From NCBI GenBank assembly GCA_944390895.1, contig CALXRQ010000005.1, forward strand, positions 983 through 64,982: 64,000 bases of DNA, in the 5' to 3' direction. The DNA is from an uncultured Alphaproteobacteria bacterium (GTDB lineage Bacteria; Pseudomonadota; Alphaproteobacteria; RF32; CAG-239). The notes under the pieces were generated by a model that was not told the DNA's origin, searched no databases, and was given only the letters and a program-made list of their open reading frames with translations. This document shows, piece after piece, positions 1 to 64,000 of the stretch (within the stretch, counting starts at the first letter, position 1; each line of letters begins with the position of its first letter). A program made the position numbers and the translations under genes.

Positions 1-1
1 T

Positions 2-502
2 CATGCATTGGATTTCAAAACTTTTAATCCGACTATTGGTTTGGATTATGCTTATTCCGACGCAGATTTCAAAAAAGAATCAAAAGATTTAAACAACAAA
101 TTCAGTTCCGGCATCATCAGCCTGGGCACCAAGATCGGCGACTATTCTTCCGTTGAGGCCTATTGGCAGATGTCTGCTGACAAAAAGACCAATACCGATA
201 CCGCCAAATACAAGGCCAGATTCTCGTCCTACGGCGTAGACGCTTACGGCCACCTGCCGCTGGGATGCGAACAGAAAGTAGAGTTGTTGGGCTCTCTGGG
301 TCTGGGTATCTATGATATTTCCATTAAAAAAGACGGCGAGAAGAGCACGACCGACCGTGTAGGCTATCGTCTCGGTCTCGGCGCCCAGTACAACTTCACC
401 GAGCATTTTTCCGGCCGTATCATGGGCAGATACAACTACATCGGCAACGGCCAGCTGCACAGCTTCAATGAAGTTACCGCCGGTATCAGATACACTTTCT
501 AA
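2..502 (+). CDS. outer-membrane beta-barrel protein (OmpA-like/porin family), 5' end cut by window edge
   Basis: Frame open back to nt 2. Alternating-hydrophobic beta-strand pattern with Gly/Tyr/Asp-rich loops. C-terminal ...AGIRYTF (terminal Phe) is typical of OMP barrels. A hairpin terminator follows. Confidence 0.7.
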   Translation, partial: HALDFKTFNPTIGLDYAYSDADFKKESKDLNNKFSSGIISLGTKIGDYSSVEAYWQMSADKKTNTDTAKYKARFSSYGVDAYGHLPLGCEQKVELLGSLGLGIYDISIKKDGEKSTTDRVGYRLGLGAQYNFTEHFSGRIMGRYNYIGNGQLHSFNEVTAGIRYTF

Positions 503-530
503 GCCGATAGAAAACTTCCTTTATAAAGAA

Positions 531-556
531 CCGCAGTTTTACAGCTGCGGTTTTTT
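531..556 (+). terminator. rho-independent terminator
   Basis: ccgcag-N8-ctgcgg hairpin followed by T6. Confidence 0.7.
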
Positions 557-639
557 AGTTTGTAATTTGCACAAAAACGTTGCCGCCCGCCGCGCCAGAT
601 GCTAGATTAAACCATAAAAAACAAACAAAGAGGAAAAAA

Positions 640-984
640 ATGCGCAAAAAATCAACTTATCTCTATGTTCTGGCGGCCATAGCCATCATCATTGCCGCCG
701 GCTTTATTATGAATATTGCCTTAATCAAATCCGCGGCGCTGTCCGTGTTTAATATGCTGCCCAACCCCTGGGTCTTTGGTCCCGCGGCCGTTTGCGCCTT
801 CATCTTTATGGGCAGCGGACGCTACTGGCTGATTAACATCGGCTGCGCCCTGATTACGGCGCTGGCCGTTCAATACTTGGTTATCGGCGGCGGGGCGGGG
901 ATCTATACCATTGCTTACCGCGCTTTGGCTTTTTTAAGCGTGGTTTATGTCTTAAACCTCGGCAAACTCCTGATTACCAAATAA
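640..984 (+). CDS. small polytopic membrane protein, unknown function
   Basis: ATG at 640 preceded by gaggaaaaaa. 114 aa with several hydrophobic helices. The upstream part of the listed ORF (from 580) is Pro/Arg/Lys-rich with no RBS. Confidence 0.6.
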   Translation: MRKKSTYLYVLAAIAIIIAAGFIMNIALIKSAALSVFNMLPNPWVFGPAAVCAFIFMGSGRYWLINIGCALITALAVQYLVIGGGAGIYTIAYRALAFLSVVYVLNLGKLLITK

Positions 985-1015
985 AAGCGCAACAAAATTT
1001 TCACAAATTTGTCTA

Positions 1016-1044
1016 TTGAATAAAGAGTAAAAATGTGTTATCTT
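1016..1044 (+). promoter_or_regulatory. candidate sigma70 promoter (TTGAAT-17-TATCTT with TG extended -10)
   Basis: Hexamers read directly with a 17-nt spacer, upstream of the lipoprotein gene at 1157. Overlapped by a 13-bp inverted repeat (1023..1035 / 1061..1073). Confidence 0.4.
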
Positions 1045-1156
1045 GAACAAATCAAATAATCATTTTTACTCTTATTCTGTGTATTCAAACGTTTCGCTTC
1101 CGCAAACGGCAGAATGAGATTTTTCCTGAAATATTAACAAAAAAAACATAAAAATT

Positions 1157-1675
1157 ATGAAAAAGTTCCATTTTGCCGCTCTGTTGAGCGTTGTTGCCGT
1201 TTTGTCTTTGTCATCCTGCTGGTCTTCGCCGCAGAGCTCTCAAGCCCCGGCAGAAGAATATGTTCCGGTTTCAATAGACTCTCTGGATGTCATCATCGGT
1301 TCAATTCAAAGAGACCCGAATGTTGCGCTGGTCGAGCAGGGAGAAGAAAAATATGTTGAGGTCTTAGACGACGGTTTTGCCCGCATCTGCAACCTCAAGA
1401 TAATTTATAACGACGCCGCCGTCAAAGACAGCACCGTCGTTATCTACGAACCTTATGACCGGGAGCACAGCAGCCTGGAAACGGAATCCACCCGGATGAT
1501 TCTTCCTGAACCGGTAAAAAAGCTGATGTCCGCACCCGATGTACAGTCCGCGGAGATAACTTCTCTGACCGCCGACGAAACAACCGGAAAAAACAGATTC
1601 TGTTGTAAACTGACGCTTCGCAAACAAGACGGTTCCACAAAAGACACGACTGTCGTTCTTCGAACCCTCAAATAA
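1157..1675 (+). CDS. putative lipoprotein, unknown function
   Basis: N-terminal MKKFHFAALLSVVAVLSLSSC is a signal peptide with a lipobox-like LSSC. No family recognised. Confidence 0.65.
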   Translation: MKKFHFAALLSVVAVLSLSSCWSSPQSSQAPAEEYVPVSIDSLDVIIGSIQRDPNVALVEQGEEKYVEVLDDGFARICNLKIIYNDAAVKDSTVVIYEPYDREHSSLETESTRMILPEPVKKLMSAPDVQSAEITSLTADETTGKNRFCCKLTLRKQDGSTKDTTVVLRTLK

Positions 1676-1694
1676 GGAAGTCGAAACCAAACGT

Positions 1695-1732
1695 AAAAAA
1701 GAACACCCGCCGTTAGTGACGGGTGTTTTTTT
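1695..1732. terminator. bidirectional rho-independent terminator
   Basis: A6 - acacccg..cgggtgt stem - T6, between convergent genes. Confidence 0.75.
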
Positions 1733-1742
1733 ATGCAACGGT

Positions 1743-2198
1743 TCAGACGTCAGGACTGCGATAATAAGCCGTAGAATCAGCGGTTGCGATTTCCTCGCTT
1801 ATTTCGTCCCGCTGCTTGGCCTTGGCAATAATCTCCTCCGCCAGCTCGAGTTTGCGGGCCGTTTCTTTTTCTTCCACAGCTTTTAGGCGTTCTTCGTCCG
1901 TCAGCGTATTAACCAAAACCAGTTTGGCCCGTTTTTTGTAATATTCCAGCAGCTGGGCAATCTCATACCAGTAAAACCGGCCGATTCCGCATTCTATCCG
2001 GTCAATCGCGTCAACCGGAATTTTCGTATCCGCGGAAACGCGTTTAAGCGTGCGATTATAACTCTGGCGGATGAGAAACAGCTGGCGGCCGAGCATTTTG
2101 CGCAAATCCCAATAGGGCTTGCCGGTCAGTTCGTTATAATAAAAGCTGTCTTCCTCACTGGCTTTGGCCGGATCAACTAACGATATGTCTTTTTTCAT
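1743..2198 (-). CDS. hypothetical protein with possible XRE-like helix-turn-helix and coiled-coil acidic C-terminus
   Basis: AAGGAG RBS 7 nt upstream of the ATG. The segment TLKRVSADTKIPVDAIDRIECG resembles an HTH. No firm family call. Confidence 0.6.
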   Translation of the reverse strand: MKKDISLVDPAKASEEDSFYYNELTGKPYWDLRKMLGRQLFLIRQSYNRTLKRVSADTKIPVDAIDRIECGIGRFYWYEIAQLLEYYKKRAKLVLVNTLTDEERLKAVEEKETARKLELAEEIIAKAKQRDEISEEIATADSTAYYRSPDV

Positions 2199-2220
2199 TT
2201 TAAACTCCTTAATGTTTTAG

Positions 2221-2256
2221 ATAAAAACAAACCGCCCAAGGCCAAACCTAAGGCGG
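2221..2256 (-). terminator. minus-strand hairpin + T-rich tail immediately upstream of the 1743..2198 gene (terminator or attenuator)
   Basis: ccgcccaagg / cctaaggcgg stem (5+3 bp, 2 mismatches). On the minus strand it is followed by tttgttttta, and it sits 23 nt before the RBS. Confidence 0.45.
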
Positions 2257-2515
2257 GGAGTTCGAAACTGTATAAGAACCAGTCTGGGTTATTCGCCGTA
2301 AAAATACGCTTATATCCCCAGCTCCCCATAAAGGAGTTGTTCTTTATTTCTTATGAGAGTTTCGACACTCCGCAATTCATCTCTGAACTGCAAAAGTTAT
2401 ATTAAAGACATTTTGCAAATTTGCAACGGAAATCTTTAATGGCGTTTTGCCGGGCAGGGAAACGCTGTCTTGACCGCCGGCCGAAATATGATAAAATAAC
2501 GGCAAAGGAGAACCT

Positions 2516-2644
2516 ATGCTCAGCTTGCTGTCTGTCATATTTGAATCTGTTTTCATAACCTTTCCGGGAGAAATCTGCAAATTGATTTTTAACATTGCCG
2601 GATGGATATATGACAAACTCCGCAATATCTTCCGCAAATGGTAA
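2516..2644 (+). CDS. candidate 42-aa small hydrophobic/amphipathic protein (MLSLLSVIFESVFITFPGEICKLIFNIAGWIYDKLRNIFRKW)
   Basis: Translated by hand. AAAGGAGA RBS 4-5 nt before the ATG. Below the ORF-track size cutoff, and no homolog recognised. Confidence 0.3.
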   Translation: MLSLLSVIFESVFITFPGEICKLIFNIAGWIYDKLRNIFRKW

Positions 2645-3087
2645 AAAAAAACAGGGCGCTCACGGCGAGCTCAGCCTGTAAATACCCGTCATTTTACATT
2701 TTGCTCGCTCTCAGAGGCCTTTTTAAAAACATCGCTTTGTCTTTACGAAACTTTTTCCGATATCATTCCGGGTTTGTCAGCTTCATCGGTGGCTGCAAGG
2801 CGCTGACGGTCTCGCGTTTTTCATTGCCGCCAAGACAACGTTTTACATTTGTTGAGTGGAAAGCGCAATCGAAACATCCCGACAAAACAACATTAACCTT
2901 TGACAAAACCAAAAGCCGCGCAATAACAACAGGTTGAGGGGAAGCTGTCTTTTTATATCACAAAATTTTGTCGCATAATATATATTATGTATAATAAGGA
3001 ATGACGAAAGACAGATAACTCGTAAATCAGCGCTCAGAACGAGCTGAAGTATTTTATGCGCACAATTGTCCGTCAGCTCGCTCTAAA

Positions 3088-4653
3088 TCAACATGCAGCA
3101 ATCAGCTTTTTGGTATATTCGTTTTGCGGACGCTTGAAAATTTGTTCGCGCGTTCCCATCTCAACAATTTTTCCGTCTTTCATCACCGCCACATTATCCG
3201 CCATGGCCTGAATTGCAGACATATCGTGAGATATGAATATGTATGACAAACCGCGCTGCTGTTGAATTTCCTGCAACAGTTTCAAAATCTGCGCCTGAAT
3301 AGTCACATCTAAAGCCGACGTCGGTTCGTCCAGAATCAAAAACTCCGGCTCCAGGATTAACGCCCGTGCAATCGCAATCCTCTGCCTTTGTCCGCCGGAA
3401 AACTCATGCGGATACTTGTACATATCCTGTTCCCTGAGGCCGACTTCTTTCAATACCTTTAATATTCTTCGCTTCCGCTCGGCACCGGATATCTCCGGAT
3501 AATGAATTTCCAGCCCTTCGCCGACAATTTCCTCAACATTCATACGCGGATTCAAGGAGTTATACGGATCCTGAAACACAATTTGAATAAATTTTCTGGC
3601 TTTTTTATCTATAACATCTTGATTTTTAAACAAAATCTTCCCTTCAGCCTTGTTCAGTCCCACAATGGCCAAACCCAGCGTGCTTTTTCCTGAACCGGAT
3701 TCGCCGACAATTCCCAGCGTCTCACACTTATGCACGCTTAAAGAAACCTCGTTCACAGCTTTCACGTAAGACATAACCCGCCCCCAGAAATTTTTCTTCA
3801 GCGGAAAAAAGACCTTCAGGTTTTTAACTTCCAATATTTTCTCATCGCTTATTTTATTTTCCTTTTTCAACAGGTTATGAGATTGAATCAGTGCCTTGGT
3901 ATAAGCGTGCTCCGGGTGTTTGAAAATCTTTTCGGCCGCGCCGCTCTCAATTATCCGACCGTCTTTCATCACGCAGACCCGGTCGGCAATTTTCCTCACA
4001 ACCTGCAAATCATGACTGATAAAAATAATCGCCATGCCGAGTTTGCGGCGCAGATCCAGCAACAGCTCAATAATCTGCTGCTGAACCGTCACGTCCAGAG
4101 CCGTGGTCGGTTCGTCCGCAATCAAGATATCCGGATTGTTGGCAATAGCCATGGCAATCATCACCCTCTGCCGCTGGCCGCCGGACAACTCATACGGATA
4201 AGCCTTCATCCGACTTCTGGCATTTCTGATGCCGGTCAGGTTCAACAGTTTCAAAACTTCTTTTCTGGCCTGACGCCGCGTCATCTGCCTGTGAACCATA
4301 AGATTTTCGGCAATCTGCTTCTCTATCGTATGCAGCGGATTAAGAGAAGACATCGGCTCCTGAAACACAAAGCCGACACGCCCGCCGCGAACCTCAGCCA
4401 AATCTTCGGAATACAACAGTTCCTTTCCGTCCAGACGGATGGAACTTCCCTGAGAATGATATGCTTTGGGATAAGGCAGCAGCCCCAAAACCGACAATGC
4501 CGTCACCGATTTTCCCGAACCGGATTCGCCGACAATGCCGAGTATCTCGCCCTTATTCAGTTCAAACGAAACCCCGGATGCCGCACATATATCTTTTCCG
4601 GCTTCGTCGCCCTTAAAAAAAACCGACAGATTTTTAACTTCCAAAAGCGCCAT
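3088..4653 (-). CDS. yejF: ABC transporter ATP-binding protein with two fused ATPase domains (YejF-type peptide/microcin C importer)
   Basis: Two Walker A motifs (GESGSGKS), two LSGGQRQR signatures and two Walker B motifs. The start overlaps the yejE stop (TAATG). Confidence 0.8.
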   Translation of the reverse strand: MALLEVKNLSVFFKGDEAGKDICAASGVSFELNKGEILGIVGESGSGKSVTALSVLGLLPYPKAYHSQGSSIRLDGKELLYSEDLAEVRGGRVGFVFQEPMSSLNPLHTIEKQIAENLMVHRQMTRRQARKEVLKLLNLTGIRNARSRMKAYPYELSGGQRQRVMIAMAIANNPDILIADEPTTALDVTVQQQIIELLLDLRRKLGMAIIFISHDLQVVRKIADRVCVMKDGRIIESGAAEKIFKHPEHAYTKALIQSHNLLKKENKISDEKILEVKNLKVFFPLKKNFWGRVMSYVKAVNEVSLSVHKCETLGIVGESGSGKSTLGLAIVGLNKAEGKILFKNQDVIDKKARKFIQIVFQDPYNSLNPRMNVEEIVGEGLEIHYPEISGAERKRRILKVLKEVGLREQDMYKYPHEFSGGQRQRIAIARALILEPEFLILDEPTSALDVTIQAQILKLLQEIQQQRGLSYIFISHDMSAIQAMADNVAVMKDGKIVEMGTREQIFKRPQNEYTKKLIAAC

Positions 4654-5693
4654 TATTTGTTTTTCCTCGCGTCAAAAGCGTCTCTGACACCTTCCCCGAT
4701 AAAAATCAGCAGCGTCAGCAGCGTCGACAAAACCGTAAAAATCGTAATTCCGATCCACGGCGCCTGCAAATTGTCTTTTCCCTGGCGAACCAAATCCCCG
4801 AGAGAAGGATATTCTGCCGGCAGCCCCAGCCCCAAAAAGTCCAGAGCCGTCAGGGAAACGATGGCCTCCGACAGCAAAAAAGGTACAAACGTTATTGTCG
4901 CAATCACCGCGTTCGGCAGAATATGCCGGGTCATAATCCGCCAGTTTCCGGCACCCATGGCCTTTGCCGCTTTCACAAACTCCATATTTCTGGTTCGCAA
5001 AAACTCGGCGCGCACGACACTGGTCAGACTCATCCATGAAAACAGCAGCAAAATCAGCAGCAGCGTCCAAAACGTCGGCACAAAAATACTAGCAATGATA
5101 ATCAGGATAAACAATTGCGGCAGAGCCTCCCAAACTTCCTGAAAACGCTGAAAAAATATGTCGATCTTGCCGCCGAAATACCCCTGCGCCGCCCCGGCGA
5201 CAATGCCGATAAGCGAAGACGCCGTCGTCAAAACAAAGGCAAAAACTACAGACAACCGCACGCCGTATAAGATTCTGGCAACAATATCCCTTCCCTCGTC
5301 GTCGGTTCCGAGCCAATGCTCGGCCGACGGCGGCGCCGGCGTCTGCGTCGTCAGTTCATAATCAACCGTATTGAAAGAAAAAGGAATGGGCGGCATCACC
5401 ATCCAGCCGTTTTTGTTAATATTGTCAATAAGATAATAGTCTTTATAATCTGCCGGGGTCGGGAAATCTCCGCCAAACGTCAGATCATCGTATTCCTTGA
5501 CAATCGGAAAATAAAAATCTCCTTTGTATTTGACAATCAGCGGCTTGTCATTGGCCAAAAATTCTGAAAACAAAGTCAGAACAAACACCAAAAGAAACAA
5601 AAATAACGAAAAAACCGCCCGCTTGTTTTTGGCAAAGGCCTTTATGCGTCTTTGCCAAATCGGAGACAACAGAGGTTGCGGTTTTTCGGACAT
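4653..5693 (-). CDS. yejE: ABC transporter permease, YejE-type (OppC/DppC family)
   Basis: Start taken at MSEKPQ (5693), avoiding overlap with the upstream gene. N-terminus NDKPL..Y.G..YFP and WLGTD..GRD..ARILYG match my recollection of E. coli YejE. Confidence 0.75.
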   Translation of the reverse strand: MSEKPQPLLSPIWQRRIKAFAKNKRAVFSLFLFLLVFVLTLFSEFLANDKPLIVKYKGDFYFPIVKEYDDLTFGGDFPTPADYKDYYLIDNINKNGWMVMPPIPFSFNTVDYELTTQTPAPPSAEHWLGTDDEGRDIVARILYGVRLSVVFAFVLTTASSLIGIVAGAAQGYFGGKIDIFFQRFQEVWEALPQLFILIIIASIFVPTFWTLLLILLLFSWMSLTSVVRAEFLRTRNMEFVKAAKAMGAGNWRIMTRHILPNAVIATITFVPFLLSEAIVSLTALDFLGLGLPAEYPSLGDLVRQGKDNLQAPWIGITIFTVLSTLLTLLIFIGEGVRDAFDARKNK

Positions 5694-5718
5694 TTTATTT
5701 TCCAAACGGCAAAGCTCC

Positions 5719-8109
5719 TTATTGCGCAGCCGAGTTTTCAAGCGGAATATTGTCATTGGCCGCGGCCGGAACCGGAGCGGGAGAAGAAACGGAAGCCGGC
5801 GCATTGTCAATCACGATGTTGAGTTTGTCACTGCTGTTGATATCGGCCGCCGGAACCTCCGTTACCGTTTCTTTGACCTCGGTTCCCTTGTCCTCAACCG
5901 GAATATTCAGCTTTTCAACCTTTGCTTCCGGTTCCTCGACAATCTCATTGCTCATCAGTTTGGCTTTTCCGACCACCACTTCCTCCGCGGCGGGAACCTC
6001 ATCCGCATTTCCCGCTGCATTTTCTTCGGAAACGCTTTGCGCCTGCGCTTCGTTCTCGGCGGCCGCCGGAACTTCCTGCGCATCGACACCTTTTGCCTCA
6101 TCCTGAGTTTTTTCCTCCGCCGGAACGCTCTCGGTCTGTTCGGGTTCAACCGCGCCCTTCTCTGCTGCCGGAACTTTTTCTTCTTTGGCATAAGGCGTAA
6201 GATTCCGGGCTTTCATCCACTGTTGATACCATTCATCAAACTTAACAATGGCGTTATCGACCGTTTTTTCATCCAAATTCAATGTGTTGAGAGAAGCTCG
6301 GAGTTCGTTCAAAACGTCTATATGCAGGTTGAATTCCTTAAGCTCCGGACATTTTCCCTTCCGGTACAGATACTGTTTCAAAACGTTCGGTGCCGAACAA
6401 ATGTCATACCGAACTCTAAAATTCTTTCTCAGCGGATCTCTGATGGCCATATCGACATATTTCTGATTTTTCAGCTCTTCGATAAAGTTCTTGCCCGCAA
6501 GAGAAGTCATGCCGTTAATGCCGCTGACGCCTTGAATGACCACGACCGTCTTTTGTGCGGACGGACTGTTGTTCAGATAGTCGATAAACCGCTGCAACCG
6601 TCCGTATACGCAGCGCAGCTGATCGGCATAAGCCTGGCGCTTGTTCTTGTCGCTGACCTTTTTAACCCAGGCCAGATCTTTCTTGTTCTGCCATTTGCCG
6701 ATCGGCTTCACATTGCAAAATTCATCATAAATAAACGTATTGGCCGGTATATTGAGCGAAACGAAATATGCCTTGTTGCCGTTGTCCTTGGCAATGTCCT
6801 TTTCCAGAATGTCAAGCATATCCAAAGAGTTTTTGACGTCGATGTTTTTGTAAGAAACGCCGACCATCGGAAACGTCTCCACGTCAATAAACGGACGCAG
6901 GATATTGTAAGAATAGGCAAAATCGTCAAACAGCCCCCAGCTTTCCAGCCATTGCGCCATCAAAACCTCTATTTTTTCCTTCTGGCTCAGGTTCATACCG
7001 TCAAAATCTATCGGCAAGCCGTTCTTTTCCACACAGCGGTCGACAACCATTTCATTGTTGACATAACACATTTCTATACCGCCGCTCTGGTAAGCGTTGA
7101 TGCCGTACTTTGCTCTCTTAAAGGTGTCAAACAGCTTGTTTTCTTTCAAATATACATATTTTGTCGTTAAGTTGTTGAATTTCCAAAAACTGCTGACGCT
7201 GATATTGCTGAGCAGATATTCGTTCAAAGACTTGGAATTGTTATTATTCAGCGCCTGTGCGATATTATTGGCCGGATCCAGATCATTGACATAAGTGTGG
7301 GGATAGAGTGTAAAGTTGTTTTTGCCGTAAAAACCGAGCATAATGTCAAGTGTCTCCCGCAGACTGTCATATTCCTGAGATTTTTTTTGTACTTTGGCAG
7401 CCACATCGTTCAGATAATTATACGAACCGACCGTCGGCAGCGCTATATAAACAAACTTCTTTCCCGGCTTGGCGTTGGGAATAATAACGTCGTCTTTGAC
7501 AACCCTGAACTTTGCATGTTCGCCGCTGTCCATAAACTGTGCAAAAACCACTCCGCCCATGCACAACATCAGCAAAAAGACAAAATACGCAATCACCTTT
7601 TTGGAAGCATAAGTTACAAACAGGAAAAAGATAAAACCAATGACGCCGGCCACCACCAGATGAGAAACATAGTTAAACAACAGCCCCAGATCCTGCGAAA
7701 TATAGGTCGCCGCCAGTCTGGAAAGCATCGAGTTCTTGTCAAATGCGGCAAACTGATTGAGCATGATAATCACAAACAGCCCCACAGCGCCTGCCGTCAA
7801 CAGGTTCTGAAAGAACGAAGAAAAAGAAACGATATACATCAGAGCAATCGAAAAAACGAAAATTCCGATCAGAATATACAAAACTTCCGGCGTAAAAAAC
7901 GTCATTGAGGAAAACATATTATAGCTTCCCGCCCCGGCAAAGATAAGAAAATCAATACTGAGCAGGCAGGCAATAATCATTGCTTTCTCTACCCAGTCAA
8001 TCAGATATACGGAAAAACTCCTTTTTTTGGGCTTCTTTACCGTCCGGTAATTCTTGTCGGCAGTGACGGCCATGCTGGTTTTGGTGTCATCAATAATAAC
8101 GTCGTGCAT
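5719..8109 (-). CDS. large polytopic membrane protein; periplasmic domain has sulfatase/phosphoethanolamine-transferase-like architecture (tentative); acidic Pro/Ala/Glu-rich tail
   Basis: GAGGAAAGAG RBS. About 5 N-terminal TM helices, then a roughly 450-aa soluble domain, then a roughly 150-aa low-complexity acidic C-terminus. The function is a guess from architecture only. Confidence 0.6.
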   Translation of the reverse strand: MHDVIIDDTKTSMAVTADKNYRTVKKPKKRSFSVYLIDWVEKAMIIACLLSIDFLIFAGAGSYNMFSSMTFFTPEVLYILIGIFVFSIALMYIVSFSSFFQNLLTAGAVGLFVIIMLNQFAAFDKNSMLSRLAATYISQDLGLLFNYVSHLVVAGVIGFIFFLFVTYASKKVIAYFVFLLMLCMGGVVFAQFMDSGEHAKFRVVKDDVIIPNAKPGKKFVYIALPTVGSYNYLNDVAAKVQKKSQEYDSLRETLDIMLGFYGKNNFTLYPHTYVNDLDPANNIAQALNNNNSKSLNEYLLSNISVSSFWKFNNLTTKYVYLKENKLFDTFKRAKYGINAYQSGGIEMCYVNNEMVVDRCVEKNGLPIDFDGMNLSQKEKIEVLMAQWLESWGLFDDFAYSYNILRPFIDVETFPMVGVSYKNIDVKNSLDMLDILEKDIAKDNGNKAYFVSLNIPANTFIYDEFCNVKPIGKWQNKKDLAWVKKVSDKNKRQAYADQLRCVYGRLQRFIDYLNNSPSAQKTVVVIQGVSGINGMTSLAGKNFIEELKNQKYVDMAIRDPLRKNFRVRYDICSAPNVLKQYLYRKGKCPELKEFNLHIDVLNELRASLNTLNLDEKTVDNAIVKFDEWYQQWMKARNLTPYAKEEKVPAAEKGAVEPEQTESVPAEEKTQDEAKGVDAQEVPAAAENEAQAQSVSEENAAGNADEVPAAEEVVVGKAKLMSNEIVEEPEAKVEKLNIPVEDKGTEVKETVTEVPAADINSSDKLNIVIDNAPASVSSPAPVPAAANDNIPLENSAAQ

Positions 8110-8171
8110 ATCTCTTTCCTCATTATTTTAATTTGACATCTTATATAAGCACAAGTTTGGTACCATTTAAA

Positions 8172-8207
8172 GAAAAAGCCTCAAGATATATACAATCTTG
8201 AGGCTTA
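8172..8207 (-). terminator. rho-independent terminator of rpsD
   Basis: aagcctcaaga / tcttgaggctt 11-bp stem with a T-run on the minus strand. Confidence 0.8.
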
Positions 8208-8225
8208 TAAGACCATCTGTCCTTA

Positions 8226-8840
8226 TTATCTTGAGTAGAACTCGATAACCAGGTTCGGTTCCATCATTGCGGCATAAGGAATGTCTTCAAACTTAGGAAC
8301 AAAAGAATATTTTGCGGTCTTCTTTTTGCTGTCGACTTCCAGATATCCCGGAAAATCTCTGTTTCCGGCTTCCAAAGCGGAAATGACAATCGGAAGTTCT
8401 TTGGATTTCTCGCGGATTTCGATAACATCGCCGGCTTTTACCATATAAGACGGAATGTTAACTCTTTTTCCGTTGACCAGAATATGTCCGTGGTTGACAA
8501 ACTGGCGGGCGGCAAAAATCGTCGAAGCGAATTTTGCTTTGTAAACCAGGTTATCCAAACGGGATTCCAACAGGCCGACCAGGTTTTCGGCAGAGTCGCC
8601 GCCTCTTCTGACAGCTTCTACATAATATTTGTGAAACTGTTTTTCAGAAACGTTGCCGTAATAAAATTTCATCTTTTGTTTTGCAATCAGCTGCTCGCCG
8701 TAGTCAGTCGGTTTTTTTCTTCTCTGACCATGCTGACCCGGGGCATAAGCTCTCTTGTCCAGAGGAGACTTGGTGTTTCCCCAGATATTTTCGCCGAAAC
8801 GGCGGTCTAATTTTTTCTTTGCAGAAATGATACTTTTCAT
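8226..8840 (-). CDS. rpsD: 30S ribosomal protein S4
   Basis: 204 aa. The N-terminus ([11 protein letters not shown]...PGQHGQRR) and the S4 RNA-binding domain are recognisable. Confidence 0.95.
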
Positions 8841-9047
8841 TAAAATTTTCCTTTTAATTGTTTTTTACGTTATTGTCCCGGTAGTTTTGGTTATTGCTCC
8901 AAACGGGGTTTTTTGCCCTCATTCCCGGAAGTATCCTGATAACTACAACAAAAAACCGATAATTTCAAGCAATATTTTAAAAATCTGCTGGATTTTATCG
9001 CCAAATTTGCTAAAATGCAGCAAAACAAAAAGGATTTAGGAGTTTCA

Positions 9048-10805
9048 ATGTCTTACGATATATTATTTCAGCAGGCTCTGACCGCGCATCAGGCCGGACG
9101 CTTTGACGAGGCGGAACATCTCTATCGCCAGATTCTGGAAACGGCGCCCGAACATCCGGACATTCTTAACCTTTTGGGGTTAATCGCTCAGGAAAAAGGC
9201 GTCCATAACGAAGCCGTTGAACTTTTCTACAAAGCCATTCAAAAAGCTCCTAAGCATGCTCCGTTTTATTTCAATCTGAGCTTTTCTCTTGATGCTTCGG
9301 GACACCCCGTCGAAGCGCTTGAAAACCTGCAAAAGGCCATAGATCTGGATCCCGACGTCAAAGAGTTCTACAACCAGACCGGCATCATCCAATACAAATC
9401 CGGCCATGTCAAGGAAGCGCAGGAAGCCTTTCTCAAAGCCGTCAGCCTCGATCCTGACTACAGCGAAGCCAAAAGCCATCTGGCCATGACCTACTTTGCA
9501 AGCGACCGAGCCAAAGCTGTTTCTTTTCTGGAAAACATTTCCGCGCAATATAAAGAAGAAGCGCTCAGCCGTTACTTTCTGAGCACCATTTTCTTTGACG
9601 AACGGCGCTTTGACGAAGCCGAAAGATACGCCCGGGAAGCAGAAAAAATCACGCCGTCCTCCGACGAAATAAAAACCGTGCTCGGATTGATAGCCGCCCA
9701 AAAAGGAAACGTTGACGACGCCAGACTGTATTTTTCTCAGGCTGTCAACCTGAACTCGACTAACGTTCAGGCGCTGGTCAATCTGGCCAACATCGAAACC
9801 AATGACAAAAATTTTGAAGAAGCCGAAAAACATTACAAACGCGCCGCCGTTTTCGCCCCCGAAAGTCTGGATGTTCACCTGAATTACGCCAATATGCTCT
9901 ATCTTGCGGACCGAACCGCCGAGGCTCTGGAAGAATATCGCAAAGCCGTAATCATTAACCCCGCTTCTTCCGAAACCAGCAACAACATCGGCATTATCTT
10001 AAAAGACCTTAAAGAATATGAAGAAGCTCTGGCTCTGATGTTTAACGCCTTTTACATGGAACCCGAACGGGAAGAATATGCAGTAAACATTGCCGAAACG
10101 CTGGTCTTGTTCAGCCGCAGCGAACATGAAAAAGCACTGAATGCCGCCCAAAACTGGGCAACGCACGCTCCCGACAACGTTTTCGCCAAACACACGCTGG
10201 CCGCTCTCAAAGGAGAAAACATTGAAGATTCTGAAGTTTATAGCGAAAAGCTGTTTGACAATTTTGCTGGTAATTATGAGCTGGTTCTTAAGAAGATTGC
10301 TTACAGCCTTCCACAGCGCATTAGAGAGCTTGCGGGAAATGCTGCGGGTACCGTTATCGATTTGGGCTGCGGTTCGGGACTGGTGGGACAAGCGCTCAAA
10401 AACCCGCAAAACCAAATAATCGGCGTCGACATTTCTCAAAATATGCTCAATCTTGCCGCCGAAAAGAAAGTCTATGCCAAACTAATCAAAAGCGGCATTC
10501 TTGAGTTTATGCAGACCAAACCTCAGGCCGACCTGATTGTAGCCGCTGACGTCTTCGGCTATCTCGGCGCACTGGAAAACATCATTGCCGCGCTGAAAGG
10601 ATATAATATCTGCTTTTCGATCGAGCTGCTTTCCGACCGTCCGGGATATCAGATTTCAGACAACGGGCGTTATCGCCACAATCCGCAATATGTCGAAAAA
10701 CTCCTGCAAGACAACGGCTTTTCGCAAATCAGCAAATATGAAACCGTTTTGAGACAGGAAAACGGCGAAGACGTCAAAGGCCTGATTTATTATGCCAAAC
10801 CCTGA
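9048..10805 (+). CDS. TPR-repeat protein fused to C-terminal class I SAM-dependent methyltransferase
   Basis: AGGAG RBS before the ATG at 9048. Multiple TPR-like 34-aa repeats. C-terminal VIDLGCGSGLVG is SAM motif I. Confidence 0.8.
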   Translation: MSYDILFQQALTAHQAGRFDEAEHLYRQILETAPEHPDILNLLGLIAQEKGVHNEAVELFYKAIQKAPKHAPFYFNLSFSLDASGHPVEALENLQKAIDLDPDVKEFYNQTGIIQYKSGHVKEAQEAFLKAVSLDPDYSEAKSHLAMTYFASDRAKAVSFLENISAQYKEEALSRYFLSTIFFDERRFDEAERYAREAEKITPSSDEIKTVLGLIAAQKGNVDDARLYFSQAVNLNSTNVQALVNLANIETNDKNFEEAEKHYKRAAVFAPESLDVHLNYANMLYLADRTAEALEEYRKAVIINPASSETSNNIGIILKDLKEYEEALALMFNAFYMEPEREEYAVNIAETLVLFSRSEHEKALNAAQNWATHAPDNVFAKHTLAALKGENIEDSEVYSEKLFDNFAGNYELVLKKIAYSLPQRIRELAGNAAGTVIDLGCGSGLVGQALKNPQNQIIGVDISQNMLNLAAEKKVYAKLIKSGILEFMQTKPQADLIVAADVFGYLGALENIIAALKGYNICFSIELLSDRPGYQISDNGRYRHNPQYVEKLLQDNGFSQISKYETVLRQENGEDVKGLIYYAKP

Positions 10806-11244
10806 TTACGTCATTGAACGGCTCTCATCAAACTCTTACGGTGAACTTATTGAAATATGGGAAGCCTCCGTTCGCGCTACCCATCTGTTTCTTACGGAAA
10901 AAGACATTGCTTTTTACAAACCCCTGATTTTGAAATACGCCCTGCCCGGCATCAAAACATACGGAATCAAAAACAACAATGCGCTCCTCGGTTTTATGGG
11001 TGTATCCGAAAATAAAGTGGAAATGCTTTTTCTGCGACCGGACTGCCGCGGCCGGGGTCTGGGACGAAAACTGCTCTCCTTTGCGCTTAACGAGCTGAAA
11101 ATTCGCAATATAGATGTTAACGAGGAAAATCCCGACGCGCTGGGGTTTTATCTGCATTTAGGATACGAAGTCGTCTCCCGCGACGAGCTGGACGGCAACG
11201 GCAAACCGCACCCGATTTTACGCCTGCAACACCGCACCGGCTGA
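10792..11244 (+). CDS. GNAT family N-acetyltransferase
   Basis: 150 aa. RGRGLGRKLL acetyl-CoA-binding motif. 14-nt overlap with the upstream gene. Confidence 0.8.
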   Translation: MPNPDYVIERLSSNSYGELIEIWEASVRATHLFLTEKDIAFYKPLILKYALPGIKTYGIKNNNALLGFMGVSENKVEMLFLRPDCRGRGLGRKLLSFALNELKIRNIDVNEENPDALGFYLHLGYEVVSRDELDGNGKPHPILRLQHRTG

Positions 11245-11349
11245 CTGTCTGAAAACAATACCCATATACATTCTGTCAGGAAAGTTTCTGTTGCAGATTT
11301 TATGAATTGTGTTAAAACTGATTATAGTAATGACAAAAGGAGAACTGCC

Positions 11350-11997
11350 ATGAGCGATGAACTGATTGATATTTATGACGGCAATATGAATCACCTTGGA
11401 ACGGCACCGCGCTCGCAGGCGCACCGCGAAGGACTGTGGCATAAGGCTTTTCACTGCTGGATTGTTAAACGCGCTTCCGACGGTCGTCACCGGGTTCTTC
11501 TGCAGCTCCGCAGCAAAAACAAAGATACGCACCCGAGCCTGCTCGACATCTCCGCCGCCGGCCATCTCAAAGCCGGAGAACAGCCCAGAGACGGCATCAA
11601 AAATATTGAAGAAGAACTGGGCATAAAAGTGGACTTTGACAAACTGAACAAACTTTTCACCATCAACCATGTCTTTGAACGCAACGGATACATCAATCAT
11701 GAGTTCAATCCAACTTATCTTCTGGAAACCGACAAAAACCTGTCCGAACTCAGCATGAATCCCAATGAGGTCGACGGAGTTTTGGAAGCGACCATAGACG
11801 ACTTGCGCAATCTTTTCAGCCACAAAGTTGATTATATATACGTTTCGGGTTTGCTGCTGGACGAATACGAAAACTATGTTCCGCACACCGGTTCCGTTTC
11901 CGTCAGCGATTTTGTCCCGCACGAAGACAGCTATTATGTCAAAGTAATGGACACCGTCAGACGCTATTTTGACAATCCGCAGAAACTAGCCGTCTAA
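11350..11997 (+). CDS. NUDIX hydrolase
   Basis: AAAGGAGA RBS with start at MSDELIDIY. Nudix box GHLKAGEQPRDGIKNIEEELG. Confidence 0.8.
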   Translation: MSDELIDIYDGNMNHLGTAPRSQAHREGLWHKAFHCWIVKRASDGRHRVLLQLRSKNKDTHPSLLDISAAGHLKAGEQPRDGIKNIEEELGIKVDFDKLNKLFTINHVFERNGYINHEFNPTYLLETDKNLSELSMNPNEVDGVLEATIDDLRNLFSHKVDYIYVSGLLLDEYENYVPHTGSVSVSDFVPHEDSYYVKVMDTVRRYFDNPQKLAV

Positions 11998-12516
11998 TTT
12001 TTTCAGGATTTCTGCAATCGCCTTTTCGCCGCTGCACAGATTTTTCTCCGCATATGCGCTGAACTCGGGAACCAGCTTTTCCGGGCTGCGTTGTGTCATA
12101 TCATAATATCTTGCCTGCAAAACCGCCTCAATCCGGTCCAGATCTTTCACAAAACGCGCTTCCGGCGTTTCAAGCGCTTCAAATTCTTCAAACAACGCCT
12201 TCAATTCGGGAAAGTTGAGCTTTTCAGCCAAAAGTCCGACCGCCGCGCGTTCTCTGCGGCTTTTTTCTTCCCGGCCGATTCCGTCCGCCGGCGTAATGTC
12301 TCCGACAATGCTTTCCTGCAAGTCATGAACAATCGCCAACTGCAGACACTTGTGCCCGTCAAGGCCTTCCGGTGTCAGCAATACGGCCAGCAAAGCCACA
12401 CCCCAGCTGTGATCAGCAACACTTTCCGGCGCCGAAACCTTTTTCATAACCCAACCCGAACGTTTCAGATCTTTCAGCTTTCCCAACAGTTCAATCACGG
12501 CGGCGGTCTCAATCAC
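11986..12516 (-). CDS. HD-domain phosphohydrolase (YfbR/HDDC2-like 5'-deoxynucleotidase)
   Basis: LKRSGW...ESVADHSWG...HDLQESIVGDITP motifs. Start reassigned to GTG 12516 (GGAGG 7 nt upstream), overlapping the upstream TGA as GTGA. Confidence 0.75.
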   Translation of the reverse strand: MIETAAVIELLGKLKDLKRSGWVMKKVSAPESVADHSWGVALLAVLLTPEGLDGHKCLQLAIVHDLQESIVGDITPADGIGREEKSRRERAAVGLLAEKLNFPELKALFEEFEALETPEARFVKDLDRIEAVLQARYYDMTQRSPEKLVPEFSAYAEKNLCSGEKAIAEILKKLDG

Positions 12517-13160
12517 AGTTTTTCCTCCAGTTCTTTCAGAAAAATCAGCGTATCTATCGGTGAAGACACTTTTAAAACCGGTAAACCGCATTCGCAACAG
12601 CGGCTGATATTCGCCGGACTGTCGTCAATTAACAGACACTCCTCGTAGTCAATACCGTTTTTGCGGAGATATCCCTCAAAAAACAACAGCTTTCCGCTAT
12701 CCGTATCCCTTTTCAGAAACCCGACCGTATCTGAAGACAGGATATCGTCAAAATGCCGTTCCAAAGACAAAGCCGGAATGGTATAGCGGCAAAAGATGTC
12801 CCAATTGTCTGTTGCCAACACTACTTTCACGCCGCGTTTTCTTATTTTGGCAATAACCTCCCAGATTTCCTCATTGTCCACGTTCTGGTGTTTGCAGCAA
12901 TCGGCAAAAATATCCAAGACCTCCTGCTTGGAAAGCAAACCGTCACGGGCAATAATTTCCGCAACCTCTTCTTGTCCGATTTTTCCCCGCGCCCATTCCA
13001 AATGCCAGCCGGTCGGGCTCTGGTCAAAAATCTTCTGGTCTATCCGGGAAAAAAGCTGCGGATCGTCCTGCCGCAGTTTATGCAAAAAAGCTCTGGATGT
13101 CAGGGTGTTAAACCAATCTATAAAAAGCACCTTAAGCTTGCTAATATTCATCTCTGTCAC
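12513..13160 (-). CDS. HAD-like hydrolase fold protein, atypical motif I (paralog A)
   Basis: FIDWFNTL (motif I-like), ATDN, LLIDDS (motif IV-like). Clear paralog of 13141..13803. The start could also be 13151. Confidence 0.6.
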   Translation of the reverse strand: MTEMNISKLKVLFIDWFNTLTSRAFLHKLRQDDPQLFSRIDQKIFDQSPTGWHLEWARGKIGQEEVAEIIARDGLLSKQEVLDIFADCCKHQNVDNEEIWEVIAKIRKRGVKVVLATDNWDIFCRYTIPALSLERHFDDILSSDTVGFLKRDTDSGKLLFFEGYLRKNGIDYEECLLIDDSPANISRCCECGLPVLKVSSPIDTLIFLKELEEKL

Positions 13161-13803
13161 AACTGGTCTCTATCATCATCAGCATTTTCAGCACATCTTC
13201 CGGTGACCTGATCAGCTTTGCCTGCATACCGTACTTTTTGCACAAATCCGTCGTCTCGCGGCTGTCGTCCAGCAAGATGGCTTCTTCATACTTTATATTG
13301 TGCTTTCTTAAAAAATCGTCAAAAAATAACAATTTTCCGTCTGCCGTATCCGTTTTGAGACACTTCAGTTCGGAAGAACACAAAATATCGTCAAAATGCC
13401 GTCGCAGCTTTAATGCCGGAACCGTATATTCGGCAAAAACGTCTACATTATCCGTGGCAATAACCGCCATTTTTCCTTTTTTGCGGATTTTTCTGATCCA
13501 TTTCAAAAAATCCCGCCTGTCCAAAAACATTTTCTCGCAGCCGTTTTTCAGCACCTCAAACACTTTCTCCGGCGCCAGATCGTCCCCGGCCAGATAATGC
13601 ACAATTTCTCGGCAGCTGATCTTTCCGCGCATCCAGTCAATAAATCCCTCTATCGGCATTTCATCAAACAGACGGCTGTCAAGCTTATGAAACAGAGCTT
13701 CGTCGACATCATGCAATTCATGAAAAAAAACGCATGAACACAATGTCTTGTGCCAATCAATAAAAACAACCTTCAACCGTTTCAGACGCTTAAACTCCCG
13801 CAT
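13141..13803 (-). CDS. HAD-like hydrolase fold protein, atypical motif I (paralog B)
   Basis: FIDWHKTL, ATDN and ILLDDS motifs. Alignable along its whole length with paralog A. Confidence 0.6.
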   Translation of the reverse strand: MREFKRLKRLKVVFIDWHKTLCSCVFFHELHDVDEALFHKLDSRLFDEMPIEGFIDWMRGKISCREIVHYLAGDDLAPEKVFEVLKNGCEKMFLDRRDFLKWIRKIRKKGKMAVIATDNVDVFAEYTVPALKLRRHFDDILCSSELKCLKTDTADGKLLFFDDFLRKHNIKYEEAILLDDSRETTDLCKKYGMQAKLIRSPEDVLKMLMMIETSCDRDEY

Positions 13804-13809
13804 TTGCCC

Positions 13810-15144
13810 CTACTCGTTGGATATGGAAAGTTCTCTCACAAAAACCGTCGGCGCGCCGAAAGCAGACGGATTGAACGCCAAATCGCCGCCGATTGCCTCA
13901 ATCTCATTCCACAGTCGGTAAACGTTGCCGGAAACCGTAATCTGATTCAACGCTCTTCCTAATTTTCCGCCTTTGATTTCAAAGGCCTCCGCGCCAAAGG
14001 AAAAATCGCCGGAAACAGAAGAATAACCGGCATGCATGCCGTTCAGGCCGACGATATAAACACCGTCCCCGGCCTGTGCCAACACTTCGTCGCGGCTCAG
14101 CATCCCCGGCATAACATAAAAGTTGGAAAAAGAGATTCCCCGATTGCCGCTTCCGCTGCCGTTGCCCGTAGAACTGACGCCGTCTTTGTGAGCCGTTCTC
14201 AAGTTATAAAGATAAGTATTTAATATTCCGTCTTTTATTACCTCATTCAATCGGCAGGGATAACCTTCGCCGTCAAAACTGCGACTGTTATACCCGCCGT
14301 CCAGCAACGGATTATCAACCAGATTGACAAAGCCAGAGGCTATTTTCTGTCCCAGTTTTCCGACCAGTTTGGAACGCTTTTCCTGTACGCTGTTGGCAGA
14401 AAAGATACCGGCCGTCGTTTCCAGAAAATCGGCAAACGCCTTGTTTTCAAACACAATTTTTCTGTTTCCGGACTTAATGTTCGTCGGATTAAGCTTGTCC
14501 AGGGCTTTTTGCGCCGCCTTGGCCGCCACGCCGGCCGGATTAAAGTCTTCTTCCTTGTCAAAAAAGACAATCTCACTGCCGGTCCTGGTTACGCCGCCGC
14601 TCTCCGCGCTCAAATACAAATAAGCATAGGCGCGGTTCTCTTTCTCAGACAAATCAAGCCCGTGCGAATTTTTCATAAACCTTTTACTCTCGCCTTCTCC
14701 CAAAAAGGTACTGATAACCTTCTTAATGCGCTTGTCGTAGGCATAAGCGGCTTTTTCAAGCTCCAGCACATATTTTTCTTTATCCAGTTTCGCATATAAC
14801 GCACTGACAGGAGCTGATTTTTTCACTTTTTGATATGATCCGCTGCCGTCATGAAAGAAGTTTTCCTCATCCCCGCTGATTAAAAGCGCATTTGCCTCCG
14901 CCTGCTCTATAATCAGCGGAATATTGCGTTCCTCCAGCTCGCCGCAGTCAAATGACCCGATATTTTTTCCCTTTTTCACGGAAAAGGTTATTCCTTGGTT
15001 TTCCGTAAAGGAACGCTTATCAATCTTGCCGTCAAGCGCGCGCAGGCCAAAACTGCTGTGGTAACCGTAATCTATCTGGAACTCTCCCGCTTTTTGCTGA
15101 AGGCCGGCTGCATAAAGTTTCTCCACAAATTTCTCGGCATCCAT
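13810..15144 (-). CDS. pmbA: metalloprotease PmbA/TldE
   Basis: PmbA_TldD family features. Start at MDAEKF (15144) overlaps the tldD stop (TAATG). The longer listed ORF would run into tldD. Confidence 0.85.
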   Translation of the reverse strand: MDAEKFVEKLYAAGLQQKAGEFQIDYGYHSSFGLRALDGKIDKRSFTENQGITFSVKKGKNIGSFDCGELEERNIPLIIEQAEANALLISGDEENFFHDGSGSYQKVKKSAPVSALYAKLDKEKYVLELEKAAYAYDKRIKKVISTFLGEGESKRFMKNSHGLDLSEKENRAYAYLYLSAESGGVTRTGSEIVFFDKEEDFNPAGVAAKAAQKALDKLNPTNIKSGNRKIVFENKAFADFLETTAGIFSANSVQEKRSKLVGKLGQKIASGFVNLVDNPLLDGGYNSRSFDGEGYPCRLNEVIKDGILNTYLYNLRTAHKDGVSSTGNGSGSGNRGISFSNFYVMPGMLSRDEVLAQAGDGVYIVGLNGMHAGYSSVSGDFSFGAEAFEIKGGKLGRALNQITVSGNVYRLWNEIEAIGGDLAFNPSAFGAPTVFVRELSISNE

Positions 15145-16526
15145 TATCTTTGTCCCCCTACCGTAATGTTTCTGACTCTGACTGCCGGTTCGCCAACTGT
15201 CGTCGGAATACTCCCGGAAGAAGCGCCGCACATGCCGCAGGCTAAATCCATATCATTGCCGACCATGTCAATCTGCTGCAGGACTTCTATTCCCGAACCG
15301 ATTAATTTTGCGCCTTTAACTTGTTGTTTTATCTTTCCTTTTTCAACGATAAAAGCCTTGTCGACACTAAAGTTGAACTCACCGCTGGCCGTATTGACCG
15401 AGCCGCCGCTCATTTTTTGCGCAAACAGGCCGTATTCGGTATTGGCAATCATTTCTTCCAATGTGGAATTCCCGTTGGCAATAAAAGTGTTGCTCATCCG
15501 CGATGTCGGCGCAAACTTGTAATTTTGCCGCCGGGCACAGCCGTTCGGTTCCATCTCCATTCGCCGGCCGTTAAGGCGGTCGACCATATAACCTTTCAAA
15601 ATTCCGTTTTCAATCAAAAGTTTACGCTGGGTTTTAACCCCTTCGTCGTCAATATTAATTGATCCCCATGCGTTGGGAATGGTCGCGTCGTCATAAGCGG
15701 TTACCAACTCGCTTGCCACTTTCTGCCCCAGCTTTCCGGCAAAAACCGAAGCATTTTTGGCAACCGCCTCAGCCTCAAGCCCGTGACCGCAGGCCTCGTG
15801 AAAAATAACACCGCCGAAACCGTTGCCGATAATCACGTCCATTTTTCCCGACGGACAATCTTCTGCGCTCAGTTTGGAAACCGCATCTTCGGCCACTTTT
15901 TCCGCAAATTCGCGATGATCATATTTGTCAAACAGCTCCAAACCGTACAAACCGCCAAAGTTATTGCCGGCGCTTTCGCTCAAATTGTCCTTGGCCGCAA
16001 TGGCTGAAAGCGAAAAACGATTGCGAAAAAGCGTGTCTTCCGCCCATACGCCCAAGGTATTGGCCACCAAAGTATGGCGCTTCTTTTCCAGATAAGTTGC
16101 ATCAACCCGGCTGATAAGCGGACTGCTTTCATAAGCATAGCAACTGATTTTTTTCATCAGATCTGCTTTATCCGATTTGTTAAGTTCCTCAAATTTCTTA
16201 TTGATTTTATGTATATTTTCAATTTCGACATCCACAAAATCAAACACAATATCCCGTTTATGGGCCAAAATTCCCCGCGCCGCTTTCTGCGCCGTCCGAA
16301 GCAGGCTCTCCCGATCTGAAAGATTGGTATAGGCATAAACCGAATTAACGCCGCTGAAAATGCGGATACCCACGCCGAAAACCAATCCCGACGTACTCTG
16401 TTTCACCTTATGCTCCGCCGTTTGCAGCGTTGAGGCGAAAGAATTCTCAACAAACACCTCCGCATAATCGCCGCCGGTTGACAAAGCCTCGTTCAAAATG
16501 TCTTTCACCAGATTTCTATCAAGCAA
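15144..16526 (-). CDS. tldD: metalloprotease TldD
   Basis: 460 aa. HEACGHGLE zinc motif. Paired with pmbA. Confidence 0.9.
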   Translation of the reverse strand: MLDRNLVKDILNEALSTGGDYAEVFVENSFASTLQTAEHKVKQSTSGLVFGVGIRIFSGVNSVYAYTNLSDRESLLRTAQKAARGILAHKRDIVFDFVDVEIENIHKINKKFEELNKSDKADLMKKISCYAYESSPLISRVDATYLEKKRHTLVANTLGVWAEDTLFRNRFSLSAIAAKDNLSESAGNNFGGLYGLELFDKYDHREFAEKVAEDAVSKLSAEDCPSGKMDVIIGNGFGGVIFHEACGHGLEAEAVAKNASVFAGKLGQKVASELVTAYDDATIPNAWGSINIDDEGVKTQRKLLIENGILKGYMVDRLNGRRMEMEPNGCARRQNYKFAPTSRMSNTFIANGNSTLEEMIANTEYGLFAQKMSGGSVNTASGEFNFSVDKAFIVEKGKIKQQVKGAKLIGSGIEVLQQIDMVGNDMDLACGMCGASSGSIPTTVGEPAVRVRNITVGGQR

Positions 16527-16538
16527 AATATCATCTCC

Positions 16539-17231
16539 TTACAAAGCGTTAAGCAGTTTTTTTAATATTTTGAACGATCTTTGGGCCATTTCTCCCCAAA
16601 AATCCGCATACTCCTGAAAATTATCATTGTTACGCAACGGATTGTCACTGATTATTCTCAGGCTGACAAACGGAACTTTTTTCATATAACAAACCTGAGC
16701 CGCCGCGCATGATTCCATGTCAACCGCCAGCCCGTCGGAAAAGTTCCGGCGGATTTCCAAAGCCTCGTCAACCCCGGAAACAAACTTGTCTCCGCTGCAA
16801 ATCAAACCTTTGTGAACCACAATACCTTCGTTTTCGCCCTCCGCAATCAGTTCCAGCAGCTTTTTGTCCGAAGCAAACCGCGGCGGAAACCCCTGCACCT
16901 GTCCGTAAAGATTAGGCTCCAAACACCAAACGTCATTGTAAACCGTCTCCGTACTTACCACAATGTCCATCTTTGACACCTGATCGCCGATACCGCCGGC
17001 AACGCCGGAATTAATCACGCAGTCCGGCATAAATTCACGAATAAGTTCGGCTGTTTTCACGGCCGCGCAAACTTTGCCGATACCGCTTTCCATCAATATA
17101 ATCTCTTTATTGCCCAATTGCCCCGTAATAAAATCAATTTCTTCTCTTTTTTCTTCTTTTACATCATTAAGAATTGACTTTATCATATTGATTTCGCTGT
17201 TCATTGCTGCAATTATGCCAATTTTTTTCAT
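16539..17231 (-). CDS. mtnN: 5'-methylthioadenosine/S-adenosylhomocysteine nucleosidase
   Basis: 230 aa. MKKIGIIAAM...GIGKV...VDMES PNP/UDP-phosphorylase pattern typical of Pfs. Confidence 0.85.
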   Translation of the reverse strand: MKKIGIIAAMNSEINMIKSILNDVKEEKREEIDFITGQLGNKEIILMESGIGKVCAAVKTAELIREFMPDCVINSGVAGGIGDQVSKMDIVVSTETVYNDVWCLEPNLYGQVQGFPPRFASDKKLLELIAEGENEGIVVHKGLICSGDKFVSGVDEALEIRRNFSDGLAVDMESCAAAQVCYMKKVPFVSLRIISDNPLRNNDNFQEYADFWGEMAQRSFKILKKLLNAL

Positions 17232-17266
17232 TTATTTTTCCTCAAGATTTTACAAATCTTCTGCAT

Positions 17267-17602
17267 TTATATTCTCTTCCACACCCTTTGCCTGTTGATT
17301 TCTTCTTTTTCGCGAAAGGCTTCTTCCAAATCAATGCCGTGCATATTGGCAATGCTGCACAGATAAATCAGCACGTCGGCCAACTCCAGCTTAACGTTTC
17401 CCGGCTCAGAACCGCTGCCGATGCTTCCGCCTTTGGTATGTTTTCGCACGGCTGAAATTAATTCTCCGGTTTCTTCGGCCAACAGACAGCATTCATAAAT
17501 CGGATCCTGCCGGAAACCCCGGGCAATTTTCATCTCCCGAACATATTGCTGAAAATCCTGAATAGTAGGATTTTCTTTCAGAATCAGTTCATTATCAGAC
17601 AT
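17267..17602 (-). CDS. MazG-like nucleotide pyrophosphohydrolase
   Basis: Start at MSDNEL (17602) has an 8-nt overlap with the pip stop. EETGEL...ELADVLIYL motifs. Confidence 0.75.
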   Translation of the reverse strand: MSDNELILKENPTIQDFQQYVREMKIARGFRQDPIYECCLLAEETGELISAVRKHTKGGSIGSGSEPGNVKLELADVLIYLCSIANMHGIDLEEAFREKEEINRQRVWKRI

Positions 17603-18527
17603 TTTTAAGGAACTCCGCCATTTCTTTCTTATTAACCGCCGACAACATTTTACTGCTGTGTCCTTTATCCGGCACAATAACCAGCTTTGAATTCTGCATC
17701 GCTTTATGAAGCTTATAGGCATTGGACGGCGGACACACAAAATCCAGCCGGTTATGGACAATCAGAGTCGGAATATGGTGTATTTTGCCGATGTTGTCCA
17801 TAATCTCGTCTTCGGCAAGCATAAATTCTTCCGCCGAATAATGCATATAAATCCGGTTTGCCGCCAGACTTCTTTCATCGGCCTCCAAAATTTCGATTTT
17901 CGGATTAAGCCGTCCCAATTGTCTTTCATAACTTCCATACAGAGAAACCGCCTTGCTCTGCAACGCTTTGTCGCCGGAATTTATCATTTTGTCATAATAT
18001 CCGGGAATTTGTGAATTGTCCGGCAAATCGCCTTTTATCGCGTCCAGAATATCCGGATAAAAACGGCCGCTGCCTTTCAGTTCCCATTCCCGGCAGTCCC
18101 TGTCAGCCAGAAAAATTTTGGACAGCAACAGACATTTGACAATCTCAGGATACTGCTCGGCAAAAAGCAACGCCAGAGTGGAACCCCAAGAACTGCCGTA
18201 TAATATGATTCCGCCTTCGATTTTAAGATAATCCAGCAGCCGCACCGCATCGTCAAGCAAATCCTGCGTCGTATTGTTTTCCGTCGCACCCAAAGGCTTT
18301 GATTTTCCGCCGCCCCTCTGATCAAACATAACCACGCGGTATTTCCGCAAATCAAAATTTTTGGCATTCTCCGCACGCGACCAATAACCGGGACCGCCGT
18401 GAAAGGTTAAAACAACCTCGCCCTGCGGATTTCCATACTCGGCAAAATACACTTGATGTCCGTCAAGCTCCGGCAGATATCCTTCGTTAAACGGTTTGGG
18501 AACAAACCATTTTTTCCAAAAAAGCAT
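17595..18527 (-). CDS. pip: prolyl aminopeptidase (alpha/beta hydrolase)
   Basis: HGGPG oxyanion motif and GSSWGS nucleophile elbow. 310 aa. Confidence 0.85.
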   Translation of the reverse strand: MLFWKKWFVPKPFNEGYLPELDGHQVYFAEYGNPQGEVVLTFHGGPGYWSRAENAKNFDLRKYRVVMFDQRGGGKSKPLGATENNTTQDLLDDAVRLLDYLKIEGGIILYGSSWGSTLALLFAEQYPEIVKCLLLSKIFLADRDCREWELKGSGRFYPDILDAIKGDLPDNSQIPGYYDKMINSGDKALQSKAVSLYGSYERQLGRLNPKIEILEADERSLAANRIYMHYSAEEFMLAEDEIMDNIGKIHHIPTLIVHNRLDFVCPPSNAYKLHKAMQNSKLVIVPDKGHSSKMLSAVNKKEMAEFLKNV

Positions 18528-18644
18528 CTTCTTTTCCTTCGTTTGTAAATGTCTGTTTCAGCGTAAAGCAAATACTGAGAATAAACCAACAAAAAAGTTG
18601 TTTTTTTAACATATATGCCTTTTATTTATAAGCGGAGGGATAAA

Positions 18645-19367
18645 ATGAACAAAACATACCGCAAAATTGCCGTTCTGACCGGCGCCGGCATTTCCGCCGA
18701 ATCAGGACTCGCCACTTTCCGCAGTTCCAACGGATTATGGAACAACCACAAAGTCGAAGACGTCGCCTCAATTGAGGGTTTTGAACGCAACCCGGCTCTG
18801 GTACACGATTTTTACAACGATTTAAAATTTGAGATTCAAAAGGCGAAGCCCAATGCCGCCCATCTGGCCGTTACCCGGCTCCAACGCGAATATCCCGCGG
18901 AAGTAAACGTCATTACCCAAAATGTAGATACCCTGCATGAAAAAGCCGGCTGCAAAAATGTCTATCACATTCACGGACAAATCAATCAGGCCGTCTGCCT
19001 CAACTGCGGACACATTCTGGAAACCTGGGGCGATGTTGATACCGAAACCGTTTGCCCGCACTGCAACATCGCCGGAATGATGAAACCCAACATTGTTTTT
19101 TTCGGCGAAAATCTGCTTTGCATGGATAAGGTTGACACCATTCTTCGTACCTGCGATCTTTTTGTTTCGGTCGGAACTTCCGGCGTTGTGTATCCGGCTG
19201 CCGGTTTTGTGCAGATTGCCAAATATTACGGCGCCGATACCATTGAATTTACCCTGGATATGACGGCCAACAACTATCTTTTCGACCGGCATATCTACGG
19301 CAAAGCCGGCGAAACGCTTCCGCCTTATGTGGAAGAACTGATCAAAAACCTGCCGCCTCAAGCATAG
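18645..19367 (+). CDS. cobB: NAD-dependent protein deacylase (Sir2 family)
   Basis: GGAGGG RBS with start at MNKTYR. GAGISAESG, QNVDTLH and a Zn ribbon (CxxC...CxxC). Confidence 0.9.
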   Translation: MNKTYRKIAVLTGAGISAESGLATFRSSNGLWNNHKVEDVASIEGFERNPALVHDFYNDLKFEIQKAKPNAAHLAVTRLQREYPAEVNVITQNVDTLHEKAGCKNVYHIHGQINQAVCLNCGHILETWGDVDTETVCPHCNIAGMMKPNIVFFGENLLCMDKVDTILRTCDLFVSVGTSGVVYPAAGFVQIAKYYGADTIEFTLDMTANNYLFDRHIYGKAGETLPPYVEELIKNLPPQA

Positions 19368-19402
19368 AAAAAAAGCCGCGGAAACCAATCCGCGGCTTTT
19401 TC
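19368..19402. terminator. bidirectional rho-independent terminator
   Basis: A-run, gccgcgg / ccgcggc stem, T5. Confidence 0.8.
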
Positions 19403-19437
19403 TTCATCTGTTCCGTCCGTTCAATACGGCAGCTTGG

Positions 19438-19908
19438 CTATTCCCTGTCCAAATCCAATTTCATTTTTTGTTCCAACGGCAAAAAGCCAAGATCTTCATA
19501 AAACTTGTATGCGCCGGTGTTTCGGTTAAAAACGCCCAATGTCACTTCCGTTATTTTCCGCGCCCTGCACGCCTCAAACACCCTGTCCATCAGAGCTTTG
19601 GCAATACCCCGCCGGCGATATCCGGGAAGCACGCCCAATCCTCCGATATGGCAAAAACTTTCCTGTTCCAGATATGGCCTGACCTCAAACGCCGCCTGTA
19701 CCATCCCGGCAATTTTTCCGTCTTCGGTTTCCGCAACATAAACGGGAGAATTCTCATCATCAAGCGCTTTCGCCAGAGAGGAGCGTTCATAATCCTCGTC
19801 AATGGGTTTGAAATACCCGCCCAATATCCTGCGGTGATGTTCCCTCATCTCCCGGCATATTTCCAAAACCTGCGGAATATCTTTGTCTTCCAAAAGCCGT
19901 ATTTTCAT
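19438..19908 (-). CDS. GNAT family N-acetyltransferase
   Basis: Start at MKIRLLED (19908), one nt after the upstream TGA. RRRGIAKALM acetyl-CoA motif. Confidence 0.8.
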   Translation of the reverse strand: MKIRLLEDKDIPQVLEICREMREHHRRILGGYFKPIDEDYERSSLAKALDDENSPVYVAETEDGKIAGMVQAAFEVRPYLEQESFCHIGGLGVLPGYRRRGIAKALMDRVFEACRARKITEVTLGVFNRNTGAYKFYEDLGFLPLEQKMKLDLDRE

Positions 19909-19909
19909 T

Positions 19910-20206
19910 TCACAGACTTTCCAAATCCCCAATATATGCCCAGCGTTTAATCTTGTCAAAATCCACTTCGCCGTCTTTTTTCATCCAGCGTTTGTCGGAA
20001 AGTCTGGAAACGACATAATCGCCGCTCCTTTCTTCAATCAGACACAGTTTGTCCGCATTCGGCAGGACGCCGGAATACCAGATTGTCTTGTCCTTTTTGA
20101 ATTTGTTCAGATTCTTTTCCGCATTGTCCAACCGCCGGCGCAAAACCTGATTGCGCCACTCGGCAAAAACAATATACAATCCCAGGGCAAAAATAACCAA
20201 ATGCAT
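19910..20206 (-). CDS. hypothetical membrane-anchored protein
   Basis: Start at MHLVIF (GGAGA RBS 6 nt upstream). One N-terminal TM helix. No family recognised. Confidence 0.55.
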   Translation of the reverse strand: MHLVIFALGLYIVFAEWRNQVLRRRLDNAEKNLNKFKKDKTIWYSGVLPNADKLCLIEERSGDYVVSRLSDKRWMKKDGEVDFDKIKRWAYIGDLESL

Positions 20207-20278
20207 ATTTTGTCTCCGTTTCTTATAAATCACTCATGTTTTTTTTATTTTAATCCGTAACCATAAATTATTTGCTAA

Positions 20279-20314
20279 CAAAAAGGCCTTTATCTTGAAA
20301 GATAAAGGCCTTTT
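20279..20314 (-). terminator. rho-independent terminator
   Basis: aaaggcctttatc / gataaaggccttt 13-bp stem flanked by A/T runs. Confidence 0.8.
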
Positions 20315-20336
20315 CCGTTTAAAAGGACTGAAAGGT

Positions 20337-20831
20337 TCAAACTTCAGCCGTAAAGACGTAAGTCTGCATCTGACACGGGCTTGCCGCCATGGCTCTCTCT
20401 TTCACGACAAAATTGCCGTGAATGACTTCGGGAAAACCGTTTGCCCGGGCAAACTCGTTGAACTGATGACGCACCAGATTCACCAGCTTGCCCTGCAGCG
20501 CCTTCTTGATATGCCATTTTCCGCCGTCAATTTCCGGAAGACGGGCGGCGAATGCCGCGGCCTCCAAAGGAGACAGACTGCCGTAACGGTCATGATACTT
20601 CAGCTCTTTGTAAACCCAGAAACCCACGCCGCCGAAATCAAGCTTGACGCCGGTGCCGGGTCTTGCGGAAAACTGAACCTTTGCGGCCAGCAGATGCAAA
20701 AGCGACAACGAAATCTTTTCCTGCGTAAAAATCTCTTCAGGTCTGATTTTCTCTTCAGACACAAATTTTTTTACCAAACTTACCATCTCTTCATGCGAAA
20801 GGTTTTTCGCAAAATTCAAAATCTGTTCCAT
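20337..20831 (-). CDS. hypothetical protein
   Basis: 164-aa ORF between two terminators with normal composition. No family recognised. Confidence 0.55.
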   Translation of the reverse strand: MEQILNFAKNLSHEEMVSLVKKFVSEEKIRPEEIFTQEKISLSLLHLLAAKVQFSARPGTGVKLDFGGVGFWVYKELKYHDRYGSLSPLEAAAFAARLPEIDGGKWHIKKALQGKLVNLVRHQFNEFARANGFPEVIHGNFVVKERAMAASPCQMQTYVFTAEV

Positions 20832-20907
20832 ATGCTTATAGAATTAATAGGATTAATACGTTTCCTATCAAACACCATTTATTCTTATTTGTCAAGTTTT
20901 GTATAAA

Positions 20908-20936
20908 ACAAAAAAGCCGCCCCAAAGGACGGCTTG
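20908..20936 (-). terminator. rho-independent terminator of fucO
   Basis: gccgccc / ggacggc stem with T-run on the minus strand. Confidence 0.7.
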
Positions 20937-20951
20937 CGAATATTGAATTTT

Positions 20952-22112
20952 TTATTTTCCGTTATAGGCTTTTTTATAAACTTCCAAAACCAGTTCTTTG
21001 CTGCAGGGCCGCGGATTGCCGCCGGTGCACACATCGGCCATGGCCGCTTCGGCCAATGCTTCCAGGTCTTCCTTTTTAACGCCGATTTCCTTCAAAGTTT
21101 TGGGAATGCCGACATCCTTGGAGAGTTTTTTTACCGCCTTGATTGCCGCTTCGCGATACTCGGCCTGTTTCATGGCGTCCACGTTTTTAACACCCATGGC
21201 CCGGGCAATTTCCCGAAACTTGGTTCCCGTTTTCGGCGCGTTAAATTCCATCACATACGGCAGCAGCACCGCGTTTGCAATGCCGTGCGGCGTGTCATAA
21301 AAAGCGGACAGAGGATGCGCCATGCCGTGAACCACGCCCAAACCGACGTTGGAAAAAGCCATACCGGTCACATATTGCCCCAATGCCATGCCTTCCCGGC
21401 CGTCGGGATCGTTTTCCACCGCCTTGCGCAGATTTTTGGCAATCAGTTCTATTGCCTTCAGATTAAGCGTATCGGCCAGCTCCCAGGCGCCGAGAGTCGT
21501 ATATCCCTCAATGGCATGCGTCAACGCGTCCATGCCGGTTGCCGCCGTCAGTCCCTTGGGCATCGAAGACATCATATCCGGATCCACGATTGCTACCACC
21601 GGAATGTCATGCGGATCAACGCATACGAACTTGCGACGCTTTTTCTCATCGGTAATCACGTAGTTTATGGTCGTCTCAGCTGCCGTTCCGGCCGTCGTAG
21701 CCACCGCAATCACCGGCACGCTTTTGTTTTTGGTCGGAGCAACGCCCTCCAGAGAAACGACATCGGCAAATTCGGGATTATTGATAATAATGCCGATACC
21801 CTTGGCCGTATCCTGCGGAGAACCGCCGCCGATGGCAATCATATAATCGGCGCCGGACTTCTTAAAGGCTTCAACGCCTTTCTGCACCACCTCCACGCTC
21901 GGATTGGCCTTGACTTTGTCAAAAACTTCGTAGGGAAGCTTGTTCTTATCCAAAATATCGGTCACTTTTTTGACCACCTTGAACTTCACCAAATCAGCAT
22001 CGGTCACGATCAATGCCTTCTTAAAACCGCGGGACTTTACCTCCGTGACAATTTCATTAACAGCACCGTGACCATGGTAACTGGTTTCATTTAAGATAAA
22101 ACGCTTTGCCAT
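20952..22112 (-). CDS. fucO: iron-containing alcohol dehydrogenase, lactaldehyde reductase type
   Basis: Long collinear similarity to my recollection of E. coli FucO (ILNET..G.GAV, GGGSPQDT, INYVITDE.KRRKFVCVDPHDIP, GMAHPL..FY.TPHG, DVCTGGNPR). Confidence 0.85.
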   Translation of the reverse strand: MAKRFILNETSYHGHGAVNEIVTEVKSRGFKKALIVTDADLVKFKVVKKVTDILDKNKLPYEVFDKVKANPSVEVVQKGVEAFKKSGADYMIAIGGGSPQDTAKGIGIIINNPEFADVVSLEGVAPTKNKSVPVIAVATTAGTAAETTINYVITDEKKRRKFVCVDPHDIPVVAIVDPDMMSSMPKGLTAATGMDALTHAIEGYTTLGAWELADTLNLKAIELIAKNLRKAVENDPDGREGMALGQYVTGMAFSNVGLGVVHGMAHPLSAFYDTPHGIANAVLLPYVMEFNAPKTGTKFREIARAMGVKNVDAMKQAEYREAAIKAVKKLSKDVGIPKTLKEIGVKKEDLEALAEAAMADVCTGGNPRPCSKELVLEVYKKAYNGK

Positions 22113-22193
22113 CTGTTTACCCTTTCATAAAAAATTTTTTTTACTGTTTACAGATATAATTCCCAATGTTTAATTTTTTATAACCGTTCCGCA

Positions 22194-22234
22194 CAAAAAA
22201 AAAGCTCCGTTCCGAATTAGAACGAAGCTCCTTT
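22194..22234 (-). terminator. rho-independent terminator
   Basis: agctccgttc / gaacgaagct stem with T9-10 on the minus strand. Confidence 0.7.
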
Positions 22235-22249
22235 TCAATCAGAAAAAGC

Positions 22250-22735
22250 TCATTTATCCGCTTTTTTATCATGGCGCGGCCCTTTGTGACGGACCGGACG
22301 ATCCATTCTCTCGGCACGGCGCTTATCGTGTTCGGCCTTTATTTTTTCCAGCTTGGCCTTTTGATCCGGCGTCAGAATAGATTCAAACTCCTTCATGTTT
22401 TCTTCACGCAGCTGGTCCATCTTCTTGCGCAGTTCATCCATCTGCTTAAACAAAGGTTCAACCTTTTTGCGCCCGGCCTCCCTAATCTCATCCGCCTTTT
22501 TCTGTTGATCCTCGGTTAATCCCAGATCCTTGGCAAATTTCTCAGCCATTTTCTTATGCATTTCCTTGTCAAATTTAGGACCTCTGCGCATATGGTCCGG
22601 ACGCGGTCCGGGATGATCCATTTCATGTCCCGGCGGCGGAGGAGGAGGAAGCAAATCTTCTTCCTGTGCTCTGAGAGCCGAAGCCGAGAACAGCAATGCC
22701 GAAGCACAAAATACGCTTAAAAGTTTCTTATCCAT
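22250..22735 (-). CDS. periplasmic Spy/CpxP-family (LTXXQ) protein
   Basis: Signal peptide, two LTxxQ motifs (LTEDQ, LTPDQ), highly charged helical sequence. Confidence 0.7.
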   Translation of the reverse strand: MDKKLLSVFCASALLFSASALRAQEEDLLPPPPPPGHEMDHPGPRPDHMRRGPKFDKEMHKKMAEKFAKDLGLTEDQQKKADEIREAGRKKVEPLFKQMDELRKKMDQLREENMKEFESILTPDQKAKLEKIKAEHDKRRAERMDRPVRHKGPRHDKKADK

Positions 22736-22737
22736 AC

Positions 22738-23232
22738 TTATTCTCCTTTTAAAAATTTAAGTTTTTCGCTCAAGATTTTTCGGGCGTTGAATAACCTTGA
22801 TTTCACGGTACCCACCGGAAGACCGGTTTTCTTTGCAATCTGCTCATAACTCATTTCTTCAAATTCAAACCAAACCACGACCTGACGCATTTTTCGCGGC
22901 AGTTCGTCAACCGCTTTCAATATGATTTTCTGGCGGGTTTTGGCGTCAATAATCTCTTCCTGACGTCCGCCGACCCGGATATTGTCCAGAACCTCGTCGC
23001 CGCCGATCTGGCTGGCTTCTATCTTATATTGCCTGGAGCGAAAATAATCGCGGCAGACATTGGCCGTCAAAGCGCTGATCCATTGCTTAAACTTGCCTTC
23101 TTCCTGATAACGGTCCATATTTTTCCAGGTTTTTATATAAACCTCCTGCTCAATGTCTTCATTATAAGACCCTGTCAGTTTCTTTATGATAGCCTTTATC
23201 CGGCTTTTGTTTTCAGCAATAATTTCTTTCAT
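22738..23232 (-). CDS. ECF-type RNA polymerase sigma factor
   Basis: Region 2 (YIKTWKNM...) and region 4 HTH (SYEQIAKKTGLPVGTVKSRL). Confidence 0.85.
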   Translation of the reverse strand: MKEIIAENKSRIKAIIKKLTGSYNEDIEQEVYIKTWKNMDRYQEEGKFKQWISALTANVCRDYFRSRQYKIEASQIGGDEVLDNIRVGGRQEEIIDAKTRQKIILKAVDELPRKMRQVVVWFEFEEMSYEQIAKKTGLPVGTVKSRLFNARKILSEKLKFLKGE

Positions 23233-23492
23233 CAGCCGACCATCAACAAGCCGTACTCATCCGTAGGCAAGCCCATATCTTCAATCACGGAACCGTTGTC
23301 GCTGTATACCGTTTCAATATAGTCAAAATATGAACCGTAACTATACTGAACCTTGTCCGCCTCCGGATAAAACATTCCGATGCCGGCAGCGCAGATCAGC
23401 ATTGCCAGCGTCGCCTTAATCCGGTTGTTGCGGCGCTTTCTTGCAAAATATAACGGCTTTGCCTCCTTAAGCAGCTTAGAAATATCTTCCAT
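23232..23492 (-). CDS. small single-pass membrane protein co-translated with the ECF sigma (possible anti-sigma/partner)
   Basis: AGGAGG RBS before the ATG at 23492. One TM helix. The stop overlaps the sigma start (ATGA). Confidence 0.55.
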   Translation of the reverse strand: MEDISKLLKEAKPLYFARKRRNNRIKATLAMLICAAGIGMFYPEADKVQYSYGSYFDYIETVYSDNGSVIEDMGLPTDEYGLLMVG

Positions 23493-23548
23493 GTTTACCT
23501 CCTTACACAACTTATAACGAAGCAATGCCGCGCAAAGTTCATTTTTTT

Positions 23549-25816
23549 TTACAGCAAAGACGGACGCACCGCATTTCCCTTGCGGCAGTCCTCCGCATCT
23601 TCAAAGGCTTGCAGCTTTGCAAAAATGTTTTTTACCTCTTCCGGCGAATATTTCTTATGGCAGAAGTCTGCCCGATAATAATCTGCCGGCACGCTGCCTG
23701 CTTCCGCCGCCAGACACAGCGGACGTTCGTCAAACAGCATAATCTGACAGTCTTTGGACAACGCCTTGTATTTGACGCCGCCGCGGCTGAGTTCAAGCCA
23801 CTTTTCTCCGCGGGAACAGTCCTTGCAGGCATTGTCACGAATGCAATCGGCGCTTGTAAACAGCGGAACGTCCTGGTAAACCACCATGCAGACCGGCAGC
23901 GGAGACGACAGGGAAAGTTCGCGGATATTTTTCAAATCATCTTCCAATGCGGCACAAACGCGCCCTGCCCCGCAGGCTTCGGCCATCCGAACCGCCTGCG
24001 TGTTCATTACATATAAAGAAGCGTCAAAACTCAAATCTATTCCCTTTTCCGGCAGAACCGACAATCCCCAATAATTGCCGATTTCCCACTTTTTATATCC
24101 CATGCCGAGCAGGGTTTTAATTTGTTTTTCAAAAATCTGCGGATGCCGGCATACCGTAGGCAATGCCAGACGGACTTTGTTTTTCGGCAAAGCGGCAATT
24201 TTTTCAATGTCCGTTTCGCGATCAAGCAAAACAACAACCTCTGCGACCCGGCTTAAATCTGTTTGTGACAGGCATTCCGGCTGATCTGTCTTAATCAGCC
24301 ATTGAGCCTTCTCAGGCAGTTTTCTGGGTTTTACCGGCGTCATTTGGCCTTGCTTGCTCATCGTTTCAATCTGACTGTAGAGTTTTCTGCGCAGCTCGTT
24401 TAACATTGAAACCGGAACAAAACGTCCGTCAGGATTGTCGATTATTACGGCTTTCAACGCCAGCTCCGTATCTCCGGTCTTACCGAACGCCGCTTTGACC
24501 GCACTCTCGGTTTTCGCCGCATCTTTTGCCGGCATAAACGTTCCGGTCAAAGCCGCCGTTTTTCCGGCGGCCGAAGCGGCAATTTCTCCGGCCGAAACTT
24601 TCAGTATAACTTCAATTTCCTCCCGGCGTTTATATTCTCCGGGCCGGGGTTTGGCAAAAGGATAAGCCCCCTTAACCTCGCTTGAGGAAGCAAGATAAAC
24701 GCTCCAACCGCACTCAAGCCCCGGCGCTCCGGCTGGAAGCCTTATTTCCGCCGTTTCTCCGGGCTTGGCTTCAAAAACGTTTTTGCCGTTCACCCTGAGC
24801 ATTTGCAGAGAAAATCCGAAAGGTTTCTCCTCTCCGGCGACATCAATCTGAATACCGTCATAACGCGCGATTTTATGGTTGGTTTTAATAAAAAAACGCC
24901 CCTTTTCCAAACGGCTGATCTGCCCGATTTTCAAACCTCGGTGGCCGACGAAATCCCTGTCGATGACATCTTTGTTTTTGCCGTTGAAGTGAAATTTGGT
25001 CCAAGGCCTTGAAAAAATCTGTCGTATGTTCTCCGCGCGCTTTTCGTCAGCGCCTTTGCCGTCCAGAATCCGCCGGTAATAATCCGTTACCGCCGCCACA
25101 TACAGAGCCGTTTTTTTGCGTCCCTCTATCTTCAGCGACGTGACCGGCATTTTTAAAACGTCTTCCTGCAATGCCATATCTTTCATTGAGAAATAATGTT
25201 TTTCGCCGCATGAACCGTGAAAAGCCGCCCGACACGGATACAGGCATTTTCCCCGATTGGCGCTTTTTCCGGTTTCCAGAGAAGAAAACAGACAAACGCC
25301 GCTGTAAGAATAGCACAATGCCCCATGAATAAAAGCCTCGGTCTCCAAACCCGGAATTGCCGCAATTTCCCGAATTTCCGGCAGGCTCAGTTCCCGAGCC
25401 AGCACCACGCGGCTGAATCCCATCTTTTGCAGAGCCAAAGCCCCTTCTTTATTATGAACGGCCATTTGCGTACTGGCGTGCATTTCCAGTTCCGGATAAT
25501 GCTCGCGGATAATTTCGGCCACACCCATATCCTGAATGATGACGGCATCAACGCCGTATTTCGCGCACATATCCAGCGTTCTCAGCAAATCGTCAAGCTC
25601 GTCTTCCTGCACCAGCGTATTGACCGCGGCATAAACCTTGCGCCCCAGCGAGTGGGCATAAGCCGTAAATTCGTTAAGCGCCTGTTCGTCAAAATTAGCC
25701 GCCGTCGCCCGCGCCGAAAACTGCCGCAGCCCCAGATAAACGGCATCCGCACCATAATAAAGCGCGGCATACCCGGCCTCAATATCCCCGGCCGGCGCCA
25801 AAAGTTCTTTTTTCAT
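23549..25816 (-). CDS. U32 family peptidase (long form)
   Basis: N-terminal ELLAPAG..E...AA...GADAVYLG and E..IHGALC.SYSG..C motifs typical of U32. Start taken at the ATG (MKKELL). Confidence 0.8.
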   Translation of the reverse strand: MKKELLAPAGDIEAGYAALYYGADAVYLGLRQFSARATAANFDEQALNEFTAYAHSLGRKVYAAVNTLVQEDELDDLLRTLDMCAKYGVDAVIIQDMGVAEIIREHYPELEMHASTQMAVHNKEGALALQKMGFSRVVLARELSLPEIREIAAIPGLETEAFIHGALCYSYSGVCLFSSLETGKSANRGKCLYPCRAAFHGSCGEKHYFSMKDMALQEDVLKMPVTSLKIEGRKKTALYVAAVTDYYRRILDGKGADEKRAENIRQIFSRPWTKFHFNGKNKDVIDRDFVGHRGLKIGQISRLEKGRFFIKTNHKIARYDGIQIDVAGEEKPFGFSLQMLRVNGKNVFEAKPGETAEIRLPAGAPGLECGWSVYLASSSEVKGAYPFAKPRPGEYKRREEIEVILKVSAGEIAASAAGKTAALTGTFMPAKDAAKTESAVKAAFGKTGDTELALKAVIIDNPDGRFVPVSMLNELRRKLYSQIETMSKQGQMTPVKPRKLPEKAQWLIKTDQPECLSQTDLSRVAEVVVLLDRETDIEKIAALPKNKVRLALPTVCRHPQIFEKQIKTLLGMGYKKWEIGNYWGLSVLPEKGIDLSFDASLYVMNTQAVRMAEACGAGRVCAALEDDLKNIRELSLSSPLPVCMVVYQDVPLFTSADCIRDNACKDCSRGEKWLELSRGGVKYKALSKDCQIMLFDERPLCLAAEAGSVPADYYRADFCHKKYSPEEVKNIFAKLQAFEDAEDCRKGNAVRPSLL

Positions 25817-25896
25817 TATTTTCAGTTCCAATTTGATTTTTTCTGATATTCATTTAACAACTGTTTCTGCACTTATACAATCTTTTTCGGCGCTTG

Positions 25897-27759
25897 TCAT
25901 TTAGCAATTTTATCCATCGTTCCCGAAGACATATACAAGCTTTCCATTCCCGCATAGCTTTGCGGATGTTCATGCACGCCGCAGCTATCGTTGCCTTCAA
26001 TGCAGGAAAAGGACTGAACCGCCTTCAAAACCGTTCCTGAAACAATGCGTTCTTTGCGCTCCTTGGACTGGAGCTTGACTATATCCGCATAGTTGCAAAC
26101 CGTCGTCCCGCCGCTTTCCCTGTCAAAAAATCCGGTCTTTCGGATTTCGTCATACAAGGCAAACAGCGAAAACATATTTTTCACCTGCCGTTCCGCCGCT
26201 TTGCGATATGCCGCTTCCGGCGTTTCGGCATTAAAAATTTTCTTGTTGTAAAACTTCTCAAAAGCCTCGGGATCAAAATCATCGCAGTTGTTGTTGATCA
26301 AATCGCTGAAAAGCAGAATTTGCTTAAAAGCCGGGTTTTTATAAAGGCCGGTTTGTTTTTTAACGTCAATCTTCTGCAAAACGGCTGCCGTACGCATATC
26401 GGCCCAGTCCAGAAGCTCCACCGTCTCCGGCGTAATGCCCCTTTGTCCGCGTTCAATCATCTTGACCAGCTTTTTGTTGACGTCTTCCAGCAAAGCGCCG
26501 GCAGCTTCCAAAGACGGACGTTCTTCCAGTTCTTTTGCCAGAGCATCCGTTTCCCGGTCTCCGGTTTCAGGCCTGATACAGCCGGCTCCGGGCATGTTTT
26601 TGCGCAGCCGTCGCAGAACGGCGATATTTTTTTTGCCGGTTTCGTTCAGAGCATCATAACGCGCCAAATCCGTAAGTCCGTCGCTTTCGGGAAGAAAAAC
26701 GTCACCCGTTTCTATCAAATCCCGTCTTTTTTCGGATAACAATGCCGGATCGTCCTTGGCGTCATAATAAGCAAGCATTTTGTCCGCCAAAATTCCCATT
26801 CCCGGAGCCGCCGCATAAAAAGCGTCCTTAAACCCCTCAAACGCTGCGTCAAGAAACTTTGCGTCCTTGCGGTTTTTCTCATGCAGTCTGGCGTTCAGCG
26901 ACGGAATTTCCCGCGACATGCAAATCAGCAGATGAATGTTCTTTGGCGTTATCTTACGCGCATAGCTCTGGTACGCAAAATCGGCCAGTCCGATTCCGCC
27001 GACTCTGCTGCTCCATTTGTCGGCCGCCAGACCAAAAGTGTTTTTAGGATTTTCTACGGCCCGGGGAATAACCTTTTCTATAAAATTGTCATAAAAGACC
27101 TCGTCTGCCATATGCTCGCAATGGTCAAAGTCGTTCATCAACGCATATTGCAGCTTCAGGTCGGACACCTCGTCCGCCAGCTTTTCCAAAACTTTCAAAC
27201 GCATGGCAAAGAAAGCCGGCGCGCCTTTGTTCTTGCAAAAAAACTCATTTATAAAATAAGCCTTGCCGCTGCCGGCAGGAATTTTGCGCACCAGATTGAC
27301 AATCCGGTTATAACAGGCCGTCATGCTTATTTTCCGGCCGGTCAGTTCCAATCGGTGCCCATATTTGGTAATTGCGGCAAAATTAGAACATAAAATCAAT
27401 TTATCATCGGGAGCTTTGCTGAAATCGAACTTGCTCAAAACACCGTTAAACTTGGAGGTCAAATCACACAGTTCCTCAAGCTCCGGCGTTTCCAGCTCCA
27501 GAAGCTGGCCGTAGTTCACTTCAAATCCTTTTTTATTGCCGAAATAATAGTCGCTTCCGAAATCATAGAGGATTCTGACAATCCTTTCGGAGGCTTCGTC
27601 AATCTGCCGTTTATAACGGGCAACGTCGGCGGCATCCCGGTGATGAGAAAAATAGCCGGGATTCTCCCGCTTTTTGCGGCAGTCATACCAGTTTCCGGCA
27701 AAAGTATCATAGCCGCCTTTAGTCATCCAATATTGATAAGCTTGTTCAAACCCGGGCAT
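25897..27759 (-). CDS. hypothetical protein (620 aa), no recognisable family
   Basis: GAGGA RBS before MPGFEQ. Long uninterrupted ORF, soluble, no signal peptide. Confidence 0.6.
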   Translation of the reverse strand: MPGFEQAYQYWMTKGGYDTFAGNWYDCRKKRENPGYFSHHRDAADVARYKRQIDEASERIVRILYDFGSDYYFGNKKGFEVNYGQLLELETPELEELCDLTSKFNGVLSKFDFSKAPDDKLILCSNFAAITKYGHRLELTGRKISMTACYNRIVNLVRKIPAGSGKAYFINEFFCKNKGAPAFFAMRLKVLEKLADEVSDLKLQYALMNDFDHCEHMADEVFYDNFIEKVIPRAVENPKNTFGLAADKWSSRVGGIGLADFAYQSYARKITPKNIHLLICMSREIPSLNARLHEKNRKDAKFLDAAFEGFKDAFYAAAPGMGILADKMLAYYDAKDDPALLSEKRRDLIETGDVFLPESDGLTDLARYDALNETGKKNIAVLRRLRKNMPGAGCIRPETGDRETDALAKELEERPSLEAAGALLEDVNKKLVKMIERGQRGITPETVELLDWADMRTAAVLQKIDVKKQTGLYKNPAFKQILLFSDLINNNCDDFDPEAFEKFYNKKIFNAETPEAAYRKAAERQVKNMFSLFALYDEIRKTGFFDRESGGTTVCNYADIVKLQSKERKERIVSGTVLKAVQSFSCIEGNDSCGVHEHPQSYAGMESLYMSSGTMDKIAK

Positions 27760-27854
27760 TGCTTTATCCTCGCTAGAGACTATCCAAGAAACTATTTTAG
27801 CATAATAGGCAAGTATTAACAATAATATAATTAATCACACTTTTTACAATTTAA

Positions 27855-28196
27855 TCATTCGACATACAAAACATCGTAAACATCCTGCCGTGTCCAAGTC
27901 TGAACGCTGTCGGCACTGACGCATTTCTTTACAATGCTGCCGTTTGTTCTCGACCGCAAGACCATACAGCTGACGTCGGAAACCGGCACCGGCCGATATT
28001 GTCCGGTCACAATGTAGCTTCCGATTGCAGAACCGGCCAATCCGCCCCAAAAGGCTTCCAATGCCAAATGACGCACAGGCTCTCTTTCCGCCCGAACCGG
28101 CGCCGGCCCGTGCCAAAAATGCGGATGATGCTCACGCGCCTCCGCAATGCCGACACCGACCATAAGCATCATTAAAACCAGTAAAATCTTTTTCAT
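27855..28196 (-). CDS. small secreted protein with His-rich N-terminus
   Basis: GGAGG RBS before MKKILLVL. Signal peptide ...GIAEA, then REHHPHFWHGP. Confidence 0.55.
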   Translation of the reverse strand: MKKILLVLMMLMVGVGIAEAREHHPHFWHGPAPVRAEREPVRHLALEAFWGGLAGSAIGSYIVTGQYRPVPVSDVSCMVLRSRTNGSIVKKCVSADSVQTWTRQDVYDVLYVE

Positions 28197-28267
28197 CTTC
28201 ACCCTCCGTAAAATTAACATACACTTTTACAACGGTGTTTTTTCTGCGTAAGTTCACTTTTTTAAGC

Positions 28268-28305
28268 AAAAAAATGCCGTCGGAACATTCCGACGGCATT
28301 TTTTC
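28268..28305. terminator. bidirectional rho-independent terminator after hydG
   Basis: A7 - atgccgtcgg / ccgacggcat - T7. Confidence 0.85.
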
Positions 28306-28317
28306 CTAAAACCGACC

Positions 28318-29736
28318 CTAAAAACGAAAATCGCGTTCGCCTTGTTCAATCTTACCGATATAATCCTCGCAAATTCCGCGGACCTTTTCCTTCGGAATAT
28401 TGTTCAGCTCCGCCTTAATCAGCGCCTCGCCGACCTTGCGCGTTTCCGGGCTGGCATAATCCATCAGATATTCCTTGAGCGTCATCAGGGCATTGGGCAG
28501 ACAGCAGTTGTGAATTTGCAGATTTTTGCACAGCGCCATGAATCTGTCGCCGGTCCTTCCTTCCCGGTAACAGGCCGTACAGAAACTCGGAATATAACCG
28601 ATCTGCATCAGCCACCGTACCACCTCGTCCAGCGTACGGGTGTCGCTCACTTCAAACTGTTCGGACTTGCCGTCCTCCGGTTCCGGCGTATCATAGCCGC
28701 CGACGCTGGTCTTGGAACCGCCGCTGATTTGAGAAATACCGTAATGAATCACCCGTTCGCGGCATTCTTTGGATTCTCTGGTCGACATGATCATTCCCGT
28801 ATAAGGAACGGCAATACGGATACAGGCCACAATTTTGGCAAAAATCTCATCGTCAATGCCATTGTCAAAAACATTCGGGTCAATATCGTCCGCACGACGG
28901 ATTCTCGGCACCGAAATCGTATGCGGTCCCACGCCGTGAACAGCTTCCAGATGCTCGGCATGCATCAGCAGTCCGGCAAATTCATAACGATACATTTCCA
29001 GCCCGAACAAAACACCCAGACCCACATCGTCAATTCCGCCTTCCATGGCCCGGTCCATTGCCTCGGTATGATATGCATAGTTATGCTTCGGCCCGGTCGG
29101 ATGCAGTTTTTCGTAACTATCTTTGTGATAGGTCTCCTGAAACAGAATATAAGTACCGATTCCGGCTTCTTTAAGCTTACGATAGTTTTCAACCGTCGTC
29201 GCCGCAATATTCACATTAACGCGGCGAATGGCTCCGTTTTTGTGCTTGATGCCGTATATGGTCTTAATGCTCTCAAGAATATATTCTATTGGATTGTTGA
29301 CCGGATCTTCGCCGGATTCTATCGCCAGCCGCTTATGCCCCATATCCTGCAGCGCAATCACTTCTCTGGCAATTTCCTCCTGTGTCAGTTTTTTCCGCGG
29401 AATATGCTTGTTTTTGGCATGGTAAGGACAATATACGCAGCCGTTGACGCAGTAGTTTGAAAGATACAGCGGCGCAAACATCACAATTCTGTTGCCGTAA
29501 TAATCTTTCTTAATCTGCTCGGCCAAAGCAAATATTTCCCGGTTTTTTTCAGGAATGTCACAGTCCAGAAGCAGCAAGGCTTCACGGTGGCTCAGCCCTT
29601 TCCTTTCTCTGGCTTTGGTCAGAACTTTGTCTATCAGTGCGGCGTTGTTTTTGTTCTCATCGGCATATTTAAGCGTATCCATCACCTCTTCGTGGCTGAT
29701 GAACTCCTCTGCCTTCAATGACTTGGGATTATACAT
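28318..29736 (-). CDS. hydG: [FeFe]-hydrogenase maturase HydG (radical SAM tyrosine lyase)
   Basis: CVNGCVYC radical-SAM cluster motif and C-terminal CTACYR...C..L..HNCC cluster region. 472 aa. Confidence 0.85.
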   Translation of the reverse strand: MYNPKSLKAEEFISHEEVMDTLKYADENKNNAALIDKVLTKARERKGLSHREALLLLDCDIPEKNREIFALAEQIKKDYYGNRIVMFAPLYLSNYCVNGCVYCPYHAKNKHIPRKKLTQEEIAREVIALQDMGHKRLAIESGEDPVNNPIEYILESIKTIYGIKHKNGAIRRVNVNIAATTVENYRKLKEAGIGTYILFQETYHKDSYEKLHPTGPKHNYAYHTEAMDRAMEGGIDDVGLGVLFGLEMYRYEFAGLLMHAEHLEAVHGVGPHTISVPRIRRADDIDPNVFDNGIDDEIFAKIVACIRIAVPYTGMIMSTRESKECRERVIHYGISQISGGSKTSVGGYDTPEPEDGKSEQFEVSDTRTLDEVVRWLMQIGYIPSFCTACYREGRTGDRFMALCKNLQIHNCCLPNALMTLKEYLMDYASPETRKVGEALIKAELNNIPKEKVRGICEDYIGKIEQGERDFRF

Positions 29737-29797
29737 TATATCAGTTCTCTTTCTTTTAGGTCAGATTTCTCTTCCCTGTCAGGTTACAGAAATTATT

Positions 29798-30043
29798 CTA
29801 ACAATTAGAATAAGCGGTTTTTACGGTAATTCCTTCAAGATTGCCGATTTTTCCGGACATGGCGCAGATTGTTTCCTGCGGAGCGTCCATGGCAACCGAA
29901 ATAATATTAAGTTTTCTTTCTCTGTAAGGGATTCCCATTCTGCCAATAATATACCCGGCATATTCGTGTAAAACGGCATTCAAAGCCTCAACCGAATTCA
30001 TATTTTCAACAATAATGCCGACAATGGCCACTCTGTTTTCCAT
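29798..30043 (-). CDS. TM1266-family iron-only hydrogenase system regulator (ACT-like)
   Basis: GAGGAG RBS before MENRVAIVGIIV. About 81 aa, directly upstream of hydG. Confidence 0.7.
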   Translation of the reverse strand: MENRVAIVGIIVENMNSVEALNAVLHEYAGYIIGRMGIPYRERKLNIISVAMDAPQETICAMSGKIGNLEGITVKTAYSNC

Positions 30044-30322
30044 GGATATCTCCTCACGATAAAAAAACAATAAAAACAATATAACCAAACTTCAGTCAAA
30101 ATACAAGCCGTTTTAGAGCCCGTTTTTTTGTTTTTGAACTTACAGATTCTTTTTTTCTTCTGGCCGGATATCAAGAAAAAAAACTGTTGCCCGTTTATAT
30201 TTTGTCGGCATAAATTAAACTGTAGAGCCTCAATCCAAGTATAAAAAAATTCCTGTTTTCAAGCAGTAACCCGATTACGACGCAACAATTGCCAATAAAA
30301 ACATTTTTTTTGAAAAAAAAGC

Positions 30323-30351
30323 TTGATTAATTATTTTTGAAAGTGTATAAA
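30323..30351 (+). promoter_or_regulatory. candidate sigma70 promoter of tRNA-Val (TTGATT-17-TATAAA)
   Basis: Hexamers and a 17-nt spacer read directly. The -10 ends about 19 nt before the mature tRNA 5' end. Confidence 0.5.
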
Positions 30352-30369
30352 CTCCTCTGTAAACACGAT

Positions 30370-30445
30370 GGGCGCTTAGCTCAGCTGGAAGAGCATCTCG
30401 TTTACACCGAGAGGGTCGGGAGTTCGAACCTCTCAGCGCCCACCA
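30370..30445 (+). tRNA. tRNA-Val (anticodon UAC)
   Basis: Hand-folded cloverleaf: acceptor GGGCGCT/AGCGCCC, anticodon stem TCTCG/CGAGA with loop TTTACAC, T-arm GGGAG-TTCGAAC-CTCTC, encoded CCA. Confidence 0.9.
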
Positions 30446-30446
30446 T

Positions 30447-30477
30447 AAAAAGGTCTGCTTTATGCAGACTTTTTTTT
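30447..30477 (+). terminator. rho-independent terminator after tRNA-Val
   Basis: gtctgc / gcagac stem followed by T8. Confidence 0.8.
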
Positions 30478-30479
30478 AT

Positions 30480-30660
30480 GGCTGAGAGGTTCTAACTCAA
30501 AAGAGCTCGCTAAGTAAAAAACACCGTTGCTCCGGTGTTTTTTGTCTGCAAGAGCAACAACATCTTAATTTTGAGAAAAAAAACTAAATATTTTTGAAAC
30601 AAAATTTAGATGCTGTTGTACCAAATAAGCGATAGCTTATGTACCTCTCAGCATTCACCA
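30480..30660 (+). repeat. tRNA-Val-linked structured insert with 10-bp terminal inverted repeats derived from the tRNA 3' strand
   Basis: gctgagaggt (30481..30490) is the perfect reverse complement of acctctcagc (30643..30652). The right end repeats tRNA nt 30428..30445 with 4 changes. The internal core at 30509..30551 is shared with the tRNA-Ser units. Confidence 0.7.
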
Positions 30661-30864
30661 ATTAAAAAAGCCACCCTGTCACACCGGCCCCGAACCGATA
30701 TCCAAATCAAACATTGATTCCTTATCCCACCTGGATACAGGATCAAGTCCGCCATGACGGTAAAGACAATGTCATCCTGAACGAAGCGAAGGATCTCAGC
30801 TGCTTAATATCGTCATGCTGAGCACAACGAAACATCCCAGCCTTATTTATACGAAATCCAGATA

Positions 30865-30905
30865 TAAAAAAAGTGTTGCAGCATAAAAACGCTGCAACAC
30901 TTTTA
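30865..30905. terminator. bidirectional rho-independent terminator
   Basis: A8 - gtgttgcagc / gctgcaacac perfect 10-bp stem - T4. Confidence 0.8.
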
Positions 30906-30925
30906 ATTCTCAAACTAAAACAGTT

Positions 30926-31198
30926 TTACAAGACCTTGTAACCTCCCTTCTCGGTTACGAATTTGCGCTGCCTGTTTGCCATATTGACAATCCAGCCCTT
31001 CTCTCCGGTTTTCTCGGCAACGGCGTCAACAGCTTCGCACTGAGACTTTTTGTTATGATGGATAAGAACGCGCACGCCGTATGTGGATTCAAGCATATAA
31101 TATCCGCGGGGCGTAGCATAGTGACGGAATTTTTCCAAACCTGCGTTCTTTGCGTTACCTTCAATCTCTTTCAACTGTTTTTTTGAATACTTTGCCAT
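30926..31198 (-). CDS. hypothetical small basic protein (90 aa)
   Basis: ORF bounded by a terminator. No family recognised. Confidence 0.5.
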   Translation of the reverse strand: MAKYSKKQLKEIEGNAKNAGLEKFRHYATPRGYYMLESTYGVRVLIHHNKKSQCEAVDAVAEKTGEKGWIVNMANRQRKFVTEKGGYKVL

Positions 31199-31316
31199 AA
31201 TTTCTGGTATTTTATGTTAATAATAAAGATAATTTCTTACTGCATGGGTTAATATATAACACATATTGCAAATGTATTCAAGAGAAAAATGACAAAATTT
31301 CGAAAAAAATTTATAC

Positions 31317-31352
31317 AAAAAAAAACGCCGATTTAAACGGCGCTTTTTTTTC
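31317..31352 (-). terminator. rho-independent terminator
   Basis: gcgccg / cggcgt stem with T10 on the minus strand. Confidence 0.7.
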
Positions 31353-31365
31353 AAGGCTTGCTTTA

Positions 31366-31983
31366 TTAACGCGTCTTGTTCATTCTCTGAACCAAATCAT
31401 TCAGGCTAACCGAGGTCGTTCCCCTGTTCTGGCCTGCATTGGCGTTTGACCTTACGGTTCCTGTTTCCTGGCGCTGAACACTGCCGCTCATTTTCACCAG
31501 TTGATCAAGTGAAATTTCCCTGACCGCAGCGTTTTGTCCGGTAGACACGGCTGCCCGATTCTGACCTCCGCTGCTTTTGGCCGCCGCCATGCTTTGTTTG
31601 GTCGAAGCAACCTGCTGTCTGCGTCTCTGCAACTTCTGCTCCGCGGTATTGTCATCAACCTGATTTCTCTGGCTTTTCAAAGAAATACCCGTCAAATCTT
31701 CCACCTCCATGGAAACACCCTGCACGTTGCTTCTCACACTGTTGCCATACACTCTGATACCGGCAACGTCACCCCGGGCATATGCCGTCGTATTGTTGAC
31801 GTCTGCCAAGACATCCGTAACACCCTTAATGATTTTATGAATGCCGCTGTTTTTATAACGGTCCAAAAGGCTCTGCGCCTGAGCCTGCTGCGGCGTGCCC
31901 ATCGCCATCATCGCCACGCCGGCAATCAGGGCCCCGCGAAAAACTTTTTTCATCTTATCTGACGCAAGTTTAAACTTTTTCAT
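31366..31983 (-). CDS. secreted Gln/Ser/Asn-rich protein, unknown function
   Basis: GAGGT RBS before the ATG at 31983. Signal peptide ending AQAQ. Internal repeat ISLDQLVKM / VSLNDLVQRM. Confidence 0.55.
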   Translation of the reverse strand: MKKFKLASDKMKKVFRGALIAGVAMMAMGTPQQAQAQSLLDRYKNSGIHKIIKGVTDVLADVNNTTAYARGDVAGIRVYGNSVRSNVQGVSMEVEDLTGISLKSQRNQVDDNTAEQKLQRRRQQVASTKQSMAAAKSSGGQNRAAVSTGQNAAVREISLDQLVKMSGSVQRQETGTVRSNANAGQNRGTTSVSLNDLVQRMNKTR

Positions 31984-32116
31984 ATTAACCTCTGCAACAC
32001 GTTGTTTATCAGGATTAATATAACTATAACACAGAAAATTGACAAAATAAAGAAAAAAAAGCGGATACACACATCGTATCCGCTTTTGCATTCAAAAATA
32101 ATACCAGGATCATAAA

Positions 32117-32141
32117 CTAAAGGGCCGGACGAACCGACCCT
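32117..32141 (-). terminator. rho-independent terminator of hup
   Basis: Minus strand: gggtcgg-ttcgt-ccggccc, then a T-rich tail. Confidence 0.65.
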
Positions 32142-32149
32142 GACTTAAA

Positions 32150-32422
32150 TTAGTTTACAGAATCCTGAAGAGCTTTACCGGCTTTGAATTTAGCCTGCTT
32201 GCGGGCAGGAATCTTAATGGCGGCGCCGGTACGCGGATTGCGGCCGGTAGTAGCAGAACGTTTGGTAACGGCAAAAGTACCAAAACCAACCAGACGAACT
32301 TCGTCGCCGGATTTCAAAGCTTTAGTGATAGAAGCAACAAAAGCGTCAACAGCTTTGGCTGAATCGGTTTTTGTCAAGCCAGTTTCGTTAGCAATGCTAG
32401 AAATGAGTTCATTTTTATTCAC
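32150..32422 (-). CDS. hup: DNA-binding protein HU
   Basis: VNKNELISSIA...GFGTF...R.GRNP.TG..I.I canonical HU sequence. GTG start at 32422 with a GAGGGAG RBS. The listed longer ORF adds a non-HU extension. Confidence 0.9.
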   Translation of the reverse strand: MNKNELISSIANETGLTKTDSAKAVDAFVASITKALKSGDEVRLVGFGTFAVTKRSATTGRNPRTGAAIKIPARKQAKFKAGKALQDSVN

Positions 32423-32668
32423 GGTGAGGACTCCCTCTAAATATAAGTTATAAACCATTGGAAAGCCTTTATCGGCTTCACACAAAAATTTAAGCGTGAT
32501 TTTTTTTAGAAGTCAAACAAAATCAATGATTACATACAAAAAAGTGCACATTTTTCATCTCAATACCCCCTCTCCAACACTTTTTATGCACTTATTCACA
32601 GCTAAATCAAGCCTGGCAATGTTTTTAAGCAATATTTAATCTTATGCCGGCGATTCTGATTTTTACGA

Positions 32669-32705
32669 TAAAAGACCCGAAATCCTTAAAGATTCCGGGT
32701 CTTTT
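32669..32705 (-). terminator. rho-independent terminator of lon
   Basis: gacccgaaatc / gattccgggtc stem flanked by A/T runs. Confidence 0.75.
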
Positions 32706-32725
32706 GCTTCTTATACCGCAAAATA

Positions 32726-35110
32726 TCACTGACGCTGACCGCATACCGGCTCTATAACGTCTTCACAGCGGCATATTTGTTTCAAAGGTTCCACCTTTTC
32801 GTTCAGCGCAATATTTATTACCTCGCTGACTTCCGAAACCGGAATAATCTTCATGCCTTTTTTGACATTGTCCGGAATCTCGGCCAAATCCTTTTCGTTG
32901 TCTTTCGGTATAATTACCGTTTTTATTCCGCCGCGCAAAGCTGCCAAAAGCTTTTCCTTCAGACCGCCGATCGGCAGAACCCTGCCCTGCAGCGTAATTT
33001 CGCCGGTCATGGCCACATCTTTCCGGACCGGAATTTTGGTCAGCACCGAAACCAATGTCGTATACATGGCAATACCGGCGGAAGGACCGTCTTTCGGCGT
33101 TGCACCTTCGGGAACGTGAACATGAATGTCCGTTTTCTCGAAAATCTCCGGATTAATCCCCAGTTCCCGGCAATGTGCCCGGACAACCGAATAAGCCGTC
33201 TCAATGGATTCCTTCATCACGTCGCCGAGTTTGCCGGTTTCGGTAACTTTGCCCTTGCCCGGCATATCGACCGCTTCAATAAACAGGATATCGCCGCCGA
33301 CTTCCGTCCAGGCCAACCCCGTCGTCACGCCGACATGATCCTTTTGTTCCGCTTCGCCGTAACGATATTTGATGACACCCAGATATTTCTCCAGATTTTT
33401 CGGCGTAACGTTTACTTTGGTCTTCTTACCCTGAGAAAGCAAAATTTCCTTAACCGCCTTGCGGGCAATCGTCGAAAGTTCCCTTTCCAGGTTACGCACG
33501 CCGGCCTCGCGGGTATAATAGCGGATAATGTCGCGGATGGCGTCTTCGGAAATATCCAGTTCTTGTTTTTTAACCGCGTTTTCGTTAAATATTTTCGGAA
33601 TCAAATGCCGTTTGGCTATTTCGATTTTTTCCTCTTCCGTATATCCCGACAGTCGGATGATTTCCATACGGTCAAGCAGCGGCCGCGGCATATCGAGCGA
33701 ATTGGCCGTCGTCACGAACATAACGTCCGAAAGGTCATAGTCCACTTCCAGATAATGATCGTTGAAGCTTGAGTTCTGCTCGGGGTCAAGCACCTCCAGC
33801 AGCGCGGACGACGGATCGCCGCGATAGTCGTTGCCCAGCTTGTCTATCTCGTCAAGCAGAAACAGCGGATTGGAGGTAGCGGCCTTTTTCATGCCTTTGA
33901 TGATCTTGCCCGGCATGGAACCGATATAGGTTCTGCGATGCCCTCTGATTTCCGCCTCGTCGCGCATACCGCCGAGCGAAGCCCGGACAAAGCTTCTGCC
34001 GGTTGCCCGGGCAATGGATTTGCCCAGCGACGTTTTGCCCACGCCCGGAGGGCCGACCAGACATAAAATAGGTCCCTTGACCTTGTCCGCGCGCGCCTGC
34101 ACGGCCAGATATTCGACAATTCTTTCCTTGACCTTTTCCAGGCCGTAATGGTCTTTTTCCAAAATCTCCAAAGCCTTGTTGAGGTCTTTGTTGACCTTGG
34201 AACGTTTTTTCCAGGGAATGTCCAGCAGCCAGTCCAGATAGTTGCGCACCACGGTCGCTTCGCTGGACATGGCGCTCATGGACTTGAGCTTTTTAACTTC
34301 GGCCAGGGCTTTTTCCTTGGCCTCTTTGGAAAGTTTGGTCTTCTCGATTTTTTTCATGTATTCCGTAATTTCGGAATCTTCGTCTCCGTCGCCGAGCTCT
34401 TTCTGAATGGCTTTCATCTGCTCGTTCAGATAATATTCCTTCTGGCTTTTTTCCATTTGTTTTTTCACGCGGGTCTTGATTTTGTTTTCAACTTCCAAAA
34501 CCGTAAGCTCCGCATCCATAAAGCCCAGAATTTTTTCAAAACGCTCCGCCAGAGTCTTACCTTCAAGCAAGGCCTGCTTTTCCGAAATTTTCAAAGACAA
34601 ATGCGCGGCAATGGTATCCGCCAGCTTGCCGTAATCCTCAATCTGGTTAACCGAAACCAAAACCTCGGGCGGCGTCTTTTTGGAAAGTTTGACATATTCT
34701 TCAAACTGCGACAGCACGGCACGCACCAGAGCCGCCAGTTCGACGCCGTCCTCATCCCGGACTTCGGGCACGACTTCAGCTTCGGCTTCAAGAAACTCTT
34801 TGTTTTTTACATATTTCAGGATTTTAACGCGTTCCATTCCTTCAATCAGAACCTTCACGGTTCCGTCGGGAAGTTTCAGCATCTGCACCACGGTGCCGAG
34901 CGTGCCTATATCATAGATGTCATCGGCCTGAGGGTCTTCAATCGCCGCTTCTTTCTGAGTTGCCAGAATGATGTTTCCGTCGCTGTCCACAACGCTTTGC
35001 AGCGCCCTGATTGATTTGTCCCGCCCGACAAACAGCGGCACAATCATCTTCGGATAAACGACAATGTCTCTCAGCGGAAGAACCGGATATTTCTTTTTCT
35101 TTGCGGCCAT
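32726..35110 (-). CDS. lon: ATP-dependent Lon protease
   Basis: Start at MAAKKKKYPVLPLRD (GAGGAA RBS). Walker A GPPGVGKTS and the PKDGPSAG catalytic Ser motif. Confidence 0.95.
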   Translation of the reverse strand: MAAKKKKYPVLPLRDIVVYPKMIVPLFVGRDKSIRALQSVVDSDGNIILATQKEAAIEDPQADDIYDIGTLGTVVQMLKLPDGTVKVLIEGMERVKILKYVKNKEFLEAEAEVVPEVRDEDGVELAALVRAVLSQFEEYVKLSKKTPPEVLVSVNQIEDYGKLADTIAAHLSLKISEKQALLEGKTLAERFEKILGFMDAELTVLEVENKIKTRVKKQMEKSQKEYYLNEQMKAIQKELGDGDEDSEITEYMKKIEKTKLSKEAKEKALAEVKKLKSMSAMSSEATVVRNYLDWLLDIPWKKRSKVNKDLNKALEILEKDHYGLEKVKERIVEYLAVQARADKVKGPILCLVGPPGVGKTSLGKSIARATGRSFVRASLGGMRDEAEIRGHRRTYIGSMPGKIIKGMKKAATSNPLFLLDEIDKLGNDYRGDPSSALLEVLDPEQNSSFNDHYLEVDYDLSDVMFVTTANSLDMPRPLLDRMEIIRLSGYTEEEKIEIAKRHLIPKIFNENAVKKQELDISEDAIRDIIRYYTREAGVRNLERELSTIARKAVKEILLSQGKKTKVNVTPKNLEKYLGVIKYRYGEAEQKDHVGVTTGLAWTEVGGDILFIEAVDMPGKGKVTETGKLGDVMKESIETAYSVVRAHCRELGINPEIFEKTDIHVHVPEGATPKDGPSAGIAMYTTLVSVLTKIPVRKDVAMTGEITLQGRVLPIGGLKEKLLAALRGGIKTVIIPKDNEKDLAEIPDNVKKGMKIIPVSEVSEVINIALNEKVEPLKQICRCEDVIEPVCGQRQ

Positions 35111-35361
35111 TTCTAATTTCCTCAAAAATTCTCTGTTACCATATTTATATAAGAAAACATAATCCAAACTGCAATACGGCGCCTGAACTTTTTTGGCACA
35201 TTTAACCTCTCCGGGCAATCATTAAACTTTTTAATCCACAACAAGCTCCGTTTTGCCCGCAAAAACGCATTTTTAGGTATAATAAATAAACAAATTGAAT
35301 TTGCAGATTAAAAAAAATTATATATTATGTGGTAAACATATTAACAAAAGAAGGTTTTTTC

Positions 35362-35613
35362 ATGGCTGGCTCAAAAATAAACACCGACATCGGCGAAGAA
35401 ATAATGGTTAACGTTTCCGTAACGCTCGGCAGCGCGAACTTGAGGGTTCACCAGCTCTTAAAGCTGGGACGCGGCGCCGTTGTGGAACTGGACCGTGACG
35501 TTAACGACTACGTTGACATCTATGCCAATGATGTCCTGATCGGCCACGGAGAAGTTGTTATAACGGAAAGTGATAAAATCGGCATTTCTATAACCGATAC
35601 CATAAAGAAATAA
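35362..35613 (+). CDS. fliN: FliN/SpoA-domain protein (flagellar switch / T3SS C-ring family), short form
   Basis: V.V.LG...L.V..LL.L..G.VV.LD......DIY.N..LI..GEVV...DK.GI.ITD matches the FliN C-terminal domain. 83 aa. Confidence 0.7.
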   Translation: MAGSKINTDIGEEIMVNVSVTLGSANLRVHQLLKLGRGAVVELDRDVNDYVDIYANDVLIGHGEVVITESDKIGISITDTIKK

Positions 35614-35619
35614 CCGCTG

Positions 35620-36369
35620 ATGAAACTAAAAGAACATATCAAAAACTTTAACAAGAAAATTACCAAGTCAAACCTTGTCACCGGCCTTATCAGCTGCCTG
35701 ATATATTGGTATACCCGTTTGGTATACAAAACTACCAGCTGGCAGATTGAAGGTCGTGAAAACGCCGTCGGTCTCTGGGAAAAAGGCGAAAGCTTCGTCT
35801 TAATCGGCTGGCACGGACGCGCCTTGATGCTGCCGTCTTTCCGCGACTATCGCTATCCGCTTGACGCTCTGGTTTCCCTGCACAATGACGGCCGGATGAT
35901 TGCCGGCGTTCTTCGGCGTTACGGTCTCGGCACCATCGGCGGTTCCAGCAACAACAACGCCCGCGGCGCCGCGCTGAATCTGATGTCTTCGCTGGAACAA
36001 AACCGCTCCATCTGCATCATTCCCGACGGTCCCCGCGGCCCGAGGATGCACCTCTCCATGAGTCCCGTTTACTATGCGCAGAAAACCGGGAAACCCGTTA
36101 TCGGCATGACATACAGCGTTCAAAGATGCAAAATCGTCGGCAAAGCCTGGGACAAAATGATGGTTCCTTTCCCCTTCGGCAAAGGCATTTGCCGCTTCAC
36201 CGCTCCGATCTACATTCCACAGACCCAAAATGACGAAGAACTCGAAAAATATCGGCTTCTGGTCGAAACGGCGCTGAACGAAATCAATTTTGAATCGGAC
36301 CGTGCCATGGGCTTGTCTCCGGTTCTACCGGGACTGAAACCCAAAAAACAGAAAATTAAACGAAAATAA
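35620..36369 (+). CDS. DUF374-family protein (lysophospholipid acyltransferase-like), common partner of waaA
   Basis: LIGWHGR...IIPDGPRGP motifs. Starts 6 nt after the fliN-like stop. Confidence 0.75.
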   Translation: MKLKEHIKNFNKKITKSNLVTGLISCLIYWYTRLVYKTTSWQIEGRENAVGLWEKGESFVLIGWHGRALMLPSFRDYRYPLDALVSLHNDGRMIAGVLRRYGLGTIGGSSNNNARGAALNLMSSLEQNRSICIIPDGPRGPRMHLSMSPVYYAQKTGKPVIGMTYSVQRCKIVGKAWDKMMVPFPFGKGICRFTAPIYIPQTQNDEELEKYRLLVETALNEINFESDRAMGLSPVLPGLKPKKQKIKRK

Positions 36370-36384
36370 CCGTGAGAAATAAAT

Positions 36385-37644
36385 ATGTTTATCCGCATCT
36401 ACAACACTCTGATCCGCATTTTGTACCCTTTGGTTATTAAGCGCTATATCAAAAAACGCCAACTCAACGGCAAAGAGGACGTCAAACGTTTTAACGAGCG
36501 CATCGGCCGTCCCTCAAAAAAACGCCCCGAAGGCAAACTCATTTGGCTGCATGGCGCTTCCGTCGGAGAATCTTTGTCCATGCTGCCTTTGATAAACAAG
36601 CTGCTGGAAAGCTATCCCGATTCTCACGTTATGGTCACCACCGGCACCGTCACCTCGGCCGAAGTTATGGAAAAAAGGCTTCCCGAACGGGCTTTTCACC
36701 AATATATCCCCATTGACAATCCCGCTTTTGTAACGCGTTTCATCCGTCACTGGCAGCCGGATCTGGTCTTATGGTTCGAATCAGACCTTTGGCCGGCGCT
36801 ACTTTCGGGCATCAAACGCAAAAACATTCCGCTGATTCTGGTCAACGGACGCATTTCCAACAAGTCGTTCAAACGCTGGCAGCAGTTTGATTTCATCAGC
36901 AAAGAACTGCTTGACTGCTTCACTTTCTGCCTCGGACAATCGGAAGAAGACGCCTATCGGCTGCGCGTGCTCGGCGCCAAAAATTCCATGTGTCTGGGCA
37001 ACCTCAAATATGCCGGCATTAATCCGCCGGTCGATCCGAACAAAAAAGCCGAGATTGAAAAACAAATCAACGGCCGCCCGCTGTGGGTCGTCAGTTCGAC
37101 GCACCACGACGAAGAACTCAAAATCGGCCGTTTTTTGAAGAACACAAACACCGAAATTCCCGGCCTTCTCACCCTGATTGCTCCCCGCCACCCCAACCGC
37201 GGCCCCGAAATTCAGGAACAGCTGAACGGCCTCGGCCTCAAAACGGCGCTGCGCTCCAAGGGCGAGAAAATCTCCCCGGACACGAACGTATATATTGCCG
37301 ACACCATCGGCGAAGTCGGCATTTGGTATGACTTGTCGCCGATCGTTTTCATCGGCGGTTCGCTTATTCCGCATGGCGGCCAGAACTTTATGGAACCTTC
37401 TCGTTTTCGCGACGCGGTCATTGTCGGACCTTATATGCACAATTTTACTGATGCCATGAACCGCGCCAAAAAAGCCGATGCCGTCATTCAGGTCAACGAT
37501 GCCGCCGAACTTGAAAATATGCTTCTGCAGCTTCTCCAAAACAAAGATCTGCTTGAAGCCAAACGCAGTCTGGCCTACAACTGGGCATACGGCGAAGCAA
37601 AAGTCCTGGACGGCATTGTCGAAAAAATCAAAGGATATCTGTAA
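36385..37644 (+). CDS. waaA: 3-deoxy-D-manno-octulosonic acid (Kdo) transferase
   Basis: 419 aa. WLHGASVGE near the N-terminus and GGS....GG.N..EP near the C-terminus, typical of WaaA/KdtA. Confidence 0.9.
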   Translation: MFIRIYNTLIRILYPLVIKRYIKKRQLNGKEDVKRFNERIGRPSKKRPEGKLIWLHGASVGESLSMLPLINKLLESYPDSHVMVTTGTVTSAEVMEKRLPERAFHQYIPIDNPAFVTRFIRHWQPDLVLWFESDLWPALLSGIKRKNIPLILVNGRISNKSFKRWQQFDFISKELLDCFTFCLGQSEEDAYRLRVLGAKNSMCLGNLKYAGINPPVDPNKKAEIEKQINGRPLWVVSSTHHDEELKIGRFLKNTNTEIPGLLTLIAPRHPNRGPEIQEQLNGLGLKTALRSKGEKISPDTNVYIADTIGEVGIWYDLSPIVFIGGSLIPHGGQNFMEPSRFRDAVIVGPYMHNFTDAMNRAKKADAVIQVNDAAELENMLLQLLQNKDLLEAKRSLAYNWAYGEAKVLDGIVEKIKGYL

Positions 37645-37646
37645 TC

Positions 37647-38597
37647 ATGAAAACACCGGGCTTTTGGCAGGATAAAAATCTGGTTTCCGATCTTTTGCTG
37701 CCTTTTGGCATAATCTACAATCTGGTCACCAGACTTAATATTCTGTTTTCCAAACCTCGCAAGACAGACCGCCCGGTCATCTGCATCGGCAATCTGACGG
37801 CCGGCGGCACCGGCAAAACTCCGGTTGCGGTTTCCCTTGCCGCCATACTGCAAAAACTCGGCCGCAAACCGTTTTTTGTCTCCCGCGGATACGGCGGAAC
37901 ACTGAAGAACGTCATCGTCGACCCTCAAAAACATTCGGCCGCGGAAGTCGGAGACGAACCTCTGCTTCTTTCAAGGCAGGCGCCGGTTGTCGTCAATCCC
38001 GACCGTTATGCCGCCGCCCAAAAAGCCGTTACCGCCGGAGCTGATATTATCCTGATGGACGACGGCTTCCAAAATCCCGGTTTGCACAAAGATTTGTCTT
38101 TTCTGGTTTTTGACGGTGGTTTCGGATACGGCAACGGCCGCGGCATTCCCGCCGGTCCCCTGCGCGAAAGCCTGCATGACGGACTGAAACGCGCACAGGC
38201 CGTCATCATCATCGGCAAAGACAGACATAATCTGGCACAAAAATTTTCCTTTCTGCCGATATTCAAAGGCACCGTCACAGCGCAAAAACCATCCTCCGCC
38301 AACCGCAGGGCCATTGCCTTTGCCGGCATCGGCCGCCCGCAAAAATTTTACGATTCAATGAAAGAACAAGGTTTTGAATTGCTCAAAACCGTTGATTTCC
38401 CCGATCATCACCAATATTCCGCAGAGGAACTGAACCTTCTCATCAAAGAGGCCGACCAACATCAGGCAGCTCTTTACACCACAGCCAAAGACTTTGTCAA
38501 AATTCCGGCGGAACTGCAAAAACACTTTCAGGTTCTGGAAATTGAAATCCGCTGGGAGAAGCAAGACGAATTGGAAAAGTTTCTGAAAAGAATATAA
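37647..38597 (+). CDS. lpxK: tetraacyldisaccharide 4'-kinase
   Basis: GNLTAGGTGKTP P-loop and SRGYGG motifs. Directly follows waaA. Confidence 0.9.
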   Translation: MKTPGFWQDKNLVSDLLLPFGIIYNLVTRLNILFSKPRKTDRPVICIGNLTAGGTGKTPVAVSLAAILQKLGRKPFFVSRGYGGTLKNVIVDPQKHSAAEVGDEPLLLSRQAPVVVNPDRYAAAQKAVTAGADIILMDDGFQNPGLHKDLSFLVFDGGFGYGNGRGIPAGPLRESLHDGLKRAQAVIIIGKDRHNLAQKFSFLPIFKGTVTAQKPSSANRRAIAFAGIGRPQKFYDSMKEQGFELLKTVDFPDHHQYSAEELNLLIKEADQHQAALYTTAKDFVKIPAELQKHFQVLEIEIRWEKQDELEKFLKRI

Positions 38598-38631
38598 AAA
38601 AAAGAGTTAACATCAACGGTTAGCTCTTTTT
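38598..38631. terminator. bidirectional rho-independent terminator
   Basis: aagagttaac / ggttagctctt stem between an A-run and a T-run, shared by convergent lpxK and the 464-aa gene. Confidence 0.7.
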
Positions 38632-38654
38632 CCGATTTTCAAAGTTTATTTTGC

Positions 38655-40049
38655 TCAGGCCACATTCTGGCTGCGCCCCAAAATCAATGACATGACGTTA
38701 ATTTCCTTTTTGCCGCCGACGTTGGGATTCCGCTTTTGCGCAATTGATTCCGGCTCCTTAATGGACATAGCCACATTGAGTTCTCTGCTCATATCTTCAT
38801 TCGGCGCCGCAAAAATCGAGTTATCATGGTTGGCACCCAGCAGAATTTTATTTTTCAGGTCTTTTTTGTGCCGCTGGTTATGAAGATTACCGTCAATTAT
38901 CATCATAAAGTTACTGATATGGTTAAAGTCAAACTCGTTTCCAGGCACTAAATTATGATATTTTTTCGGAAGTTTGTGATGTATGCTGATATGTTTTTTA
39001 GCAATTTCTTCTTTGCGAAGCTCGCTGGCGTTCTGATACTCCCGTTCTTCGCTCGGAGAAAGGAGCGCCAGTCTGCCGATATTGTTCTTTCCCAGCTTCA
39101 AATCCTTAATCCATAAAGACACGTTGGTTTTCATATAATCGCTTTTCTTGGTGAATCTGTCATAATTCACCTTATTTTTATAGGCCCATAACCCCGTTTC
39201 AAGCGAACTATAGCATTTTTCGGCAATCTTATTGATCGTATCCGCCGAAAAATCATGATTCCCCGAAAATTCTTTAATCATATTATAATGAGAACTGTTG
39301 ACCGCCGACGGATTATTTTTTAACTTTTCTCCCAAATCAAACAAATACCCCATAAGCTTTAAAAACTTCTGCTTACTTTCCGGATTACTGTTAAAATCCT
39401 TTCCCAATTCATCATTTTTAACCGGATCTTCCTGAACGTAATAAACCGAATATCCCAACCCGGAAGTCTGTTTTTTTACGTCATCACTGAGAATTTTGTT
39501 AAAAAGATGATCCGGCTGAACCTTTTGCAACAGAGCAAAATCATCGGCCAGATTCTCTCTTATTTTCTTGATCTTTCCTTTGTCAGAGCTGTTAAGAGAA
39601 CCGCTTTCAATGTTTTTAATCTGATTCTTTTTCAAAAACTCTTCAAAATCTTTTCTCAATTTCTCGCCTTCCTTCGAATCATTTTGGCGATAAAAAGCCA
39701 GACACTCGGCAAGTTTTTCGTTTTTCTGCCGCTCCAAACGCAGCCTGAAGCTTTCGAACAATTCTTCCTGAGGTTTTAACCTGCCGTTATCATCAAGTGC
39801 ATTTAAGCCGTTCAAAATTCCTTCGGCTTTTATACCGGCTTCCAAAGCTTCATCACTTTCATCAACCTTTTTCATGTCGGAAACCAGTTTATCAAGATTT
39901 GCAAGATATGATTTAAACTCCGCGGACTGCGGCTGTCCTGCAGCGTCAAAATCGTTGCAAACGTCGCATGCGGCAATAAGCTTGGTTGCAAAATACACTC
40001 TGTTCGCAAGTAAACTGATATTGGCGGCTTTAGATGTTTTTTTGTCCAT
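38655..40049 (-). CDS. orphan 464-aa protein with C-terminal AHH-like HNH/EndoVII nuclease motif (tentative)
   Basis: AT-rich ORF. C-terminal ...SIHHKLPKKY-N10-FDFNHISNFMMIIDGNLHNQRHKK fits the [AS]HH..P / N / H..H pattern of AHH-type toxin nucleases. No signal peptide. Confidence 0.6.
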   Translation of the reverse strand: MDKKTSKAANISLLANRVYFATKLIAACDVCNDFDAAGQPQSAEFKSYLANLDKLVSDMKKVDESDEALEAGIKAEGILNGLNALDDNGRLKPQEELFESFRLRLERQKNEKLAECLAFYRQNDSKEGEKLRKDFEEFLKKNQIKNIESGSLNSSDKGKIKKIRENLADDFALLQKVQPDHLFNKILSDDVKKQTSGLGYSVYYVQEDPVKNDELGKDFNSNPESKQKFLKLMGYLFDLGEKLKNNPSAVNSSHYNMIKEFSGNHDFSADTINKIAEKCYSSLETGLWAYKNKVNYDRFTKKSDYMKTNVSLWIKDLKLGKNNIGRLALLSPSEEREYQNASELRKEEIAKKHISIHHKLPKKYHNLVPGNEFDFNHISNFMMIIDGNLHNQRHKKDLKNKILLGANHDNSIFAAPNEDMSRELNVAMSIKEPESIAQKRNPNVGGKKEINVMSLILGRSQNVA

Positions 40050-40082
40050 ATCATTATCCTAATCTGACATTTATATGCTTAA

Positions 40083-40111
40083 ATTATGCATCTCTTATGC
40101 CTTTTTGTCAA
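40083..40111 (-). promoter_or_regulatory. candidate sigma70 promoter (TTGACA-17-CATAAT) for the 464-aa gene
   Basis: Read on the minus strand. The -10 ends about 33 nt before the ATG, and an AGGA RBS follows. Confidence 0.5.
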
Positions 40112-40138
40112 TTAACAAAAATATAAAGTAAAAAAATA

Positions 40139-40167
40139 TTGACAAAATAACCAAAATATCATATATA
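40139..40167 (+). promoter_or_regulatory. candidate sigma70 promoter (TTGACA-17-TATATA) for the 116-aa gene
   Basis: Consensus -35 with a 17-nt spacer. The -10 ends about 32 nt before the ATG at 40200. Confidence 0.5.
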
Positions 40168-40199
40168 TTTCCTGCTTACATGAATTAATAAATTATTCT

Positions 40200-40550
40200 A
40201 TGAAAACATTTGACATGTTGAAACAAAGTTTCAATATTGAAAAAAAATCTTTGAAATGGGCAGTTATTGAAGAAACGGTAAACGGCGTTACGGCATATAA
40301 AGCCGGTATAATGCTGAGCAAATCAAAACTGTTCATTGATATCTGTCAGCGGCGGTTCTATACCGAGGTTCATTTGCCCGAACTGTCGCGCAGAGTTTTT
40401 CCGGCAAAACGCATACTAAAATCAGAAAAAATTGTTTTTCAGGCTTTGGAAGATTCTTCCAAAAGCGTAAGTATGCCGAAAAACTTCATACAAGACATAT
40501 ATTCCGTCTGCTGGTATGACAAACAACTGGAAAAACAAATACTGTTATAA
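40200..40550 (+). CDS. orphan 116-aa protein, divergent from the AHH-like gene
   Basis: Uninterrupted ORF in roughly 30-35% GC DNA, where stops should be frequent. Own promoter and terminator. No obvious SD and no family recognised. Confidence 0.5.
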   Translation: MKTFDMLKQSFNIEKKSLKWAVIEETVNGVTAYKAGIMLSKSKLFIDICQRRFYTEVHLPELSRRVFPAKRILKSEKIVFQALEDSSKSVSMPKNFIQDIYSVCWYDKQLEKQILL

Positions 40551-40592
40551 AAAAAAGAGATAAATTTCTTTATGAAATTTATCTCTTTTTTT
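40549..40592. terminator. bidirectional rho-independent terminator
   Basis: A6 - agagataaatttc / gaaatttatctct perfect 13-bp stem - T7. Confidence 0.85.
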
Positions 40593-40603
40593 TACATAAA
40601 CCG

Positions 40604-41524
40604 CTATTCGAAAATATTGACGTAATCGCCTTTTTCAAAAACGGAGCCGTCAACAAAACGGTGCCCCTCGTCCAAAACCGCAATTTTTTCCATATCCGCT
40701 TCGTCAAGTTCCACCGCCAGAGAAGCAAAATTTTCCCTGATGCGCTCCTGATGAACCGACTTTGGAATAACAATCACGCCGCGTTGCATCATCCAGGCCA
40801 AAACCAGCTGTGCCGCCGTAACTTTCAAACGTTTGGCCATCTCCTGAACCACGGCATTGTCCAAAACTCCATGTCCTCCGGCATTATGTTGAGAACCGAG
40901 CGGAGAGTAAGCCGTAACGGCAATATTATTCTTTTGGCAGAAATCAATCAGTTCCTTTTGCTGCAGCAGCGGATGACACTCGACCTGATTAACCGCCGGC
41001 AAAACGGAAGCCTGTTCCAAAAGTTCTGCCAGACGTTTCGGTCCGAAATTGGATACGCCGATTGCCTTAACCAAACCGTCATTATAGGCTTTTTCCATTT
41101 CCGCCCAAGTCAAATCAATCGGTATGTCTTTCAAGGAAACCATATCATCGTCGCTTTCCGGAACCCCCGTACCTTTTTTCTGAGCCACCGGCCAATGCAT
41201 CAGATACAGGTCCAGATAATCCAACTGCAAATCTTTCAATGTCCGCTCCAAAGCCGGACGCACGTCTTCGGGCGCATGCGAGTCATTCCAAAGTTTAGAC
41301 GTAATGAACAGCTCTTCCCGCTTAATGTCTCCTTCACTGACCGCATCTTTAAGCGCCTGCCCTATTTCGCTCTCATTGCCGTAAATGCTGGCACAGTCAA
41401 TATGCCGGTAACCGAGCTTGATTGCCCAGCGAACCGCCTGATAAACCTCTCCGGGAGCAGCCCGCCAGGTTCCCAAACCGATAATCGGCATTTCCCGTTC
41501 AGTATTCAATTTCACGCTTTTCAT
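40604..41524 (-). CDS. aldo/keto reductase
   Basis: MPIIGLGTW, HIDCA..YGNE, LW....H and VSNF motifs of AKR (2,5-diketo-D-gluconate reductase-like). Confidence 0.85.
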   Translation of the reverse strand: MKSVKLNTEREMPIIGLGTWRAAPGEVYQAVRWAIKLGYRHIDCASIYGNESEIGQALKDAVSEGDIKREELFITSKLWNDSHAPEDVRPALERTLKDLQLDYLDLYLMHWPVAQKKGTGVPESDDDMVSLKDIPIDLTWAEMEKAYNDGLVKAIGVSNFGPKRLAELLEQASVLPAVNQVECHPLLQQKELIDFCQKNNIAVTAYSPLGSQHNAGGHGVLDNAVVQEMAKRLKVTAAQLVLAWMMQRGVIVIPKSVHQERIRENFASLAVELDEADMEKIAVLDEGHRFVDGSVFEKGDYVNIFE

Positions 41525-41643
41525 TAACTTCTCCTTGTTAGAAATACATCGTCAGCACCAGATATAATCGCGAAATATCCGGCTTAAAGAGAAACAGAAT
41601 AAATAAAGTTTTAACCATAAAAACTTTTTGTCCATTTTCACAA

Positions 41644-41672
41644 TTGACACCCCTGGAATATTGTGATATATA
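41644..41672 (+). promoter_or_regulatory. candidate sigma70 promoter (TTGACA-17-TATATA with TGn extended -10)
   Basis: Read directly, about 95 nt upstream of the 41766 ATG. Confidence 0.5.
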
Positions 41673-41765
41673 TTTCAGCAATCAACTACATTTATGCTTA
41701 TTACTATGAACCGTGATGTTATTCGCAAGCCATACTGATAAGCTTCACTTAAAAAAATTTACAAA

Positions 41766-42200
41766 ATGAAAAAATTAGTAAAAAAATTCATGAGTATGCC
41801 TAACGAAGCTAAAGCAAACCTCTTGGACGGTACCGGTCTGCTGGGAATAATAGCCGTCTTGGCATTCGTTGTTTTCGCCGAAGAAAGCGTTGTCGCCAAC
41901 TACATGCTCGGTTTCTTTGGTTTTCTTTTGAGTTGCGGTTCCGTAATTATGGTCCGCGAAGCCAAAAACTGCAAAGAAGGCACCGTTCCGCGAATGATGA
42001 TTCGTTCCGCTTTCAGCATTACGGCTTATGCTCCGCTTATGTGTATCCTTGAAAACTGGCTGGAAAAATTCGATCTGACAGTTATGCCTTTTGCCGGCTG
42101 GATACTGGGAAGCCTGATGATTTGGTTTATTTTTTCTCTGGCGGCTTTTATATTTATAACCGCTGCAGAAGCATTTGCCAAACGAAGAACCCGCTGCTGA
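41766..42200 (+). CDS. hypothetical polytopic membrane protein
   Basis: 144 aa with 4 hydrophobic helices. No SD seen and no family recognised. Confidence 0.5.
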   Translation: MKKLVKKFMSMPNEAKANLLDGTGLLGIIAVLAFVVFAEESVVANYMLGFFGFLLSCGSVIMVREAKNCKEGTVPRMMIRSAFSITAYAPLMCILENWLEKFDLTVMPFAGWILGSLMIWFIFSLAAFIFITAAEAFAKRRTRC

Positions 42201-42271
42201 TAACAACACATTTATTTTCCGATACCTTGGCGCTAAACAACGCCAAGGTATTTTCCTAAACAAAACTCATT

Positions 42272-42475
42272 ATGCTGTTTATTGAAAGTAAATTGATTAT
42301 TTTCGCAATCGGTTTCATTACGGTCGGCATCATCGGCCTGATTATGGACCACAATTGGGACAAACGCCACGGCACGCGTTATGACCGCTATGGCAATGAA
42401 ATATCCGGCAATACAACTGGCGGACTTATATTCCTATGGTGTTGTTTCGGAGGAATCCTGCTTTTTCTCTTATAA
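42272..42475 (+). CDS. hypothetical small membrane protein
   Basis: 67 aa with two hydrophobic helices. A terminator follows. Confidence 0.4.
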   Translation: MLFIESKLIIFAIGFITVGIIGLIMDHNWDKRHGTRYDRYGNEISGNTTGGLIFLWCCFGGILLFLL

Positions 42476-42482
42476 ACACTCG

Positions 42483-42517
42483 AAAAAAACGGCATCCTTC
42501 AAGGACGCCGCTTTTTT
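42483..42517 (+). terminator. rho-independent terminator
   Basis: cggcatcc / ggacgccg stem followed by T6. Confidence 0.7.
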
Positions 42518-42624
42518 AATTACACAATTTGCACAAAACAAAATAAATACCTAAAGTTTTCATTTGACACTTAACCTTTTATAAAATAACCTGATTATGC
42601 AATGGTTGATTACCGTTGTGAGGT

Positions 42625-42758
42625 TTAGAACCCTCTGTTGATAGTTGTCTGCTTAGCAGACGTAAAAAGCTACCTTTTGGTCTTTATGACTGGAAGGTAG
42701 TTAATAAGGTATATGCATATACCAAATACACTACACTATTCTATCAAATAGGTTCTAA
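42625..42758 (+). other. multi-hairpin structured element in the leader of the OMP gene (cis-regulatory RNA or MITE-like insert)
   Basis: Outer helix 42625..42644 / 42741..42758 encloses three hairpins, including a perfect 16-nt palindrome ggtatatgcatatacc. Confidence 0.5.
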
Positions 42759-42820
42759 CTTCCAGTCGCCTCTCATCAAGGCGATTTAGTTTTATATATA
42801 AAATGAAAGGAAGTTATTAA

Positions 42821-43537
42821 ATGAACAAAACTTTACTCTTGGCGGGCGTCGCTTCCGCTTTATTTGCTTTCAATGCAAATGCTATGGATTTTAATCAATA
42901 TGTTTCTGCAAAAGGTGCTTTTGTAAAAATGGAAAATGATGCTGGTGTAAATTCTCATTATTCTTTCAGCGGAACAAATCACCATTATAATAAAATTTTG
43001 GATAACAACCACAAAGATGATGTCTGGGGAATTAGATTGGCTTATGGTGCTGCGACTCCCGTAAAATACGGTAAATTAAGAGGTGAATTGGAATTTGGCT
43101 GGAATGAAGACGCAAAAGATTCTTCCACAAATGCTTTTAAGGTTATTACTCCAGCAACGGTAAATGCAACAACGGAAACATCTGTTTATTCAGCAATGTT
43201 GAATGTTTATTACGATATTGAAACAGGAACCAAATTTACACCTTATGTTGGAGCGGGTTTAGGTTATGCGAGAGTCGAAAGCAAAGCATCATTGCCTGAT
43301 AATGGTGTAAGCCAAAAGTCAAGTGATAACAATTTGGCTTGGCAAATTGGTGCCGGTGTATCTTATGCTATGACGGACAATATTTCATTTGATGCAGGTT
43401 ATAGATATACTGATTATGGAAATGTTAAAGATTCAGGACAAATGAATGTTGCTCCATTCAAAAAGCCGTTTGATGTATCATCAAAATATGATGTCACATC
43501 TCATGAATTCTTACTCGGTGCCAGATACTCTTTCTAA
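42821..43537 (+). CDS. outer-membrane beta-barrel protein (OMP_b-brl/opacity-porin family), low-GC
   Basis: AAAGGAAG RBS, signal peptide ...FNANA, beta-strand pattern, C-terminal GARYSF. Roughly 32-35% GC versus roughly 50% nearby. Confidence 0.8.
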   Translation: MNKTLLLAGVASALFAFNANAMDFNQYVSAKGAFVKMENDAGVNSHYSFSGTNHHYNKILDNNHKDDVWGIRLAYGAATPVKYGKLRGELEFGWNEDAKDSSTNAFKVITPATVNATTETSVYSAMLNVYYDIETGTKFTPYVGAGLGYARVESKASLPDNGVSQKSSDNNLAWQIGAGVSYAMTDNISFDAGYRYTDYGNVKDSGQMNVAPFKKPFDVSSKYDVTSHEFLLGARYSF

Positions 43538-43567
43538 TCACCGACCAACAAAATAGTTTTTTTTCAC

Positions 43568-43598
43568 AAAAAGGGCTGTGTAAATCACAGCCCTTTTC
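43568..43598 (+). terminator. rho-independent terminator
   Basis: gggctgtg / cacagccc stem followed by T4. Confidence 0.7.
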
Positions 43599-43641
43599 AC
43601 AAAAATAAGTAATTTTAGTTTAAAATCTCTTTTCATCACAA

Positions 43642-44030
43642 AAAAGCCGCCATCAAAGGCGGCTTGCAGTGGCGGAGAGTACAGAATGGCTAAGTAAAAA
43701 ACTGACCAATGTCAGTTTTTTGTCTGCAACATCTCAGAAATGCCGGTAAGCAAGGAAAGCGACAGCAACCGCAGCGAGCCATGAATTTCTGAGGCGTAGT
43801 CCTGTCTCCAATACAAAAGCCGCCATCAAAGGCGGCTTGCAGTGGCGGAGAGTACAGAATGGCTAAGTAAAAAACTGACCAATGTCAGTTTTTTGTCTGC
43901 AACATCTCAGAAATGCCGGTAAGCAAGGAAAGCGACAGCAACCGCAGCGAGCCATGAATTTCTGAGGCATAGTCCTGTCTCCAATACAAAAGCCGCCATC
44001 AAAGGCGGCTTGCAGTGGCGGAGAGTACAG
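43642..44030 (-). repeat. 173-bp tandem repeat (2 full units + 43-nt partial unit merging into tRNA-Ser 3' end)
   Basis: Units 43642..43814 and 43815..43987 differ at one base (43796 G / 43969 A). Each starts with the tRNA terminator hairpin plus the antisense of the last 15 nt of tRNA-Ser. Confidence 0.9.
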
Positions 44031-44103
44031 GACTCGAACCTGTGCATCGGTATTCCCGATGACGGATTAGCAATCCGCTGCATTACCACTCTGCCAACTC
44101 TCC
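44016..44103 (-). tRNA. tRNA-Ser (anticodon GCU), class II with long variable arm
   Basis: Hand-folded: acceptor GGAGAGT/ACTCTCC, anticodon loop TTGCTAA, variable arm CATCGGGAATACCGATGC, T-arm ACAGG-TTCGAGT-CCTGT, encoded CCA. 88 nt. Confidence 0.9.
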
Positions 44104-44184
44104 ATTTGTGGTACGGAGTTATATTTATATGATGTTTCAAACAACGTCAATAGCTTTTTTCAGCTTTTGAGCAAATAAATATCC

Positions 44185-44964
44185 CTACTCCATAACCATG
44201 GTCAGATATGTCATAAAAATAAACCCTAAAAAGACGGCAAACGCCGATTTCTCGGTTTGTTTGGTCCCGTAAGTTTCCGGCAATATTTCATTAATGACCA
44301 CAAACAACAGCGTACCGCCCGCCATAGCCATTCCCAACGGCACAATCTTGTCGCTGTAATCCATGGTCAACAACCCGATAACCGCGCCCAGCGGCTGCAC
44401 CATACCGATCAGCAGCGCCGTCAGCGCCGCTTTCAGCTTGCTGCTGTGCGCCGCAACCAATGATATGGCTATTGTCAGCCCTTCCGGAATATTGTGCAGT
44501 GCAATGCCTATTACCAAACTGTCCGGATTCATAAAGTCTTCCGCGCTGTATGCCACACCGACGGCCAAACCTTCGGGCAGTTTGTGCAGCGTAATGGCTA
44601 TAATGAACAACCAGGCCTTTTGCAGACTGAAATGCAGCCCGTGCTGTCCCATGTTATTATGCTCATGCGGCAGCAGTTCATTCAAAATCCACACCAGCGC
44701 CACGCCGGCAAAAACCGCGCCGGCATACCAAAACCCTGCCACATGGATATCCGGATCAAACTCAGAAATCCGCTGCATCGCCGGCACCAGCAAAGCAAAG
44801 AACGAAGCCGCAAGCATAATGCCGGCCGCCAGATTCAGCATAAAATTAATGTCATCCTGCGAATATTTCTTTTTCAGAAAAATCATAAAACCGCCGACAC
44901 CGGTAACCAGTCCCGCCACCATCGAGGCCAGCAGCCCCTGCATAAAAACACCGTCAAACATCAA
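44185..44964 (-). CDS. zupT: ZIP-family zinc transporter
   Basis: Two HN(I/L)PEGL motifs, 8 TM helices, roughly 259 aa like ZupT. Confidence 0.85.
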   Translation of the reverse strand: MMFDGVFMQGLLASMVAGLVTGVGGFMIFLKKKYSQDDINFMLNLAAGIMLAASFFALLVPAMQRISEFDPDIHVAGFWYAGAVFAGVALVWILNELLPHEHNNMGQHGLHFSLQKAWLFIIAITLHKLPEGLAVGVAYSAEDFMNPDSLVIGIALHNIPEGLTIAISLVAAHSSKLKAALTALLIGMVQPLGAVIGLLTMDYSDKIVPLGMAMAGGTLLFVVINEILPETYGTKQTEKSAFAVFLGFIFMTYLTMVME

Positions 44965-44973
44965 CCTGTCCCC

Positions 44974-45540
44974 TTACCAGCCGTATTTTTTGATTTTTTC
45001 CATAATACGCTTGTAATAAACAATCGTATATTCATTGGAAACATAGTCCCCCATCTTTCCCGTCGGCACCCAGGCCACGCCGGAATTTTCGTCTTCCTTA
45101 ACGCGTATCGGCTCGTTTTCATCGGCTTCCAGCAGATAAACCACATTCGGATGCAAATGTCTCGGCACAAATTTTCCGCGCTTATAATGATTATGCACCA
45201 CCATCATATTCAAATCTATCGGACACTCAAAAACCGGTCGCACCTTTTCCAAACCGGTTTCCTCTCCGGTTTCTTTCAACGCCACGGCCAAAAGGTCCTT
45301 TTCTCCGTCCGCATGTCCGCCGACCCAGGCCCAGGTTTTGTACATATTGTGAAAAATCATCAAAACCTTGCTGCGGTCCTTATTGACAATCCACGCCGAA
45401 GACGAAAAATGCCCGACCAGATTGTCCCGCTCATAGGCCTCATCGCCGAAAGCCTCCAAGAACTGAACAAAAGCAAGGCGTTCGGCCTCCTCTTCTTCAT
45501 TATAGGCCTTGTAATTTTTTAAAAAGCTCAAAAAATCCAT
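44974..45540 (-). CDS. NUDIX hydrolase
   Basis: AGGAA RBS before MDFLSF. Nudix box GGHADGEKDLLAVALKETGEETG. Confidence 0.8.
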   Translation of the reverse strand: MDFLSFLKNYKAYNEEEEAERLAFVQFLEAFGDEAYERDNLVGHFSSSAWIVNKDRSKVLMIFHNMYKTWAWVGGHADGEKDLLAVALKETGEETGLEKVRPVFECPIDLNMMVVHNHYKRGKFVPRHLHPNVVYLLEADENEPIRVKEDENSGVAWVPTGKMGDYVSNEYTIVYYKRIMEKIKKYGW

Positions 45541-45676
45541 GCTTTTTCCTTTTATCAATATTCAAAGCTTTCAGAATGATTGAAGCAAAACAATTTCCGG
45601 CGGCTTGAAAAATTCCGGCGCCCGAAAAAAACGTACGAATTTTTCAAGACCGCACAGATTTGCCTCTGATAAACCT

Positions 45677-47134
45677 TTATCCGAGCTTTGACTTAAGGAG
45701 TTGGTTAACCATTCCGGGATTAGCCTTCCCCTTGGAGGCCTTCATGACCTGTCCGACGAACCACCCCATCAAAGCCGTTTTTCCGGCCTTATAAGCGGCA
45801 ACATTCTCCGGAGAAGAAGCGATAACCTCGTCAATAACGGCTTCAATAGCACCGCTGTCCGTCACCTGCTTCAATCCTTTTTCTTCTACAATCTTTTCGG
45901 GATCACCGCCGGTCTCGGCCATAATTGCAAACACGTCCTTGGCCGTTTTGCCGTTAATCACGTTCGAAGTTACCAACTCAACCAGTTTGCCGAGATTTTC
46001 CGCGCTGACCGGAGAATCTTTAAGTTCAACCTTTTTCTCGTTCAGCATCGCAAAAAAGTCGCCCATCAGCCAGTTTGCCACCTTTTTGGCATCATGCCCT
46101 TTGGCTGCCTTTTCAAAGAAGTCGGCCGTTTCGCGGTTTTCGCAGATAATCATGGCATCATAAGCCGTCAGACCGAGTTCGTTGACAAAGCGGGCTTTTT
46201 TGGCATCGGGAAGTTCGACCATATCTTTTTTAACCCGTTCGATATAAGCGTCGTCCAAAACCAGCGGCAAAAGATCCGGCTCCGGGAAATAGCGGTAGTC
46301 ATGAGCAAATTCTTTCTTGCGCATAACTTTGGTCTGCCCGGTTGAAGGATCAAACTGACGCGTTTCCTGAGCAATTGTTCCGCCGCTTTCATAAACCTCA
46401 ATATGGCGCTTGGCTTCGTTTTCAATTGCCTGCATGACGAATTTGACCGAATTGACGTTCTTCATTTCGCAGCGGGTACGCAGTTCGTCGCTGCCCAGCG
46501 GCCGCACCGAAACGTTGACGTCACAGCGCATGGAACCCTCGTCCATATTTCCGTCGCAGGTTCCGAGATACCGAACGATTGAACGCAGCTTGCGCAAAAA
46601 CGCGCCGGCCTCTTCCGGCGAACGGAAATCCGGTTTGGTCACAATCTCCATCAAACCGACGCCGGCCCTGTTCAAATCAATAAAGCTTTTGTCCGGCGCC
46701 ATATCATGAATAGACTTTCCGGCATCCTGCTCAATGTGCATTCTTTCAATGCGGATATCTTTGGTGGTACCGTCGCTCAGGTCAATGCTGATGGCACCCT
46801 CGCCCACAATCGGAAACTTAAACTGCGTAATCTGATATCCCTGCGGCAAATCGGCATAAAAATAATTTTTACGCGAAAATTCGGAATATTTGTTAATCTG
46901 CGCATTCAGTCCCAAACCGGTCTTGACTGCCTGATAAACACAGTGTTCGTTCAGGGTCGGCAGCATACCGGGCATGCCAGCGTCAACAAAAGAAACGTTC
47001 TCGTTGGCATCTGAACCGTAATGGGTCGAAGCCCCTGAAAACATTTTGGACTTGGAAATAATCTGGCAGTGAATCTCCAAACCGCAAACAATTTCCCATT
47101 TGCCTTTTGCCGTTTCAATAATCATTCCGCTCAT
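45677..47134 (-). CDS. gatB: Asp/Glu-tRNA amidotransferase subunit B
   Basis: WE.V.GLE.H.Q..., RCD.N.S, GatB_Yqey C-terminus. Follows gatA. Confidence 0.95.
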
Positions 47135-47135
47135 C

Positions 47136-48593
47136 TTATTTCTTCTCCATAAATTTCACATCTGCCTCCAAAGCGTCGGCAGCTTTGAATATCGTCGCTT
47201 CGTCAAAGGCTTTTCCTATCAGCTGCAACCCCAGCGGCAGCCCTTCTTTGGACAAGCCGATCGGCAGGCTCATTGCCGGCAGTCCCGCCAGATTGACCGA
47301 AACCGTAAACACGTCGTTCAGCCACATATTAATGGGATTCTCTGCCATAGACTTGTCCCCAATCGGAAAAGCCGCGGTCGGCGCCGTCGGAGTCAAAATC
47401 ACGTCGCATTTTTCAAAGGCATTCAGAAAATCCTGACGGATCAAGCGGCGCACTTTCTGCGCTTTCAGATAATAAGCGTCATAATAACCGGCAGACAAAA
47501 CATAAGTGCCGATCATAATGCGGCGTTTGACTTCCTTGCCGAACCCTTCCGTGCGGCTGTTAATATACATATTGTCCAAATGCTCGCCCGGCACCCGCAA
47601 TCCGAAGCGCAAACCGTCATAACGGGCCAGATTTGAAGAAGCCTCCGCCGGCGCAACAATATAATAAGTTGCAAGCGCATATTTGGTATGCGGCAGCGAT
47701 ATGTTGACAATTTCGGCGCCGCGGGCTTTCAGAATTTCAATTCCCTTGTCCCAATAAGCGGCAATTTCTTCATTCAACCCCTCTGGGCGATATTCTGCCG
47801 GAACACCTATTCTCAAACCTTTGATATCCTGTCCCAAAAACTTTTCAAAATCAGGAACTTCCGCTTTGGCCGAAGTTGAATCTTTGGCATCATAACCGGA
47901 CATGGTCTTCAGCAGCAGCGCACAGTCGCGTACGTCTTTGGCTATCGGTCCTGCCTGATCCAAAGACGAAGCAAAGGCAATAATGCCGTAACGGGAACAG
48001 CGGCCGTAAGTCGGCTTAATGCCGGTCACACCGCAAAATGCCGACGGCTGACGGATGGAACCGCCGGTATCGGTACCCGTTGCGCCCGCACACATGCCTG
48101 CGGCCACCGCGGCAGCCGAACCGCCGGAAGAACCGCCGGCCACCAAATCTTTATCTTTGCTCCACGGATTAACCACTGGACCATAGTAGCTTGTCTCGTT
48201 GCTGCCGCCCATGGCAAACTCGTCCATATTCAGCTTGCCCAGAACCGAAGCGCCCGCATTTAAAAGCTTAGACGTAACCGTTGATTCGTATTGCGGCTCA
48301 AAACCGTCCAAGATATGCGAACAAGCCGTCGTACGGATGTCTTTGGTACAAAACAGGTCTTTGATTCCGAGCGGAATACCCTCCAAAGCGCCGTTCGTTC
48401 CGTTTGCATATTTTTCATCGGAAACCCTGGCCTGGGCCAAAGCAATCTCCGGCGTTTCCAAAACATAGGCGTTCAACCGGCGCTTGTTTTCCATTTCCTT
48501 AATGTAAGCCTGCGTCAGTTCCACGGCGCTGAATTCTTTCTTTTTAAGCCCGTCAAGAGCCTCGGCTATTGTTAATTTTGTTAAATCGCTCAT
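47136..48593 (-). CDS. gatA: Asp/Glu-tRNA amidotransferase subunit A
   Basis: Amidase signature [12 protein letters not shown]...GTDTGGSIR. 485 aa. Confidence 0.95.
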
Positions 48594-48765
48594 TTTTTCT
48601 TATCTCTCGCTTTTTTACCATTCTAAATTTTCTAAAAATCATCAAAAACTCAAAGAGCGCGGCAAATAATAAGATTTCAGGAATTTTGCGAAGGAGTGTA
48701 CAAAGAGGTACATGACCGAGCAAAATATCCGCAAAATCTGTATTAGTTGCTCGTTATGTGAGTTT

Positions 48766-49053
48766 TTATTCGACAACTTTCGGCACCGTAAAATACCCAT
48801 ACTGAGCCTGCGGCGCATTCTTAAGAACGGCCTGCGACTGATTGCCGTCGCTGACTGCGTCTTCACGCAAAATCAGATGACTGTCGTTTACCGAAACCAG
48901 CGGCTCGACCCCGTCGGTGTTTACCTCGTTCAGTTGCTCTACCCAATTGAGAATCTTGTTAAATTCATCCTCGGCTTCCTTGATTTTATCGTCTTCGATT
49001 TTCAGTCGTGACAAAAAAGCCACTCTTTTCACGGTTTCTGTATCTATAGCCAT
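48766..49053 (-). CDS. gatC: Asp/Glu-tRNA amidotransferase subunit C
   Basis: 95 aa. V..VA.L.RL........F...L..I...V..L.EV.T..VEP pattern. Confidence 0.9.
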   Translation of the reverse strand: MAIDTETVKRVAFLSRLKIEDDKIKEAEDEFNKILNWVEQLNEVNTDGVEPLVSVNDSHLILREDAVSDGNQSQAVLKNAPQAQYGYFTVPKVVE

Positions 49054-49123
49054 TTTACTTTCCTCTTTTTTAAACTCGTTTTAAAATAGAACAATTCTCT
49101 AATATTGCAATAAGAAATCACGC

Positions 49124-50944
49124 TCAGAAGACAATTTTAAGAGGCGGCAGCACGGCATCAAAGCGCAGGCGGCGCAGCCCTTCATAGGTTTCCGTCTCAA
49201 ATCCTGCCTCCGACAACATCTGCTTTACATAAATTCCTTTGCCGCTGTTTATCAGCAGCCGGATTTTTTCTTGAAGGCTCTTTTCCCGCGGATAATAAAC
49301 CAGACGGAACTTTTCGCCTGGCTTCATTTCCGCCAGTTCCTGAGCCTTGGCCACCGCAGCCTCAATTCCGCCCAGACCGTCGGCAAGGCCGTTCTCAACC
49401 GCACTCTCCCCGGTCCATACCCGTCCGCGGGCCAGTTTGTCCATCTCTTTGAGATTAATTTTTCTCGCCTCGGAAACTTTTAATGTAAAATCTTCATAAA
49501 CCCTATCTAATGATTTGTTAAATATATTCTTTTCTGATTTTGAAAATTTTTGATTCGAACTCAGGATGCCGGCGTTCTCGCCAAAACTCATGCGCTCCCA
49601 GTTCACTCCGAGCTTTTTCCATAACCCCTCCAGCACCATTTTTCCGCCCAAAACACCGATAGAACCGGTAATAGTCGACGGCTCGGCCATAATATAGTCG
49701 CCGCCCAATGCCACGAAATATCCGCCGGAAGCGGCATAATCCCCCATCGAAACCACAATCGGAATTTTCTTTTGCAGCTTCAACTGTTTCAGGGCATACC
49801 AGATTTCATTGGACGCCCCGTAAGAGCCTCCCGGAGAATTAATACGCAAAACCAATGCCTTCACATCATCATCTTCAACAATTTGTTCAATATCAGCCAA
49901 GACCGTATCCGCTCCGGTAATCGCTTCGTCCCGCACCGGAGAACGATAACTCGGCCCTTCGGCAATAACGCCGTCTATCGTCATGAAAGCCACCGCCGGA
50001 ACGCTTTTGCCAAAACTTTTCAGGCTGGCCGCATAACTCATAACATCCACATATTCGGCGCCGGTTGCCGTCTTCAGCGCGGCGGCCAAATCCTGCCGAA
50101 AACCAATCTTGTCTATCAGCCCGGCTTCAAGCGCCTCTTTTGCGCTGAGCGGCGCCTGATTAATCAGCCGCTCGACTTTCTGCTTGTCCGTTTTCCTCGC
50201 TGACGCAATATCCGAAACAATCCGCCCGAAAATATCCTTGCCCAGACGGTTCAGCTCACTGCGATAAGCATCGGACATCTTCTCTTCCGTCAAAGACGCC
50301 ATGGCGGTCTTATATTCGTAGCGCTGATAAAATTCCGGCGTAACGCCTATCTTATCCAAAACCTTTTTGAAAAAAGGCACTTCAAGCGCCAAACCGGTTA
50401 TTCCGGCCTCGGCGTTCGGCTGCATCCAGATTTCGTCAAAGGCCGTAGCCAGATAATACGCCCGGGTTCCCTGCCCGAAAGAACCGAAACTGCCGGAAAA
50501 CAGATACGCTTTCTTGCCGCTTTTGCGAAACTGAAAAACAGCGTCCCGCAGATCCTGAATTTGCGCCAACCCCAGCCCGGTATTGCTGACTGTCGCGGAA
50601 ATGGCCTTTATCCTGTCGTCTCCGGCGGCAATGTTAATAGCCTTAATCAGATCCAGAAACGTCTGCGAGCGTACGCCGGTCACTTCCGCCAGCAGATCGT
50701 CACTCCGCGTTTCGGAATAGTTGTCGTCAAAATTAATGCTCAGCACCGCCTGATCCGGCACCGGAACAATCTGAGCCGACTGCGGCTTAAGCATGGAAAT
50801 GACGACAATAAGCAGCAAAATAAACAGAATGCCGAAAATCGCAAACGAATAAATTAAAGACTTAAGCAGGATTCTTGCCACCAAGATTTTTTTTCTGTTC
50901 TTTTTAATGTCAACGGACGGAAAAGGACTGTCAAACTCTGTCAT
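49124..50944 (-). CDS. sppA: signal peptide peptidase SppA, 67K type
   Basis: N-terminal TM helix and two ClpP/S49 domains (SPGG..., AASGGY). Confidence 0.85.
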   Translation of the reverse strand: MTEFDSPFPSVDIKKNRKKILVARILLKSLIYSFAIFGILFILLLIVVISMLKPQSAQIVPVPDQAVLSINFDDNYSETRSDDLLAEVTGVRSQTFLDLIKAINIAAGDDRIKAISATVSNTGLGLAQIQDLRDAVFQFRKSGKKAYLFSGSFGSFGQGTRAYYLATAFDEIWMQPNAEAGITGLALEVPFFKKVLDKIGVTPEFYQRYEYKTAMASLTEEKMSDAYRSELNRLGKDIFGRIVSDIASARKTDKQKVERLINQAPLSAKEALEAGLIDKIGFRQDLAAALKTATGAEYVDVMSYAASLKSFGKSVPAVAFMTIDGVIAEGPSYRSPVRDEAITGADTVLADIEQIVEDDDVKALVLRINSPGGSYGASNEIWYALKQLKLQKKIPIVVSMGDYAASGGYFVALGGDYIMAEPSTITGSIGVLGGKMVLEGLWKKLGVNWERMSFGENAGILSSNQKFSKSEKNIFNKSLDRVYEDFTLKVSEARKINLKEMDKLARGRVWTGESAVENGLADGLGGIEAAVAKAQELAEMKPGEKFRLVYYPREKSLQEKIRLLINSGKGIYVKQMLSEAGFETETYEGLRRLRFDAVLPPLKIVF

Positions 50945-51039
50945 AAAAAAACACTTCCCGATAAAAAATAAAGACCACTGAAATCAATGGCCTTTATTCT
51001 AAATGATTATCCTGCTTTCACAAGATTATTTTATAAGTT

Positions 51040-51867
51040 TTACTCTGCCAGAGCGGCGGCCGTCTCGGCAGCTTTGTCCAAATTCAGCATACCCTGAATA
51101 TGATAACCGCAGTCAACGTGCAAAACTTCGCCGGTAATGCCGGTGCCGATGGAAGAAAGCAGACCCAATGCGGCCATGCCGACTTCTTCCTGAGTAACGT
51201 TGCGGCGCAGCGGAGCATTAAGCTCGTTCCAATGCAGAATCTTGCGAAAATCACCGATTCCGGAAGCGGCCAGCGTCTTAATCGGACCGGCGGAAATCGC
51301 ATTAACGCGAACACCCTGAGCGCCCATATCGCCGGCGGCATAACGAACCGCGGCTTCCAAAGCGGCTTTGGCAACGCCCATAATATTATAGTTCGGAAGG
51401 ATTCTTTCACCGCCGAGGTAGGTCAGCGTAACAATGGAACCGCCTTCGTTCATAATCGGAGAAGCGCAGCGACAGGCTTCCAGAAAAGAATAGCACGAAA
51501 TCTGCATCGTATTTACAAAATTGGCGCGGCTGGTATCAATCGTACGACCCTTCAGCTCGTTTTTGTCGGAAAAGGCAATGGCATGAACCACAAAATCAAT
51601 TTTGCCCCATTTGTCGCCCAGTTCCTTAAAGCAGGCTTCAACGCTCTCTGAATAGGAAACATCGCACTTAATCAGCAGAGATTCCTTGTCCAACTGGGCC
51701 GCCAGCGGCTGAACCCTTTTCTCAAGGGCTTCGTTCTGATAAGAAATCGCAATTTGAGCTCCTTGAGCATTCAGAGCCTGAGCAATACCCCAGGCGATAG
51801 ATTTGTCATTGGCAAGGCCCATGATCAGACCTTTTTTGCCAGCCATCAGAGGCGCAGGTGTAGCCAT
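51040..51867 (-). CDS. fabI: enoyl-ACP reductase (NADH)
   Basis: GKKGLIMG.AN..SIAWGIA N-terminus, Y..M...K catalytic pattern, SAGPI.T. Confidence 0.9.
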   Translation of the reverse strand: MATPAPLMAGKKGLIMGLANDKSIAWGIAQALNAQGAQIAISYQNEALEKRVQPLAAQLDKESLLIKCDVSYSESVEACFKELGDKWGKIDFVVHAIAFSDKNELKGRTIDTSRANFVNTMQISCYSFLEACRCASPIMNEGGSIVTLTYLGGERILPNYNIMGVAKAALEAAVRYAAGDMGAQGVRVNAISAGPIKTLAASGIGDFRKILHWNELNAPLRRNVTQEEVGMAALGLLSSIGTGITGEVLHVDCGYHIQGMLNLDKAAETAAALAE

Positions 51868-51977
51868 AATATTTTCCTTTGCTTTCTAAAAAAAATTAAA
51901 TATATTATGTAAAAACTCTCAAACACTTATTATAAAATTTAATATCGTTTGTAAACAACTTTTTTTATGGAGCCAGT

Positions 51978-52913
51978 ATGTATTGGAAAACCGGAATCAA
52001 AACCGCGGCAGAAACCGTTAAAAACTTCACCGTCTTTCTTTTTCACCGAGCGCAAAACGATACGATTTTCCGGGTTTCAGCCTCTCTGAGCTATACGTCT
52101 CTGATTGCGATTGTGCCGCTGTTTGCAATAGGTTTGGCCATTTTTTCGGCCTTTCCGGGTTTTACCGCCATTAAGGAGCAGTTTCAGGACTTCATCCTCA
52201 AAAACTTTGTTCCCGACATCGAACAGGAAATCAGCCATTATTTCGTGGACTTCCTGAATGCAACCGCCCAAATGACCACCATCGGCGTCATCGGTCTGGT
52301 CATTACTTCCATTCTGATGCTCTCCACCATAGAAAACAGTCTCAACTTCATATTTAAAGTATACAAGCCCCGCAACGTCAAAACCAAAATCACCTTATAC
52401 TGGACCGTCATCACTTTGGGACCGCTGCTTCTGGGTGCGGCTTTTTCCCTGCGCAGCTACCTTTTCACCCTGCAGCGTTTTATGCCTGAAGAAATCGTCA
52501 CCTCGCCGCTGTTCCTGAGCGATATGCTTCCAAGCCTGATAACCATGCTGACCCTGATTATGGTATATGTGCTGGTTCCCAACAAAAAGGTCAAAATTGC
52601 CAACGCCGGCATCGGCGCCGTCATCGCCGTCATTCTGTTTTGGTTTTTGCGCAAGGGATTCGGCCTCATCATTCTGCAAAGCGCAACCTATAAGACCATT
52701 TACGGCGCGCTGGCCACGCTCCCCATCTTTCTGATCTGGATGTATCTGGCCTGGGCCGTCGTCATCTTCGGCGCCGTCGTCACCGCCGCCCTCGAAGAGT
52801 TTCAGGCCTTGGAAAGCCCCGAAGAAAAAGAAGTGAAAACAAACCGTTATCTTCACCGCATCAAAAAAAGCATTCCTTATCGAAAAAAGTTCTTGCAAAA
52901 AGAACAAAAGTAG
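51978..52913 (+). CDS. YihY/BrkB family membrane protein
   Basis: SLSYTSLIAIVPL..., six TM helices, basic C-terminal tail. Confidence 0.8.
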   Translation: MYWKTGIKTAAETVKNFTVFLFHRAQNDTIFRVSASLSYTSLIAIVPLFAIGLAIFSAFPGFTAIKEQFQDFILKNFVPDIEQEISHYFVDFLNATAQMTTIGVIGLVITSILMLSTIENSLNFIFKVYKPRNVKTKITLYWTVITLGPLLLGAAFSLRSYLFTLQRFMPEEIVTSPLFLSDMLPSLITMLTLIMVYVLVPNKKVKIANAGIGAVIAVILFWFLRKGFGLIILQSATYKTIYGALATLPIFLIWMYLAWAVVIFGAVVTAALEEFQALESPEEKEVKTNRYLHRIKKSIPYRKKFLQKEQK

Positions 52914-53016
52914 TACATTTTATTTTCCATAGGGATAAGTGCTAAAGTCAAATTGTATTTTCCGGCCAGGCATTTATAACAATGTTTACATACAAAACTT
53001 ATAAGAGGTAAAAAAT

Positions 53017-54051
53017 ATGGATAAGCAGAAAGCACTGGACGCCGCACTGGGGCAGATTGAAAAGGCCTTTGGCAAAGGTTCCATTATGAGACTCGGCCAA
53101 AACGATGCCAGCGTTGACATTGAGGCCATTTCCACCGGTTCCATCGGCATTGACATCGCGCTCGGCATCGGCGGCATGCCCAAAGGCCGCATTGTCGAAA
53201 TCTACGGTCCCGAAAGCTCAGGTAAAACCACGCTGGCCTTAAGCGTCATTGCTCAGGCTCAGAAAAAAGGCGGAACCTGCGCCTTCATCGACGCGGAACA
53301 TGCGTTGGATCCGTCCTATGCCAAGAAAATCGGCGTAGACATTGAAAATCTGCTTATTTCCCAGCCTGATGCCGGCGAACAGGCCTTGGAAATCACCGAC
53401 ACGCTGGTTCGTTCCGGCGCCATTGACGTTCTGGTTGTCGACTCTGTAGCGGCACTGGTTCCCAAAGCCGAGCTCGAGGGCGAAATGGGCGATCAGCATA
53501 TGGGACTTCAGGCCCGCCTGATGAGCCAGGCTCTGCGCAAGCTGACCGCTACCGTTTCCCGTTCCAACACGCTGGTTATTTTCATCAACCAGATTCGTAT
53601 GAAACTCGGCGTCATGTTCGGCAGCCCCGAAACCACCACCGGCGGCAACGCGCTCAAGTTTTACGCCTCGGTTCGCATTGACATCCGCAGCATCGGCAAA
53701 ATCAAAGACAAAGAAGACATCATCGGCACTCAGACCAGAGTCAAAATCGTCAAAAACAAAGTTGCGCCGCCGTTCAAGGTTGTCGATTTTGACATTATGT
53801 ACGGCGAAGGAATTTCCAAAACCGGCGAACTGATTGACCTCGGCATCAAATCCGGCATTGTTGAAAAAGCCGGCGCCTGGTTCTCCTACAAAGGCGAAAA
53901 ACTCGGCCAGGGACGCGAAAACGCCAAGTTGTTTCTGAAAGAACACGAAGACGTTGCGCAGGAGATTGAAAACAAAATCCGCGCCGATGCCGGCCACATC
54001 ACCACCGAAATGATCGGCGATGAAGAACCTGTTGCCGTCGGAGAAGAATAA
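53017..54051 (+). CDS. recA: recombinase RecA
   Basis: Canonical sequence ([36 protein letters not shown]). Confidence 0.97.
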
Positions 54052-54091
54052 CAGCTATTCTCCAAGCCTCTCCGAAGGCAGGAACACACCG

Positions 54092-54121
54092 AACGCTCCC
54101 CATCTGCCGGGGAGCGTTTTT
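54092..54121 (+). terminator. rho-independent terminator of recA
   Basis: acgctcccc / ggggagcgt 9-bp stem followed by T5. Confidence 0.85.
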
Positions 54122-54330
54122 ATATCAGAATTCTAAACATTTTCCTGAAATGCAAACCAAAAATTAATACTTATGCTCTTATAATCAGCTTAAAAATAAT
54201 TATATTAAGCAAAAATATTTAAACAAAAATTTGACAAATTTAAAAAAATATTATAAATATGGTGAAAAAATAACTTCGGGTATTCAGAACATTACCTTTC
54301 AATACTCAGAAAATTTGTAAGTGAGGGAAT

Positions 54331-54996
54331 ATGAAAAAACTTTTAGCTATATCAGCCATTGCTCTCTTAGCCGGTTGCGCCTGCTTTGAATGCGAAGAAG
54401 ATTACATCGAAGAAACGGCTCCGGTTGAAGCTCCGGCTAATGTTTACAGAGGTTTGGACGATCGCGGATGCAGCTATCTCACTGACGAAGACTGCAAACG
54501 TGACCGCAGATCTTATGTCCAGTCTCAAAATTATCAGCAGCGGGCTGATTTATATGTAGCCGATTATCCGCAGCCGCAAAATAACGTAGCTTACCGGGAA
54601 GAAATCAATATTCAGGAAACACAGACGGCAGCTCCCGCTCCCGCTCCGGCTCCCGTTCCCGTAACGGTTACCACACCTTCCGCCGCTGACTTGGCTGCTT
54701 GCGAAGCTCTGCAGTCTACCAGCAGCGAATCGACTTTGCCCGACGGTTCTCCCTGCCCGGCCAAAATCAGAGAGACTCGCGAACCGGTTGAAATCGTTTA
54801 CAAGAAAACGACTTACAAAACCGTTTATGAACCCAAAACAACGTCCAGCGTAACTTACGAAAAAGAACCCTATAAACCGGGCGTTGAAATTAAAGCTACC
54901 GGCGACGTTGAAACTACGGTCACTAAAACCACGACAACGACCTCTACAACCACGACCACAACCGAGGATATCCTGCCGGCCGAAGAAATCAAATGA
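54331..54996 (+). CDS. lipoprotein with Pro/Ala linker and poly-Thr tract
   Basis: GAGGGAAT RBS, lipobox LLAGC, APAPAPAPVP linker, TKTTTTTSTTTTTTE tract. Confidence 0.7.
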   Translation: MKKLLAISAIALLAGCACFECEEDYIEETAPVEAPANVYRGLDDRGCSYLTDEDCKRDRRSYVQSQNYQQRADLYVADYPQPQNNVAYREEINIQETQTAAPAPAPAPVPVTVTTPSAADLAACEALQSTSSESTLPDGSPCPAKIRETREPVEIVYKKTTYKTVYEPKTTSSVTYEKEPYKPGVEIKATGDVETTVTKTTTTTSTTTTTTEDILPAEEIK

Positions 54997-55033
54997 GTTT
55001 GAATGTTTACATACACAATAAACTCTAATGATG

Positions 55034-55067
55034 GAAAATGCCTCCGCTTTTCAGCGGAGGCATTTTT
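55034..55067 (+). terminator. rho-independent terminator
   Basis: atgcctccgc / gcggaggcat 10-bp stem followed by T6. Confidence 0.85.
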
Positions 55068-55182
55068 TCATGCTCTGAGCCAATATTCCGCCCGGTATAA
55101 AACGGCACGCGGCCATTGATTAACACCGGACGACTGAATAATCAGACAAAATCTGTAAAGAGCGCCTGTTCATTATATATAA

Positions 55183-58100
55183 TCAAAACTTCCAATTAAC
55201 GCCGGCATCTATCTGCCAGCCGCCGTCATCTTCAATGTATTTATTGTAACGGCTGTAGAGGTTAAACTGCTGATACTGATATTCGGCACCGACCGAGAGA
55301 ACCGTGCGGTTACGCTGCACCTTATAACTGTTCAGCCCGTATTCGCCGGACATTCCAGCCATTCTGGCCGAAAGATTGGCATAAGGATCGCCAAATTCAT
55401 GATAGAAAGTGCCGCCGGCTCGCAATCTGACTTCATGATTTTCACCCAGCGCGAAAGTTTTCTTGGCATAAAGACCTATACCGGCCTCAACCGACAAATT
55501 ATTGGCGGCGTCAATATCAAGCTTGCCATCTTCCTTCATATCGTCCTGATAAAGTCCCAAAATGTTAAATTCGATAATCGGCTCAAAAACCAGCGCTTCC
55601 AAATCAATCTCCCGGCGCAGTTCATTGGCAATGCCGTAATAATAAACGTCCGTGTCCGCCCCGAAAACGTTTCCGTCGGCATAACGTCGGTAATCGCCCC
55701 AGCCGTATCCCAACCGCGGCGTAGAAATAAAACTGTAGGTATCGTCCTGATACAATACCGGCGCAAAAAGCTGAACAATGTTTTCATCCCGGCTGCCGCG
55801 ACCGTCATATTTGCTGTCAAACCGGGTATAACTCAAACCGAAACCATAACGCCAATAAGCGTCATATTTACGGTCAAAAATACCATAGACCGTGCTGACA
55901 TCGTCTTTATAGCCCGCCAATGTCGCCGTTCCGTCCTGCTCGCGGTACATATAGTCATACCCGACAGTTGCGCGTTCTTCCTTGGTATCGGTATTGTTCA
56001 ACACCGTATTGTTGATATTGCGGTTCAAGCTCTTGATCACATCCAGATTCTGCTTGGCAAAATTCGGAAAGAAATCCAGCCCGAGTTCGGTTGAAGCCTT
56101 GGCATTCAAACTACTGTGTGCCCCGGCTGTTTTCAAATCGTCATACAAATCTACGCCGTTGCCGGCAACATAGTTTTCTTCCAGAAATGCCGCCGCCGAC
56201 TTATTGTCAATAATATCGTCAAACGCCTTTCTGTTCATAACCACATCCTGACTGCCGTCGCCGCCGTCCTTAAGCGAAGCCTCAAACATATAAGACGCCG
56301 ACGTCAACTCAATCCCCGTGTCTTCACCGACAAAAGCCTTTTCGCTGACATAGGAATCTTCATTGCTTCCGGTAACAATGTTGTTGGAAGCATATACCTT
56401 TCCGCTGATTTCCGGAGCATTAAAAGTTCCGCCTTTCATCAGATAAACGCTGCCGTCGCCAAAACTGTTCAAATCCAGCGCAGCGTCAGAAGTCGTACTG
56501 CCGGCGTTTTCATAAATGGCGCCGTTTTCAAGACAGATGAATGAATCGCACTGCGAGGCTCCCGTATAAGCTTCCGAACCCACTTTTTGCGACACATTGG
56601 TCATATTCGCATCAGTAATTTTTATGGTACCGTTGTTCTGAATGGCCGAACCGATGCCGCTGGCATACATAGCCGTATTATTGTCGCCTTGCATAAGGAT
56701 CGTACCGTCGTTAATTGCCCTGGCTGCCACCGTAATAACGCCGTTTTCGTCTTTGAGCGAAGCATTGTCATATTCTACCTTCATACCATAGGCGTTGTTG
56801 GATTTGACAATCAACTCTCCGCTGTTGGTTATGGTTCCGGCACCCGACAAAGACATCCCGACCACGCTGCCGCTGTTTTTGTAAGCCGCATTAATTTCAA
56901 TCTTGCCGGAATTGGTCAGCGTTGAATCCGTAGACGTAATCGTCGACGAATCATCTTCCGTTTCGGCAAAATAATTGCCGGCTCTCATGGCGGCAATCGT
57001 TTCTGCTTTGCCGTCATTATCATTAATGGTAATTGTCCCCTCATTGGTCAGCGTACCGGCGTCTTCCGCCCACATCGCCGCCAGTCTGGCTGTCGCCGCC
57101 CCGTTGTTGTCTAAAACGATTTCGCCCTTTTCGCCGTTTGTTGCTGTCATGGTGCTGAATACCTTCTGATCCTCAATCACCAATCCGGTTTCCGTATACA
57201 TGGCGTAAGCCTGCCCCGAAAGACTTCCGCTGCCGGCCGTATCGGAAACAACCGCAAGCTTAGCCTTGTTGTCAAAGGTAACGGAAGCAGAATTTTCTCC
57301 GTCATTACGTCCAATCATTCCTGCGGAAGAAACGTTCATCACACCGCCCTCGGCATTGGTAACCGAGGCCGAAGTTGTCGTCACGCCGATTTCGGCCGTC
57401 ACAGTACCGCTGTTTTCCACAGACCCCGAAGCCAGAGAGAAACCATATTGGCTTGCCGTAATCGTTCCCGCATTTTTAAATGTGCCGGATCCGGTTGACA
57501 TCATAGCTGCTTCTCCGGTCGCCGTAATATCAGCGCCTTCGGCATTGGTCAGACTGCCCGAAGACGTGCTCATGCCGACCGAAGCCGTCACCGTACCTTT
57601 GTTTTCTCCGGAAGAAGAAGCCATAATGCCCGTGCCTCCGTCTGCGGAAACGCCGCCTTCATTGACCACCGTATCGCCGGAAAGGCCGTTGCCGTCGGAT
57701 ATAACGGTTCCCTTATTGGTGACGCTGCCACCCGAAATCGCCGTTCCGCTTCCCTTGATTTCCACCAGCGCGCCCAATCCGTTGGTAACGCTGCCGCTCG
57801 CCGTATAAATGCCGGTGCCGCCGTTGGTCATGGTAATGGTGCCGTTGTTCTCAACATCGCCGCTGCTGTCGGTCTTAATACCGTAGTTTCCGCCGCTTCC
57901 GCTGCCGCTGACTTCGATTGTGCCGTTGTTAATCTGCTTGCCTTCACCAATTTCCATACCGACACCGCCGCCGGAAACGGTTATTTCCTTATTATTGGTA
58001 ATATTACCCTTTTTCACATAAATGCCGGTGCCGCCCTGCCCCGAAGCAACCACATTGATTTTTCCGTCATTGGTAACGTTTGCCTCTTCAGAAACCCAGA

Positions 58101-59256
58101 TGCCGGACGCAGCGCCGGCCAGATCGCCGGTTCGCGCGCCGCTGACGATAATCTTGCCGCTGTTGTATATGTCGCCTTTTCCCCACAACCAGATACCGGT
58201 ACTGTTATCCCCGGCAATGTCAATAACGCCGCTGTTGGCAATCTTGCCGACCGTAGACGAGAAAATACCCATGCTCTGCGGCGCGATAATCTTAATCGTC
58301 CCGGCATTATTAATATCTCCGACCGTGGGATTGGCGGCATCAACCAGACAAGACGTATTTCTCGGATCGTAAATGTCAACAATACACGACATTATGCCCT
58401 TGGCATATTTGTTGGAAGACGTAATGGTAATATCACCCGTATTGTAAACATATCCGTTTTTGGAATAAATGGCTCCCCAGTGGTCAAGAGACACGTCTGC
58501 GGCCGAATTGTTGGTGACGGTTATATCCTTGTTATTGATAATGTTTTTATTCTCCGGCATATAAAGGCCCCAGTAGTCGCTTTGGCTGCCGCCGGCTGTT
58601 TCCACCACATCTTTGTTGATATTCTCGGCCACGACATACGGCGGAGCATTAACGCCGTTCATTCCGTCAATGTTTTTGACTTCATCGTCATCATCGTCGC
58701 TGTTGCTGCTCAAAATCAGCGCCACCGTACCGCCGACCAGCGCAACGCCGCCGATGGTCCACGCCGTTGTCGACGAAATCAGCGGTTCTTCATGAGGATC
58801 ATAGGCGATATAACCCAGATTCCGGTTGGAAGACATTTGTTCTATATTGGCAAAATCCTTGGCATTATACTTATATGCCTTGGACGTATTTTGCGCCGCA
58901 GCGGCCTGTTGCCTGTAGACCGGCGGCCGTCTCAACCCTTCGTTAAAAGCGATTTTTCTTTCGTCGGGAATACGGGAAACACAGGAATGGTTGATATCGG
59001 CTCCCAAACTTCTGAATGTTCGGAAAGCCGTATAGTCACTCTTCCAAACCGCAATGCACAAACCGGTATTGCCCTGAGCGTCAACGCTGTCTATGTCAAG
59101 CCCGCGATTGACGGCGTCGGCCAGAACTTTGCTTTTGCCCTGAGCCGCAAAATTATACATGGCGTCAAAATTGGCCGGCGCCAGCCCCGCATCCGCCGGA
59201 CTCGCCCATAAACAAAGGCCCAGAACGCCTGACATTAAATTAATTTTGCGAACCAA
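55183..59256 (-). CDS. autotransporter (type Va) with Gly-rich beta-helix passenger, N-terminal ankyrin repeats and C-terminal beta-barrel
   Basis: C-terminal roughly 280 aa barrel ending GVNWKF. Passenger is full of G(S/T)GI / NxG repeats. N-terminal signal peptide (TTG start; alternative ATG at 59235). D.QGNTGL..AV......GADINH ankyrin signature. Confidence 0.85.
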   Translation of the reverse strand: MVRKINLMSGVLGLCLWASPADAGLAPANFDAMYNFAAQGKSKVLADAVNRGLDIDSVDAQGNTGLCIAVWKSDYTAFRTFRSLGADINHSCVSRIPDERKIAFNEGLRRPPVYRQQAAAAQNTSKAYKYNAKDFANIEQMSSNRNLGYIAYDPHEEPLISSTTAWTIGGVALVGGTVALILSSNSDDDDDEVKNIDGMNGVNAPPYVVAENINKDVVETAGGSQSDYWGLYMPENKNIINNKDITVTNNSAADVSLDHWGAIYSKNGYVYNTGDITITSSNKYAKGIMSCIVDIYDPRNTSCLVDAANPTVGDINNAGTIKIIAPQSMGIFSSTVGKIANSGVIDIAGDNSTGIWLWGKGDIYNSGKIIVSGARTGDLAGAASGIWVSEEANVTNDGKINVVASGQGGTGIYVKKGNITNNKEITVSGGGVGMEIGEGKQINNGTIEVSGSGSGGNYGIKTDSSGDVENNGTITMTNGGTGIYTASGSVTNGLGALVEIKGSGTAISGGSVTNKGTVISDGNGLSGDTVVNEGGVSADGGTGIMASSSGENKGTVTASVGMSTSSGSLTNAEGADITATGEAAMMSTGSGTFKNAGTITASQYGFSLASGSVENSGTVTAEIGVTTTSASVTNAEGGVMNVSSAGMIGRNDGENSASVTFDNKAKLAVVSDTAGSGSLSGQAYAMYTETGLVIEDQKVFSTMTATNGEKGEIVLDNNGAATARLAAMWAEDAGTLTNEGTITINDNDGKAETIAAMRAGNYFAETEDDSSTITSTDSTLTNSGKIEINAAYKNSGSVVGMSLSGAGTITNSGELIVKSNNAYGMKVEYDNASLKDENGVITVAARAINDGTILMQGDNNTAMYASGIGSAIQNNGTIKITDANMTNVSQKVGSEAYTGASQCDSFICLENGAIYENAGSTTSDAALDLNSFGDGSVYLMKGGTFNAPEISGKVYASNNIVTGSNEDSYVSEKAFVGEDTGIELTSASYMFEASLKDGGDGSQDVVMNRKAFDDIIDNKSAAAFLEENYVAGNGVDLYDDLKTAGAHSSLNAKASTELGLDFFPNFAKQNLDVIKSLNRNINNTVLNNTDTKEERATVGYDYMYREQDGTATLAGYKDDVSTVYGIFDRKYDAYWRYGFGLSYTRFDSKYDGRGSRDENIVQLFAPVLYQDDTYSFISTPRLGYGWGDYRRYADGNVFGADTDVYYYGIANELRREIDLEALVFEPIIEFNILGLYQDDMKEDGKLDIDAANNLSVEAGIGLYAKKTFALGENHEVRLRAGGTFYHEFGDPYANLSARMAGMSGEYGLNSYKVQRNRTVLSVGAEYQYQQFNLYSRYNKYIEDDGGWQIDAGVNWKF

Positions 59257-59390
59257 ATTTTTATCCAGAAAAGTATATACTCTGCCTTTTTTTATACAAA
59301 TTTTGCCTTCCGAACAATAAAATAAGCAAAGTTATCAAATGAATTTTTGCCTTCGGCAAAAGTTTAGACAAACTTTTGCCAAAATACAAA

Positions 59391-59419
59391 TTGACACTTT
59401 CGGCAAAATATGATATAAA
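59391..59419 (+). promoter_or_regulatory. candidate sigma70 promoter (TTGACA-17-TATAAA) for the 492-aa gene
   Basis: Consensus hexamers. The spacer contains one GGCAAAA half-site of a repeated motif. Confidence 0.5.
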
Positions 59420-59538
59420 TGCTGCCGTTACAAAATATTATTAAGACTATTACCATGCATAAAGTGTTCAAAAACTTTTGGCTTTTCTGTCTTGATAATG
59501 TTTTAAATAAACTAATATTCATCTAAAAACAAACTATT

Positions 59539-61017
59539 ATGAAAACAGAATTAAGCTATCAGCCGACTTGTTACGAACAACTGATCATTGATTTGACGGA
59601 AAACCCCGATGCAAATCTTCTTTACGAAAATTATCCGGAATTCAAAAAACGCGGTCATTCCAAGGAAGAGTTTGAAGCATGGGCGGCCTATTCTAAATTT
59701 TCATTGTTCATCACGCAGTTCGGCGGAAACGACAACGCTAAAAAAGAATACCAGAAAGCTGCGCTTGAACTCCTGAAAAAAGGTGTTTCCTCATCTGATG
59801 AACTGAACCAAAAATGGTTTCAGACTTCCGAAAAAATCGGCAAAAACAAAACCTTCGCTCCCTGCGAGGCTCTTGCCGCGGAATATGTCATTCCGCGATA
59901 CCGTTTCTTTCCGGAAGAAATAGCCGCTTTCAAACAAGCCGAAGAACAGGGAAGAGTAAAAAACGCCGTGTTGAAATATTCTGATCGGTACGGACAGAAG
60001 ACGGCTTTTTGTTATCCTTACCTGAATATTCCGGCCAACGAAGGCGGACGGCCTGACATCTTAGTTGCTTTCAGCGGACACCAGCAAACCGGTTGTTGGT
60101 TTGTTGAAGCCGTTTACCATTATCTCAAAAACAAAATTGCCCGTTATAAAAAAGAGGGCTTGAACTGTGAGAAAATTGTAGACCGGCTTCTGGAACAGCC
60201 GCTGTATGTCGCTTCATTGGGAATGACAGACAACCAGGGTCTGACAGACTGGAATCCCCGTTTTGCTTTCCGGCAGAAACACGAATACGGAATGTATTTC
60301 CGCCATATGGCATTCGGAGGTCTCCCGCTCGGACTGACCAACAAACTCTCCATGCTGGAGGTAAAAGATACCTCAACCGAAGAAAACATTGGTTTCATCA
60401 TAGACACGCTTAAACACTATAAGCTGGACGATGTGAACCTCATTCTTCTCGGTTATCCGGTATACCAATGGCGGACAATGGCAGAATTTGCCAAGGGCTT
60501 TGCCAAAAGGATTGATGCGCCGAACGTATATCTCCGTGTTGCCGACATTCCGACCAAACGGGACGCGGGAGACATCACGCAGACACGCTTTCTCAGCTAT
60601 GACAGCTTAGAAATGCAGGGGCTGGATCTGATTTCCAATTGCATTGCCAATCCGTTCCGTCAGACCGAAGGTGAAAATGCCACACGCTTTCCCCTGCCCG
60701 ACGGCGGAAAGTTTCCCGAAGCGATGAAGCCTTTGCTGCAGTTGGCGCTCGGATATTCTTACAAAAACATTCCGCATGAACTGTGCGGAACCAACGAAGA
60801 TGTAGCGCTGATCCTGAAACTCAACCGTTCACTGATGCTTCTGCAGCATGACAAAGGTTACAGCGGAGAAGTTCAGGACCAACAACAGATGCAGCTGGCC
60901 ATTCAGACCAACAAAAACCTGATTGCCGCCGGTTTCACCACTCAAGAACTCATCAGCCAGGCTGATTTTCTCAGCGAAAAAGAGTTCTACGAAGCTTTGG
61001 TAGACCTTTATCGCTGA
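59539..61017 (+). CDS. orphan 492-aa protein, no recognisable family
   Basis: Long uninterrupted ORF with its own promoter and terminator. Soluble, no signal peptide. Confidence 0.6.
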   Translation: MKTELSYQPTCYEQLIIDLTENPDANLLYENYPEFKKRGHSKEEFEAWAAYSKFSLFITQFGGNDNAKKEYQKAALELLKKGVSSSDELNQKWFQTSEKIGKNKTFAPCEALAAEYVIPRYRFFPEEIAAFKQAEEQGRVKNAVLKYSDRYGQKTAFCYPYLNIPANEGGRPDILVAFSGHQQTGCWFVEAVYHYLKNKIARYKKEGLNCEKIVDRLLEQPLYVASLGMTDNQGLTDWNPRFAFRQKHEYGMYFRHMAFGGLPLGLTNKLSMLEVKDTSTEENIGFIIDTLKHYKLDDVNLILLGYPVYQWRTMAEFAKGFAKRIDAPNVYLRVADIPTKRDAGDITQTRFLSYDSLEMQGLDLISNCIANPFRQTEGENATRFPLPDGGKFPEAMKPLLQLALGYSYKNIPHELCGTNEDVALILKLNRSLMLLQHDKGYSGEVQDQQQMQLAIQTNKNLIAAGFTTQELISQADFLSEKEFYEALVDLYR

Positions 61018-61033
61018 AAAAAGAACACTTTTC

Positions 61034-61067
61034 AAAAAAATACCCTGCGATAAGCAGGGTATTTTTT
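61034..61067. terminator. bidirectional rho-independent terminator
   Basis: A7 - taccctgc / gcagggta - T6 between convergent genes. Confidence 0.85.
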
Positions 61068-61071
61068 AATC

Positions 61072-61434
61072 TTATTCAACAACGCTGATAAATTTAGAAT
61101 AACGTTCCTTGCATTTTTCAGACTGCTGTAAGGCAACGTCACGCATAATCTGATTCTCGTACATTTCTAAAAATTTCTCATCCGGTTCAACTGTCAATAT
61201 CCCGCTTTCCGCATCGTAATTAAGGCTCAAACCGATTAAAGGCGCCGGATATTCACAGTCGCACAACTGTTTATAATATTCTTCCGCAATCTTAAATTTT
61301 GCGGCAACAACTTTGCCCTGACTTTCGGTTTCGTCATTTTTAATATTTTTAACCGCAGTCTCCGTCCGAATGTAATTTTCAATCAAAATCGGCGAAAAAT
61401 CATCTGTTGCAGACCATACGTCACTCATTTCCAC
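61072..61434 (-). CDS. orphan acidic 120-aa protein
   Basis: ORF between a terminator and the tRNA-Arg terminator. No family recognised. Confidence 0.5.
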   Translation of the reverse strand: MEMSDVWSATDDFSPILIENYIRTETAVKNIKNDETESQGKVVAAKFKIAEEYYKQLCDCEYPAPLIGLSLNYDAESGILTVEPDEKFLEMYENQIMRDVALQQSEKCKERYSKFISVVE

Positions 61435-61448
61435 ACCTTTAACTTAAG

Positions 61449-61473
61449 AAAAAACCGCCCTGAAAGGCGGTTT
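61449..61473 (-). terminator. rho-independent terminator after tRNA-Arg
   Basis: Minus strand: aaaccgcc-tttca-gggcggttt followed by a T-run. Confidence 0.75.
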
Positions 61474-61478
61474 AGAAA

Positions 61479-61555
61479 TGGCGATCTCGAGAGGATTCGA
61501 ACCTCTGACCCACAGCTTAGAAGGCTGTTGCTCTATCCAGCTGAGCTACGAGACC
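61479..61555 (-). tRNA. tRNA-Arg (anticodon UCU)
   Basis: Hand-folded: acceptor GGTCTCG/CGAGATC (one G-U), anticodon stem ACAGC/GCTGT with loop CTTCTAA, T-arm AGAGG-TTCGAAT-CCTCT, encoded CCA. 77 nt. Confidence 0.9.
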
Positions 61556-61566
61556 ATTAGCCGAAC

Positions 61567-61772
61567 AATATTCTTCTTGGTCGGGGCAGCAGGATTGTAA
61601 TTCCCAATTCACCACTTTTCCCGGTATCTTTATCAAAACTGCTCCGAATTGGGCCCCTTTCGTTCAAGCTTGCTTCGCTCGGTAAACCTTACTCGCAACT
61701 TTCACCGACCCTAACGGTTCGCATCCTGACTTAAGTTTTAATAATATTCTTCTTGGTCGGGGCAGCAGGATT
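61567..61772 (-). repeat. 30-nt direct repeat (tRNA-Pro 3' 19 nt + 11 nt flank) bounding a 176-bp insert between tRNA-Pro and tRNA-Arg
   Basis: aatattcttcttggtcggggcagcaggatt occurs at 61567..61596 and 61743..61772. The second copy is the real tRNA-Pro 3' end. Confidence 0.85.
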
Positions 61773-61830
61773 CGAACCTACGACATCTTGCTCCCAAAGC
61801 AAGCGCTCTACCAGGCTGAGCTATGCCCCG
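61754..61830 (-). tRNA. tRNA-Pro (anticodon UGG)
   Basis: Hand-folded: acceptor CGGGGCA/TGCCCCG, anticodon stem CTTGC/GCAAG with loop TTTGGGA, T-arm GTAGG-TTCGAAT-CCTGC, encoded CCA. 77 nt. Confidence 0.9.
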
Positions 61831-61971
61831 AAAAAATTCAAATAATTTCCGAACACGGCATCTCCACCGCCGGCAGCAGGCCCGCTAAGCGTCGCCCTTT
61901 TTGATAACAAAACGTAATTTAGCGAATTTATTTTATTTTGCAAGCACTTTTTACTAAAAAAATGTTTCGGA

Positions 61972-62676
61972 TTATATCAACCCGCCGTCACGAAAACTGT
62001 AATAGCCGTAACGACTGATGACAACATGGTCATGCAGTTCAATATTCATTGATTCCAACGCCGCTTTCACGTTTTTGGTCACCTCGACGTCCGCCTTGGA
62101 CGGCGTCGCATCTCCGGTCGGATGGTTATGAACCATAATAACGGCGCAGGCTTTCTTGTCCAAGGCCGCCCTCACCACTTCGCGGGGATGAATAGACACG
62201 TGGTTAATCGTCCCTTTTTGCTGAATTTCCTGATCAACGACCTGATTTTTGGAATTCAGATAAATAATCCTGAATTCCTCCACATCCTGATAACACATGC
62301 TCATCCGGCAATAGTCAACCAACATATCCATATTGCCGATAACCGGAAGATCGGCGCCTTTCAGCTGTTCCCAGGACATTCTCACCGCCGCGGCACTGAC
62401 CATCTTCAGTGCAAAAACCGAATTTTCGCCAATCCCGTCCACCTCAAGCAGCTCAGACTGCGGAGCGTTTATCACGTCGGCAAAGCTTCCGAACTTTGCA
62501 ATCAGCGCCTTGGCAATAGGTTTAACGTCGCGCCGGGGAATAGCGATCATCAGATAGGCTTCCAACAGCTCATAATCGGCCATATCCCTGCCGCCGCCTC
62601 TCAAAAAGCGTTCGCGAACCCGGTGGCGGTGTCCTTCGCTGCTCAAATTCGGTTTGGCATTTTCTGTCATCAACAA
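61972..62676 (-). CDS. radC: RadC-family JAB-domain protein
   Basis: HhH region (GIGE) and JAMM motif HNHPTGD..PS..D. Confidence 0.85.
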   Translation of the reverse strand: MLMTENAKPNLSSEGHRHRVRERFLRGGGRDMADYELLEAYLMIAIPRRDVKPIAKALIAKFGSFADVINAPQSELLEVDGIGENSVFALKMVSAAAVRMSWEQLKGADLPVIGNMDMLVDYCRMSMCYQDVEEFRIIYLNSKNQVVDQEIQQKGTINHVSIHPREVVRAALDKKACAVIMVHNHPTGDATPSKADVEVTKNVKAALESMNIELHDHVVISRYGYYSFRDGGLI

Positions 62677-62705
62677 TCCTCAGCGCTGAAAAAAACAGAT
62701 ACGGA

Positions 62706-63512
62706 TTATGCTTTCTTATAGGGAGGACGGTCCAGCCCTTTCGGCGAATAAGTAAACACTTCAACCCCGTCTTTGGTAACGCCCATTGAATGCTCGAACT
62801 GCGCCGACAGCGTCTTGTCTCTGGTAACGGACGTCCAGCCGTCTTTCAAAATGATAGCGTCGGGTTTTCCGATATTGATCATCGGTTCAATCGTAAAGAA
62901 CATACCTTCTTCCATTACCGGACCGGTCCCCTTTTTGCCGACATGCATCACATTCGGAGAATCATGAAAAACCCGGCCCAGACCGTGTCCGCAAAACATA
63001 TCGACCACGCCGTAACCGTATTTATGGGCGTATTCCTCAATCACGGCGCCGATATCGCCGAAACGGGCACCCGGTTTTACCACGTCAATGCCGCGCATCA
63101 TACATTCATAGGTCACGTCACATAAACGTTTGGCCTTTATCTTTGGTTCGCCGGCATAATACATACGGCTGGTATCGCCGTACCATCCGTCCAGAATGCA
63201 GGTAACGTCAATGTTAAGAATGTCACCGTTGACCAGCTTGCGCTCATAATCGGGAATCCCGTGGCAGATGACATGATTGATGGAGATGCACACCGATTTC
63301 GGATAACCTCTGTATCCCAGACAGGCCGGAATGGCGCCGCGGCTGGTAAAAAACTCCCGGCACAAATCGTCAAGCTCGCCGGTAGAAACGCCGACCTGCA
63401 CATAGTCGGTTATATAGTCCAGACATTCAGCCGCCAAGCGCCCGGCCTTGCGCATTCCTTCAAAATCTTCTTTTTCATAAATCGTTATTCCGTCTTTTCT
63501 TTTGTGAGACAC
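62706..63512 (-). CDS. map: type I methionine aminopeptidase
   Basis: NHVICHGIP, D....DGWYGD, GHG.G and FTIEP metal-ligand motifs. Confidence 0.92.
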   Translation of the reverse strand: MSHKRKDGITIYEKEDFEGMRKAGRLAAECLDYITDYVQVGVSTGELDDLCREFFTSRGAIPACLGYRGYPKSVCISINHVICHGIPDYERKLVNGDILNIDVTCILDGWYGDTSRMYYAGEPKIKAKRLCDVTYECMMRGIDVVKPGARFGDIGAVIEEYAHKYGYGVVDMFCGHGLGRVFHDSPNVMHVGKKGTGPVMEEGMFFTIEPMINIGKPDAIILKDGWTSVTRDKTLSAQFEHSMGVTKDGVEVFTYSPKGLDRPPYKKA

Positions 63513-63525
63513 AGCAAACCCCTAT

Positions 63526-64000
63526 TCATTTATTAACGACAATATCCATTTTATTTGTGATTGTTATACTTTTTTTATCAAGATTGCAACCATAACTGAC
63601 AAACTCTAAACCGCTTTTTGCCTCTTCAAAAATCTTGGCGGCCGAGGTCGGGTCTATGGTCCACGAAAACTTTGTTTCCAAGCAGTCAATCCGTGGCACG
63701 ATCAGCACCACCACCGTCCGGTGTCCGAGTGCTCTTACCCGGCGCATTTCTTCAAACATTTCCATATCCAGAAAATTCACCTTTGAAGGAAACACCGCGC
63801 GGCCGTCTTGTTTGTTGTATATCGGCCGCAGGCTGACATAACACTTTTCGTCCTGGTTGCTGAGTTCAAAATCCAGATGCGGCAGATTGTCGGCCAAAAC
63901 CATATGACGGATTTTGCTATACTGTACAAAATCTTCCATCACCCGGTTTTTAAAAGCCTCGACAAACATTTTGGGATTGCCGCGCTGATTGACCATAACC
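63526..64000 (-). CDS. sfsA: SfsA-like nuclease-fold protein, 5' end beyond window
   Basis: Collinear with my recollection of the E. coli SfsA C-terminal two-thirds (VN...EA..N...Y, .DF.L, CY...., FP, G.R.V, DP, EA...G.E...Y). The frame stays open to the window edge. Confidence 0.5.
   Translation of the reverse strand, partial: VMVNQRGNPKMFVEAFKNRVMEDFVQYSKIRHMVLADNLPHLDFELSNQDEKCYVSLRPIYNKQDGRAVFPSKVNFLDMEMFEEMRRVRALGHRTVVVLIVPRIDCLETKFSWTIDPTSAAKIFEEAKSGLEFVSYGCNLDKKSITITNKMDIVVNK

What the first reader, a model, noticed from the sequence alone, without database searches (positions are those of the whole stretch)
61567..61772. Third tRNA locus with the same architecture: tRNA-Pro 3' end duplicated 176 bp downstream
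The 30-mer aatattcttcttggtcggggcagcaggatt occurs at 61743..61772 and again at 61567..61596. The first copy is the last 19 nt of tRNA-Pro plus 11 nt of flank. The second abuts the 5' side of tRNA-Arg. The 176-bp spacing is close to the 173-bp (Ser) and 215-bp (Val) inserts. The intervening DNA lacks the GCTAAG core but is structured: cccaattc (61603..61610) pairs with gaattggg (61646..61653). On the tRNA strand an 80-nt segment (61657 down to 61578) starts with GGGGC and ends with GCCCCGACCA, an acceptor-stem-like closure. Three of the four tRNAs in this window carry such an insert. That is hard to ascribe to chance and suggests recurrent site-specific recombination at tRNA 3' ends, or a tRNA-mimicking RNA class.
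Basis: partly seen in the sequence, partly recalled or inferred. Interest (0 to 1): 0.62.

Follow-up and report, generated by a model that had tools for sequence, protein, structure and literature searches.

The report
Folded non-coding cassette behind tRNA-Pro
The 176-bp segment between tRNA-Pro and tRNA-Arg is an old, diverged copy of an uncatalogued family of folded non-coding cassettes that sit behind many tRNA genes of uncultured gut Alphaproteobacteria, and it is wrapped in copies of the tRNA's own tail exactly like the long-unexplained rtT repeats of E. coli.

Summary
The repeat is real: 33 nt, one mismatch, 176 bp apart. It holds the last 19 nt of tRNA-Pro, from T-loop A58 to CCA, plus local flank.

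It is not a one-off scar. About 17 of the 41 tRNA genes in this 1.68-Mb genome carry such a module.

All modules share one wrapper:
- the tRNA;
- a decayed inverted copy of its T-arm;
- a direct T-stem-5'/TTCG piece;
- a non-coding core;
- the tail A58..CCA again.

The core here is a divergent member of a family I call type C. A covariance model built without it scores it 25.8 bits (E 7e-5). That model hits 92 of 151 genomes of the bacterial family. The fold covaries strongly, and G.U pairs put it on the tRNA strand. Rfam has no match.

The Pro subtype occurs only at this locus, in five congeners. Three congeners have clean empty sites.

The E. coli tyrT rtT repeats have the same wrapper but an unrelated core.

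Best reading: an rtT-like cassette, co-transcribed with the two tRNAs, inherited vertically and lost by repeat recombination. Its origin and function are inferred, not shown.

The parts
61754..61830 (-). tRNA-Pro(TGG), intact
   Evidence: ARAGORN; Rfam RF00005, 68.9 bits
61740..61772 (-). Direct repeat copy 1: tRNA-Pro A58..A76 (19 nt, starting in the T-loop) plus 14 nt of 3' flank
   Evidence: position numbering read from the sequence
61716..61728 (-). Decayed inverted ('mirror') copy of the tRNA-Pro T-arm. It reads CAGGATGCGAACC; the reverse complement of the tRNA is CAGGATTCGAACC (12 of 13 match).
   Evidence: The same piece is a 13/13 match in G007 and G004, and it follows the T-stem change in G010 and G009.
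61706..61715 (-). Direct T-stem-5'-like strand plus the start of the T-loop (GTTAGGGTCG; tRNA CGTAGGTTCG). It forms a short hairpin with the mirror copy and abuts the core.
   Evidence: same layout in all family members
61597..61705 (-). Non-coding core, Pro subtype of family 'type C': GTGAAAGTTGCGAG..GAACGAAAGGGGCCC-[expanded hairpin]-GGGAATTAC
   Evidence: Covariance model R1, built without this sequence, hits 61587-61719(-) at 25.8 bits, E 7.3e-5. Motif search. Orthologues in 4 congeners.
61603..61653 (-). Helix P3 of the core: CCCAATTC (61653-61646) pairs with GAATTGGG (61610-61603), enclosing a variable 35-nt tip
   Evidence: Compensatory changes among the 5 orthologues and across 48 family members
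61564..61596 (-). Direct repeat copy 2: second copy of the tRNA-Pro tail A58..CCA plus flank, following the core directly
61479..61555 (-). tRNA-Arg(TCT), intact; downstream member of the same transcription unit
   Evidence: no terminator-like site lies between the two tRNAs
61452..61473 (-). Intrinsic terminator after tRNA-Arg

Best explanation
The 176-bp unit is an rtT-like 'tRNA-tail cassette'. It is a roughly 110-nt structured non-coding core, a diverged orthologue of a family that I call type C.

The core lies between G57 and A58 of the T-loop of a second, partial copy of the tRNA-Pro 3' region. A decayed inverted copy of the T-arm precedes it.

Shown:
- the anatomy;
- homology to the family;
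- a covarying fold on the tRNA-sense strand;
- restriction of the Pro subtype to one orthologous locus in five congeners;
- clean empty sites in three other congeners;
- the same wrapper in the E. coli rtT repeats.

Inferred:
1. The cassette entered once, in an ancestor of the genus. Either recombination within the tRNA tail or a snap-back replication error produced the direct-inverted-direct layout.
2. It has since been inherited vertically. It was lost in G003, G001 and G012 by recombination between the two tail copies.
3. No terminator separates tRNA-Pro from tRNA-Arg, so the cassette is transcribed inside the Pro-Arg precursor. tRNA-processing enzymes then release it as a small folded RNA that ends in an authentic tRNA 3' tail, as RtT is in E. 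coli.
4. Its conserved unpaired motifs (GAAAGGGGCCC, GGGAATTTACA, GATAGTTGG) are recognised by an unknown partner.
For: Anatomy.

Genome-wide recurrence: four core families share one wrapper.

Family membership:
- The motif occurs in 27 of 151 genomes, with 0 hits for the reversed control pattern.
- Model R1 hits 92 of 151 genomes and 19 of 23 genera.
- R1 hits the window copy at E 7.3e-5.

Fold:
- 95.7% of cells are paired against 80.2% when shuffled (0 of 500 shuffles reach it).
- The covariation score is 0.471 against 0.205, and at most 0.066 when partners are slid.
- Twelve of 18 pairs show changes on both sides.
- G.U pairs fix the strand.

Pro subtype:
- It occurs in five genomes, all at the Pro-Arg locus.
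- Helices show compensatory changes.
- The left 86 nt are 86-97% identical between species, against about 72% for the tRNA-Gln locus region.

Empty sites: G003 (flanks 96-99% identical), G001 and G012.

Transcription unit: no terminator lies between the tRNAs.

E. coli: the tyrT-tyrV spacer and the rtT units have the inverted T-arm copy, AAGGTTCGA, a core, then ATCCTTCCCCCACCACCA.

Orientation: 22 of 48 distinct copies sit behind a tRNA on the same strand, covering 10 tRNA species.
Against: - No expression data.
- The window copy alone folds no better than shuffled sequence (z -0.34).
- Most canonical copies lie behind a strong terminator, so their transcription would need read-through.
- Nine copies sit in the loops of REP-like hairpins and are near-identical within a genome. 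That looks like DNA mobility rather than an RNA gene.
- G.T wobble is also tolerated in single-stranded DNA hairpins, so the covariation does not prove an RNA.
- The duplicated flank is identical within each genome but differs between genomes. That requires either gene conversion or more recent rearrangement than simple vertical descent.
Confidence: 0.55

Rival explanations
1. Inert integration scar. The segment is what remains of an integrative element that a recombinase inserted into the T-loop/3' end of tRNA-Pro. This would be a cis-mobilisable element (CIME)-like remnant, that is, an integrase-less element bounded by attachment sites. The two tail copies would be attL and attR. The core would be only the element's att-proximal end, with no function of its own.
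For: - Direct repeats of the tRNA tail flank the insert.
- Tails also bound gene-bearing cassettes: 0.8-2.7 kb between two type-C cores in relatives, and a 2.6-kb islet at tRNA-Trp in this genome.
- Large serine recombinase genes lie just downstream of tRNA genes in relatives. One is next to a type-C module.
- Where the two terminators differ, the insert brought its own.
Against: - The fold covaries in three helices, and the core is better conserved than neighbouring DNA.
- Genomes with 9-14 copies have only Xer-like tyrosine recombinases.
- G000 has no serine recombinase at all.
- Junctions next to the serine recombinase genes lack the inverted copy.
- Four unrelated cores and E. coli rtT share the wrapper, so the wrapper, not an element end, is the constant.
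Confidence: 0.2
2. Non-autonomous transposon that targets hairpin loops. The core would be a protein-less mobile DNA that inserts, as single-stranded DNA, between G and A of a loop (T-loop TTCG^A; REP-like loop CTTG^A). A trans-acting nuclease or transposase of the HUH superfamily, of the IS200/IS605 or IS91 type, would move it. Its fold would be a DNA fold recognised by that enzyme. Insertions would survive only in spare copies of the T-arm.
For: - In G121 and G021, five to six near-identical cores sit in REP-like hairpins. The stems differ between copies but stay complementary. Uninterrupted hairpins with a CTTGA loop lie nearby.
- The junction is the same in tRNA copies, after ..YG and before A.
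- The layout resembles IS200/IS605 ends (own knowledge). The left boundary lies about 17 nt before a hairpin, and the right boundary 7 nt after one.
Against: - The Y1 transposase is absent from G021 and G121, and its presence does not track copy number.
- The IS200-like element of G000 has unrelated ends.
- The one orthologous comparison I tried did not give a core-only empty site.
- The Pro subtype is single-copy and confined to one locus.
- This model does not explain the inverted copy or the tail duplication.
Confidence: 0.15
3. tRNA-like RNA or decayed tRNA gene: the spacer holds a pseudo-tRNA closed by an acceptor-like stem, GGGGC/GCCCC.
For: GGGGC (61657-61653) can pair with GCCCC in the tail copy. 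The unit ends in a true tRNA 3' tail.
Against: - ARAGORN and the Rfam tRNA model find nothing in the spacer.
- GGGGC is part of an invariant family motif whatever the tRNA.
- The inverted T-arm copy cannot form a T-arm on the other strand (read from the sequence).
Confidence: 0.03

Closest known systems
E. coli tyrT-locus 178-bp repeats / RtT RNA (rttR; Rfam RF00391)
   Same: - Each unit ends with the last 19 nt (A58..CCA) of the upstream tRNA.
- Each begins with a decayed inverted copy of the T-arm and acceptor strand, which forms a hairpin with a direct T-stem-5'+TTCGA piece.
- The core between them is non-coding.
- Units occur singly between two tRNA genes and in tandem after them.
- They lie in the tRNA transcription unit.
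- RtT is reported to be processed from the tyrT transcript, with an unknown mode of action (bioRxiv 10.1101/2024.07.17.603846; own knowledge of Bosl & Kersten 1991).
   Different: - The core sequence and fold are unrelated. RF00391 gives no hit here, and model R1 gives none on the E. coli locus.
- The host phylum-level lineage differs.
- The E. coli units overlap a tiny annotated ORF (tpr); nothing comparable was examined here.
Integrative elements in tRNA genes and their integrase-less derivatives (cis-mobilisable elements, CIMEs; tandem island arrays such as the Dehalococcoides ssrA islands)
   Same: - Direct repeats of the tRNA 3' end bound the insert.
- The tRNA stays intact.
- Arrays accrete at one tRNA.
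- Strains are polymorphic for filled and empty sites.
   Different: - The content is only about 146 nt and holds no gene.
- The core has a conserved covarying fold.
- An extra inverted copy of the tRNA 3' part is present.
- The duplicated block includes local flank of variable length (26, 33 and 85-104 nt).
- The genome has no resident integrase.
REP/REPIN elements and palindrome-associated transposable elements (PATEs, derived from IS200/IS605)
   Same: They are small, gene-less, hairpin-rich and multi-copy. Some type-C copies sit in the loops of REP-like hairpins.
   Different: - No correlation with Y1/RAYT-type transposases.
- A multi-helix fold with conserved unpaired motifs.
- tRNA-specific wrapper sequences.
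Tandem inversion duplication / origin-dependent inverted-repeat amplification (direct-inverted-direct triplications formed by replication switches at short inverted repeats; PMC4689423; Kugelberg et al. 2010, own knowledge)
   Same: The wrapper runs direct (tRNA 3' part + terminator), then inverted, then direct. The junctions lie at hairpins: the terminator, and the variable-loop/T-stem region.
   Different: The scale is tens of nucleotides rather than kilobases. The third copy always carries a core in its T-loop, which that model does not explain.
Small RNAs processed from tRNA precursors (for example 3'ETS-leuZ of E. coli; own knowledge)
   Same: A spacer of a tRNA operon that would be released by tRNA processing enzymes.
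   Different: Those RNAs carry no copy of the tRNA tail. They act by base-pairing as sponges, and no target is evident here.

Membership tests
Type-C tRNA-tail cassette family (defined here; model R1) | Match to a covariance model built from 14 other members | tested here: met
   window 61587-61719(-): 25.8 bits, E 7.3e-5 over 232 kb searched. This is weak compared with canonical members (60-113 bits).
Type-C tRNA-tail cassette family (defined here; model R1) | Conserved motifs GAAAGGRRCCC ... GGGAATT(T)ACA flanking a covarying hairpin, followed at once by A58..CCA of the upstream tRNA | tested here: met
   the window copy reads GAAAGGGGCCC-[hairpin]-GGGAATTACA + ATCCTGCTGCCCCGACCA
Type-C tRNA-tail cassette family (defined here; model R1) | The 3-bp covarying helix GGA[NNN]GATAG / ACG(N)[N'N'N']GAAAG | tested here: inconclusive
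   The Pro subtype has a deletion here (GGTGA-AAGTTG), and the model leaves gaps at this point. It has instead a helix GA(G/A)AGUUGC/GCAAGCU(C/U) with one compensatory change.
RtT RNA (Rfam RF00391) | Score at or above the family's gathering threshold | tested here: not met
   No RF00391 match in the window at the gathering threshold, nor at E<=1 on 9 loci including this one.
RtT-like architecture (tyrT 178-bp repeats) | The unit ends with the last 19 nt of the upstream tRNA, and starts with an inverted T-arm copy plus a direct T-stem-5'/TTCG(A) | tested here: met
   E. coli K-12 locus read directly and compared with the window.
tRNA / tRNA-like gene | Cloverleaf detected by ARAGORN or Rfam RF00005 | tested here: not met
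   Only the two flanking tRNAs are found.
Integrative element remnant (attL/attR) | Direct repeats of the tRNA 3' end bounding the insert | tested here: met
Integrative element remnant (attL/attR) | A cognate integrase in the element or the genome | tested here: not met
   G000 has two Xer-like tyrosine recombinases only and no serine recombinase.
IS200/IS605-derived PATE / REPIN | A Y1 (HUH) transposase or RAYT co-occurs, and the ends match those of an autonomous element | tested here: not met
   PF01797 is absent from the multi-copy genomes G021 and G121. The ends of the IS200-like element in G000 C29 are unrelated.
Retroelement (tRNA-primed) | A reverse transcriptase in the genome | tested here: not met
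   PF00078: no match in G000.
Stable small RNA | A detectable transcript with defined ends | not testable with these tools

The most novel reading that the evidence does not exclude
The wrapper is: tRNA, inverted copy of its 3' part, direct T-stem-5'/TTCG, any core, then A58..CCA. It may be the footprint of one cargo-independent process that places structured non-coding modules, and sometimes genes, into the T-loop position 57/58 of a spare tRNA 3' part.

This process would operate in E. coli (rtT), in gut Alphaproteobacteria and, according to unchecked notes of this scan, in Patescibacteria. Its products would be a hidden class of small RNAs that carry authentic tRNA 3' tails.

Type C would then be the first member with enough copies to solve the fold and find the partner. 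That would also explain rtT.
Probability: 0.3. Interest if true: 0.8.

Novelty: new variant of a known kind. Interest (0 to 1): 0.62.

Why it matters
The rtT repeats behind tyrT in E. coli have been known since 1978 and still have no accepted origin or function. This work shows that the same peculiar wrapper surrounds at least four unrelated core families. It does so behind about 40% of the tRNA genes of a small gut alphaproteobacterial genome.

One of these core families has hundreds of copies and a clearly covarying fold, yet it is absent from Rfam.

That turns a single-organism curiosity into a comparative problem. The fold can now be modelled, and the conserved unpaired motifs point to a binding partner. 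The contrast between tRNA-linked copies and REP-loop copies offers a test of whether the element acts as RNA or as mobile DNA.

For annotation, it explains a frequent cause of contig breaks and of 'duplicated tRNA ends' in these metagenome-assembled genomes.

Tried and rejected
- Rfam at the gathering threshold on the window, and at E<=1 on nine loci: only tRNAs, with no RtT, ribozyme or sRNA family.
- Reverse transcriptase: none in the genome.
- Phage-type integrase: only two Xer-like genes in G000. Across 151 genomes, the number of tyrosine recombinases does not track the number of type-C copies.
- Y1 transposase: common in the family but absent from the genomes with the most REP-embedded copies. 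The ends of the IS200-like element in G000 are unrelated.
- Serine recombinases: none in G000. Some lie next to tRNA genes in relatives, but their junctions lack the inverted copy, so I could not tie them to the small modules.
- An orthologous empty site for a REP-embedded core (G021 against G073). The relative lacks about 293 bp including neighbouring repeats, so it is not a clean test.
- Single-sequence folding of the window spacer on either strand: no better than shuffles.
- Model R1 on the E. coli rtT locus: no hit, so there is no core homology.
- ORFs between paired cores: miscellaneous small and membrane proteins, and no shared enzyme. These were not run through Pfam.
- Literature: four full-text searches found no description of this family or of the wrapper.

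Full report
**Observation**

The 30-mer occurs exactly twice in the 64-kb window, at 61567-61596 and 61743-61772. None is expected in shuffles. It extends to 33 nt with one mismatch.

tRNA-Pro(TGG) lies at 61754-61830 and tRNA-Arg(TCT) at 61479-61555, both on the minus strand. The copy inside tRNA-Pro covers its last 19 nt. In standard numbering that is A58 in the T-loop to A76, so the repeat begins exactly between G57 and A58. The remaining 11-14 nt are local 3' flank.

**Genome-wide census**

The window is contig C5 of a 1.68-Mb, 56-contig, 47% G+C genome with 41 tRNA genes.

- Eleven tRNAs have a copy of their last 17 nt, with at most 3 mismatches, within 450 nt downstream. I estimate about 0.001 by chance.
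- Twelve have an inverted copy of their T-arm within 450 nt downstream, most of them 26-56 nt from the tRNA end.
- Counting decayed copies and copies split by contig ends (Asn-GTT, Lys-CTT, Lys-TTT, Val-GAC, His, Met), about 17 tRNAs carry a module.

Read on the tRNA strand, every module has the same wrapper:
- the tRNA;
- usually a bidirectional terminator;
- a decayed inverted copy of the tRNA 3' part;
- a short hairpin turn;
- a direct copy of the T-stem 5' strand plus TTCG;
- a non-coding core of 65-200 nt;
- A58..CCA again, often with a terminator.

The cores fall into at least four unrelated sequence families. The Pro module and the tRNA-Gln(CTG) module share one of them, which I call type C.

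**The type-C family**

- Motif search. GAAAGGRRCCC-N(8-130)-GGGAATT(N)ACA occurs in 27 of 151 genomes of the same bacterial family. The reversed control pattern gives no hits.
- Covariance model. R1 was built from 14 members, none of the Pro subtype. It finds hits in 92 of 151 genomes, in 19 of 23 genera, with up to 14 copies per genome.
- Outside the family. R1 hits only 5 of about 397 other genomes of the class.
- Public species genomes. An exact-pattern scan returns 79 stretches. Nearly all are from uncultured gut Alphaproteobacteria (Ca. Enterousia, Ca. Scatocola and similar).
- The window. R1 detects the window copy at 61587-61719(-), 25.8 bits, E 7.3e-5.
- Rfam 15 has no matching family, RtT included.

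**Fold**

On 48 distinct copies:
- 95.7% of cells pair, against 80.2% in shuffles (0 of 500 reach it).
- The covariation score is 0.471, against 0.205 in shuffles and at most 0.066 when partners are slid.
- Twelve of 18 pairs show changes on both sides.

A 3-bp helix takes five complementary forms: GCG/CGC, GUC/GAC, AUC/GAU, GCU/AGC and GUU/AAC. The helix AGUU/GGCU is only weakly supported.

Frequent G.U pairs would be C.A on the other strand. One P3 position reads AU in 25 copies, GU in 16 and GC in 5. This places the fold on the tRNA-sense strand.

Between the helices lie invariant unpaired motifs: GAAAGGGGCCC, GGGAATTTACA, GATAGTTGG and CTTACG.

Its 'acceptor-like' GGGGC is part of the invariant motif and is present whatever the tRNA, so that closure is coincidental.

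**Context of copies**

Of the 48 distinct copies:
- 22 lie behind a tRNA on the same strand (10 tRNA species);
- 5 lie in arrays and end in ..CCA;
- 9 lie in the loops of REP-like hairpins;
- 9 lie at contig ends;
- 3 are in other contexts.

In every tRNA-linked copy, the core is followed at once by that tRNA's own A58..CCA.

In G121 and G021 the cores are near-identical within a genome. They sit as GTCAT..CCGG-CTTG|core|A-CCGG..ATC. The stems differ between copies but remain complementary, and uninterrupted hairpins with a CTTGA loop lie nearby. The junction is therefore the same in both contexts: after ..YG and before A of a hairpin loop.

**History of the Pro locus**

The Pro subtype occurs in only five genomes, all of this genus and all between tRNA-Pro(TGG) and tRNA-Arg(TCT).

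Spacer lengths:

| Genome | Spacer (nt) | State |
|---|---|---|
| G000 | 198 | filled |
| G007 | 244 | filled |
| G004 | 245 | filled |
| G010 | 280 | filled |
| G009 | 342 | filled |
| G002 | 147 | left part only |
| G003 | 22 | empty |
| G001 | 21 | empty |
| G012 | 38 | empty |

- G003 has flanks 96-99% identical to G000 and carries exactly one copy of the 33-mer.
- The duplicated block contains local flank and varies in length: 33 nt in G000, 26 nt in G007 and G004, and 85-104 nt in G010 and G009.
- In G010 and G009 the T-stem reads CCCGC, and both the tail copy and the inverted copy follow that change.
- The left 86 nt of the module are 86-88% identical between G000 and the other four, and 92-97% among those four. 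The tRNA-Gln locus region is about 72% identical between the same genomes.
- The five orthologues show compensatory changes in P3 and in a GA(G/A)AGUUGC/GCAAGCU(C/U) helix.

This fits an old resident under constraint, lost by recombination between the tail copies. It does not fit recurrent insertion.

**What is inserted**

At tRNA-Gln(CTG), six congeners have one module, one has two in tandem, three have 3'-truncated modules and two are empty. Where the two terminators differ, in G012 and G007, the distal one resembles the terminator of the empty site. The inserted block is therefore [tail copy + own terminator + inverted copy + T-stem-5'/TTCG + core].

**Enzymes**

- G000 has two Xer-like tyrosine recombinases, no serine recombinase and no reverse transcriptase.
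- Genomes with 9-14 type-C copies often have only the two Xer-like genes.
- Y1 transposases are common in the family but absent from G021 and G121.
- Large serine recombinase genes lie downstream of tRNA genes, convergent with them, in several relatives. One is 92 nt from the tail copy of a type-C module. Their own junctions lack the inverted copy.
- Cassettes between paired cores encode miscellaneous small proteins and no shared enzyme.

No mobilising enzyme is identified.

**Comparison with E. coli**

The tyrT-tyrV spacer and the three rtT units of K-12 read as follows:

..GGGGAAGG(G/A)TGAGAA(C/G)CTTCGAC-(T/C)AAGGTTCG(A/G)(C/T/-)T(C/T)GAGCG..core..AATAATCC (tyrT-tyrV spacer) or GAGTAATCC (rtT units), then TTCCCCCACCACCA

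That is an inverted decayed copy of the T-arm and acceptor strand, a direct T-stem-5'/TTCGA piece, a core of about 65 nt, then the last 19 nt of tRNA-Tyr. The wrapper is the same as here. The core is unrelated.

One preprint states that rtT RNA is involved in processing of the tyrT transcript, that its mode of action is unknown, and that the region is enriched in exonuclease-resistant DNA under stress (10.1101/2024.07.17.603846).

**Mechanism**

The direct-inverted-direct order, with junctions at hairpins, is what replication switches at short inverted repeats produce (tandem inversion duplication; inverted triplications, PMC4689423). That model does not explain why the third copy always carries a core at position 57/58.

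The constant feature across four core families and E. coli is the site and the wrapper, not the ends of the cargo. This argues against a single transposase that recognises element ends. It argues for a process aimed at the T-loop.

At the Pro locus no terminator separates the two tRNAs. The module must therefore be transcribed within the precursor, and tRNA processing should release it.

I rank the readings as follows:
1. a functional rtT-like RNA cassette;
2. an inert integration scar;
3. a hairpin-loop-targeting DNA element;
4. a tRNA mimic, which I consider excluded.

**Limits**

- The window copy alone is not thermodynamically distinctive.
- The covariation alignment was fitted to the model.
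- The notes of earlier agents were used as leads only.

Noticed in passing
G000 contig C10:43206-45908 (outside the window): A 2.6-kb AT-rich islet behind tRNA-Trp is bounded by a roughly 35-nt direct repeat of the tRNA tail plus terminator. It holds a 386-aa ORF and smaller ORFs, with no recombinase. Its distal repeat includes a contiguous decayed T-arm, and no inverted copy is evident.
   Followed up: partly
G000 contig C29:24683-25034; also C8, C13, C14, C25, C35: REP-like hairpins GTCAC/TNCCGG-CTTGA-CCGGN occur at least six times in the genome. One cuts short the only IS200-like Y1 transposase gene. The same hairpin type hosts type-C cores in its loop in other genera.
   Followed up: partly
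G000 contigs C43:11609-11684 (tRNA-Lys CTT) and C42:4672-5204 (tRNA-Pro CGG): Two tandem units of about 205 nt of another core family follow tRNA-Lys(CTT). Two different core families lie in series behind tRNA-Pro(CGG). Several contig ends (C4/C49, C31/C27, C52/C42, C3) fall inside such modules, so the modules break the assembly.
   Followed up: partly
L182 (G021:C5:36000-47500), L185 (G090:C1), L183 (G045:C25): Large serine recombinase genes (480-570 aa) lie a few hundred nt downstream of tRNA-Thr(GGT), tRNA-Ser(GGA) and tRNA-Gln(TTG), convergent with the tRNA. In G021 the motif GCAGTCCGAT, which resembles the T-arm of tRNA-Thr(GGT), lies between the type-C module and the recombinase gene.
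   Followed up: partly
window 55183-59256 (-): A 1357-aa ORF with a long glycine/serine/threonine-rich repetitive passenger and a C-terminal beta-barrel-like end, resembling an autotransporter. It was not analysed.
   Followed up: no
L059 (E. coli K-12 1286709-1287622): The rtT units differ at a few positions inside the inverted copy and the T-loop-like piece (for example TTCGATTCGAG, TTCGACTCGAG, TTCGGCTCGAG, TTCGACTTGAG). The tail copy is invariant in all four.
   Followed up: no
L106, L127 (genome-contig hits): Two short contigs (2.8-2.9 kb) with the type-C motif are binned into Muribaculaceae and Alistipes metagenome-assembled genomes. This is probably mis-binning of alphaproteobacterial contigs.
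   Followed up: no
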